Positions 1-64,000 of a stretch of DNA of 64,000 nt are shown here, piece by piece (position 1 is the stretch's first letter; each line of letters opens with the position of its first letter). The notes under the pieces were generated by a model. The model made no database searches. It saw only the letters and a list, made by a program, of their open reading frames with translations, and was not told where the DNA came from. Location: contig CM120643.1 in the NCBI GenBank assembly GCA_051362555.1, positions 25,176,848-25,240,847 of the forward strand. Direction: 5' to 3'. The translations under genes were made by a program, and so were the position numbers. This stretch comes from Lingula anatina. Lineage: Eukaryota; Animalia; Brachiopoda.

Positions 1-2345
1 GTCAACAGGAATTTCTGCAGCAGGCCCTATAATTACGCAAAGCTCGAGTCTGAATCAATATTAAACACAAAAAATCAATCACCATGCATGGGTGAAAGAT
101 TCAGTTTCCAGAGCCAGTTCAATGGCTATACGGGGGCTTTTTCAGTGTCATAGTCTGCTGTGATAGGCAGGACATATATTCTCAGGAAACAGGAGACTGT
201 AACAGTACTCGAAAACAGTTGAACCTGACAGGAGCTAGCTGTACTTATGCTGTAATACTATGTGAGCATACACTGTTGCCGGGGTGTAAGAATTACCCAG
301 GGTACTAGCAGCAGGGAGGATTGAAGAATGTGTCAACAAGGCCGGCCGGCTTGCACTTCATCATACACTGTTACACGTGAACAATTCATGCATGCCAGTT
401 TACTTGTTTGCATTTCAGTACATGCGTGACTGGCATTTCATCACAATGAATGGAAAAAAATGATAATTCTACTACCAATGGCAAAGTCGAGGACCCTAGA
501 GGTGTTAAGCAGTGTAGTTGTCGTCAATAGTGCACAACGACAATGTTATTCAAGGAAAATACAAGGCTGAAATAACATTCTAATTCCAAAAGTTTTCTGT
601 TTGCTATGAGTCAAGCCAGAAGATAGAGATAGTGAATGCATTCAGTGGCTGTTTGTGTTAATGTACCTGCTTCGTGGAATAATAGAGCAATTGACTCTTG
701 AGGTGACATCCAGCAGGTGCTTGCTTCATCTGTCTGGTCTTGTGTTGTGTGACCACATTCGGGTCAAGGGCAGTAGACCAGAGAATACAAACTGGAACTT
801 GCTATAAACAGGTGCCCATTAATTCTGTCCTGTCTTGTCCTGTTGTCCTGACTCACCACGGTAGGGTCACTGTAAGTGGCCTGCAGATTAAGAGCACCTG
901 TCTGCTGACCTTCCGTGTGGAATGACCACTGTTGGGTCAAAGGTGGTGGTGGAGTTAACGAGATAAGGTGGATGCACTAAGGAGAGGACTAGTAACTGGT
1001 GAATCACCTGAGAACTGTTGTCTTGGTCAGTCTGCTGATTTAAAAAGTACATGTAAGTATATTTTGTGTGACTTTTTCTCTTATATTTTGATTATCTAAA
1101 AAGTTAAAAGTATATACAATTTTGTGAGTGTGTTTGGAAAGATTCTTAATAATTAATTGTTTTTTTTTTTCATTTTTCTTCAAAGTTTTAGGTTGATAGT
1201 TGCCTTATAAACTTAAGATAACTTACTAGTTCAAAAAAACAGGTTATTCGTTGATTTTTGTCTTATGATGGCAATTAAGAAAGTAAGAGTAATTAAGGAA
1301 GTAATTAAGAAACTGAAAGTATTTTCTACCTACAAGACAGAACATTTGATGCCCACATTGCCAGGTGGGGCATGTGATCTGAAGGCATTTTGATGAAGGG
1401 TCGCTATTAACAACATGCTGTATAGGTAGAAAATGCATTAAGTCTCTTTAAAAACAATTTACTTTTTACTAACTTACAAATTGTTAAGAATTGGCTTGTG
1501 CTACTGCTAAATAATTTGGTGTCTTTACTCATGTTTTCAATGTTTTTATTTCTTCCAAACATTTTCAATAATATCTGTTTATTTACAAATTATTTACCAA
1601 AGTATATAAAACTTTAAAAAAACTTTAAAAAAAAAGTCATTAGTGAAGAATATTATGTGAACAAAATTAATGCAAGTAGAATTTCAAGTATTCTTCTTGT
1701 AACCAATTTATCTATTCAATAATACTAGTAAACTCTACTTTTTATGTGGTCACCACAGGGGCGTGTCCTTTATCTGGGTCTTCTATTTGTCCAGTGCACG
1801 CAGTGGACACGGGAACACTGGCCTTCGCAATATAAATAGCTGTTTGTTGTTTACTCAACGTTGACATAACATTGCACGGAATCAAACAAGGGAGACTGTC
1901 ATTTCATTGGACAGGGGCAGCATTTCTGCTCAACTGTGATATTTGCTATTCAGAACAAGGGCTATTTGTCTAGCTCTTGAGACCCCTTACATGCAGTGAT
2001 TACTTTGTATCACCTGTCCAATTTTTTTATCCATGTGAAGGGCCCAAGTGTGTTTAGTTTACTTACATCTAAGATTTATTAACCAACAGCCAAAGCATTG
2101 ACCCTTTCCGGTTGAATTGAAGCTTTCAGTCATGTTTGTTATCCATTGAGAAGGCCTGTGTATGGAGAATTTAAACCCCACACCTGTTTTGTGTCCTCTT
2201 TGACACCAATACCTGTAACTGTATAACCATGAAGGATGTTGGACTAGGCAGTTATGTCTATACTGGCAAGGTTTGATAGGGAGTCGCGCAACCTTCTCCT
2301 CAGCCAATTGAATGCTTCTACTTATATTTCTTATTTACCAGGACC

Positions 2346-5300
2346 ATGGCGCGTAGACTCATAAGCGATGTCACATCAGCGCGAACTCACTCACATTCCT
2401 TAACACTGAAGAGTGAGATGAAAACGACAGAGGTGATTATAATAGGTAAGGCATTTCTTCATCACTTTCACTTTTATTGAAGTGATGTGCTTTCCTTCTT
2501 TTTTATGTTTGCTTATTTTTTTATTTTATTTATTTATTAATATTATTGATATTAGGTCTCTGTCATTTGATTACTATTAAAATTATTACTTGTTGTCTTT
2601 TATTTTTTATTTTTTTATTTCTTCTCTAATTTTTTAAAGATTATATCAAGATAAAAAAGGCATACTTAGTAGTTCATTAAAAGGTTATTAATACATATGT
2701 GCACATAGGGGAAGTTATTAAAATTTCACATTTTGCTTGTTAATGATTGAAAATTCTACGTACAGTTGCAATTTGCAGGAAAATACTTTTGATTGTGCTA
2801 ATTGAGAGATGTTCTTGAGCAGCTAAAGAATTTTGAAAATTGTAACTTAGATTTCTGACTTAATGGGACGTCCAAGTTGGTGAGAGTTAGTAGAAATAAA
2901 AAATAGATAACAAAATATTTTTAGTGGGTGCCCAACGTAAACTTTCCCACTGAAACTTACTGGTGTTTGAAAGCCTCGTTTTATGGTTTAATTTACTGTA
3001 TTTTATGACACATTTTCATTCGTATATCTACTGCATATATTAGAAATGCGAAAATGCTCTACTGGTGTTGCTTTTCACACTTATAATTTTTAATTGTAGC
3101 ATGTTCTGGAAATTACATAAGAACCACATGCTCTTAAGATTTTATCAATGAATTAAGATGCCAGCCATTATTGAGTTGTTGAACCTTGTAAATAAAAGAT
3201 GTTGGGCATAATACTCACTCTGAATGATGGAATGAATTATTTATTTGTGTTTACTTAATGTCTGTGTATTCATGCATGAAGGGGGGCCATTGTATTGTTA
3301 ATAATGGCACTTCCAAGAAGGTGGGTGGATATTTCCATAGTTTTCAATGGAATTTCCACAGTCCATTTGGAGACAATGTATGCCTAGACTGATACCAAGG
3401 ATGCAGTATTTAATGTTTTCAATCAATACATTGGCTTTCATTGGCCTAATGCTATGATTTTAATTACTATATCAGTGGATGAATATGTGTACTGTTGAAG
3501 ACTGAGTCTCAGGAGATTGAAATAAAATTCTGTATCCTAGTAAATGTTTTTGTGTATGTGTCTGGGATTGGTTGTTTGTGTGTTTATGCAAGTAATAGTG
3601 GGAAGGGGAGGAAAGAGAGAGAGAGAGAGTTGTGAATAAGAAAACATTGATGGAGATAAAATGAGACTGATATTTCACAGAACTACCTTGCAGTGAGAAA
3701 TATGATATAACAAAAACCAGTTCAGTACAAGAAAGAGTTAAGGGTTGGTTGATCTGTAAATAAGTCTCCCCTTTCTATATACAGTTGAACTGTGCACTAA
3801 GCTTACTTCAAATCTAAATTAAGTACTTTCCAGTTGCATTCTCCAGTTTTCCTTTTCTTGTGGGAGTTAATTTTAGATAAAAATATGAGTGGCCCCTCGA
3901 TATGATCGATATTTGACAATATATGGTTCATAAATATTGCAAGTCATGTTCAAGCTTTTCATGGTAAACAAGAAAAACTTTAAGCCCAAAAGCTTTTCAA
4001 AAAGAAAAAAAATGCAAGTCATCCCTCCTCTCCACAGAATCCAGGGTATCTAAAGGCCAACTTAATATATTTAGGTTATGTTTGTGGAGCACAAATCCAT
4101 GAAGTATTGAATTAACCCACTGTTTGTTTATTGATTTTTTCATTCAGTCACAGGCTTTTCTTGGTTTGTAACAGTACATGTAATTTGTACAGTAATGGAT
4201 TTTGTGAAACCTGGGCTCAGATTACAGATGATGAATACGCATGTATTTCGAAAGTTAAGTTAGCCTGTTTGTTTTTTTAAAGCAATATGGAACGCCTTGC
4301 TAAAAGAACGAAAGTAAAACCTTTGCTCAAAAATTACATATTTTAGCTGACGTGAAAGCACATTGTCAGGGAATATACACATAATATGTACATGTATGTA
4401 ACAATTAACTAAAGCTAATTAAGGGATAAAACAAGTGGTCTTCAAAACACATTTACACGGTATTTCCAAGTTTTTGGAACTTAAGAGAATTATAGCCAAT
4501 TACTAAAAAAAGTGAAAAAAATATGGGCAGATTATCTGAAATTAATTTGAAGCAACAGTTTAAATTTCCACAAGGTGAATTGGACAAGTAACAAAAAAAT
4601 CTGCATTTTTACAAGCCTGAAGCTAAATCTATTAGTCAGCTGCCTAGGACTAGTAGCTAGCCACATAGGCTCCAAGTACCTGGATAAGACGTAAGTCCTC
4701 CGTTAGCTTCTGATAGCCATTACAGCATAATCATGGACAGGTGTAATAGCCATTGTTATAAATGTACGTACCTGACTGCACATAACTTCACTAAATCACG
4801 GCGGTTTTTTAACAAATGCAGATAAATGGTCTTCATGTTAACAGTGGAACGAGACTGTGGTGTAAGAAAGCAGAAACATGATAACTGATAGTCCAGTATA
4901 TATTTATATTATTATTATTATTCTCTGTACATTTTCACCAGCTCTCTCTGCTGTTTAAGTACAATTATAGAATATCATAATATCAGGTAATAAAAAAGTA
5001 TTACTTTGCATCTTTAATTATCATGAGTTTGGATAGAAACTTTCTATGAATTGATCGCAAACTTTCTACCCAAAACCAGGAGGAGGCCTGTTAATCTGAT
5101 AAATTTGATTGCATTCAGCAAGAGTCCCCATGGAGTTTGTGTGCAGTAGCTAGGTTGTTTAATTCATTGTGAATAGACCCTAAAACCTTTCAGTTTTCAT
5201 CTTTCTGAAAATGGTGAATGCCTGAGTGGCAGCATCACTTGTATAATCACTTTGCTGATGATATAAGTACATAGCCATCATTTCTGTTGGCAAGACTTTT

Positions 5301-5905
5301 TCACCATATGGCGTCATACATTTTCTGTACAGGCTTGAAAACCTTATGTAGCATCCTGCCCACATTTAGGTGCTAGGTTTAGAAGTCATGATAGAGTTTT
5401 GCTTGTCTGTTTAAAGGCATGTGCTGGGGAAATTTTTCCTTATTTTGTTCTTGTAAAAAAAAAAAGATAAGACAATTTGGTCTGCTTTTAGAATGGTATA
5501 TTTATCATTCAGTAAAGAAGTTTAAAAAAGAAAATATATTCAGTCTGGAAATGTTCTTCACTAACTTGAGCTGTAATGACTATGTTTAAAATGTTTTTTC
5601 CATATTTATTAAGATTTGAAAGAAATTATAGCAGTGATTAACCCTTTTTTACACTTTTTTTTACTCATGTTAGGAAATGGACCATCTGGTATCACGCTGT
5701 CCTATATGCTGTCTGGACATTGGCCTTATTACAATGGTCAACCACTGCCCCCAGGGCAGTCCAGTGAATACTTACAGATGAGATTAGAGGATAAGAAAGA
5801 TGTGTCCTTAGTTGAACAGGTGAGTCTTGGAGTGTGTTAGGTGTGATGAGGTTTAGCATTGCATTGGGTGTGACAGGTATTGTCGTCATTTTATGATGTG
5901 CAAAA

Positions 5906-5942
<37 letters not shown>

Positions 5943-6278
5943 TATTCTTTTTAAAATTTTTTAAATTTATTTTTGTATTTGGTTCACTTTAAGATACTAT
6001 ACTTCATATTGGTTCATTTTATCTTTCAGGAACTTGAGAGCCTGTCTGATGGGATTGAAGGACGGAGTACTAACCCGGTAGCTGTGTTACTGGACAGTCT
6101 GAACCACCCAGGGGCTGATACGGGACTCAACAATACCTCTGTGCTCAAATGGCAGCTGCATAAAAATAGACACATCCCACATGTGGTACTGGGGAAGACA
6201 CTGCCTGGAGGGGCGTGGCAGGTCTGGTAGCTCTCTTACTCTCTTTTGGTCTCTGTTATAATTTTTGGGGGTCAGAAT

Positions 6279-6356
<78 letters not shown>

Positions 6357-8038
6357 ATTTAAACAGTAAAAGAACTGGCAGCTCTTAATTATGTAGTTAA
6401 TACTGAGTAATACTGTGTAAATACTGAACAATGTGCCAGTTGTAATAGCTAACATACTTGTAGAATTTCCTTCACTGAAAATTGACATGTTCTGCTCCAG
6501 ATGATGGAGGGGAACATGCAGACCCTGAGTTTGGGCAACTGGATGGAGCTACCTGGGAAACCTTTCAGAGAATGGCTCAAGAAACACAGGGCAGCAAAGA
6601 CAAAGTGAGTCATTCATAGAAATATGATGGGGCTCTTAATATTCCACGATTTATAGGTTCTACCAGAAGAGTTATTTTTGTTTTATAATGCAATAATTTA
6701 GAATTAATTGCAGTCATTTCAAGCATAAATAGAAAATTAAATATGTATTAGTGTCTTGCATTAAAAAAACTATTTTTATTATTTTTATTATGTTCACATT
6801 GAGGAATTTGCAAAAGACATCCATCTTAAAGTAAACAGATCTTTGACTTGTTCTGTTAACAGTGATTAAGATACGGGTTGAAAAATGACAATACAAACTA
6901 GGTACTGCTGAGTTAATGTAACATAAGACAAACCCTATCAGGAAAATTCATCTTGTGCAATTCTAGACATAATAACTTCATAACTTTCAGCTGTAATAAT
7001 TATTTCCAACTTCTATTCATTTACAGTGAGGAGAATGGCATCAGTGACTACCCTACTGACCGTGCCAGTATGACAGACCTCAGAGACTACTACCAGGACT
7101 ACGTCCACTCTAATGGCCTGACTGACCACTTCCAAAGCCATTCCACGGTCACCTCGGTCAGGAAAGTGGTGGACACAGAGACAGTGGTCAACATGGAGAA
7201 CGGAGAGGTGGAGGAACTGATGACCACTGATGCCGAGGGCAATAAGTCCCCTCTGTGGGAGGTACGGGGTTTCCACTTCAAGGAGGAAGACGATAACGAG
7301 AATGTCGAGATTGAAGAATTCTGTTACCGTGCACCTCACGTTGTCTTGGCGACAGGATCATATGACCTCCCTAACAGACTGCATGTGGAAGGAGAGCAGT
7401 ATCCTTTTGTTCTACACTCCCTCCCAGAGTTGGAAGAGAGACTTAACGTGGGCGACATTGGACCAGATTCCGACCCTGTGATGATAGTGGGTTCTGGTCT
7501 GACTGCAGCAGATGCCATTTTGTGCTGCATGAATGCATCCATACCAATCGTGCACGTGTTCAGGCGGCAGCCAGACGATCCATCTGTGATATACAACTCG
7601 CTCCCACCAAAACTTTACCCAGAGTACCACAAAATACTACAAATGATGAAGGGCGAGAAGAAAGACTACGAGTGCTACAAGCCATACGCAGAGTACTCCA
7701 TTCTTCAGTTTGGTGTGGACAACCAAGTTCTCATCAAGGGCACGAAGCACAAGTGCACCCCGATGATCAAAGTGTCCTACGCGGTTGTTCTGATTGGCTC
7801 AAAGCCAGACCTGACCTACCTCCCCAACAGCGGCCGAGATCTAGGTGTGGTGCCAAACTGTTGTATCGACTGTAAGCACAACCCCCTGGATCTGGATCCG
7901 TACACTTTCCAGAGTAACTGTGAGACGGGGTTGTTTGCCATGGGGCCCCTCAGCGGGGACAACTTTGTGAGGTTCATTCAGGGGGGCGCTTTAGGCATCA
8001 CAAACTTCTTGTGGAAGAAGAGGACAGAGTCCTTATAA
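2346..8038 (+). CDS. OSGIN: Oxidative stress-induced growth inhibitor (OSGIN1/2-like) FAD-dependent oxidoreductase; coding exons 2346-2445, 5674-5819, 6030-6221, 6501-6604, 7027-8038
   Basis: GT-AG exons join in frame to give VIIIGNGPSGITLSYMLSG...EGRSTNPVAVLLDSLNHPGAD...HVVLGKTLPGGAWQ...TLSLGNWMELPG...VVLATG...VGSGLTAADA...GLFAMGPLSGDNFVRFIQGGALGI, motifs typical of the OSGIN family. Acceptor at 2340-2341 implies an upstream non-coding exon (candidate donor near 1053). Confidence 0.9.
6283..6354. repeat. (TC)n microsatellite in an OSGIN intron; similar simple repeats at about 5909-5937 (TC), 13394-13444 (GA), 40072-40136 (TA), 54414-54490 (TG)
   Basis: Directly visible dinucleotide runs; they explain the ERERER, SLSLSL, YIYIYI and CVCVCV ORFs. 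Confidence 0.95.
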
Positions 8039-10021
8039 ATCTTTAACTGTGATCTAATGTTAAAAGTGTCATACTTTTTGATGGAGAAATTGATTTATAT
8101 ACTGTATACACCATGTGTTCTATTGGCATAATATGTATAGTTTTCAAGCGTAGAATTTTTGCTGTGCATATTTTTCTACAGCTTTTTGTAGGAAACGGGT
8201 TTTTCATTGATATGTGGGCTACACGTATGTGTCCCAGCATTTCTTTGTACATTTATGACAACAAAATTCATGGAAGAGTAGATAAAGGTTATGTTTTTTA
8301 TGGAAGTAAGTATATTATCATAAAACAAAAATTAAAAGGATTTTTGAACATTTGCCATTTTTGTTTAATACATAGAAAAAAGTAAATTGTCAAACTTATC
8401 ATGTTTCACTAAGGTCGAATTTTAGATTTTGTGTCACATCAAATTGGGTCTTGCAGCCATATTGTTTGATTGTTGTCAGTAAACCAATTTTTAATTCTTT
8501 TGGAGTGAGCCATTTCATAGTTTGAAAGAATAATTTTATTTAATGTTCGTTTTGAAGTGCATTTAGTCTGGGAGACACCCACTGTCCTTCCACTAGAGGG
8601 CGCTTTGCACTCAACACGACCTTAAATTTCATGTAGACAGTATCTTGGTTGACAATTTTTTTACTTGTATACAGCAATAGATTGATAAATCAGTACTAAT
8701 TTGTGTGAAAAAAAACATGTCTTTTGAGCCAGCTGTTCGTCATGGTATGAAATAGTTTAAGTGCAGACACACTTCCTTTTTTTTCAAATGTGAGGAAATG
8801 CACATAATGTGACAATATTCCACGGACTTGACTGAACACAAACTTTTTGTAAGTGCTCTATTTTTAAAAGAAATGCACAGAATAAAAAGGGCATTTTATC
8901 AGTATCCATTATGAAATTTCGATTTTAATCTTCTAATTAACACCGTGTGACTAAATAGATTTTTAATCCGTGTTACTGCTTAAGATACGTTAAGTATTCT
9001 TAAAGAAATGCACGACATCACTACCTGTTCTTTTGTTTCACACGTCCATCTGAATCAGGTAATTCTGATTGAGTTTTAAACAGATCAGAGCTTTCAGACT
9101 GATTTTGGATGTAATTTATTTCATTCTGTGTCATGTCATTCCAAAGATTCATCATTTTCAAAAGGGACCGCACGTAGAATTTTGTCATAGAAACATTTAG
9201 AGTACCTACCAGCCATCACGGTTACCTTGGAGTTCTACACCTAAGAATACCTTTAAATAAATGTTTTCGAAACACTGGAAACTACTTTTTCTCTTTGCGT
9301 TACAGGGCCATTTTAGAAGGAACACTAGTGATTTAATCTTATTTGTTTCAATGTTTAATTGAACGATTGCAGTGTTTTGCCTTTTCAGAGGTAAAATATG
9401 AACTAAGCATTATGAGATCTTGCATGTACTTGAAATACACAGCGGTGACGCTCAATTGACGTTGAAATTACGTACGTAAGATAACTGGGAAACCGATTTT
9501 GTTTTTGTACTTCAAAAAAACAATCATGACGTCATAAAATGACATGTACAAACGCAATTAAGTCAATTCTGTGAACACTGATGATTTATCTTTTACGCGG
9601 GCAAATAAAAGTGTTATTCGTCCAAGATTAGGCTTTAAAAGTGGAATGGTGGTCGTGATATGTTCATATTGACTCTCTCTGCCAAAATTTTCCTCTACTC
9701 AAAGAACAGAAAACATCTTAAAATAAGTCTTATGTGACTTTCTGAGGTGCATTTGCATAGTGGTGTTTTATCGTTACGTCATGCTTCATTTTCTATTTTC
9801 ATGATTATCTTCACTTTTTTTTACAAAATTACTAATAATAAAAATGATTTGTGATTACGAATAGGACCGCTTGCGGAAGTCAGAAATCTAGCGGTACAAT
9901 TTTAAACCACCCACAAGAGCTAACTTAAATCTGTTGAGAACAGAGCTTAAGTCTTGACAGATATGAGTTAAACCTCCGGGGTTAATCCGACTGGATGACG
10001 CAGTGCCTGTAGTTAACAACT

Positions 10022-10178
10022 CAGGGGCGGATTTAGGCCGTCTTCTGGGTCTTCTGGAAGACGGTCAGATTTTCAAGTTTACATTGTCAGCCATCTAATG
10101 AAGACGGTCAAAAATCGAAGATGGATCAACAAAGATAATTTGGAAGACTGTCAGAAAATATCTCTGGATCCGCCCCTG
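10022..10178. mobile_element. hAT-like MITE (CAGGGGCGGAT...ATCCGCCCCTG) with 8-bp TSD
   Basis: Terminal inverted repeats; flanks taacaact / taacgact (one mismatch). A related, more decayed copy lies at 10701-10928. Confidence 0.75.
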
Positions 10179-10269
10179 TAACGACTACATAGGTATTTTA
10201 AAATTATTATTTTAATCTCGGGAAACCCGGAGAAGAACACACCGCTGGATAGGTTGGATTGAATACTAA

Positions 10270-10519
10270 AGCCTAGATTACATTAAAATGCGATGCCCGT
10301 ATGGTGCGTATACTGCCCGTGATACCCTTTTTGTACGTAGCGTCTGAGCAGAGGTAGACGGTGGCCGTGCGAAATAGCACGGAATCGTACGGATTTAAGG
10401 CCATGTAATGTAGACATACTCGGCGTAGCCCGCAGCTCCTTAAGATTTCAAAAAAAAAAAATGATAATAATAAAATAAAAATCGTGCGGACAGTTGCGCG
10501 TGTAAATGTAATCTAGGCA
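10270..10519. mobile_element. PIF/Harbinger-like MITE
   Basis: TIR gcctagattacatt...aatgtaatctaggc flanked by taa on both sides. Superfamily is inferred from the 3-bp TAA TSD only. Confidence 0.6.
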
Positions 10520-11132
10520 TAAGTCTGATGGTATACTCTCGGACATAATATTTATTATGTCCAAGGTATACTGTATAAATGTCAGTAGAGTTCCCACCGG
10601 CACTGATTGTCCACCCACTGGGCTGTCCCTGTGTCCAGTGGATGTAGAGTGAAGTGTACCAGTAGTAGAGAAGAGGGAGGTATATGTGTATACTGAAACC
10701 CAGTGGCGGATTTAGCCCCCCCCCCCCTCCCCCAACCTTGTTTTTTGGTCCCCTCTTGAAATTAGAATTCTGATTAGCTTAATCATAGTTCTAAAACGTA
10801 CCAAATGGCTCCGTTCGCCCTCTAAAATACCAAAATTTTCGGGGCCCTTCAGCCGGCCCCGAACCCCACGTCAAGTGAGAGGGGGTGGCTTCGCATCCCC
10901 CCTTCAAATAATCCTGGACACGCCCCTGCTCTTACCTATTGGCAGAGTGCCAACAGGCAAAACTGTTCACTATGGTACAGGTAATATTGAACAGGTAACA
11001 ATGACATGTAATTAATAAAACTACTTGCAACACGTGAGTGCTCTGAAGCAGAACAGAGCATTTCATCGCCTATATAAGCATCTTCGTGGACATTTTCATG
11101 TATTTTGGGGCCGATCATTCGTGAGCTCGAGC

Positions 11133-13390
11133 ATGATGATGTTCCTCCTCCTCCTTGGCGTTCTTTCCGTCCTCTCCGTCGGGACTTACGGGCAGAATAC
11201 GAAAGATGCCGTGGGTATTTTCAACAGGAAATACGATCTTTACCTTCTAACTATACAGATTGAGAAAATGCGTGAAAAGCTGTTTAAAGATTGTCCGGGG
11301 TTCTTCAGTCAGCCGGAGAACGCAAAAAAACTGGCGCAATTCTTTGGGAAGAGAGAGGTGGATCCCGCCAACCTAGATCTGAAGGTGGAACTCGCGCGTC
11401 ATTCGTTGGACAACATCAAGCAAGAATATCTGAAGTGTATCAAGGGGAATTCACAAGTTGTCACCACAAGTAAGTTCACTGCTGAAGAAAAAAGAAGACA
11501 GGTTGGTTACAATAATCTATAATATTATTACGAGTCTGACAGCAGTAATAACGTTGAAAGCTGGGTTGAAATCTGTGATATGCCCACATGTACTATATAT
11601 TGTATAATAGTACCACCAGCTCAAGTACACATGGCGGTACAGATGATTTTAGTCTCAAACTGTATCGTCCGCCGGTTTCGCCGCCACGTCACCGTTACCG
11701 CTTTTCCTCCTAGACAACAACAGCCCAAGAGCCCGTGTATCCATCGCTTGTATGTAGGTCACATATAATCCCAACTCTATCCGTGCGGATTTTGGGCTTT
11801 GTCGGTGCACCGGTCTAGGGTTGGCTGCCGTCCCAATGCACCCTTGTCCAAAATTTGCAAAATTAAATGATAAATATCTCTTAAACCGAGGGCATTATGG
11901 GAAAATTTACAATAGATGGCTGAACGAAAGTCATTTGTGCAAATTTCAAATATGCCCTTGGATTTGATCCATGAACTTTTATTTTAAGGTCAAATGGACC
12001 AAAATTTTCTAAAAATGAGTTTTATATATATATATTAGTGCCGATTTTCAGAAACTACAAAAACCTAACCTATAAAATTATCGGCAGGTATTGCACTTAC
12101 ATGTAAAGTCATCTTTCAGGTTTCTGAGTTTGGGGTCAATTAGTGCATTTTCACGGGAGAAGCAGTCACTGGATTCCGAAACTGAAAAGTCTCTCTAATT
12201 CTGAACCCGTAAATGCTAGAAACTTCGTTTTTTGCATGTTATATATCTTGTCAAGCGCAACACTGGAAGTGGTGTCCTTTTTGGTTTTTTGTTTTCCATA
12301 CGGTTTACGAGTTGCCCTATATCAAAACGTACAAAGTCGCAATATTCATTGGTTAAAATAAAATGTAAACTAACTCTAAAATGAGCAGAAATATGCCATA
12401 GTTACTCTTGAACTTGAGTAGGAAGTCATATTCTGTCAATATGCGATCTTGAAATTGACCTTTGACCTACTTTTTGCCATGCACTGAACTTTGCAAGTTT
12501 TCTGTCCCGTATTATCTTGAAAACTGGCAGACTATTGACCTTGAATGGGAAGTCATATACTGGCAATCTAAATGTGACTTTATAATTAACCTTTGTCCTA
12601 CTTTTCACCATGAGCTGAACTTTGCAAGTTTTCCATCCATTATATCTTCAAAACTGGCGGAGATACGCCCATACATTGTAGCTACTATTGAACTTAAATA
12701 GGAAGTCATATATTGAGTCTTCCTGTGACCTTGAAAGACCTTGAAATTGACTTTTGACCTACTTTTCGCCTTAAATCGCATTCACAAATTTGGATTTCAC
12801 CTTTTACTTTCCCCTATGATTTTCCGATAAATTGTAATTTTCAACCAAAAAAAATTGAGAACTCTTATTTAATGCATTTTCTAGAGCTTGTCAAGCACAA
12901 CATGAATTTACTTCAGTTGGTGGTACAATACCTGGAGGCGGTATTGCCTCTGATCCTTCAGTTTATTATCATTAAGCAATATTTGGATGAATGCAAATAT
13001 TAATCAATATTTTTGTTCACTATGCAACCATCAGAAATAAATTGATGTGACACCCCCAGCATCGTCAACATAAAGGAATGGAATACGATAAAAAAGTATT
13101 GATTATATCTCCAGCTAATCGAGTTATATCGATCTAATAAAAACTTAATTAACACGATCAAATGAATTCTCAATAATTAAAAGAAAAAATGTTATATTTC
13201 AGTTAGAGATAATTGCATCGGTAACAGCTGTAGGAACAATGGCACGTGTATTCCCAATGAGAAGAATTACACCTGTAGATGTCTACCCGGGTACAGCGGA
13301 GATAGGTGTGAGAAGGGTGCGTGAGTCTTTTGGGCATAAAAGATATTCAGGTGGCGAACACTCGTGACATTTGTTCTGAAAAGGGAGTGT

Positions 13391-13447
<57 letters not shown>

Positions 13448-14462
13448 CGCATTTAGAAGAAACCGTGGGGAGACAAAGGAATGGGCGGTCTTGCTTTCAT
13501 GTAGGGTACACCATATGTGATCTGCGAACCAGTAAATTCGGGGATAATCTGTTCTGAATGCGATCTTAGTCCAGTAAACGAACAACTGAGGTTGGGAAAA
13601 AAAACGTTAACTAGGGTTTCTAAACTGAATCCGGTCCAGTTATGGGCCAATATATCCCAGATTATTTCCCAACGGAATCCACCCATGGTGCCAAAATCCA
13701 AAATGGCCGCCAATGCATAGGGGAGGGTATGTAAATGGGCATGTCACTTTGCCATGGGTGGATTCCGGTGAGAAATATCTGGGTTATGTTGGCTCATAAC
13801 TCGACCAGATTCAGTTGAGAAAGCTTTGTTGACGTTTTTTCAACTTCAATGGGGAAATTTCGTTCGTTAACTGGACTATACGTTGCTTGGATTCCAAAGA
13901 TTGACCTGCAATAAGAGTGTGCATTTTTTTACTCAGCCTGCGTTTAAGGGTATAACACGAATTTAATAACATTTTTATTTTATTTTATTTGTTTTAGAGA
14001 CATTTATTAGTTAAACAGTATACTAGCAGAGTGTCAATTCATGTCCATATCGATTAAAGATGATGCTAGGTTTTCTTGAAAGACAAACCAAACGAAATGT
14101 GCCGTATAATTTCAGTGAACAAGAATCCATGCGGGAGCATTCTCCACCATTCTTCCGTGCGCCAAGACAATAACACCGGCTTCACTGTACCGGCCGGTTG
14201 GGTTCTCTGCTACATCGATAGCGATGACGTCACATACGCACAGACCCCCTGCATAGACCTCCTCCAAGATGTCTCCAACTACCAGACTTTCGGATGCTGG
14301 CATGGATGCTCCGGATCGGCCAAGGGCCCCGCCTATGCCAGTAATAATGTCATAGAGAAAGCCTGCAAGCCGAATATCCAACAGACAAACAAGATGGGTA
14401 CTTGGTGCAGCAGTGGAACTCGTCAAACAACATTTGGCGTTTGCATTCAAATGAAAGATTGA
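11133..14462 (+). CDS. Uncharacterised secreted protein, copy A (265 aa: signal peptide, helical pro-region with GKR site, EGF domain, 8-Cys C-terminal domain); exons 11133-11469, 13203-13316, 14116-14462
   Basis: TATA (tatataag at about 11071), hydrophobic signal MMMFLLLLGVLSVLSVGTYG, phase-1 introns, EGF exon CIGNSCRNNGTCIPNEKNYTCRCLPGYSGDRCE. Frame is intact and conserved with copy B. Confidence 0.82.
11640..12965. mobile_element. Insertion in intron 1 of copy A, Helentron/HINE-like with internal degenerate tandem repeats (about 12410-12770)
   Basis: Absent from the paralogous intron of copy B; recurring ggaagtcata / gacct(t)tgacctactttt / tgaactttgcaagtttt / aaaactggc blocks. Boundaries approximate, classification inferred. 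Confidence 0.45.
13567..13878. mobile_element. Foldback MITE with long (about 120 bp) imperfect inverted arms, TA-flanked
   Basis: tagtccagtaaacgaac...cggaatccacccatgg versus ccatgggtggattccg...gttcgttaactggacta; absent from copy B intron 2. Confidence 0.75.
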
Positions 14463-14814
14463 AGCAATCAAATGAAATAAAGCATGCTGTGCATATAAAC
14501 ACACAGAAATAACGGAAATGTATCATTTCCTTGAATTGTCTAATTATATTACGTCAGAGATGTGATAGAAAATAAAATGAAACTTTTTCGTCAAGGTATT
14601 TTACTTACTGTTAACTTCAAAATGGAGAAAAGTAAAGGCGGTTTTAAAATGTCTACTTTCCTATTAAAGCAATGTTGTTCTAAATTGATACTGAAGGCCT
14701 AGCGTCATACTGCCTCCACCACCACCACCCCCTTCCAAAAATGAATAATTGCGCTGCGTGATCAAACTCAATTAGTCTGATTAGTCATGTTTGGTTTCAA
14801 TTGATTGATAAAGA

Positions 14815-15068
14815 TATACTGACGGTCAATGAAAACGCATCAGAAAACTTTCTTGTACTTTTTTTTTTTACCGAGAATCGATTCCAACCAAATACAAATA
14901 TATATACAAATAAATACAAATGCACTTGTTTGGTCATAAGAGAGTAGGATGACCACTATTTTATATTTCACATATTTCACACGAAAACTGTTATTTTCTT
15001 AATGTGCCAAAGGAACTAAAAATATTATTTGATAAATAAATGATGCGTTTTCATTGACTGTCAGTATA
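14815..15068. mobile_element. Tc1/mariner-like MITE (TA TSD)
   Basis: TIR tactgacggtcaatgaaaacgcatca / tgatgcgttttcattgactgtcagta; empty paralogous site (aaagatataatatagctaagat) at about 19599 in unit B. Confidence 0.8.
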
Positions 15069-15332
15069 TATTAGAGCTAAGATAAGATTAATTTTTTTCA
15101 ACCGCGTTGAATGAAACGCACAATTTGAAAAAAACACAAGACAATTCATAATCCCACAAAAGTCGGAGCAGTCTTGCGAAATACAGTGGGAAATACGCCT
15201 AGCATAAGCCTAGGCATCATGGGCTTAGTCTCAATAGCGATGAACATTGTTCTATATATTTTGAAATTCAAAAACAATGTTTGAATTAGTCTGATAAGTA
15301 ATTCCCATTCAAATAATTTGGAGTACCTACCA

Positions 15333-16247
15333 TTAAAATAAACAGAAACAATGAAAATGCACTAAGAGGCCAAGAGCAAGTGGATAGGTGAACAGACTAA
15401 GGAAATTGATAATTGTTTGGCGAGACGAAACAACAAGGACGCTTATGAAGTAGTGAAAAATCGTACAATCAAACTTGGAGATGAGAGAAAGAAAGCATCG
15501 TCCATCACTGAAGATGCAAACGGGAGTGAAGAGATTGCACAAATATGAAAGAGTATTGCAAAAAATTGTACAACTATGATGCGTATAAGAACCAAGAAAT
15601 ACTTCAATAAAGGATACAAGAGGGAGACCCTAGAGAAGATGAAGATATCCTTCTTTTAGAAGTTGAGCAGGCAGTAAAGGAGCTAAAAATGGTAAATCAC
15701 TAGGAGCTGACAACATTGTAGCAGAACAACAACACGTTGGAAAAGAAACAGTGAAGGTGCTCCATAAATTATGCAATGTCATTATTCAAAGCAAGGAATG
15801 GCCAGATCAGTGGACTGAAAGCGTGATAATACCAATCCGAAGAAACCGGCAGCAAGAAGTGCTCTGCCTTCAGAATTATAAGCCTTCTTGGCCATGCGTC
15901 CAAAGTCCTCTTAAAAATCATCCAGTGGGTACACACAACAGGAGATGACAAGACAGTGTGTGTTCATTCCAAAAAAAGATCATGGATTCAGTGACGGAGG
16001 GAAAGCTAAGATACTGTGAGCACGTGGTTAGAGGAGAGAGAATGGCAAAGGTGGTGATGGAGGGACAACTGGAAGGAAGTAAAGGAAGAGGACGACCGAT
16101 GGAAAGATGGGACAACAACTTAAAGGACTGGACTGGGAGCAGAATGGAGGAGTTGAAGGAGAAGGCAGAGACAGGGAAGAATGGAGGAGGAGAGTCAAGG
16201 CATGGGTGCACCAGCGGCCCTGACAGGCGACGGACATGATGATGATG
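15333..16247 (+). mobile_element. Decayed, internally deleted RTE-clade non-LTR retrotransposon
   Basis: Frameshifted RT-region remnants (GKSLGADNIVAE, KVLHKLCNVIIQSKEWPDQWTESVIIPI, ASKVLLKII), RTE-type C-terminus KLRYCEHVVRGE...MEGQLEGSKGRGRP..RW, (TGA)n tail; acca duplicated at 15329-15332 and 16248-16251. Confidence 0.85.
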
Positions 16248-17167
16248 ACCAGCCATCACGCTTTAAATTTCTATACCTAAAATACCTTTAAATAATTGTT
16301 TCACAACAAGGAAAACTGCATAATCACTTATACTTACGATGCCATTTTAGATGTAACACAGTCACTAGTGTACTGATTTAATCGATTTCAGTTGTCATTT
16401 CATTGAACGAAGGCATTATTTTGGCTTTTCAAAGGTAAAATGTGAACTAAGCATTTGAGATCAATCGCTTACATGGGTTTTTAAAACCCAACGGTGTCAT
16501 TGGCGTTGTAATTGTGTACGTAAGTGCTCAGGTTAAGGAGATAACTGGGAATAATTTTTTTTACTCCTAAAACTCAATCATGACGTCATAAAATAACGTA
16601 AATATTAGAAAAAGAAAAAATCAACTATGTGAACGGCAAATAATAAGCCTTATTCATCCAAGATAAGGCTTTAAAAGTGGAATGGTGGTCATGTTATGTT
16701 TATATTGATTTTATATTGGATTCTTTCTGTCAAAATGTGCCTCTTGTCAAAGCAAAAAACATCTAAAATCGGGCTTTGTGTGATGTTAATGCGCATTTGC
16801 AAAAGAGTGTTTTACCGTCATGTAATGTTTTTTTTTCTTTTAGTAAATTATCTTCACTCTTTAACACCTTTTTTTGGCGTGAAAAAAATAGCTTATGCAC
16901 TTATAACTGGCAATAAAACAGCTGCATAGTAATTACACAGTATGATCGTTTTCGGGCTGCAGAAGTTTTGCGGTATAATTTTAAACAACGTTAAGTTGGA
17001 CCAAGAAGGGTTTACTTAAAACTGTTGAGAACAGAGCTCACGGCTTGACAGATAAATATATATATAGGTTAACTCTCCGGGGTTAATCCTAGCGGTTGAC
17101 GTATACTTATATAAGCATCTTCGTGGACATTTTCATGTATTTTGGTGCATTCGTCAGCTCGAGTAGA

Positions 17168-18758
17168 ATGATGTTCCTATTTCTTTTTGGCGTTCTGTCC
17201 TTCCTGTCCGTCGGGACTAACGGGCAAAATACGAAAGATGCCGTGGGCATTTTCAATAGGAAATACGATCTTTACCATCTTACTCTACAACTTGAGAAAA
17301 TGCGTGAAAAACTGTTTAAAGATTGTCCGGCGTTCTTCAGTCAGCCGGAGAGCGCAGAAAAACTGGCGCAATTCTTTGGGAAGAGAGAGGTAAATCCCGC
17401 CAGTCTGGACATGGAGCTGGAGCTCGCACGTCATTCGCTGGACTACATCAAGCAAGAATATCTGAAGTGTATCGAGGCGAATTCACAAGTTGTCACCACA
17501 AGTGAGTTCTTTCCCGTCAAAAAAAAAAAAAAAAAAAAAAAAAAAAGACAGATGGGTTACAAGAATTTATAATATTATTTCGATTCTGTAGGCGGTTATG
17601 TTGAATATTGGGTCGTTGGTCTGTTGAAATGTCCATATGCTCTATAGTGTATGATTTACAGTCATTAACGCATCTTTTAAAATTCTACTTATTGTTTTAT
17701 TTTGGTGGTGGTGGTGGTGGGTGTGTCATATTCACGTCTGACGATTGCAGAATGTACTAAAATACAAAACATCTAAACTGCAGCATGAGTTCTATCGATG
17801 AGATAAAACAAATTTTACAAAAATGAGAAAAAGAAATCTAAATCAATAAAAGAGATTGTTATATTTCAGTTAAAGATAATTGCATCGGTAACAGCTGTAG
17901 GAACAACGGCACGTGTATTCCCAGTGAGAAGAATTACACCTGTAGATGTCTACCCGGGTACAGCGGAGATAGGTGTGAGAAGGGTGCGTGAGTCTTTTCG
18001 GCATAAAAGATTTTCAGGTGGTGGCCCCTCGTGACATTTATTAGGACAGAGGGGTGTCTGTCATTAGTGTCTCGCGATTATCATTAAACTAAGGTTGTTT
18101 GGCGGTTGGGGAGAGGCGGTAGAGAGAGAGAGAGAGAGAGAGAGAGGACATGAAGAAGATTAAAAAAGAAGCTGCACGTCATCGTGCGATTATTTATTAA
18201 GCTACTATTAAAAAGCAGCATTATTCATGGTGGCAGCATTTTCTTAATATTGCTCTTTTTTATAGCATGAATTTATTTACATTTTTTATTTGTTTACAGA
18301 CATTTTCGGTTTTCCGTATACAGTGTCCATATCGATCAGCGTGCTGCAGGATAATGCTGCTAATATTTTTGAAAGACAAACCAAACGAAATGTGCCATAT
18401 TATTTCAGTGAACAAGAATCCATGCGGGAGCATTCTCCACCATTCTTCCGTGCGCCAAGACAACAACACCGGTATCACTGTACCGGCCGGTTGGGTTCTC
18501 TGCTACATCGATAGCGATGACGTCACATACGCACAGACCCCCTGCATAGACCTGCTCCAAGGTGTCACCAACTACCAGAATTTTGGATGCTGGCATGGAT
18601 GCTCCGGATCGGTCAAGGGTCCCGCTTATGCCAGTAATAATGTCATAGAAATGGCGTGCAGACCGAATATCCAACAGACAAACAAGATGGGCACTTCTTG
18701 GTGCAGCAGTGGAACTCGCCAAACAACATTTGGCGTTTGCATTCAAATGAAAAACTAA
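17168..18758 (+). CDS. Uncharacterised secreted protein, copy B (265 aa); exons 17168-17501, 17870-17983, 18409-18758
   Basis: Same exon structure and phases as copy A; all cysteines, GKR and the EGF domain are conserved; open frame. Confidence 0.82.
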
Positions 18759-18925
18759 AGTAGTCAAATGAAATAAAACATGCTGTGCACATACAAATGC
18801 ACGTGCACGAGGAGAAGGGAAATGTCTCAATTCCTTGAATTGTGCAATTATGTTACTACAGAGATGTGATAATAAATAAAATAAAATCCATTTGTCAAGC
18901 AGACAATCGAAAAACATTTTATATT

Positions 18926-19344
18926 TACCTCCGCCAAGGAGATTATGTTTTCACCCCTGTTTGTTTGTTTGTTTGTCATCAACACAACTCAAAAAGTTAT
19001 TGAAAAATTTCGATGGAATTTACAGAGTAGGTCAGAAATGGGTTAACTCAGAAGTGATTAGTTTTTGGTGGTGATCCAGATCCATTATCAATCAATAATC
19101 AATCAAAAATAAAAAAACTAAGTTATGGACCGATTTTGATGAAATTTTCAGGAACTGTCAGAGGTGGGTCAAGGAACAGATGATTAGTCTTTGGTGGTGA
19201 TCCGGACCAATAATCAATCAATAATCAATAATCAAAAATCAAAAAACTAAATCATTAAAGAATGAAAATTTAGGGCTGAAACGGCATTGGATGGAGACTT
19301 TGCTGCCTTGGCGGAGGTCTGCACTCTCTGAGTGCTTTTCTAGT
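18926..19344 (+). mobile_element. Helentron/DINE-1-like non-autonomous element (further copies about 42080-42281 and 58293-58706)
   Basis: Subterminal inverted repeats cctccgccaagg / ccttggcggagg, (tgtt)n tract, internal tandem core, 3' hairpin gcactctctgagtgc then ttttctagt; three dispersed copies; absent from the paralogous site in unit A. Confidence 0.8.
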
Positions 19345-19908
19345 TACTGTTTACTTCGAAATGGAGAAAAGCAAACGCGTTTTTAAAATGATATAGGCCT
19401 ACGTATACTTTACTTTTAGAGCAATATTGTTTTGACTATTGCTGAACACCTAGAGCCTTACTACCCTCCCCCCCCCCAAAAAAAAAAAAAAAATTGAAAA
19501 AATAAAAATAAAAAACACAAGTAAAATAAAAATGATAGGCCTACTTGCGCTACATATCAAGCTCTTGAATTAGTAATAGTTTATTTTAATCGATTGGCAA
19601 AGATATAATATAGCTAAGATAATATTAATTTATTTCAACCATGTAAAGTGAAATTAAAGCACACTTGATAAACTTGAAGAACCCACGATTAGGCAATTCA
19701 TAATCCCGGGTCCGTGATGTGTTGTGAAGTAGGCTACAGTTCGAAATACGCCTAGCATATGCCTAGGGATATAATATGCTTATTCTCAATAACTATGAAA
19801 ATTGGTCTAGATATTTTGCACCTTCAGAGGGCCAGGAAAATGACAATCTGTTTTTCACCCTCACACCTTCATGCTTCATGCTAAAATTGTTGAAAAGAAG
19901 AAAAAGTG

Positions 19909-19980
19909 TGCGAGGACCGGGAGTCGAACCCGGATCGACTGCTTGGAAGGCAACCATGCTAACCGTTACACCATCCACGC
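19909..19980 (-). tRNA. tRNA-Gly (anticodon TCC)
   Basis: Minus strand GCGTGGATGGTGTAACGGTTAGCATGGTTGCCTTCCAAGCAGTCGATCCGGGTTCGACTCCCGGTCCTCGCA: cloverleaf, A and B boxes, followed by a TTTTT Pol III terminator. Confidence 0.93.
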
Positions 19981-20159
19981 TTGATGAAAGCAAGTGGTTG
20001 TTCAATAATATTTAGATCTGTCTTGATGAAAAGAAATTGTTTCACACACTGATTAATTCCATTATATCAGAATTGGCGTTCTGAATAGAAATTATTTTAT
20101 TTTATTTTGTAAACAAATGGTCTTTCTCATTATGCACCTAAATACCTTCTTAAATTTTA

Positions 20160-20225
20160 ACCGGAAAAGCCGGTAATTATGTACTTCGCGGATTACTTCC
20201 TGTGATCCGTTTCAATATGGCGGCT
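20160..20225 (+). promoter_or_regulatory. Housekeeping-type promoter motifs of ARL2BP (ETS-like ccggaa / acttcctg, YY1-like caatatggcggc over the ATG)
   Basis: Motif matches in a locally CpG-richer patch directly upstream of the start codon. Confidence 0.45.
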
Positions 20226-23200
20226 GATGATTCGGGTAAGTTGAATATTTTCATTCATTTGTCAAAATTCCAATGAAAAGGTCGCAGTATTTGAGAAATT
20301 TGGTAAACAGCAATCGAAAATATATGTAAATTATTCAAGAATTGAAAAAATATATATTGCCAAGTGTACTTAAACTTTCTGACATTGATGAGAAATGTTC
20401 AACGATTTAAACTTGTTGATAACGCGGTTAACAGAATCAGAATCAGAAGTTTATTGACAATCGCCCTACATCCGGGCATGATCAACGAAGTCTTGGGAAG
20501 TTGGGATAAGATTGTCTCCTAAGTTGATGTCAGTATTTTAGCGCATTTACATTCCAACCACCTCATGAGAGTGGTAAGCCTTTTGGGAACACAGTACGTT
20601 TTAAAGTAAACCCCACGACCACTTGAATATGCACAGAAATAACCAGCGGTGCTCGGTTAGCATACTGCTAGTAGTAATACTAATATACAGCTCTTAACAC
20701 ACAAACCCAATTCATCCTTTGAAATTCTATTTAAATCTATGTTACCAGATACAGAGCCGATGGATTTTCAAGAAGAGGAACTTGCTTCTTCGAGGTATTT
20801 ATGTGTTCATATCAAGCTTGCACCCTGCAATTTGTACCCTGGGGGTAGAGGTGTCAGTAAAATGATTTTTTATTTTACCACTTTGGTTGAGGCAAAGTTT
20901 TCTGTTTTAAGTAACTCTTTTGTTTATAGATTTTAAAATTAACCACAGTTGAAGAACCACATTTTATAAACTTTTATTATTGCAATATGATAAGCTGTTA
21001 AAAAAGGTATATTTGATTTGGGTGGCTGTGTGACTGCTGTTTAAATGAGCTTCTTTTCCTCCCAGTTCCAGCATAGCAGACACCAAGTTTGATATAACAA
21101 TAGGACACATAGAAGACATTATAATGGGTAATGTGTAAAGTGCAAATGTTTTACAGAGTAAAATACTCATTTTATGAAAATAATGGTTTTAGTACCCATA
21201 GAAATAAAAGAGTGAGGACATTTTGACAAAATAAGAAGTAAAAACTGTTATAGTCAAAGTATTTATAAAGAATTTTTTATTAATGGTGCTGCTTGATAAT
21301 AACAGAAAACACTTGGCATTCATGGTGTGATGTTGGTTTTGCATTTGCAGAAGATGAATTCCAGGATCTACAACAAAAATTCCTTGAAAAATATTACAAA
21401 GAATTTGATGATAGCGAAGAGAATAAATTCATATACACAGATATCCATCAAGAATATGTAAGTTCACAATGTTTCATCTTGCCAAAAGTCACATATTTGT
21501 TGTTGTAATAGTTCCATAATCCTTGGTTGAAAAAGCGAAGGATGCATTGGCCACAGAATCGTAACAGATATTTCAAACACCCATTATTCTTATCATATAT
21601 CATTTTAATATCTATATCTATACATATCTATATATATATATATTGGTTAATTACAAGCACAATTTTGCTAATATACTTAAAATGTTTGTGCTCTATTCTT
21701 TACAGATCAATCTGGTAGAAAAATTTATTGAAGAAGAACTTACTAGGCGAATGCAAGGTTTTTGCATGAGTGAATTCTCTAAGCAATTAGTGTAAGTTGG
21801 GCTGAATTTTTTTTCTCAATTGAATGGATATTTATTTACTTTGATGGGTTAAAAAGTGATCAAATATGTTTTTTTTTAATGTAAGAGAATGAAAAAAGCT
21901 TAAATAATGGTTTGATATGTTGGTGTACTGAGCCTAATGAAGAGATTTACTTAATATCTACACAAGTGTATAATCAAATCTACATCTTTGGTGTATAACC
22001 CAGTTGCTAGTCTCGGTCTACTTTTAATCTGACTGAGATATCCAAGATCTAAAATACGTATCATCTGGCTGCCATGTAAGTTCAGGTTTATTTGTTCATT
22101 CAGATATAACTTTAACAGCATTTTATTTTTGTTTGGGTGAGCACTAATATTGCAGCTCAAAATTTAAACAGAAATAAGTTTCAAGATGTGTTTTCTTTAT
22201 ATAGTATGAAATAAAATCTACATGGTTTTTCAAGTAGCTTGATGGTATATATTGATTTCAGTAAAAGGAAAGAAGAATTAGAAGGTGAAATATTTGAGAT
22301 GTTACTGACTTTTAGCGATTTCATGGCCTTTAAAGAAATGTTTCTAGACTACAGAGCAGTAAGTACCATTTTTGTCTGATTTTGTGAATAATTGTCTTTA
22401 ATTCCATCATGTATCAATAAGTTGCCATTGAAAGAAATTGTAATAAACCTTAAAAGGTGTTGCCATAATATTTGAAAATAGCATGAAAATGCAGCATATA
22501 AGTGAATGATGTGATTTTTTCTTCAGTCAACAGCTAATATTGAGATAGGTTTTACCTCCAATATTTCCAATATTATAACTTAACACAGCTGATGAAATTG
22601 TTCTCTGAGCATATAAGTGACTTTTTTTTACTTCTCTATGCTTGAATATCTTTTACATATTGTTACAGTAAATAGCTTAAATTGCGTGTAACATGGACAT
22701 CAGTTCCATCAGTTTCAATTTATCTTAAAGGGATAATAACTCTTCGTATGAGATCTATATTTCACAATAAAATCATTGTGAATAACTCATAGATATATAA
22801 TATATTCTGTTTTACCACAAAAACGGCAGTTATAGCTATTTTTTCTGATATCTGAGCTTGTCTTTAGACCACGTGACCTCCATTGATGGCTATACTCTGT
22901 TAAAATCTCTTAAGAGATTTTAACAAAAAACCAAACTTTTTAGAAAAAAACCAGGGACTAACTTTGAATGTAAAAATGGATTCATTAACCATTGGTAAGT
23001 ATGGGAAAATTGTTGTTTACTCCAGGAAAATTCATTTTTTGGCCAAAACGAAGAGTTATTATCCCTTTAACATAACTGTTTAAATATGTTGTTTCAGAGT
23101 CAAGAAGGGACAACAATAGATCTCAGCGAAGGTCTGGTTATAACTCCCCTAGCCAAAACTGTAGGTGGCAGCTCTTGTGAAGACACTCCGCTAGAACCAC

Positions 23201-23247
23201 CTCCAAAGAAAAGAAATTCACCAAGAAAGGAAAACTCTAAGAAATGA
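20217..23247 (+). CDS. ARL2BP: ADP-ribosylation factor-like 2 binding protein (BART); exons 20217-20235, 20749-20794, 21066-21127, 21351-21457, 21706-21791, 22262-22358, 23098-23247
   Basis: Spliced product FDITIGHIEDIIMEDEFQDLQQKFLEKYYKEFDDSEENKFIYTDIHQEYINLVEKFIEEEL...EGEIFEMLLTFSDFMAFKEMFLDYRA...DLSEGLVITPL matches the BART domain; all junctions GT-AG and in phase. Confidence 0.93.
22729..23066. mobile_element. Kolobok/piggyBac-type MITE with TTAA TSD in the last ARL2BP intron
   Basis: TTAA-agggataataactcttcgt ... acgaagagttattatccct-TTAA (19-bp perfect TIR); AG...CT termini favour Kolobok. Confidence 0.8.
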
Positions 23248-25694
23248 GCTCAAACATCAACTGTGACAAAAGAATGTACTTAACTTACTCAGAGTAAAGA
23301 GGACTGAAACAAGGATATTATCTTTAAATCCTTGAAGTCAGTTTGGAGGAGATCGTAAAAAAAACAGGTTTTTAAAGTAGGAAGAGATCAGTCAATGTTT
23401 CTTCCATAAGTGGGAATATAGTTGACAGGGTACAAAGGTCCTATGCATGTTAAAATGTTCCATCCGGGATCAAAAGCAGTTAGTGCCGGATTACCCGTTC
23501 AAGTGGAGAGATGAAGCAAATTATTCAATGTCAAAAGTGGCATGTGGTATGCAGTTTATTTGAGGAGTATGTTGTAGAAGTTCTGACAACATGAGTATGA
23601 AACAACAGAATTGTATGATTTTCTATTTTTTATCCTCTTGTAAGACTAGCTGTAATCCAAAAGTGCTGCAGCAAGTGGTTTCATGTGAATAGAGCCCTGG
23701 GGATTTTTTCATTATTTTTAAGCTGCATCTTATTTGATAAAATGAAAGTGAGTGTTAGGCTCTACATGTATTCATCTTCTAATGGGTCTAGTTTGTACAA
23801 AACTTCCTTGAAAGGAAAAGAAACTTGAACATATTTCCTAAGCAAAAAAATTTGATTCACATCAAACAGTGCAATTTATGATCAAGACCTTGTGTGGCAG
23901 CGACATTCTAGATAGATCTGTTATTTCTGATTATAAATTATTTATTTAATGAATGAACTGCAAAACCACTGCTTCCCATTTTCCTTTTGCTCACTTTGTG
24001 TTGTCTCTGTCGTGTTCAGAATTGTTATGTATGTAGTCAAATCTGGTTATTTTCTTAATATTAGAATTTGTTGAAAACTGTCTAAAAGGAAAGATATATA
24101 TTTTTTCCATTCATAGATTTATTAAACACATTATTTCATGTAATTAACACTTAGAAATTACACATATAAAAAATATTAATGGAGCTGCACATTAACTGCA
24201 TTTATTCTTCTGGAAAAAAAGAAGTGAGTTTTTTTTTTTTTGATTAATCAGAGGGTATATATGAACACCTTTGCAAAACTCAATCCCCAAATTTATCAAA
24301 GAGTATAACACACTTAAGATTTTAGATGAGTAAGAATACTTGAACCAGCCCATATTTGAAACAATGCTAGACTTTTCTTTTGGTAAGGTCATGTAGGTTT
24401 CTCCATGAATATATTTGTATCAAATTTTATTTCTGCCGTGGATGCTTTTTCCAACGTCCATATTTGTTTTACTTTTGTTACTATTACCGTCCTGATTCTT
24501 AAAATTCTACTTGAGTTTTTCATCAGTAGGAGTGTAGTGTTTAGAAGCCGTCCTAATGCCAATGAACATTTGTAGCATCGATTTTTGAAAAGTTAAATAG
24601 TAATTCCTTTTTTTGTGTAGTTTTGATGTACAATATTTTTGTTAGATTGGATGTGTTTTATAAGAAGCATGTGTTTTTTTTTTCATAACATTTTTGTACT
24701 CATGCAACAACTAGTCACACTTATTTCTGTTTTCATTGTGGGTGCCCAAATGGATTTGTCGAAAACCATTCCACTTCCAAAAAGATGAAATGATGTATTT
24801 TCAGGTTGCTTTGTGATTTTGAAAGTTTTGTGAAATTAAACCATTTAAGGGTGTGTATGTGCAGTTTTCTCTGTTTTTCATACAACCTGTTGTAAAAGTT
24901 GAAACAACTGCAACTGCAATGCAGTAACTTTAAATTGCATATAGGTTTAACTCACTTTTGCAATATTGGTATGATATTTTAAAACCTTCTTTTTCTTCTT
25001 TATTCATGTGGCTGATAATTACTGAGTATGTATGGGAGTGGAAGAATTTGGAAGAATTTGTGTGAAATAAAAGCATTCCAAGTTTATTTTGGTGTCACTG
25101 AGTTGAATTGTACAAAATAATTTAGTATTATTTGTAATATAGTAAACAAACAATCACAAATATAGTCTATACTTAGTACAGTGTATAACACCTGAAGAAA
25201 AAGGCAGAGGACTGCTGAAAATTTCAGGTGATCTGGCTTTAGTTATCTCTAAATATGTGCAATTAGTGCATAGGTTCTCAAATTAATAAGGAATACCAAA
25301 GTTTCTATTTTAAAGAGAAAAATTCATAATACTGATACAGATGGTGGGACACTTTCACGCCTCTAGTAAGGGATTTACTTTCAGTCGAAAAACGGCTCCA
25401 AAGGAGTGATGTATCCGTTATCCAGAATCCCCGCTTAAAGAATTAATAATAAGACTAAATCCGTCAAAACATATGACCAGCTAAGAATGAATCTAATGCA
25501 GGGATTTGGATGAAAATAATAAAACAATGAGACTGGAATGCCAATGTAAACATGACCTATTTTTGTTAACTAGGTCATGCGAATCACAAAGGGGTACGCT
25601 TACACCTGTTTACGACATATCTCATGGGTGAAAGAAGATGACCTAAATATAGATATTTTTGGGGGCTGTGCATCACTGCAAAGTAAATGCCACA

Positions 25695-28600
25695 ATGAGT
25701 ACCAGGGAAAATTCACTGGCTTCGGTGACTTCTGACACTCTAAGTTCCTTCAGCATGAGGCTGCGCAAAATGTCAACAGCGAGTGCCCTGAATATTAATC
25801 CTATCTCTGACAGCAGAGTAAGTCGGAAGTTTCTGCAGCCGAACATGGCGTCTGACTGGGTAGAACGGGCTGCTGAAAGAGTGAGGAGGCTAGACGACTG
25901 GTATGGAGTAGGTAAGTATAAGACTGTGATTTTAGAAGAACAATGAGATGGGCTTGTTTTGGCGAGGAAATTTAAAGCAAACCGTGATTTGCTATTGAAT
26001 AAGTACGACTGAATCTTATGCCCTTGGCTTTCGTCCTTGAAACTATGGATGCAAGGGGGGGGGGGCGTTCTAAATTTGAACACACAGAGGTTAGTAATAT
26101 CGAACAATTCAACAAAGTTTTTGATGTTATAGTCTTAAAGTAGTGTGGTTCTAATGGCAGTTTTATTTGAAGGAGAGAATGAGCTTGGTAAGCTTAATTA
26201 ACTGCTACAGTATACGTGTACTCTTGGTAATATTGCACAGTTTTTTTTTGTCTCTGGCATTTCCGTTCATATTTTTTGTAATTTACAGAGTGGAAGCCAT
26301 TAGTATGTATAACACCACTGAAGTAATGATTATGTACAATCAGAACCAAATTTAAAAGAATAGAATACATATTAATATAAATGAAAGGATGTAAGTGCTA
26401 CCTAGATGTGAATTCCAAACTGTTTATTTCATGTAATGCTACCAACAGTTGTACTTTTATCATATTATTTCCTTTTAAAATTAACCATGTATCTCCTGTG
26501 TTTCAGTTAAAAGACAGTTGATGATCCACCAGAATGCTGCCACTGGTTTATTTCCCTGTAACTTGGCCAAGGCTCCCAATGAAGCCCATGTTAGGGACAG
26601 TGTATACTGTGCTGCAGCCATATGGGCACTCTCACTGGCATACAGGTCAGGAAATAAGCACACACATGCATGCACGTGCAAACATGTCTACACATGTGCA
26701 CATACACATAACAGTGATAATTGGCTGGGATTAAAACACTCAAAAATTATGATGCACATGTTTTAATTTTATGTCATACTTTGCTATCATAGGAAACAAG
26801 ATGACGACCAGGGGCGTACATATGAACTTGGCCAGTCTACTGTGAAGTGCATGAGAGGAATCTTAGCCTGTTGGATGCAGCAAGCAGACAGGGTAAGTGT
26901 TGTATCAACCACTGTGACATAGAGCTCCATGTAATGAATGAGAATTTATAGCATTAATATCTTGATGAATGTTTCAACCAGGCCACTGTAGATTGTGAGG
27001 GGGGATCAGCAGATACCTTTGTTTATTATTTCAAAAAAAATTCCAAAAGGTGATTTTGAAGTGCAAGACAAAATAAATAGTCATTGGTTTTTTAACAAAG
27101 TAAATGCATTATTGATTATGTGAGGAATGGTGTTTTTGGTCCTTAAAAAAAGCTGGTCATTATATGCGTCTTTGCCACCTCAGTGTTATGCAACCAACAC
27201 TGTGAATTAAGGATAATGATCGTAACTTTTGCTTTCAACACTAGGTGGAGCAGTTCAAACACAGCCAAAGTGCCAAGACAGCCTTACATTCAAAGTTTAA
27301 CATAAAAACTGGTGCTGTTGTAGTGGGAGATGGGGAATACCAACATTTGCAGGTAATTTTTGTCCTCTTCATTGCTTTATTATTTATATTTTGGCTATTC
27401 ATGTCGTTAAAATATTCAATTGTCAATATCCTTGTTGATGTGGTTAAAATACAATTAATATTTATTCCTTGTGTTGGGCGTGCCAATAACATTTTTAAAT
27501 AGTTGATCATTCAATTCATTGTAACGCAAATTATACTGTCATCACCATTAATTTTACATTTCGAACTATGCCCTTTACCGTGTTATACTGAGAGAATTGA
27601 ATGCCATTTTATCACACTTGTTCCAGATTGACTGTGTGGCTCAGTACGTTTTGTTCTTGGTACAGATGATCTCATCGGGTCTGCAGGTATGTCCTTTCAC
27701 CTTGAGCTTGAGATCTTAAAGTTGAAAAACAATTACAAATGTATATCCCATCTAAATCCATTGATAAAATCACGCTAGGTAAACTCATTTTTGAGTCTTA
27801 AATTTCTAACTTTTACCATCAGAAGAGAAATTCGCCCGTCTCTATCTCAATTAGAAGAGTGACCTAAAAACTAGAAACTTGGAGCTCAAAATCAAGTTTA
27901 TGTATCATTATGCTTTAAATGGTTTTGGATATTGTAGTTAAGGAAAAAGAGTTGGAAGTTCAAGGAAAATTACAATATTGAAACAATTTCAATTTATTTT
28001 CCACCGTAGAAAACAACTACAGTTCCAGATATTTGTAATGTTTCTGTTATAAAAGAAGTAAGTTATTTTAATTGATCCTCCATTGTGAAAGGAAGTACCA
28101 CATATTTTAATATGTATATATTTATATTTTTCAGATTATCTATACCACAGATGAAGTGAATTTTGTTCAGAACTTGGTGTACTACCTGGAGAGGGCGTAC
28201 AGGACTCCAGACTATGGGATGTGGGAGAGAGGCACCAAGTACAACAATGGCAACAGTGAGCTGCATGCCAGGTATGGAAGATGTCAAAAGTTGTCTCAGT
28301 TTTTGAGGATTGGATTTTTTTTCTTAGAAATGAGCTTAAAAATTGAGCTTAAGAAATGAGCTTAAAAATTTGAATATTGTTTAACTTGAATATTAGCATT
28401 ATTCAGACCAACTGTTTGTTTTAAAAATGTCCCAAGTTATAGAGTCTGCTGCAGACCTGCACCAAGTACAACAAAGGCAATGGTGAATTGCAAGCCAAAA
28501 TGTGAACAGGAATATTTACTGGAATTTTTCTGAAAATGAAAAAAATTTTTTCAATTTTGACTGATTTTTTTGTACTTTTCAAGCATGATATTTAGTAATC

Positions 28601-31600
28601 AGCTTGTTCTGAGATTCATTTCTCACTAATTAAAAATCATAAAATTATCTGTGTAAACTCAAAAATGAAATGTACAGAGTTTCCTCCTAAGCCTTACTGA
28701 TAATAATTATATATAACACAAAAAATGACATTCTACCCTGAGCCCAGTTTCACACACAACTTCAGATATGAAGAGAGCATGCTGAGCAACATTGTGGATC
28801 TCACTTTCCTTACAGTTGGTAACATTGCAATTTCATTTCAGCTCCATAGGGATGGCAAAGGCAGCCCTGGAAGCTATCAATGGTTTCAATGTCTTTGGTG
28901 ACAGTGGTGCCTCCTGGTCTGTTATATATGTTGATGTGGACGCCCACAACAGAAATAGGACAATCTTTGACTCCATGTTGCCAAGAGAATCCAATTCCAA
29001 GGTGTGTGATGAAAATGTTTTCATATTTTGTATTTGGCTTTCATTTGCATTTAAGTGCAACTGTTGTAATATTGTAATGCTTAACTGTAAAGTGATTGCT
29101 TTTAATAACAGGAACATGTATATTCAAGCAAACCTCTGTTAAAGAACTGCTGGTATGTGTTTACGTGAAAACTCTGTTTAAAAACTTGTGGTATATGGTC
29201 ATACTGTTGTGCATAATAAACAATTAAAATCACCCTCCAGAGTAAAAATTGCTCCATACAACTTTTTATTGAAATGTGACACCTGATTCGATTTTTTCTA
29301 CTCCAGAACACAGACTGCTCTCTGATTCCTGTGGTCTCCTGGCCTGCCTTTGCCCTTCATGATGAGAATCTCAGACAACGCACCATAGACAAGGCTGTAC
29401 GCAAACTGAAAGGAACCAGTGGCATGAAAAGGTTTCTGAGGGATGGCTATGGCACAGTGGTGGAAGACAAAAGCAGGAAGTACTACAGGCCAGCAGAAAT
29501 AAAGGTGTGATGCTCTGATTGGCTGTTTTTAGGTGGTAGTAAAATTAATCTTATTTGACTTGTTATGATATGAAAAGGTTTTAAAGATATAAACATCATT
29601 GATAGAAACCACTTGTATTTGTAAATTTTCCTGTTTTCAATTGCAGTTGATGGAATTATAATTGAAAAAAGAAGTGTAAGGTCAGTTATTATCTAAAAAC
29701 CCACATTCAAGCTTTTTTGTTATTGAACTTGAATTAATAATAAAAATATATGCAAATTGCCTTCTACTTTGAAATCACTGATTTTGCTTTTACATTGTTA
29801 ATAAGTTTTTTTCCTTATTCCAGAATTTTGATGGTATTGAATGTGAGTGGCCCCTATTTTTCCTGTATATGATAATTGATGGTGAGTTTTTTACAACAGT
29901 TTCAGCTTGGGCATTACAACTTTTTCATGACTTTGACAGAATTCTTGTTTTGCTTAACTGGTAAAGTCCAATATGCCTTTTGCAGCTAAATGACTAGATG
30001 TTGACTTCTATTGTTTACTAAAGAGCTTGCTCCCCAGCATTCTTTAGTAAACAAAAAAGTCAATGTCTAGTCTTCTAGCTGCAAAGACCTATCAGCATCA
30101 CTTGTTGTTAATTTAAATTCGCTTTTCTCTAAATGCAGGAATCTTCAAGAATGACCAGGAGAAAGTGAAGCAATACACAGAGCTAGTCAAACCATTACTG
30201 GCATTCACACCTGATGGTGAGTCATGCTTGCATAGAACACTTTAATTTGAGAAAAACTTTATTTATACATTACTGTTATAGTGATTGTGTGAGTCTATTC
30301 CCTGTTTAGAATCCAAACTGCCTAAAAGTATCACATGCAGTACATGCTATTATAAGATTAACAAGTTTCTTGAAGGTGTCATGAAATGAGTGTTCAAGTT
30401 ATGATAAGTGTTGACATGCAAGAATTTCTCACACAGTATGATTAGAGTCTCTCTCCCCCCCCCCCCTCTCTCTCTCTCTCAATCAATCAGTCAATCAATC
30501 AATCAATCAAAATTACACTGTTCAATCTTTCCTGAATTCTCCAATTTTCAAATTCTTCTTCTAGGAGTGATAGTCCCCAAGTATTTCTACGTGCCCCTGG
30601 ATCTGGTGGATGCAGAGAAGGAGAAGCCAGGCAGTCAGATGAGGGAACCCAGCACAGAGGAGGACACGGGGCACCTGTTTCTGTGGGGACAGGCAGTGTA
30701 CATCATCTCACAACTATTGTGTAAGTCCACAGCATTTTACAGCAGCTGATTTCTCAAGGAATGTTTTCATTTTATTTTATGATCAAGATAATGGTAGTTT
30801 TGAAAATATTTTCCTGATGAAATGAAAAGGAGAATTTAATGGGTTATGTTAGAAATTAAATTAAACAAATTTGTTTTTTGAATGTTGATAAAATGAAAAA
30901 AAAATGTCTTTGACTTATAAAATGTTTTTGTGGTCATAGCTTTTGTTGTCGGTAGTGTTGGTGTGCTAAAAGTGCTTATTGCTTTAAATACATGTAAAAA
31001 TGATTAGGTTAAAAATGTGTTTTCTTGTGCACCGTTTTAAGTGGGATGAAGCATTGTGTCTTTAACAAAAATTCATGTGTAGTGCCAGTGTCAACTAGGT
31101 CTTAAACAAGAATATTTTGAATGAAATTTGTTTAAACTTTACAATGATGTGATTAATCTGCTTCACACGCTGACATGCCAGTTGAAGGACTCGTGTTGCG
31201 ATCAGAACTGGACCCAGCAAAGCGCCACCTACAGGCCCATGCCAGACCTCGCCATAGTTTGCGTTACTCCTTCTTTCAGGTGAACTGCATGTTGGTCTAG
31301 GTGGTTGTGTATCGTAGTTGTAGAATGTTGATTTTCTGTTTGCCACCATGATAATGTTTGACTTGTTAAGTTTTTGTGCCTTTGTTGAAGAACAAATACA
31401 AGACCCATGAGAGGTGAACCTAATAAACACTGGACTGTGAATTTCCTGGTAATTCTCCTACAATTATCTGTATTGTCAGATGAACAAAGCACCTGCACCG
31501 AAATTGTCTTCGTCCCATTTCTTGCATCAGATTCGAGTCCCATGTCATTTCTATGTGTACCCTGAACATCCCTTGCACCAAGAACAAGCAATTATGATCT

Positions 31601-34600
31601 TTTTAAATGTATTTTGTATTTTTTTATTTTGCATCATTTTCAGCTAGCCTGCATTTTTTTTTTCATTTTTTAGCTTCATTGCGCTGTTTTAGTAAAACTG
31701 TTTAGCTGTAGAGCTGCTGTTTAAGTTGAGTATGACAGGACTGTCATGTAACAGTGCTGCCATCTTTTGTTTTAGTTAAAAACTAATACTTGATGCCTTT
31801 CTTTTCTAGGCAATATGAAAGTAAAGAGATATGAAGACTTTTACTTGTCTTGCAAGCTGCTGCATTTGTATACAATGCTTTGAATATGTGAACTGTGCCA
31901 ATATTGTGCAAATATTGTAAAAATGTGCCAAATGGTTGTCATTTTGTTTGCATGTAGTTGAGAATTTGGTTCATCCAGCCGAATTGGATCCCATCAAGCG
32001 CCACCTTCCCGCTGCCGCTCGCCCCCGACAGAGCACTCGTTATTCCTTCTTCCAGGTTAGTTGGCACACCAAGCAAACCATTCCATATTCAATCCAATCC
32101 TCTTCCACACAACACTCCCAGGTTCAGGGTCTTTTGTCCACCTTTCTTCTTAACCCAGGTGTTTAGCCAGGATTTTGGAACAGATTATCCAAATCTAAAT
32201 CAGTTATATTATGGAAAGGGGGAGGGGGGGGTAATACTGAGAATTTTAAAAAGCAGTCCAGCCATGAAAATATTGTCCAACCAAATGACTAGACACCATG
32301 GTGTCAAAACCCTTGCTCTAACCAAAGTGGATGTTTTGACCCATCCAGTCATGTTATACTAATGGAAAATTGAGTCTAGCGTTGGATCTTATATTGAAAC
32401 AGAGATCACAATGTTTTTAACCTTATCACAAGGCCTTCTTTGGGTGAACTGATTTGGAGTTGTGTATTCTGTTGCAAAATAAGATCCAGTACTTGATTTA
32501 GCTCCTCTTTACGTCAATAAATTTTATCAGGTTGGGTCATCAGGTTATTGGCATGGGTCATTCCACAACCAAAGTAAACATTGGAGCCATGTCAGTGAGG
32601 CACATTTGTCGGTTATGTTTGCATAATTTTGACTTGCCCCATTATTTTTGCTGTCTTGTGCTAAATATATTTATAGTACCCCACAATATGGAAAGAAATT
32701 AATTGTGATCAAATGTTTATCAATACAGTCATGCAAATATTATAATACCAATTATGGGCATCACTGATGTGACTCAAAAGGTCACTTTTTATGGAACGGC
32801 TCCTATGTAATTTGATCACTTGTTGATGATGTTTTAAGCCTCATACCCATCATGGTGTGACAGTGAAGAAAGCTCTACCTCCCAACCTATAACAACTCCC
32901 ACTTTAAAAACACTACCAGTTTTGAATTAACATAACACACACTTGATTACTCTGGCTTACCAGTGTGACAGACCTCCTACTTTGTGGGAGTTTGTTGAAA
33001 CATCAACACACAGACATCAAAAATATTATCAGCAACATATTGGTTACTCATAGGTGTTTGCAAGTCATGAGTAGAAGTGCATGGCATGTATTGCATTTCC
33101 AAAAGTGAAATGAAGGAATGTACTGCAAGATGTTTTTGAAATAGTGGCAGTTTGTTGATGTTTTGTTATTGCTGCTTTTAATTTACCTTTGTTCATCAAC
33201 CTCAGTGGTTTTACAACCTTTTTTTTTTCGGTTTCGTGTTGAAATTTTATTTGACTTTTCTCAACTAATACTTGTTGAACAAATTCTTGATTTAAATACT
33301 AGCAGCGTTACCAACAAATCAGTTAACAAAATAAAAAATCACTGTTGTTTATCTTGTCGTAAACAATAGCAATTGAAATTGAAGATATCAGTTGTCAGAA
33401 ATATGATGTAAGTACATAAATATCTGAAGTTGGTAACCCTGTCATAGTATATTGCTTATGTTGAGGAAGAGAAGGTCAAATTTCTGAAGAATTTCCATAA
33501 ATTGTTATTTTTGTACTCTTTTCATGAGATGTTTATTTGTTTTTAAGCACCAGGTAAGTATTATAAGCACACTATATTGCAGTCACTTATGTTGCTACAG
33601 ATATTACACAAAATATGAGTATTTTTTTGTTTGGCTTACCTTCCACTGTTAATATCACGCTTTCCTTAATCAATTCGAATAGTGCTTATTGGTGAGATTT
33701 TACAGGGCATTTTCTATAGCGAACAGTGACATCATTATATATATAGGTCTGCAGGTTTGGGGATAGGATTTCATTTGCACTGCAGGTAATAGATAGAAAC
33801 AGAATGCTTGAGTTGTTGTTTTACTTTAAATTTGCTGAACAATTAATCACAAGTTTAATGATGTTACTATTTTTAAACAACACTCTAACAATCTTTAATG
33901 TAGTGCTCCTTTCATGTTATGAAATATTGATTCAGAGTTCAGAGTTAAATGTGAAGACCTTTCCTCTGAGTAAATATTTACTTATGAACCATGTCTCTGT
34001 TGAAATATTGGAGTTATCAAATGGTATAAGTTCTTAGACCAGTTTGATTATTCAAAGGGATGCATCTGCCTGCAATTTTCTTTACTCTGGTTTAAAATGA
34101 TATAATTCAATTGAAATGGATTTTTTTGCCAACTGATGAATGTGTGTGCGAGCGTATGCACATGCCTGTGCAAATGTGTATGAATAGACCACGTGCAAGG
34201 GTGTACGTTATACAGACAAATAAGTAGAATATTCTTATTAAATAGCTTTGATGTAAAATTGACTGATTACCCACTTTTACGCTTTTCTTTTCTTTCTCTC
34301 TAGGAGATGGTGGTACGTAATCCATATTAAAGTTCTGCAATTAACTGATAATCTTGATCTTGGCTTGTGTTGATTTTCTGATGACAGTAAAGTTCACTAT
34401 CTTTCTATAAACATTACAAGTTTCTATTTTGTCTTGAATTTCAAGAAGATTTTTAAAAATGATTATAGATTAATTTCTCAGTTTTTGGTCAATGAATGGT
34501 ATGGTTTTTGTGAGAAAGATATTGAACTGTATGCAACACCCTGCTTCTCAACAATCAGTGCTGTTTGTAATAATTATTCTGATTTGGACTGTTTGAAGGA

Positions 34601-37600
34601 CCAATATACAATTCTGTCTTAACAAGGCTTGGGTTATCAAAATTCATTTGTTGATGATCAGATTTATTTCATTAAAAAAATGACAGTCCATCAGAATTAT
34701 TATCTGTTCAACATCATTTCAAAATGTTAGGGTTTTTTTTCATTTGGCCAGCTTTGTATGATATTTATATCTATATATAGCCAGAGCAGCGTATCTTTAG
34801 TGTAGATGGGGGGCAGGTGGGCTTATTGCAGTGTTTTGAGCTGTGTTCACATCAAGACTAAGTTGAACCAGAAATAGACATCATAAGTCTACCATATTGC
34901 TGTGATGTAATCTGGTCACATTATACATGTATTGTGAAGTAAGTCCTAATGTGAGCACGGTTTAGTTTTACTGTTACAGAAAATTTGTAGTTTTAAAGGG
35001 CCAGTTAGCATCACTGAGAGGCTACTTTTTGGAGGGGAAATCTGTAAGATCTTTGGGGAAATCAGTGAGAAGAATGATAATGTTTATGTGTTTAGGGAGT
35101 GGTGAAGTTAATGAGAAGGTTCATTCTAACATGTTCTTTGATATCAACTTAATTTTAATTAGTTTTAAAAGTTTGCCGCTATCATAATCAGAAACTAATT
35201 TTCTTCAAAATTTTAGGATGGGATTTTTTTTCTTTTTTTTTTTTTGGGGGGGGGGGGGGTGGGGGGAGTGAAAAGAGTTTAACATGTTGGCTTGACCCCA
35301 CTAGAGATTTTTTCCTTTTTTATGGACATGTTACAGTTTGGACATTTTTTGAAAGTTTAATTTTTTTCGACAATTTATTGGAACATTGTTGCTTGTTATT
35401 AACTTGTTTATGTTAAATAAGAAAGTTGGATGTTTCACAGTTTTCTGTTCAGCTTAAGGTGTTGGTTCAGATTACATATGGATGACTCTGATATAGATAT
35501 TGTTCATTTTGATTGAAATGATATTTTGATTGGTGAATAATGTTTTTGATTAAAAGATCTGGAACTTGATTTTCAGTGTGGGGCAACTGGACATTTACTC
35601 TGTGTGCGTTCAATGTGTACATAAATATGCATATCAGATATCTATTATAATATCAAATATCCATAATAAGTTAATCTTGAAATCTTCTTTATTCCACTCA
35701 CATCTCTCTCTCGTTCCCATTCTTTCTCTCACTCTTTCTCTTATTTTTTCTCAGTCTATCTCTCAAAAAAAAAAATGAATAAATAAATAAAAATAAAAAT
35801 AAAAAAAGCAACAAACATATTACACCATTATATGCCATATGGTGTGCTTTTTGTTGATGAAATTATTAGGCTAAGCATATTTGCAAGTATATGAAACTGC
35901 AAGCATATTTGCTAGTATATAAAATTATTAGCATATTTTGATATTGAATTAGCATAGCTGCTTTATATGAAGAAGTTATATTTATTACAGTGGCACAATA
36001 CTTGCATTCCTTATTTACATCCATATAAGGAATAAATTGCATAACAATGTATTTAATCACCAAGGAAAAACGTACTAGCTCCAGTGTACAAGTTCAACAT
36101 TTTGACAAAGCTCTTTTAACAAAAACAAGACTTCTGAGATATTTATATCCTCCCTCTTTTTGTTCTAAATGTAATATGCATTAGTTATACTAGCAAGCAT
36201 GATATTTGTATCTACAGAATACCCGAGTCTTTCTCTGATTTTGTAAAATTTTGTGTGCAGAAATTGAATAGTAGTTACCATGTTTTTCAAGTTGCTGTAC
36301 ATGTACCAGTAATAGCTGTGAAAATATATGTACTCCAATATTTTTGATATCTTAGCTAAGACTGAGTCATTAGACAGTCAAACATCCTCTTTAAACATTT
36401 TTCCCTGAGTGTGTAATGGTTCTGATATTTGGTCTTAGAAATAGTAAGCTTAACTTGTAGATGAAGAACCCAGTTTACACAACTAATGACCAATTTTTAG
36501 AATAAGTGAATATTTGTTTAATATTGTGTATGAAATAATTTTATACTGTGTTGTAGAGTAAGCACTCTTCTCAAACTCAATCATCTATAGCTTTCATGTT
36601 CGATTCTTTGTTACATTTGATTAATTAGAAGTTAATCAGTGATTGAATACCATTTTTTCTGCTCTCTCATTCAAGGCTTAGTATAACTTTTGCAATTTTA
36701 CTAAATTTATATTTGTAAGGAGTTGTCTCAGAAAATGATGAATTTGTCATTTTCCTAAAACGTGCTGTTACGGTTACTTACATCAGTACACTTTCCCTGT
36801 GGTTGAAATAACTGAGTCTTTCCCTCTCTTCTCTGAGATGAAGTCAGTCAAGTGTCTTAAACACATATTAGAAATAACCTTTACTGTTATCCTGTGTTCC
36901 AGGGTACAGCAAACGACCTAATCGTGCAGATCGTTCTCATAGCCGAGAGCGTGAGACTACAGCAGATGTTGGCAAACTACGGCATTCTCACCCAGACTCC
37001 CCACGAGATTGAACCCATACAGGTGTGGTCACCTAACGAACTGACCAAAGCCTTCAGCTACCTGGGGATAAACAACAAGCTGGGCCTGACTGGACGTCCA
37101 CTGAGGCCAGTTGGTGGACTGGGCACGTCTAAGGTCAGTGAGCAGACCTTAATTATATTAGATTTTAAAAGAAAATAATGAAATAAGAATTGATTTGTTT
37201 TTGATGCAAACTGACTAGTACTGCAGCATTAATATTATGTGGCACACATGAGAAACTTGTCATCTTCATTACCCTATATATATGCAATAACTGTAATACT
37301 GTGACTAATTATGATCATTTAACTTGAGTATGTGTGTATTCTGTAACATTTCAGTTATACCAAGTGTGTGGTCACATTGTGGTGTGTTTTCCACTGTTAT
37401 TTGAGCTCAGTGATTTCTATCTCTCTCAAGACATGACTTATGTCATTGATGATGTTAAGGTAAGTTGCTAACTAAATTTATCTTTTATAAAACTATTACA
37501 ACATGTACGGTTCTTAGTTTGATAAACTTTGGAAATTGCGAGATAATTTTCACAGAATTAGGAGCTGATTTCTTGTGTGCCCCTGACCTTGCGTATCTCC

Positions 37601-40065
37601 AAAGTTTTCCCCATGTCTGAAATGATCCAACTATTTCAGAGTGACCTTGCCTTCCTGGCCAAATGCTGGAAGCTGTCAGGTCGGCCTACCTTCTGTATGC
37701 TGATCAGAGAGGAGAACATTCGCGGCCCCAGCACTAAGGAGTTCCTGGACCTGCTGGCTGAGTTTAAAGGTGGCCAGGTCGGAGATATCAGAGTGAGGCT
37801 AGGGAGATTACAGGTAAATCTTTAGTGTATGGAGTATGGAAAAATGTTGTCCATCTCTCTCTCTCTTTCTCTGTCTATTTATTTGTCTTTCTGTCTTTAT
37901 CTGTCATGAGAAAAACTAATTGAAAATTGAAAATAAAGAAAAGAAGGCAATGACCATGCTGCTTCTTAGAAAAATCAGACTTATCAGGATTATTTCTAGT
38001 CTTCGCTAAAACCAATTTTCAACTGGAGTTCTTTAGAAGTATAGTTTCTGTTAACTCTTAGATGTTTTCCTACAATTTTCAACCTAAAGTCAAGCTGTTG
38101 TCTATTGAACCTGTGTATTGAACGTATGTATTACATGCTGCTGATTGCCCCATGGTGATGGCTTATTCTAGAGTCTTATCCCAGCTGCTTGTATAGAGAA
38201 TCTGGACTTCCTCCAGTCTTTGATAGAGGACTCTGAGTGCACCTTCCGCCATGTTGAAGAACTCAAGCTGGGCTCCTCATTCAAGAGTTTGACTGAAATT
38301 CCGAAGGTTGTGCCAGAAGAAGACATAGCCATCAACATAGAGGTACATATTGCATGGTTTGAAGTTTTTCTGGTTAATTATATCGTCCTGTATAGCCTGG
38401 GAACAAGATGCTTGTGTTTATATATTTATTACATTATCGTGTATTTTCTTCTAGGAACTAAAGCAGCTCTCTTCACGTGATATAGTCCAAAAACTACATG
38501 GCTTCGACAATATGCATGCTCAGTCTCAGATCTTGGGTGTCCTACTAGAGAGAGAGGGGATGGAGTACCGTATCGATGACTCCACTATTGAACAGAGACT
38601 GGAGCGGCTACTTCGAAATTCTGGGAGAAAGAAGAACTGGGCGGTGGTCAGATATTGTGCAGCTTTGTTGGGAAAACTGGTGGACAGTCTTGCCCCTTCT
38701 ATCACAGCTATACTGGTCAGGGGGAAACAGGTGAGTGAGGTGTGACAGGAAGTGTGTTAGGTGTGACAGGAAGTGTGTTAGTTGTCACAGGAAGTCAGTT
38801 AGATGTGACAGGAAGTGTGTTATGTGTGACAATGAGTGGAAAAGGAAGCACAAATTGAGGTGGTTATGACAGTGATACCATAATTTGTAGCCTTGCTAGT
38901 GAAAGTGGAAGACTTTACCACTCTATCGTAGTTATTTTTGTTTGGACTGCTAGTACTGAGTTAGCTAAAAATTTGAGTCTTGTGTTGTTGAGTCACAGGT
39001 GTTCAAGGTGTGGCAGTGAGGGTGTTAACTATGACAGTATGTTAGGTGTGGCAGTGAGTGTGTAAGGTGTAGCAATGAGTGTGACAGAGAATGTGTTAGG
39101 TGTGACAGTCTACACTATTACCATGATTGTGTTCCAGGTGACTATTGGAGTATTTGGCCATGAGGAGGATGTGATAGGCAAGCCCATGGCTCCCAACCAA
39201 ATCAAAGACATCATCTACAGCAAGTGTATGCCCTATTCCATCAGCCAGGCAGTCCTACAGCAGGAGATTATACTGTGTATTGGGAAGTTCATCTCAACTT
39301 TTCCAGAACTCTTCAGTGGGATACTAAAGATAAGGATCGGGTAAGTGGCAGTGCAGAATGAATGCACATGCATGGCATCATGATAATCTCTCCCTCTCTC
39401 TCTCTCTCTCAAACACACATGCACAATCATGTCCATTCAGTTACATGGATGTGTTTTATAATGTATTGTGCCTAGATCTGTCTCAAAAAGCAAAACATTG
39501 TTACAATCATAACACTTCCACACCTATCACCCCCCCCCCCTTTCAAATCACACCTACCCCCCCCCCCCCCCCCCCTTCAAATCACATTTAACACACTGGA
39601 CTGTTTCTTCCAGATGGATGATAGAGGCTATGCGTCTAGAGATTGCCAACTTGGAGGGAACAGAGCTCTCCCTCATGGCTCTGTCTCCCAGTGAGATTAA
39701 GGAAGTCTTGTTAACAGTGCTGGGGAAATATGACAGGAGTATCCCTAAAAGGTAAACTTACTGGCTAGTGTGGAAGGTGTTTGTATGCCATAGTGAAAAA
39801 GCATTATTCAGTTATTTATGATTTTGCTTTCATGTAGATGGATCTGAAAATGAATTTAAATTACAGAGATATTTATGAGTTTTATTAAATTTATCATTTT
39901 TGTTTAACTTCCATTTTTGAAGCCCAGTTCAACTTTTTATTGCCTTAACAGAGAGTCACTGGAAACAGGTTTGGTGATGGTGGAGGTTGGCTCCAGATGA
40001 CTGAAAAAAATTGCCAGGAGAATTCAAGGCATTAGAAAGTTGACTGAACATATAGATTACATCTT

Positions 40066-40139
<74 letters not shown>

Positions 40140-42036
40140 TGTTCCAGCGACCATAAACTTAAATAATGAACTATTTTCCAGAGCTCCCCTTCACAAGCGG
40201 CAGCTGGATGGTGCTCTGGGCAGAGTCCCTATTGATTTTTATGACAGGGTGTGGGAGATCTTGGAGAAAACACCAGGGGGGATCAAGGTAGCTGGGTACC
40301 TGCTCCCCCAGGTGGGTTAACCCAGTGGTCACAATTAAATATGTTCTAGAGCCATGTGGGCCTATTCAGTCTTTTTAGCCAACTTAACTGTGAAGTTGTC
40401 ACTTCCATCATGCTATGCCAGAGCTTTGACAGACCTTAGTTTTTTTGTTTGTTTGTTTGTTTGTTTGGTTGGTTGGTTGGGGGGGGGATAACACCAGTCA
40501 TTCAGGAAAAAAAGTTCAGAATACTGTCTAAACATATGTACTAGTCTGAACATTTTAAATGATCATGAATTAAGTGGACATCTTTGTCACTAAGGTCTAG
40601 TAAATAGACGGACAGCTTGACTGACTTTCAGCTTGACTGACTTTCAGGTTGATTATGCAGTAGAAATGAGTTTAAACATGTGAATAATTGTGAGTTGTTG
40701 TAAACAATGAAATTTGCTGTTGGGAAACGGAACTTACATGAACTTTATCACGCCAGTGTAAAATGCTCTTTGTTATTCTTTGGCTTAAGGACTGACAGTT
40801 TTGTCATGCCTGCATTGACTAAGTGCAAAGTGAAATACATGAGCTTCTCTTTGTTTTCAGCAACCCACATTATCAGACATGACAATGTACGAGATGAACT
40901 TCTCCCTGCTTGTTGAACAGATGCTCAGTAAAATTCTGGATCCAGCTTACAGATCTGTGATCGTGGAGGTGAGACTTGCATGCACGTGCATTCTTCTCTA
41001 ATTAATGGATAAGATAAGTACTGAAGTCTCACAATGTTTTCAAACAGTTCACAAAGCCAGTGTTATTTAGGATTTGATGTTTTCTGGAGAATATTTTTAG
41101 GAACTATTTACTCGCCAATATCATATTATTTCAAAAATTGTAAATGCTTCAGTTTTAATTATTTACTATTGTTCATAAAGTGAATCTACTATTTCTTCTT
41201 TTAGACACTTACGGTTGTGTCCACAATCTTGAGAAGAAATCCTGAGATAGAGTTTCCTGCAGCAGTAGAACTGGACAGGGTCAGTTGTACTTTATGAACT
41301 TGTACACCTAATATGTCACACCCAACACAGGCAGACAAACACTCTTCACATCTAACATCCAACACAGTGATGTCTAACATCCAACACTCGTCACATCTAA
41401 CATCCAACACAGTGACATCTAACATCCAACACAGCACAGTCAAACCTGACAGCCATACTGACAGTCGTCACATCTAACTGTCATATTCATCACAGTGACA
41501 CTTCAAACAGTCATGTAACACAGTGAAACCAGCACAGCCATACTGAGAAGCCACACCCACTTTCTTCCTACCATTCCACCCTCTTCATGAACTGGATACC
41601 ATTTTACACACAACTTTATTAGTGTATCTAACAGAACAGGATTAATTCTGTACCAGCGCATCTAAAAGCGTCTTTTCCAGTAAAACAAACTTTTGTCACT
41701 AGATCATCAGGCCAGAAAGTAAAGATTTACCCGGTCTTGCCTGGTTTCTTGAACACTGTCATCCTTGACATGCAATAACAATGTACATTTGACTTTAACA
41801 AAATATTATTTATATTTCAGATTGTACACGAAGCTTTTGAGATGTTCAAGCGTGAGCTGGTTGTTCACGAGAGCAAAGAGAAAGAGGACACTACAAAGGA
41901 CAATATGTTTGTCTTTTATAACACGCCCCCCAATGCAAGGCGTGGAACCATGTGCTACATTGTTAAAGCTGTATTGAACACCTTACTGCAGGGTGCCATA
42001 CACACCAAAGAGGATGATAATTGCTGTGTCTCCTGA
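25695..42036 (+). CDS. PHKB: Phosphorylase kinase regulatory subunit beta; exons 25695-25911, 26507-26645, 26793-26892, 27245-27352, 27627-27686, 28135-28271, 28842-29001, 29307-29504, 29824-29881, 30140-30216, 30565-30720, [31182-31279 or 31958-32055], 36903-37133, 37355-37459, 37640-37813, 38172-38342, 38455-38730, 39138-39340, 39614-39751, 40182-40311, 40861-40968, 41205-41279, 41821-42036
   Basis: Beta-subunit motifs [104 protein letters not shown]; C-terminal CaaX box CCVS. The start codon may instead be 25845. Confidence 0.93.
29979..30085. repeat. About 107-nt near-perfect palindrome in a PHKB intron
   Basis: tttgcagctaaatgactagatgttgacttctattgtttactaaaga pairs with tctttagtaaacaaaaaagtcaatgtctagtcttctagctgcaaa around a short loop. 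Confidence 0.85.
38738..38830 (+). repeat. About 20-bp minisatellite (ggtgtgacaggaagtgtgtta); related degenerate tracts at about 38995-39110 and, inverted, 41310-41530
   Basis: Tandem units directly visible in PHKB introns. Confidence 0.8.
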
Positions 42037-43821
42037 TTGGTTGCATTACAGTTGAAGAATGACATACGTGCAATTTGCTACCTCCGCCAAGGAGGCTATG
42101 TTTTTGCTTTTGTTGGTCAGAGCATAGCTTAACTGTAGACCTATAAAAGGTTTGAAGTATTTTTTAATAAAAAAAAATCAAGATAGATCAGCAATGAAAT
42201 ATCTTGGAATCAGATTTATTAATTAATCAATGAATCAAGCTGCCTTGGCGGAGGACTTTGGTATCTTAGTGCTTTTCTAGTTCAGTAGTTTGATTATTGT
42301 CAAGGAAGAACTGGTACATGAACCATTACAAGTACTGTTCTGGTATATTTTGAGATTACAGAATTGTTAAAACCTTCTCAAAAAGAAGTATTATTTGTTG
42401 AAGTGATATAAGGTGATTTTAGAATAGTTAAAACTTTTTCAAGAAGAAGGAATATATCTTTAAAATGATAAAAGATTATACCAAGGAAAGTTTTACCTTG
42501 TTTGTTTGCTCAATAAGTGGACAGTTTTAACCCAGTGAAGTACTGTTACACATATAGATGTTCTAAAATATTATCATATACCAGTGTGTATATAGGGATA
42601 GTAGCACTTGCATCATTTACTTGTTAAAACTCCACAGAGTTCAGAAGTTTCATGTTTAGGATTTATATCCAGTATTCCCCATTGTTAAGGTGCTGCAAAC
42701 TGTTGTAACATTTATCATTTGTATAAAATTCGCCTTTGTTTACAATATGCAACAATAAAACAACAAAACCACTTAAGGGTCAGTAAATCAAAACAAAATA
42801 CTTAAATGAAAATTGCAGTTTAACATATGAAATGAGATTTTATTTCACAACTAAAATGCTGGCATTGCACTTGGAATGGGCTTTGGCAAGAAGCATTTCA
42901 GATGAAACTTGATCAATATTATTCTCAGAATGCTATGGCTTATGTGCATTAAAGACAGCACTTTTAATAATTTCCCAAAAAACTTGGCATTATCAGACTC
43001 AAATAATTTAAAAATTCTACAAATTTCACATATTAGAACACAGCAAATGAGGTAATATTACATATTCATAGCTAGGTCATCTATGTGTATATACACAAAA
43101 AACACATAAACTGCATAAATTGGCATTTATCACATTCAACCAAGTAATAGATTGAAGCACAACTGGGACTGTTATATTATATTATATTGCGAGTCAGTCA
43201 CCTAGCTTAACATGAACATTAGCAAGTAAAATTTTACTAGTGACAACATATATTTATCACAAAGTTGACAAACACAAAATAATTAAGCTGTGCACATTCC
43301 CTTAAATTACATCAAGTTAACACTCTACAAGACGTGCACAATGTGAACAATGTAACACATGAAGTTGTCAAGTTTTGAGAGCAAAGTTTTCGTTTATGCT
43401 TAAATGTAACTTTTGATCATTTAGTCTCACTTCTTACTTTTAAAACACGATATTCTCCCCTGTTTCAGTTAAAAATGTGCCAATATGCATCAATCACAAA
43501 CTTCGACATGGGTTTCCAACGACCATATTTCAGTTTTAGTTAAATCTGAAAACATGGAAAAGCTATAAACCTCCAAAAGAGTGCACCTCAGTTGCATTGA
43601 ATCCCATTTTCTCCAGCAGTGTGCTCTCGGATTTCTTAAACCAATGGCACATTCATAAGCCCTTCATTCCCCTTCACCTTTTAATTAGTAAAATCCTTAC
43701 ACCCCTAATACTGTTCTGTATTTGAACTGTATCCATTTGATCTTGTGAATACTTCTATTCTTCTTGTTTTTCTTTAATCATCACGGTAATGCTTACACCT
43801 ATCCGTCCTCTGAGTTTTGAT

Positions 43822-46800
43822 TCAAAAATTTCTGTTATGCTCCTCTGGGTTAGAGGCTTCTGGGTCGGCCTCTCTGAGACCCTCGCTGACAGGACCCCTG
43901 CCCAGTAAGGATAGCATGGCCTTGGCCTCCGGGTCTACGTCCAGTATACTCTGCTTTTCCTGAAAATATGGGGCATTCTAATTACATTATGTAGTTATTA
44001 TAATTATATGTATGATAAATGTTGAACAGGTGAAGCCAGTGGTCAATCCAGTCCCAGATTTCATTGTAAAATGTGGGTAAAGTTCAAGGTCAAAACTGAC
44101 TGACACACAAGTATATGTGGATATAATATCTATACTGAGCGTGCACAGCTCTTGTCATTTAGAACATTAACAATCACGTGGTTTTTGGAAATTTGGATTT
44201 CTCGTCTCACTCATTGAAAACGGTATCCATTTGGATACCACAAAACCATAACACTTAGATATTGAACACTCACTTGATTTCTGGACTAAGAAAGTCATAC
44301 TTCACTCATAAAATATGTTATCAGGTGTTCTTACAAAATATCACTGAGTCAACAAAAACAATTGGCAGTCATCACATGTAATTTACCTGTGGGCCATCTT
44401 CACCCAGTTCCTCTCCAGGTTTCTTCCCCACGCCCCACACCTCCAGTAGATCAATCTCAAAGTCTTTCTTCATAGAAAGCTGTGGACTCTGATATGTTGT
44501 GCAGAGAGGTTTGGCATAACTGTATCCCTGACCATAATGGCAGTCCAACCAGAGTCCGAAGTGCTCCATCTGACCACCCATACCCTACAATAATAATAAT
44601 AATAATGATAATAATAATATCCCTGGCCATAATGGCAGTCCAACCACAGTCCAAAGTGCTCCATCTGACCACCCATACCCTACAATAATAAATAAATAAA
44701 TAAATAAATAAATCCATCGACAAAGAGTGACAATTTATTTCTTCTACACATGTAGCTGCAACCTTGACAGTAATTTTATATTTATGCTTGTTTCTTCTTG
44801 CTGGTGTTCATAGTTAGATCTTTTTTTGTTCCCTTACATTTCAACCTGAAAACAATATGCCTCCTTATGTATATAAAAAGGAGAAAAAGTGCTGCTCTCA
44901 ACATTACATAACTACTGCATGAACTTGACACAACTGACAAAATCAAGTTGATACCTAACACAACACAACCAAAGAACTAATCACAACCAACACAATCAAC
45001 GTCACAGCTAACACAATTTCACGTACTCACCAGACCATTTGGCATCGTCTGCTGGCTCTGGTTGAGATACATGTAGTGATCATTGTAACCACTGGCGTAA
45101 TAGATGGCATAATGGGGCAACAGGTGAAACAGGAAACATCTTGAGGTCCCTGAAGAGAGAGATTTTCATGAGAAAATGGATCTCAAAAATTATTCCAGAA
45201 TGCTATGGTACAATTTTCCTCAAATTTCGACAAAGTAGGGATATCTTTTTTCTTAGTGTCTGAGTGCAAGTTATACAATATCATTATCCGTTTAAGCAAG
45301 TTTTCCATTTCTTAAAAAAATTATTCTATCATAAACAATTAAAAGCATGCATCTGAAATTAATTTTATCAATGACTGATTATCAATACTGCAACAATATC
45401 ACAACTGGTATTGGTACTCTCCCAATATGCAAACACCAGATTTTGCAATCCTGATTCCACTGGACTAGAAAAATCCCTAGCTTCTTCATGTGCTTACTGT
45501 AAAAACACATTTATTACTTAAACATCCCCTCTACCCACCTACAAACTGTGGTCTACACTCCCAGCCTGTTGATGCAAACCCTCCAAACACATAACCATCT
45601 TTGTCTCTGATAATAATCACAGTGGGCCCTTGCTTTGTTATCCTCTTCATTAGGGTTGCAAAACTTTCTCCATGAGTGTCGCTGTAGAAAAGTTGCCTCC
45701 ATTTTCCCCTGTGTTCTGCAGGGATTACGTGGTTGATGTACAGCAGAGATGGGATGTCTAGCATTGTGGAGGTCTTAGACCAGTTGACGTCGATGGCATA
45801 GGGTATTTTGGGAGAGTGGAAACTGGCAGCAGCACCCTCTTCTACCTGTCATAGTAAGAGGTTTAAACATGCCATTATAAAGAGATATGAAAACATTGAT
45901 GAAAATCTAATATGTGGCACACTCGAGTCTTTTCTTATTGCCATACCACAAGGGAGTTAAATTCTAGAAAAATTATTCCACTCAAAATTCATCTTATGCA
46001 TGATGCAGCGAACCCTAAGAAACATTTGTCACCTCACAAAAAATAAAGAGACTTTAAATTGGCAAAAAAAATTGTTCCTAAGGAGACTATAAATGTATTT
46101 CGTACCTATGAGCCATGAGGTTTTGACCCTTCATCAAATGGCTTCAATTATAGGTAGAAAACACATTCGTCTCTTCTACTAGAAACAAATTGCTTTTTTA
46201 CATCATTTCACAAGAGACAACAAAAAACCAATCACACAACCAATAAAATACATTCATTTTAATCTATGAAAATCTACTCACATAAGAGACAGTGAAGCAG
46301 GTGTACATGACGTGGTCCATAATGTGTAGGAACAGAGCTGCAGTGGACAACCAAGTCTCTATGTCACCCTCCGTATACGTCACTCCCTCAGGTACCAGAT
46401 CCATGGCAGAGCCCTCCACTTTCACTGAGAGAAAAGGGTTACGTGTCTTACTCTATAAAATATACCTATAATACATGTACCTATTGTGATTGTATTCAGC
46501 ATGTTTTGTTGTAAAGATATTCACACTCTGTTAATGCTTTTGTGATCGATAATGCACTGAAAACATCCATGACTGAAATAAAGTTATAAAAGGTCAAATA
46601 TGATGTATATACAGAATTGATGTTTCAGCTCAGTTGAAAACACCAAGATTAAGTCACAATTTTTTGATAAATTAATGCCAATTTCACATATTTAACAAAT
46701 GTTTAAGGCAACAGAATAGCATGAACTTACTACCCTTAAAAATTAATCTTTTTAAAAATCAAAACAAGTTTTTAAGTAAAAACATACAAATTAGCTATAT

Positions 46801-49800
46801 CAAAGTTAAAACACAAATTTAACTATATCAAATTACAATTTACACAGAAAAACAATACCAATGTTCATAGTGATTATTTTTGGAGATGTGAAAATGAAGA
46901 AGCTATCATGCATTAGATCAGAGGAACAGTGGTAATTTTTCTTTACATCTTAATTTTTTTTTTTTACAGTAGCAAGTGTCATGCATTAAAAAGTGGCTCT
47001 TATCTCACTTTGCTTTAGGCTGCAATGTCAAAGAGCCAGGATGAGCAGGAACCAGAAATGAAATCTTATGTATGTATAATATAATATCAAATCTACAAGC
47101 AGATGCGCTAAACTGCATACGGTTGAAATTTGAAATTTTTGCATCTCTTGATGATATTATAATGTTAGGTTGGCAAAAACTGGGATTCAAGCAATAAGGA
47201 TGATAATAATAACAAAAGCAACAACGACAACAACAATAATAATAATAATGATTATAATAAAAAATAACAACATAAAATGTCATTAAGCCATAAACACTGA
47301 TTATTACAACAAAAACAACAAGCTGTTAAATCTGAATGAGGGGTATGATTATAAAATGTTCAATCTTTAAAAGTTCAGTGCCCAGGGTTGCCAATATGAT
47401 CATTCAGTACATATAATTCTCAACATGCTACACTATTTGAGTGTCAGTTTACAAACAGCTGAAATACACCTGGAAACAAAAGACATCACTGACAAATGTG
47501 TACTGTAACACTTGGCAAATCTGAGTTCAACAGGCAGCAAATATAGTAAATACTCCATCTTTTCAATGGGGGTGGGACCCGTGGGGGTGGATTTTACAGA
47601 TACTGAATTTTAAGTAATGATTTCTTAAAATAAGAACATTCCTATGGAGTGGTAGCAACAGAATAGAGAATAATGAGCATACTGTAGTTTTCATTCAAAG
47701 GTAATTGCTTACTAAGAGTACTTAGTCAGATGTTAGATGTAGCCAAAGGCTATGTTGCATCAGTACTTACCTGGAGAACATGTCATTCTCTATATGCACA
47801 CTGTGTAGGCCTATATAGTGAATCATTCAGACACTGGACTTCACCCTGATAGGAGGTGTGCAGGACTTTTTATACCTGAGGTGACTTTCATTTATTTACA
47901 TATATCAGTATTTCATGATCTAGTTCTTTATTGTGTATTTCATATTTTTCCATTTATTATATTACTGAGTTTACTAATAGTTTGTTTGTATGCATTTCAG
48001 CCTTCATTGTTTCCAGTTAATAAAGATTGGAAATCAAATAGTGTCCATCTTATCTATGAAGGCTCAGGTATGACCATAGTCTACCGGTAAACAGTCCATC
48101 CTACAGGCCAGCATGCCAGTTGTAAAGTGCCCATTCCCAGACTGCACTTATGAGACAGAAGATGTGGCAGATACCATTGTCAACACACTATTGACAATAC
48201 ATGCACAAAGCCATAATGCCACTTCCTCTCAGTCATCTACAAAGGTCAAAACTGACAAGATTCGTCGCCCCACAATATCTACAGCTGGTACTAGTGAAGA
48301 TTGGACTTACTTTCTGACAAGGTGGAAAGAATATACCATAGCAACCAAAATTACTGGCCAAGATCGTGTAATACAATTACTGGAATGCTGTGATGAAACT
48401 CTTAGGAAAAATATCACCCGCTCAGCTGGTGGAACTCTTACAAACAAAAGTGAAGAAGAGGTACTATCTGCTATCAAGAGACTGGCAGTACGTGAAGAAA
48501 ATCCCATGGTTGCCCGAGTCATTCTACATGAGATGCGGCAGGACAGAGAAGAACCAATTCGTCAGTTTGGGGCAAGAATCAAAGGTCAAGCTAGCATTTG
48601 TAAATTTACACTTAAATGCCCTAACTGTGAAACAGATGTAGATTACACAGATTGCATATTAAGGGACATTTTAAGTCGTGGCATAGCCGATAATGAAATC
48701 CAGCTAGACCTGCTTGGAAATATGAACCAGAACATGGACCTTGAAGATGTGTTCAGATTTATTGAATCTAAAGAATCTGGGAAACGTTCATCAGCGACAT
48801 TAAATGCTTCCGAAGGTGCCCATGCCACTAGCTCGTACAGACGCGCTCAAAGGTATGCAAAGTCTGATAAAACTGAGATATGCAGTTACTGTGGGGAAAA
48901 AGGCCATGGTATTAAAGCACCATTTCGCACACGTCAGAAAATGTGCCCAGCATACAACCATATCTGCAAACACTGTGAACGCAGTCACCACTTCGACCAC
49001 ATGTGTCGCAACAAGAACAAACCCAAGCTTGGTCCCCCATCTTCATCCAATACCAAAACACAGTCAGTAACTAATCATGGGGAATCTGCTTTTATGGAGC
49101 ATAGCAATGAGTCATTTTATACGCTATGTACAATAGGTGAATTGGACCACGACCGAGCTGCAAATGCCATTGCATTAGATCACCACCTATATAATCAGCT
49201 GAATGACAAGTGGATCAAAAGTAAATCAAGACCTCAACCATATATATCATTACAAGCCACTGTATCCTCTCAAGATTATTCTGATCTTGGCTTCAATGTA
49301 GACCTTCCAACTACATCTACGATGCTCAATGTAATGGCTGACACTGGATGTCAAAGCTGTCTTGCTGGTATTAAAGCAATCCAACCCCTTCAGTTAACTG
49401 AAAAGGATCTCATTCCAGTTAAAATGAAAATGCATGCAGCAAATAACAAAGGAATTAACATTCTGGGTGCTGTAATATTACGATTCTCGGGTGAAGACAA
49501 GCTTGGAAAACACCACACAACGAGACAGATCGTCTACATCACAGACAATTCAGACAGAATATTCCTCAGCAGAGAAGCATGCGTTGACCTCGGTCTCATT
49601 TCCATTGACTTCCCTCAAGTTGGAGATGCTTGTCAAACAGCCGGTGATACAAAAAGATATGAAACAAATGCCGATTGTGAATGCCCAAAACGCCAACCTC
49701 CGCCTTCACGTCCAACATCTATTCCTTATCCAGCAACAGAAGAAAACCGTCAGCGGCTTCAGCAATGGCTTATTGACTATTACAGATCCAGCTCTTTTAA

Positions 49801-52800
49801 CATGTGTACCCACCAGCCACTCACAATGATGAATGGATCCCCTATGAGACTAATGGTGGACTCTGAAGCAGAACCCAAAGCATACCATACCCCTTTACCA
49901 GTACCACTACACTGGCAAGACCAAGTCAAGGCTGGCTTAGACCAAGATGTGAAACTAGGTGTTATTGAACCCGTTCCACTAGGAGAACCAGTTACATGGT
50001 GCCATAGGATGGTCGTTTGTGCAAAGAAGAATGGCAAACTTCGCAGAACTGTTGATCTACAAGCATTAAATGCCCATGCTAAACGTGAAACACATCATAC
50101 TCAATCACCGTTTCATCAAGCAAGATCTGTTCCACAAGGTAAAAAGAAGACAGTCTTTGATGCATGGAACGGCTATCACAGCGTCCCACTTCATGAAGAT
50201 GACAGACATCTCACCACATTCATAACACCATGGGGGCGCTATCGGTATTGCGTTGCTCCTCAAGGATATATCGCTTCTGGTGATGCCTACACCCACCGTT
50301 ATGATGATATTGTTTCCAACATTCCCAGAAAAACTAAATGTGTAGATGATACTCTACTATGGGCAAATTCTATTGAAGAAAGCTTTTGGCAAGCTGTTGA
50401 ATGGTTGGATATATGTGGAAAAAATGGGATAACTTTCAACATTGATAAATTTGTATTTGCTGCAGACCAGGTGGATTTTGCTGGATTCACAATAACAATG
50501 GACAGTGTAAAACCTTGTCCTAAATACCTGCAGGCAATTACAGAATTCCCAACACCTAAAAACATCACAGATGTACGTTCTTGGTTTGGTCTCCTGAATC
50601 AGGTTTCTTATGCCTTCAGCATGGCCAATAGGATGTTACCATTTCGTGAGCTACTCAAACCTGGCACGCCTTTCAAATGGACTGAAGAATTAGATCAAAT
50701 TTTTCAGGAATCCAAACAAGTAATCATCAATGAAATAGAAGAGGGTGTCAAGATATACGACAAGAACAAAACAACTTGCCTAGCCACAGATTGGTCTAAA
50801 AGTGGAATAGGATTTTGGTTATTCCAGAAACATTGCAATTGTATAGTGGCAAAACCATTTTGCTGCAAAACGGGATGGAAAATTGTCCTTGTAGGTAGTA
50901 GATTCACACATCCTGCTGAATCCAGATATGCACCTGTGGAAGGGGAAGCACTAGCCGTGGCTTATGCTTTAGACAAAGCAAGATTCTTTGTTCTGGGATG
51001 CACTGACCTAGTGATAGCTGTTGACCATAAGCCACTTCTCAAAATCTTTGGAGACAGATCCCTGGATGCCATATCCAACACACGTCTCAGGAACCTCAAG
51101 GAACGTACTCTCCGTTACAGGTTCCGTATCATTCATCTTCCAGGTGCTAAGCAGAAAGCCGCAGATGCAATATCTCGTCACCCAACAGGGGAACAGCACC
51201 CACCCAAAATGCAGCTTCAAGATGATATTTCTAGTACGGCTGAATCTTATGACTTACCTTATTCCGCTGACATCTTTCACTCTTTCATAGGAGGCATCAA
51301 ACTAATGGATGGTGTAAATGATTACACTGACATTGAGGAAAATTTGATTGACTCTGCTATTTATGCCCTTGATTCCACAATTAAGTCAATTACATGGAAC
51401 CAAGTTAGGCAGGCTACAGCAAGTGATGAAAATATGAATCAGCTACTGTCAATCATTGAGTCAGGAATCCCCAAACACCGCCATGAATTGCCACCTCCAT
51501 TGCGTGAATACCACCAATTCAGGGAACACATCTACAGTGTTGATGGTGTTATTATTTACAAGGATCGCATTATTATACCACCATGCCTTAGGGAACAAAT
51601 ACTTTCTGCACTTCACGCTGCTCACCAAGGCATCTCATCCATGATATCCAGAGCAGAGGCTTCTGTATTCTGGCCAGGTATAACTGCGGACATCACTGCT
51701 GTGCGTGCAAATTGTAACCATTGTCACCAGATTGCACCATCACAACCTTCTGCGCCACCCTACAATCCCATACCACCAAAGTATCCTTTCCAGTGCATCT
51801 GTGCAGATTTTTTCATGTTTAAGGGTACTCACTACTTGGTCATTGTTGACAGATACTCCAACTGGCCAATTGTAGAATATGCATCTGGAGGATCTAAAGG
51901 ACTAATAACTAGTCTACGCCGTGCATTCTCTACTTATGGGATCCCAGAGGAATTGGCTTCCGATGGAGGCCCTGAATTCACTTCTTCTGAAACACGCAAA
52001 TTCCTTGAAGATTGGGGTGTACATCACCGTTTATCATCTGTAGCATTTCCCCACAGCAATTGTCGCGCTGAAGTTGGTGTCAAAACAGTCAAACGATTGC
52101 TTATGAACAATACAGGACCAAATGGTGAGTTGGACACCAATTCAGTGCAGCGTGCAATATTACAGTACCGTAATACACCTGATCCAGATACAAAACTGTC
52201 CCCTGCAATGTGTATATTTGGAAGGCCAATAAGGGATTTTATTCCAATACTACCAGGTCGATACGAACCACATCCTACATGGAAGTCAACATTAGCAGCA
52301 CGTGAGGAAGCACTCCGTAACAGACATATAAGATCCGCAGATCACTGGAGTGAACACACTAGACGCCTACCACCACTTGCTATTGGAGACCACGTTCGTA
52401 TTCAGAATCAGACTGGTCCGCATCCAAATAAATGGGACAAAACTGGCACTATTACTGAAGTAAAACAGTTTGACCAGTACCTGGTGAAAGTTGATGGATC
52501 TGGACGTGTGACACTACGCAATAGAAAATTCTTAAGGAAATTCATTCCGTATGTGTCATCTCTACCTCGTCACTCTATCATTGATGACCTAAAGCACAGA
52601 TTTTACATACAACAGCCTACAGTCAACAATGACACACCTACATTCAGCAAATTACCAGAACCAGAATCTACCTTATTGAAAAATTCACATGAGTCAGTGG
52701 AGTCGGAAAAAATTGTCACCACAACTCTACCCATAGGACCAAATGAAACTGATGGAAAATGTAAAGAAACAGGAACACTACCTTTAACACAACCATCTCA

Positions 52801-54411
52801 TGAAACTCCTAAAGCACTTCCAAAACCACCACGGATGTTAACAAGACTTTTACCACACAACAAACCCGGACTAAAGGAATCAAATGAAGGACTACGCAGA
52901 TCTGTAAGACTAAATAAAAACTAACTTTAACCGTCTTTAATGTTTAAAAGACTGGGGGGGCATAGAGAATAATGAGCATACTGTAGTTTTCATTCAAAGG
53001 TAATTGCTTACTAAGAGTACTTAGTCAGATGTTAGATGTAGCCAAAGGCTATGTTGCATCAGTACTTACCTGGAGAACATGTCATTCTCTATATGCACAC
53101 TGTGTAGGCCTATATAGTGAATCATTCAGACACTGGACTTCACCCTGATAGGAGGTGTGCAGGACTTTTTATACCTGAGGTGACTTTCATTTATTTACAT
53201 ATATCAGTATTTCATGATCTAGTTCTTTATTGTGTATTTCATATTTTTCCATTTATTATATTACTGAGTTTACTAATAGTTTGTTTGTATGCATTTCAGC
53301 CTTCATTGTTTCCAGTTAATAAAGATTGGAAATCAAATAGTGTCCATCTTATCTACAGAATTTAAAAGAAAGCTACTGTTATAGTTCTATTCTACTGTAC
53401 AGAAATGTTATTTTGTAATTATAAAATAATGTATCTGAAAGTTTGCCCATTGAAAAGATCCAAATAATTACTGTATACAAAGCACTACTTTAAAGAAGCT
53501 AAAAGTTGAACTGGAAGAAACCTCTTGCTGCTGTATCACTGGACCATCATGCTGGAAATGCTGATTTACTTTATAAGGGTATTTTTAGATACAAAAGAGT
53601 AAAAGGAAAAACATAAAAGCTGGTCGATAAACTGCAAGGAGGTCAACAGGGATCATTTGAACATACTGTAGTGGTGTTTGAATTGGAATGAGATGGATTC
53701 CTTATTTTTTTCATTTTAGCTTATACCTTTTCTTTGGGAAGAGGTATGATTGAATACATGTTATTGCATTCATTTTTCAAATGTCAATTTTATTTTAATT
53801 ATTCATTTCCCCTTGCCGTGGGCAATTCTGTGTGCCTGTGAGTATGTATGTGTGTGTAAGAGAGAGAATGCGCGTGTGCATGTGTGTGTGTGTGTGTTAC
53901 CAAGTTCAGAAATGAACCTGTCAAGTATAACCCACTTGAACATGGCAAAGTTTAAAGCAAGCAAGCAGTAGGACAAAAAGCTTTGTACTACCTTCATCAC
54001 TACTTGCAATAGGGGTCTCTGCATACAAGACAACACCAAGTGAAGTGTTAGTACATAACATTATGCAGTATTATTATTCGCATCCAAAAGATTCATTGGA
54101 AGTGAATGATATCATGATAGCATCTCACAAACCTGTGGCTGCACTTTCAAATGTCTGAACAACTGGCTTGGCATCCAGCTCTGATGGGGCAACAGATGTG
54201 TTAAGAAAAACGGGTTAAAAGTTGAGAAGAAGAAAAGATGAAAAAGATGATTTCAGTGGTATTTTCTGAAGACATATATTTGTATGTGTACACTGTTGAT
54301 GCAAGTACTATCAACTAGCTTGACATATGAGTATCTGTGTGTATGTGTTTAGAGGTGTTACCAAAAAATTGCATGACTTCATGCAGAAAGTTTGATAAGC
54401 ATTCTACTTAA

Positions 54412-54491
<80 letters not shown>

Positions 54492-56156
54492 CAGTTCTCA
54501 ATGTCACAATACATAAGACAAGGCAACACAGTATGCTATGCGCACTGACTAAACTTACCTTTATTAAATGTTGACCTGAGAAGAGCCTTGGCCAGCTTGA
54601 GATTAGCTTCCTCTGAAGTAGAGATCTTCCAGGTTTTACACTGAGGGCTTTCCTCAGCAATCTTCATATATGCCTCCACCAGCATCAGATTGAACTACAG
54701 TTACAAGTTTCACAATAAACCATTTATACTTGAAGCAGTGAAAATTTTATTGAGTTTTCTATTTACTTATATATTTATCCAATTGCCTATTTATTAATTT
54801 ATTAATTTAATTATTTACCTATTTATTTATAATTACTTTTATCATTATAATTATTTTAATTCTTATTTACTTATTCACTTTTTTAAAATTTCATCTTTGG
54901 ACAGCTTAATTTAGCTTAATTAAGACTAGGACTTTTCTCAGGACTTTTTTGATGTCAACTAGTCGAAGTAAACCATGGGTTAAAATGTTAAAGACATAGG
55001 CTGCACAGGCCCGTGGCTGGGGGGGGGGGGGGGGGGGGGGTTCAGGAAGAACCGCCCTTTTTGCTGGGAAAAGGTCCACTCTGGGTACAATTCGATCTAT
55101 GTACTTGAGGATTTTATGGTAAAAGTCCACTTTTTCAGAAAACGCCCCCCCCCCCCTCGAAAAATGCTGGCTACGGGCCTGCTGCATTTTAAATTAACTT
55201 ACTAAGTACTGTATGTTTGTATGGCAACTTACACTGACCAGCTGCTGTGCTGTCATGTCTCCTGCCTCATCAGATGCCAAACAATGAACGATACGGCTCC
55301 TCTGGGTAATAGTGCTCTTCAGTAAGTGTGCCATTGCCACAACAAATGTATCATGGGATATGTGGTCATGTTTTGCATGCTTATGATGTCGGAGCTCAGA
55401 GATTGCTTTGTACAGTCGAGTGATCAGAATATCTGGTAGGTACCTGCTTAGATATTTCTGAAATTGCGAATTTAAGTTATCATTATGCAGATCAGTCCTT
55501 TCACATGGCATTCAATGCAATATAAATATAATCTTTATTTTGATGGCTACTTCCATTTAATTTAAATAATAGGATCTTTTGGTGGTGCAATGCAGAAGAC
55601 AAGAGCATGGAGAATACACTTTTTTAAATATATTTATCATAATGAAATTACTAATAGAAGTTATGGATAAAATTTATGCCAATAACAACCTTACAAGACA
55701 CAATAAGGGCATGGGTTTTCCTTACTTAACTTCTTAAAGCTACATATTCCATAATAAATTCTAAATAATATAAAAGTCAAGATAATAAAATTTATTTATT
55801 TTGCCCCCCACCCTCGACTGGTATGATGTGACAGAGAGTTCCCCAAGAAAAAGAGTCTGCTCCCCTTTCATTTGTACAGGTGAGCCTCGCCCTATATTTT
55901 GACCCACTAAGGACAGGCCAACCCTAACCATTATAACTAAATGGAAGGTGGACCTTCTATAACACGGACCCTCATGCAGTTTCGTTACACCTGGCCCTAC
56001 ACATATCTTATACAGTACCTTTAGTTGCTGTTCATTAAAGTGTTCTGTTCCTCCTGATATCTCAGCGAATATCTTCTTGATTTGCTCTTTCTCATAAGCT
56101 GTAAAAAGATTGAGAGAGACTTTCAGCTCTTCGCTTTTACTCTCCGCAATGCCCAT
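43822..56156 (-). CDS. MEAK7: MTOR-associated protein MEAK7 / TLDC1; exons (transcript order) 56156-56019, 55457-55233, 54694-54559, [54180-54133 optional], 46424-46282, 45845-45539, 45149-45031, 44584-44387, 43959-43822
   Basis: N-terminal MG (myristoylation-type), TLDc motifs [82 protein letters not shown], and C-terminal [13 protein letters not shown]...SEGLRE; phases consistent. Confidence 0.92.
47664..48056 (+). repeat. 5' LTR (TATA-like 47812-47817, GT-AG intron 47881-48000, AATAAA 48019-48024)
   Basis: Direct repeat of 52963-53355; TAGA...TCTA termini. Confidence 0.95.
48113..52924 (+). CDS. Gag-Pol polyprotein (1603 aa): Gag with Zn knuckles, aspartic protease, RT, RNase H, integrase
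   Basis: CSYCGEKGH and [14 protein letters not shown] knuckles, ADTG protease, DAWNGYH / PQGY / CVDD RT motifs, ATDWS...EGEALAV RNase H, HAAHQG...CNHC and D..D(SDGG)..E integrase; PR-RT-RH-IN order indicates Ty3/Gypsy. Confidence 0.96.
52963..53355 (+). repeat. 3' LTR (same intron at 53180-53299)
   Basis: Direct repeat of the 5' LTR, preceded by PPT plus ca. Confidence 0.95.
55006..55181. mobile_element. CAGGCCCGT-ended MITE with 5-bp TSD (ctgca)
   Basis: TIR caggcccgtggc...gctacgggcctg, poly-G/poly-C arms, aaaaggtccact subrepeats; second copy at 57562-57757. Confidence 0.85.
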
Positions 56157-56444
56157 GCTTGTGTGTTTACTTGTAGAATATCACATGAATGTTATGAAGT
56201 GTAGTGTGTATAGACGGCTATAGATGGCAGAGCAAACAACATGGTCCACAATCCAAGGTTGGTAAGTTCTGGGATACAAAAAGTACAAAACTTCAAAAGA
56301 AAAAATGCACCAACAGATCCATAAACAAATGTTTATATGATTGTGGATGGGTTTTCTTGCCTATTTTGGTTGTCGAGTCGACTGTAGGGGTCACCTAGGG
56401 TGTGATGAAAAGTTTATAAAAGAGGTGGGGGAAGGGGGGAGCTC

Positions 56445-57572
56445 GAAAATATGTACAGGGAAAAACGCTGCATAAGGAAATTGGGTGAAAGGTATAATTT
56501 GCCTTGAGAAAAACATGAGAAAAATTTACAAAAATTAATAAATGTATTTTTAGGTAATGGATTGGTTTTTCAGTCCGTTAATGATAATACACGTATCGTA
56601 CTATATATAGGTATAGGGCCAACACTCAGAACTGTGACGCATTTAAGAGCTGTTAATTGAATGTTTTGAGTCAAGGTGCAGGACTATTTTTGTCAAATAA
56701 GAATAAAAATTCTATAATTCGAGTGCATTAAAGATTAATTATTTTACACTTACATTAAATTAACTTATACAATTGTACGTAGTTTAATTCACACAGAAAA
56801 CATGAAGCTATTCTAGATCTGTGAACGGTCAGTTTATACATGTTTGGTAGGACTTTGGTTTAATCTAAGTGTACCTTCAGGGGTACTAGAGGGGTCCACG
56901 AACCTTGTTTTACGGGTCCTATAGGTTTTTACTGCGTTTGAGCAGCCTGCTGTAGTATATATCTCGTAGAGGGAATCGAATTCAAATATGATACAATGTA
57001 TACTATTGCCCCCGCTCTATCATAATACATTTAAAGTCAAAAAATTTACTTAGAGCGTTTGTGAAACGTTTCCCTAAGACCGACGGCGGCACGTCATCAA
57101 CGTGCCCCTCACAGCTAGACTGTATCTTGGCTACAGGATTTGAAGGCCCACTTGGCCCATTTAAATATGAAAATACACAAATTCTAAGTATTTTTAATGG
57201 AGGGGGGGGGGGGGGTCGAAAATACGGTCTCATGAGGAAAAACGCTGTATAAGGAAATTGTTCTGAGGCAAGTGTATGAATTGTTTCAGAAAAACATAAG
57301 GAAATTTTACAAAAATAAATGAATGTATTTTTAGCTAATGGATTGGTTTTTCATTCCGTTAACGATAATACACGTATCTTACTATATATAGGTATAGGGC
57401 CAACACTCATAGAACTGTGACGCATTAACATCTGTTAATTGAATGGTTGGCGCCTATTTTTGTCAAAGAAGAATAAAAATTGACGGATCCTAGGTTTTTA
57501 CTGCGTAAGCAACCTGCTGAAGTCTTATCACGTATAGGGAATTCGAATATGATATTATGTACAGGCCCGTAG

Positions 57573-57608
<36 letters not shown>

Positions 57609-57890
57609 CCCGAGGTTCGAAAGAACCACCCTCTTTGCTGGGGAAAAGGTCCACTCTGGGTAAAATTTGATCTATGTACTTGAGAATTTTATGGTAAAAG
57701 GTCCACTTTTTCAGAAAAGGACCCCCCCCCCCTCTGAAATTGCTGGCTACGGGCCTGATGTATAGGCCCCTAATATTGCCCCCGTTCTAATCCTATTACA
57801 TGTTAAGTCTGAAAATTTTACTCAGAACTTTTGTGAAGCGTTTTCCCAAGATCAACGGCAGCACGTTACAAACAGTTTCCAAGTATTTTA
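56445..57890 (+). repeat. Diverged tandem duplication (about 56445-57195 versus 57215-57890) upstream of the first MEAK7 coding exon
   Basis: Shared blocks gaaaaacgctg.ataaggaaattg, taatggattggtttttca.tccgttaa.gataatacacgtatc, ggtatagggccaacactca, tattgcccccg. Confidence 0.85.
57562..57757. mobile_element. CAGGCCCGT-ended MITE with 5-bp TSD (atgta)
   Basis: Same family as 55006-55181; the empty site with a single atgta is seen in the other duplication unit at about 56996-57000. Confidence 0.85.
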
Positions 57891-60800
57891 ACAGGATAGA
57901 AAGTTAATATAATCAAGGAGTTACTATTGTAACTCCTTGATATAATAGAGACGTCTAAGATACATTTTTCACTAAAATACGCTTTTGAAATGAAATATAC
58001 GGGTCATACCAGGATATTGGCTTGCGGCCGGAAAAATGATTCACTGAAAATTAAGACTTAGTTTGAAAGTCACAGAAAGAGTATCTTGCATTAAGCTTTA
58101 TTGGGCCCACTTACTTTTTTGCCAAACTGAGCTGATAAAATGCACAGAAATAAATAATAATTATACACGCCCTGGACTAAGACTACGATTTACACATATC
58201 TGCACATTATCCGCCTTCTATTGTATTGGAATAGACCTTATTAGTGAGAGAAATAATTCCTAAATTCTTTTAGGTGGGGTGCAGTACATTTTTACCGCCG
58301 CCAAGGAGGTTGTATGTTTTCACCCCTGTTTGTTTGTCTGTTTGTTATCAACATAACTCAAAAAGTTATGGATGAATTTCGATGGAATTTTCAGGGTAGA
58401 TCAGAAATGGGTTAACTTAGAGTGATTAATTTTTGGTGGTGATCTGGATCAAACATCAATCAATAATCAATAATCAAAAATAAAAAACTAAGTTATGGAC
58501 CGATTTTGATGAAATTTTTAGGAACAGTCAGAAGTGGGCCAAGGAACAGATGATTAATTTTTGGTGGTGATACGGATCAATAATCAATCAATAATCATTA
58601 ATAAAAAAAATCAATCATTATAGAATGGAAATTTAGGAGTGAAACGGCATTGGGTGGAGACTTTGCTGCCTTGGCGGTGGTCTGCGCTCTCGGAGTGCTT
58701 TTCTAGTCTTTTCTTAATTCAAAAGCTGAGGGGTTTAGCCAAAGAAATAACCACTGTCTCATCTGAGTTGTTAATCGCGAATGAGAATTTGTTGCTGCTC
58801 ATTGGCTAGCTATCGGTAAAACAAAAGTTTCCGTTTTATGGGTTTGAAGGGTCCCTTCTCCGCTTTCTGCTTGCAGTGTGCAATGGGCAAGGTGGCAATA
58901 TTGACGTGTTCGTTTTTCAACTGATGTTGGTTTGCCCTTGACATGATATGGCGACCTGTTTCAATGTGCAATTGAGACTACTGGTACTAAATCTTGTTAA
59001 GAATTGGCATTTTTTCCTATTTTGAATAAAATTAAGTAAAATGCTTTATACTATATACTTGAGATTTTGTGAAACCTTGCTATGACATATGTTCTGTTAT
59101 GTACTACTTTTCAAAAATTAGACAAAGAAGTGAAGTCAAGTCTATACAAAGTCGGTAAACGAACAGTAAAAATTACAGTACTTGATAACATGATACTGAA
59201 GATGCCCTTGAGAAAACGCGGTTCAGGTTTGACTATACGCTTGTTTTGCTTCCTTTTTAACACAACATTAAATAAGTACTTCCACAGCTTCCTTATTATG
59301 CAGGTTGTTTGTAAGCTAAGTCATGCATGAGTGATGTGGTGACACGTTTCAACCCGGACCTTAACGGAAAAGGATGTTTTGTGAAAGGAAAGTGCAGGGG
59401 CAAATTTAAACAGTTTTGGTTGTGGCAGTTCTTAGAACATGCCTGCATGATCAAGATATGTCCAACTCGTGCCAAAACTGCGTAAAGCATAACACATTTA
59501 TGTCACGTTCTTTTTCCACATTTTGTTGCTTCATCGAAATGCACTGTTAGAGCGATTGGGGTGGGTGTTTCGAAAGCTCCTCTGCATTTCTCTGTTCCAT
59601 TTATGTTGAAAATTGCCTGCTTGTATTTTTGCTAATGATCTGTTTACTTCAGATTCATATTTGCTGAAGTCAGTTCCACCAGCACAAAATCTTACATAAT
59701 ATTTATGCCGACAGGGAAGTTTGGAGAATATGGATGTTTTGTTAAATTTAAATTAAAAATTTGATTCACTGACTGAAGTAGAGATTTAGTAATTTAGAGA
59801 AAGTCTTACCTCAGTTTTAGATTGATTGGAATAATTGTTTGATGGAGTGTAAATCAATTTTTATATTCAATTTCTTGCCTACATGTGTATTCAGTTTGTT
59901 ACTCGTAAGCCCAAGGAGTTTCAACTCTCTGTTGAAACTCCTTGGTAAGCCATAATGACTGCAATGTGTAATACAGCAGAAATGTGCCAAGTTAATTTCT
60001 GTCGACCTTTGGCCTCATGTCAGCCGTCTTGTTATTACAGGATAAAGGAAGCCGGAACTTGGAATAAAAGTGGGTCAAAACATTGGGAAAACACACGTGT
60101 GGTATATAAGGTATAGATCGTCATTCCTCGCTCAAAAGGCAATGCCGTGTTATAAGGCGATAACTGTTAACTAGCTTCGCAGCCGGCTGACATTTGGTTA
60201 AAAACAGCAGAGCAGATCTTTGTAAGTGTAGCAGGTTTTGAGGGGTAAGTAATAAGTTAGGTAGATAGATATATACTTTATTCCAACGTGAGCAGCAAGT
60301 ACAGAGTATTTTTACAAGCTCAGAATATACACAATATATATACAATCAGTGTAACAAAAATAAATTCATAATTATACTCTAGTTGGTCGAGCCAAGTGAA
60401 TATGACCTGAATATATGTTAATAAAGCTCTAACATAATGTTAGCAATAGGGAAATAACCAGTTTACAGCATACATCAAATTGACACACATCGTGCTTAGG
60501 TTACATGTAGAGTTTCTTTCTTGACTCGCCCTGCCAGCGGCGCACAGTTTCACCGTGGAATTCTATCTATATAAACTTCGAATTCCATGGTTTCGCCAAG
60601 TTGCATTACACCATATTTGTTGATAAATCGGATTTATCACAGATTATAGACACAGTGTACATAAATATCACCGCTCATGTCTCATGGGGTGGGGCTGGAA
60701 GTAGCTAAGTATTGTTTAGCGCTGAAAATCCAGCTGGCGTCTAACGAACGCTTGGCCAGAACTTTTTATCGTTTTTAGGACCTGGTCAATTTTTATATAA

Positions 60801-61170
60801 ATCACTTATTATTTATCTGTTATTGCTTTACCATTCATGTCACACCATAATTTTCCTGGGGAAAAGGGAAAACCCGATAAAAGTCGGTCTGGTAGGTCAC
60901 CTACTGGTGTACATGTATTACTACAGGGGGTAAAGGCTTAATTAATGTTTGCGGGATATCGGTGCAAACAGAGGCCCATGTAATGCTCGAATGTTCTCTG
61001 ACTAAGAAATAAGTGTATGTATGTACCGAGTATGGCTTTGTCATTTTTGAATTACAATTTGTTTAGAATAATAAATGCAGTATTGATAAGTTTTTAGCTT
61101 TAAGAGTGACAATTAAACAGCCTGATTTGGAATTATATTGGTTGCATCATGTTTTAAGAAATATCAAAAT

Positions 61171-61258
61171 ATTAGAGCCTGATAACGTGAATGTACTTGA
61201 TTAGAGCCTGATAAGGTGAATATACTTGATTAGAGCCTGATAAAGTAAATGCACTTGA
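61171..61258 (+). repeat. Three copies of a 29-bp tandem repeat (attagagcctgataa.gtgaat.tacttg)
   Basis: Directly visible. Confidence 0.85.
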
Positions 61259-62148
61259 CAGCAAAGCAAAGTTGCAATCACCTACCTCCTACGGCGTTTT
61301 TTAATTAAAATTGGCTATTCGTCTTTGTACATAACCTTCTGTTATATTCTGAACGGTATTTTTTAAATAAGAAAATCGCCTCACAAGTTACTAATGAAAA
61401 TTGGATGGATCAATGGTTAAAACAATTGGCTTTTATAATTAAACAAAAGCTGAGACACTAGAAATAAAAAAGCCGACAATCAAAGCGGCCTGGACACGAG
61501 TTGTGTGGATTACATTATGCACCTTTTCTTCTTTTTCCCATTTTTCCCATCCCTATCGGGGAATATATTGCAAACCAACTACATGCGCTTATCAATCTTA
61601 ACACCTTGGCATGCGTACTCTGGATAACCATGAGAAAAGTTTTTTTAAATACATTTTAAGGTATCTTTTTGGCAAATCTCCAGACGTATTCTACTCCAAA
61701 ATCTGGTATATTTTGATAAATAAACTTTCAAAACCACAAACGGTCACCAAGTGCTGATTTTCGAACCACAGAGAAGTTTTTTAAACCTCCACCATCTGGC
61801 CACTATATTTTGATTTTTAAATTATAGTATACGTTTCGTCTCTGAAAATAATGTTACTTTTACATGACTTAAAGGATAATCTGAAACCAGGACTGAGTGA
61901 CTACGGGAGGGTTTAGCACGACACAAATTTGCCGCGCTAGAGGGTCGTTCGTAATAACATCTTGCCATACAAATTGTCACAGTTATTTCCATGTCAAATG
62001 AACCTTCCTGTGGCGTCATTCTTAATAGCTTAATGCACAATTCTATTATTTTAGATTCACCAAGGTCTCGCTGACAGCCGTTCCCAGGATTCCAGTTGCC
62101 AAGGTACAGCCTGGTAGTACCCAACGTGTACACAACAGAGCAACCCAG

Positions 62149-64000
62149 ATGGCAAGTGCAGTTGTTGTGCTTTTGATCTTGATTCTGGCAATTGTGCCAC
62201 CAGATTGCAGCGCATTGAGACAGTGTTTCATTCACTGCAGGACTCCATCTAAAAACAGTAATTCCTACTTTGTAAATGCAGACAGTTCACCAGTGTCGAC
62301 ATGGGATCACATCTGTACCATAATGTCAGCAGCGTCGAGCGGATGCAGATTGAACTCCAGTCGTATTTTCAGTTCTTTGGAATTCATTACAGAGAAATCG
62401 CTTATTGTTCTGAGGCTGCAGTGTCGTCGTCCTACCCTCGTGTTGGTCGAAGAGCAGCATCCAGTTTCCTTCAACGAGAACCTGTTATTGTACGTGCTGC
62501 TTTCATCTTGCCACATGCCATGGCGTAGCTTGTCACGGCTGGGGAAGGCGGGAGATCTCCAGGTGCTCACCGTCGACGCTCTGAGCGAGACGGAATTGGG
62601 GGAGTCTGCTTTTTACAACGACACAACATATGATGGTTTGAGTAACCTCAGCTCGCTATCACTGGAAATTCGAGATGGCGCCACCTGCCCTCTTCCCACA
62701 ATACTCACAACGTACACGTGGCCACGGCTGGCAGAGCTTTATATGAATAATATTGATGCCTCCCGCTTACCCGCTGGTTTAGACGTCCGCCTGCCGAAAT
62801 TGCAGTCTCTGACAATCAGAAATGCTCATTTCAGTGTTCCCCCTGTCTTCCCATGGGACAACGAAACATTAACTTTGCCTCGTAACCTATCCAGGGCAAC
62901 ATTTCTTCAGGGCCACGAACATAAACATTTAGACTTCCCGACGAACATATATCTTAGAAAACTGTCAATCGCACGAAACCGGCTTCCACAACTGACTGAT
63001 TTCAAGTTTCGGGGCAGCTTGCTCCGCTTGGAACTAAACGACGACGGTATTGAGGAGATAGGAGGTGGCGTCTTTTCTGAATTACACGACTTGCAATATC
63101 TTGACCTGAGTGGTAACCAGTTGAGCCATTTGCCTCCGAATTTACTGAAATCACAAGTGGCCCTCCGTGTTCTTGACTTACATGGCAATAACATCTCTAG
63201 CGTCAGTCATGAAAACTTTGAAACGCTTACTAGTTTAATAGTACTGAAGTTAAATAAAAACAATCTGGTTCAGATCAGATCAGGAACATTCAGTGGTCTC
63301 AGGCGGCTCCAATTTTTACATTTGGATCACAACAAAATACACGTCATAGAGCATGGCGCCATGCCAACAGCATCGCTTAATCTCGAGGAATTGTACCTAC
63401 AAAACAACCTTCTTCACAACATCCCAGAGTTCCTTTTTGACAATAATAATATTGAATTAGTCAATATGACTCGTAATGTGATAAATTTTAATGATTCTTC
63501 TCGTTTCTTTGATGATCTAGGGAGAATGCTTGGAATCACGTCTGAGACCCCGAAATGTGCATCATCATCTAAACGCTTTGACCTTCGATATAACGATATA
63601 TCTTCATTACCGTACAGCCTGAATTGGAACAATAGAAGTAAAAAAGCGTTGGCGTATCTTTTTAAGTGCTTTAAATTGGATATGTCCCACAATAATCTAC
63701 ACTGCGATTGCAACATTTACGAACTATATAACTTTTTGCGGGTAATACGCCAGGAAATGGATACTCTCAATGAGGACACACTGAGCACTTTGTCGTGTGA
63801 AACCCCGACAGACGTCCGAGGAACCACGTTAATAGATATGACTCCAGCTAAATTTAACTGTAAGGTGAAGGTACCCTTGTGTCCGCCGTCATGCGATTGC
63901 TACAGACAGACAATCAGTCGAGACCTTCTCGTCGACTGCTCGAACAGAAGCCTAACCGCGCTCCCAGACTTTGCGCCAAAGGGAAGACTTCAACTTGAAA
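62149..64000 (+). CDS. Toll-like receptor ectodomain, multiple-cysteine-cluster (protostome-type); 3' end beyond window
   Basis: Uninterrupted frame from ATG 62149: signal peptide MASAVVVLLILILAIV, LRRs (LQYLDLSGNQLSHL, LRVLDLHGNNI, LQFLHLDHNKI, LEELYLQNNLL), LRRCT NNLHCDC...CETP...FNC followed at once by LRRNT CPPSCDC...VDCSNRSLTALP. TM and TIR domains are not visible, so the TLR call is inferred. Confidence 0.8.
   Translation, partial: MASAVVVLLILILAIVPPDCSALRQCFIHCRTPSKNSNSYFVNADSSPVSTWDHICTIMSAASSGCRLNSSRIFSSLEFITEKSLIVLRLQCRRPTLVLVEEQHPVSFNENLLLYVLLSSCHMPWRSLSRLGKAGDLQVLTVDALSETELGESAFYNDTTYDGLSNLSSLSLEIRDGATCPLPTILTTYTWPRLAELYMNNIDASRLPAGLDVRLPKLQSLTIRNAHFSVPPVFPWDNETLTLPRNLSRATFLQGHEHKHLDFPTNIYLRKLSIARNRLPQLTDFKFRGSLLRLELNDDGIEEIGGGVFSELHDLQYLDLSGNQLSHLPPNLLKSQVALRVLDLHGNNISSVSHENFETLTSLIVLKLNKNNLVQIRSGTFSGLRRLQFLHLDHNKIHVIEHGAMPTASLNLEELYLQNNLLHNIPEFLFDNNNIELVNMTRNVINFNDSSRFFDDLGRMLGITSETPKCASSSKRFDLRYNDISSLPYSLNWNNRSKKALAYLFKCFKLDMSHNNLHCDCNIYELYNFLRVIRQEMDTLNEDTLSTLSCETPTDVRGTTLIDMTPAKFNCKVKVPLCPPSCDCYRQTISRDLLVDCSNRSLTALPDFAPKGRLQLE

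Follow-up and report, generated by a model that had tools for sequence, protein, structure and literature searches.

How an LTR retrotransposon starts reverse transcription when its primer-binding site (PBS) lacks the TGG of a tRNA primer site, and how it keeps an intron in its LTRs while being copied through RNA, are questions raised by an element in a 64,000 nt stretch of the genome of Lingula anatina (the window; all coordinates are those of the window). The element, at 47664–53355, is an intact Ty3/Gypsy LTR retrotransposon with the following features.

47659–47663, no strand: 5′ target-site duplication, CAGAA, from sequence
47664–48056, plus strand: 5′ LTR, 393 bp, with TA..TA ends, 100 % identical to the 3′ LTR
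47812–47817, plus strand: TATA-like box (TATATA); the spliced read of RNA run X1 starts about 30 nt downstream
47842–47880, plus strand: exon 1, its start placed from one read and from sequence
47872–47880, plus strand: exon-1 half of the predicted self-primer, 9 nt, from PBS complementarity
47881–48000, plus strand: 5′ LTR intron, 120 nt, GT-AG, spliced, from sequence and X1 read depth
47972–47978, plus strand: branch motif TACTAAT, from sequence
48001–48007, plus strand: predicted self-primer, exon-2 half, made up of 6 nt with CA at the end and a seventh base that pairs with the last A of the LTR, from sequence
48008–48036, plus strand: hairpin predicted by the computed fold, with AATAAA (48019–48024) for its loop and stacked on the primer duplex
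48057–48071, plus strand: candidate PBS, starting with TG and lacking TGG, from sequence
48113–52924, plus strand: single intact Gag-Pol ORF, 1603 aa, from ORF and Pfam searches
52946–52962, plus strand: polypurine tract, with a G run at 52954–52960, from sequence
52963–53355, plus strand: 3′ LTR, from identity to the 5′ LTR
53180–53299, plus strand: intron copy of the 3′ LTR, lying 255 nt past the stop codon, from sequence; presumably retained, as the LTRs are identical
53356–53360, no strand: 3′ target-site duplication, CAGAA, from sequence

The identical LTRs are flanked by the same 5 bp duplication on both sides, and the element is young. The order of the Pol domains, RVT_1 (PF00078), RT_RNaseH (PF17917/PF17919), Integrase_H2C2 (PF17921) and rve (PF00665), is the Ty3/Gypsy order of reverse transcriptase, RNase H and integrase, and the LTR pair, polypurine tract and target-site duplication are also as in this group; the LTRs do not end in TG..CA, which is a usual rather than a strict trait. 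No BEL/Pao-type family is among the five Pfam matches of Gag-Pol, nor is a chromodomain (E ≤ 0.001), and Rfam gave two chance snoRNA matches only, neither covering the PBS. The element appears to sit antisense in an intron of a TLDc-domain gene, with minus-strand exons at 44375–45848 and 55764–56180 and a first exon that, by resemblance, we take to lie near 56150. Trapping of this host gene by the window copy was considered and rejected, since the TLDc exons are antisense to the element. At 47761–47775 of the LTR (and again 5299 nt further on) the minus strand, which is the strand of the host gene, matches the 5′ splice-site consensus nearly perfectly, and part of the PBS region (48064–48072) resembles a plus-strand 5′ splice site 40 nt past AATAAA; as such, it could attract U1 and thereby inhibit polyadenylation of the 5′ LTR alone. 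Elsewhere in the window, 6917–8038 is a long exon of a gene of the pyridine nucleotide-disulphide oxidoreductase family (Pyr_redox_3), and 11019–14500 and 17093–18800 form a tandem duplication (85–93 % identity) with two ORF pairs, one resembling a secreted peptide precursor with dibasic sites and the other cysteine-rich, for which Pfam gave no match.

A preliminary description of this locus, made from sequence, claimed that the intron at 47881–48000, repeated at 53180–53299, separates two halves of a 16 nt complement of 48056–48071, and the sequence bears this out, together with the positions given for the TATA-like box (47812), the branch point and AATAAA (48019) and the absence of TGG from the PBS. 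Once joined, the flanks 47872–47880 (9 nt) and 48001–48007 (7 nt) are the exact reverse complement of 48056–48071, and the split in the match falls exactly at the GT and the AG. The final base of the match pairs with the terminal A of the LTR, leaving a PBS proper of 15 nt that is matched by primer pieces of 9 and 6 nt. This match is the best of 238 GT-AG pairs in the LTR with a two-sided match, the runner-up reaching 10 nt; the longest contiguous match to the PBS in the unspliced LTR is 9 nt, and a 9 nt left arm directly at any GT was obtained in 0 of 2000 shuffles. We consider it likely that the host spliceosome completes the self-primer of this Ty3/Gypsy element by removing the 5′ LTR intron, and that the resulting junction primes in cis.

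Support for splicing comes from RNA-seq runs of the same species, seven of nine of which were placed on the window (X6 and X9 were left out), each being read to only 6–26 %, with a threshold of three reads for the table of joints and depth recorded in 20 nt bins. Junction reads had been proposed as a check on the preliminary description; at this threshold and low coverage the 47880–48001 joint is not listed in any of the seven runs, but the depth in X1 forces one split read. Ten X1 reads are placed, four of them partially and of the other strand class; the remaining six, fully placed and of sense class, total 904 letters, none being longer than 151, with 641 letters to the left of a zero-depth gap at the intron and 263 to the right. 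No set of unsplit reads fits the binned depth, and one read split 37+114 over the intron reproduces every bin, including two letters on the AG that is common to the end of the exon and the end of the intron. This read runs from about 47842 (about 30 nt past the TATA-like box) to 48112, and since it reaches beyond the PBS its source is a transcript of the 5′ LTR. Splicing of this LTR's intron is thus seen in PBS-carrying RNA, strictly in one read deduced from depth; the runs are all of RNA, and an intron-less genomic copy could yield the same read. X2 most likely holds two further junction reads, on the assumption that both reads at the LTR start are separate molecules.

Unspliced RNA is also present, with intron-retaining sense-class reads at intron positions in X2 (2), X4 (2) and X5 (4), and in X7 and X8 the majority of LTR reads are unspliced and derive from a variant copy. 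That copy differs by about a dozen substitutions within and close to the intron, none of them listed in the arms or splice dinucleotides, although these are too few to count as conservation. Among the placed reads there is none from a molecule that is spliced in one LTR and unspliced in the other. In two studies, reads from other copies stop at the final PBS base, 48071, in X4 through a joint to 50313 on the opposite strand (3 reads) and in X2 through the end of read depth. This is where a plus-strand copy of the primer would end, which is a weak hint, and the break perhaps reflects a rearranged copy from misplaced plus-strand transfer.

In the cis mechanism that we propose, transcription would start near 47842, the cap-proximal intron of the 5′ LTR would be spliced out and the exon junction would pair with the PBS of the same RNA. 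The element's RNase H would then cut after the CA at 48006, a position suggested by the family-wide end of the arm, such that the primer end mimics the CA of a tRNA against the invariant TG. Minus-strand strong-stop DNA would copy only U5 and the 35–50 nt downstream of the cut before jumping to the 3′ end of the RNA, where a 3′ LTR with a retained intron would serve as the template from which the two new LTRs receive their U3, exon 1 and intron. Selective retention in the 3′ LTR, to which the identity of the LTRs points, might be favoured by an upstream exon of 5 kb and a terminal exon of about 45 nt. An exon junction well past a stop codon leads to nonsense-mediated decay, and RNAs spliced at the 3′ LTR, with a junction 255 nt after the stop codon, would be targets for it. 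The element would thus be regenerated only from RNA that has lost the intron of the 5′ LTR and retained that of the 3′ LTR, and the intron would be kept through the cycle of RNA copying.

The preliminary description placed the intron in the presumed R region; it does lie in the transcribed 5′ leader, but upstream of the putative cut, so that it need not be in an R copied from the 5′ end. It had also reasoned from the presence of the intron in both LTRs that the primer would have to be supplied in trans or by the 3′ end. Under Tf1-type priming, however, the 3′ LTR supplies all sequence that lies upstream of the cut, so that a primer in trans is unnecessary and a single RNA suffices if it is spliced in the 5′ LTR and keeps the intron in the 3′ LTR. 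Against the cis mechanism it must be said that the evidence consists of sequence, fold and RNA reads, neither the primer, the cut site nor strong-stop DNA having been observed, and that a start at 47842 leaves a 30 nt unpaired 5′ tail, whereas the Tf1 primer is described as the 11 bases at the start of the RNA (PMC7175516, in the part available). It is possible that transcription starts instead at A47872, in an initiator-like YYANWYY context, which would remove the tail, but the reads do not support such a start.

The Pol region has 2330 matches among 6954 candidates, the best at 66–74 % identity, and named matches come from Mytilus, Diadema and Actinostola; viral contig scans contained no relative. 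An alignment of 43 proteins led to 77 loci in metagenomes and to 22 in prokaryote assemblies with contamination, and a search of five contaminated assemblies gave nine more loci with one useful row (L106). The loci L078–L099 are animal retrotransposons lying in at least 10 prokaryote genome assemblies, which reflects host contamination. We kept 45 rows plus the window, in which the junction of LTR and PBS is readable, and left out near-identical copies, fragments lacking the 5′ region and rows with no readable junction (such as L020, L031, L044, L045, L069, L071 and L083), as well as L074 and L076, which have a TGG-type PBS; L095 was used in the tree only. The tree is a quick one of 57 rows with a midpoint root, containing only unnamed relatives and no named reference elements, and groups of relatives were assigned by eye.

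Complementarity between LTR and PBS extends through this family. Over the 40 de-duplicated rows, 9–18 nt (median 14) of the LTR arm match the PBS of the same element, as against a median of 3 nt for foreign LTR-PBS pairs, of which 8/1560 reach 9 nt. The contiguous arms of the relatives lie at a fixed 36–75 nt from the PBS, and arms end in AT, nearly always CAT, opposite the last A of the LTR and the TG that follows. Such complementarity is a Tf1 signature, and by this sequence measure the clade looks to be self-priming in the manner of Tf1. Most of the relatives also have TA..TA ends, with TG..CA ends in some deeper rows (L064, L077 and L087).

Two kinds of context are seen at the start of the arm. 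In a group of 22 rows (group A), which with the exception of L005 fall in one nested clade (support 99), 17 arms begin with the A of a YYANW motif resembling an initiator, as would be the case were the RNA's 5′ terminus the primer. YAG is found here in 16/22 rows (mostly as CAGTT) and CTAAY in two; use of this AG as an acceptor in these long-leader rows was rejected, given the 17/22 arms that start at the A of YYANW and the several rows with no AG there. Many group A LTRs also carry, 10–35 nt upstream of the arm, a motif similar to that at 47761–47775 of the window, CCTTACCT, which may be a promoter element. The other 24 rows have YAG within −5 to +3 of the arm start in 21 cases (background 0.19), followed by variable bases, and five of these 21 have CTAAY 18–30 nt upstream. 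Rows of this acceptor type are scattered over the deeper branches of the tree. Three rows (L004, L037 and L082) have contiguous arms of 13–18 nt with neither an acceptor nor the group A initiator context, and are possibly derivatives that lost the intron.

A blind split search over free junctions mostly gave contiguous arms lengthened by random 4-mers, and an acceptor-anchored test, in which the arm is continued at an upstream GT, took its place. The preliminary description had named junction-PBS complementarity in related elements as a check, and 4 of the 12 rows so tested are above chance: the window (0/2000), L029 (8/2000), L033 (9/2000) and L007 (35/2000), the value for L007 being weak after 12 tests. 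A split arm over GT-AG is thus seen outside the window, in L029 and L033, which are near relatives of each other, and on a separate branch in L007, but in 8/12 tested rows it is not above chance. In 5/5 rows with an exon-2 part of at most 9 nt the PBS continues with the complement of AG, the usual end of an exon. Three rows (L011, L012 and L106) have GTAAGT donors and acceptors and no split arm, such that an LTR intron exists in this clade without building a primer. The LTR introns of L011 and L012, which have a GTAAGT donor, contain a second PBS-like copy shortly before the acceptor, about 150 and 130 nt ahead of the ATG, respectively; it is possible that the primer arm is held in a hairpin with this copy as long as the intron is present, as a second route to gating by splicing.

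Ten rows (L035, L061, L062, L055, L078, L015, L008, L073, L077 and L001) have only 32–90 nt from the start of the LTR to the acceptor-like site, where a branch motif, pyrimidine tract and AG take up most of the space and leave little for a promoter and donor. Of the nine that were checked (all but L008), 8/9 lack a GTRA donor at least 45 nt upstream, and in L073 and L077 the PBS would pair with an upstream exon ending in TAAG. Candidate explanations for these short-U3 rows are an outside partner, by trans-splicing or capture of a host exon, or a plain initiator with a downstream promoter. We raise, as a tentative and somewhat doubtful generalization, that a widespread marine-invertebrate Gypsy clade sets a 3′ splice site immediately before its self-primer and that the spliceosome is obligatory for primer assembly in several lineages, the donor lying in the LTR (the window, L029/L033 and L007) or outside it, as a spliced leader or host exon (L035, L061, L062, L077, L078 and others).

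Predicted folds bear on how far priming depends on splicing. The spliced 15 bp duplex has an energy of −25.7 kcal/mol, compared with −11.2 kcal/mol for an unspliced duplex of 8 bp, and in the spliced fold, which has a central duplex with a stacked inner hairpin and outer stems, 14 of the 16 pairs have a probability of about 1.0. In the unspliced fold the 8 bp pairing, between the PBS and the exon-2 piece plus the AG of the intron, has a probability of 0.76–1.0 and coexists with the exon-1 pairing at 0.43; the energy of this bulged duplex is −14.2 kcal/mol. Since this is about as stable as the weakest relatives (L064, L077, L087 and L106, −10.6 to −12.6), splicing may, on these computed energies, strengthen rather than gate priming. 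Of the splice-gated self-priming put forward in the preliminary description, the splicing of PBS-carrying RNA, the LTR-PBS complementarity of the clade in place of a tRNA-type PBS and the split arms of two further lineages are supported, and strict gating would be a further step.

The unspliced 8 bp pairing might itself suffice for priming, and the intron would then serve expression, with the exon-1 pairing an addition that splints donor and acceptor only where a PBS follows, that is in the 5′ LTR, or that separates spliced mRNA from genomic RNA. Although its predicted formation in unspliced RNA, the contiguous arms of only 9–11 nt in several relatives and the three relatives whose LTR introns have no split arm all favour it, we think this unlikely. 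The 9 nt unspliced arm ties with the shortest of the 40 rows, and the 16 nt of the spliced arm fits the family norm; a perfect, register-exact continuation over the junction is needed by a primer and not by a splint; and the reads of other copies break, as a weak further point, at 48071, the end of the spliced duplex, and not at 48064.

A spliced primer could also act in trans, as a separate RNA that primes unspliced genomic RNA, being either an LTR-only transcript (from a solo LTR, a 3′ LTR or a 5′ LTR with premature polyadenylation) or the second RNA of the particle. The two identical introns would not have to be spliced differently, spliced LTR-only RNAs are described as common in maize elements (bioRxiv 10.64898/2026.05.08.723830, in the part available), and the likely spliced X2 reads, none of which goes beyond 48071, may be contained within the LTR, so that this explanation stays alive. 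It is nonetheless quite improbable, since the spliced X1 read itself carries the PBS, with an intramolecular duplex predicted at a probability near 1, and since the fixed distance of the relatives' contiguous arms from the PBS is a cis geometry. Priming by a tRNA of the host, or by a fragment of one, with a junction match of no consequence, is barely credible: tRNA priming is the rule for LTR elements, but this PBS has neither TGG nor an Rfam match, the PBS varies between families and tracks each family's own LTR, and the split arm has a chance of less than 1 in 2000.

We return to the junction priming in cis, for which the closest known system is that of Tf1, in which the RNA's first 11 bases pair with the PBS, RNase H cuts between bases 11 and 12 (PMC7175516), and the RNA forms a three-duplex structure (bioRxiv 10.1101/2022.12.06.519325), according to the accessible parts of both sources. 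The Lingula element resembles Tf1 and Tf2 of Schizosaccharomyces pombe and the Tf1/sushi chromoviruses, as described there, in lacking a tRNA PBS, in having a segment of its own LTR that pairs with a PBS adjoining the 5′ LTR and in having predicted flanking stems. It differs in that the primer is not the contiguous 5′ terminus but is split 9+6 by a 120 nt spliceosomal intron, probably beginning about 30 nt after the cap, as well as in its lack of a chromodomain match, its TA..TA ends and the marine-invertebrate hosts of its clade. Self-priming is also predicted outside the Tf1 clade, for Tcn1 (gypsy) and TAR/Houba/Osr-1 (copia), with no mention of splicing in the accessible text (PMC6317226). 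Canonically spliced introns within LTRs are reported for maize LTR retrotransposons, as the first evidence of biologically relevant LTR introns; these are long and occur in non-coding LTR transcripts of unclear role, with no link to priming in the part of the preprint available (bioRxiv 10.64898/2026.05.08.723830).

The paired Gag zinc knuckles of the element look similar to those of Mag-lineage Gypsy elements (Mag, SURL, C-clade and MolGy3/11). A single ORF, short LTRs and a 5 bp target-site duplication, as in most Culex Mag entries, agree with this likeness of features; the Culex elements use tRNA-Leu, -Ser or -Arg, unlike the self-priming proposed for the Lingula element (PMC3286476, in the part available). 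Cer1 has trans-spliced transcripts and yet a tRNA-Pro PBS, as far as the accessible text goes (PMC3315495), and the available main text of mollusc and annelid surveys (PMC6238403 and PMC8556966) does not contain the words 'PBS' or 'primer'. The preliminary description knew of no precedent, and our literature search, outside which lie subscription papers, Repbase entries and supplements, likewise found no description of a splice-built primer. What is new here is a probable splice-junction primer in a Gypsy element, with RNA support for the splicing, akin to the self-primed reverse transcription already known.

Reverse transcription normally erases introns, and an element in which the 5′ intron is spliced and the 3′ copy retained would escape this rule. 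Intronlessness is one mark by which hosts recognize retroelements (HUSH, in human cells and not in Lingula; PMC8770142, in the part available). A primer tied to a splice junction would make splicing a checkpoint for replication and would be a third primer source beside tRNA and the contiguous self-primer, and it poses a test of how two identical introns in one RNA come to be treated differently. If the tentative generalization to the clade is true, an element that replicates through RNA keeps a cap-proximal intron for ever, mimics a host gene towards intron-sensing silencing and copies only correctly processed RNA. More broadly, a large invertebrate Gypsy clade appears to be self-priming, and such elements would escape annotation by tools for which a tRNA PBS and TG..CA ends are obligatory.
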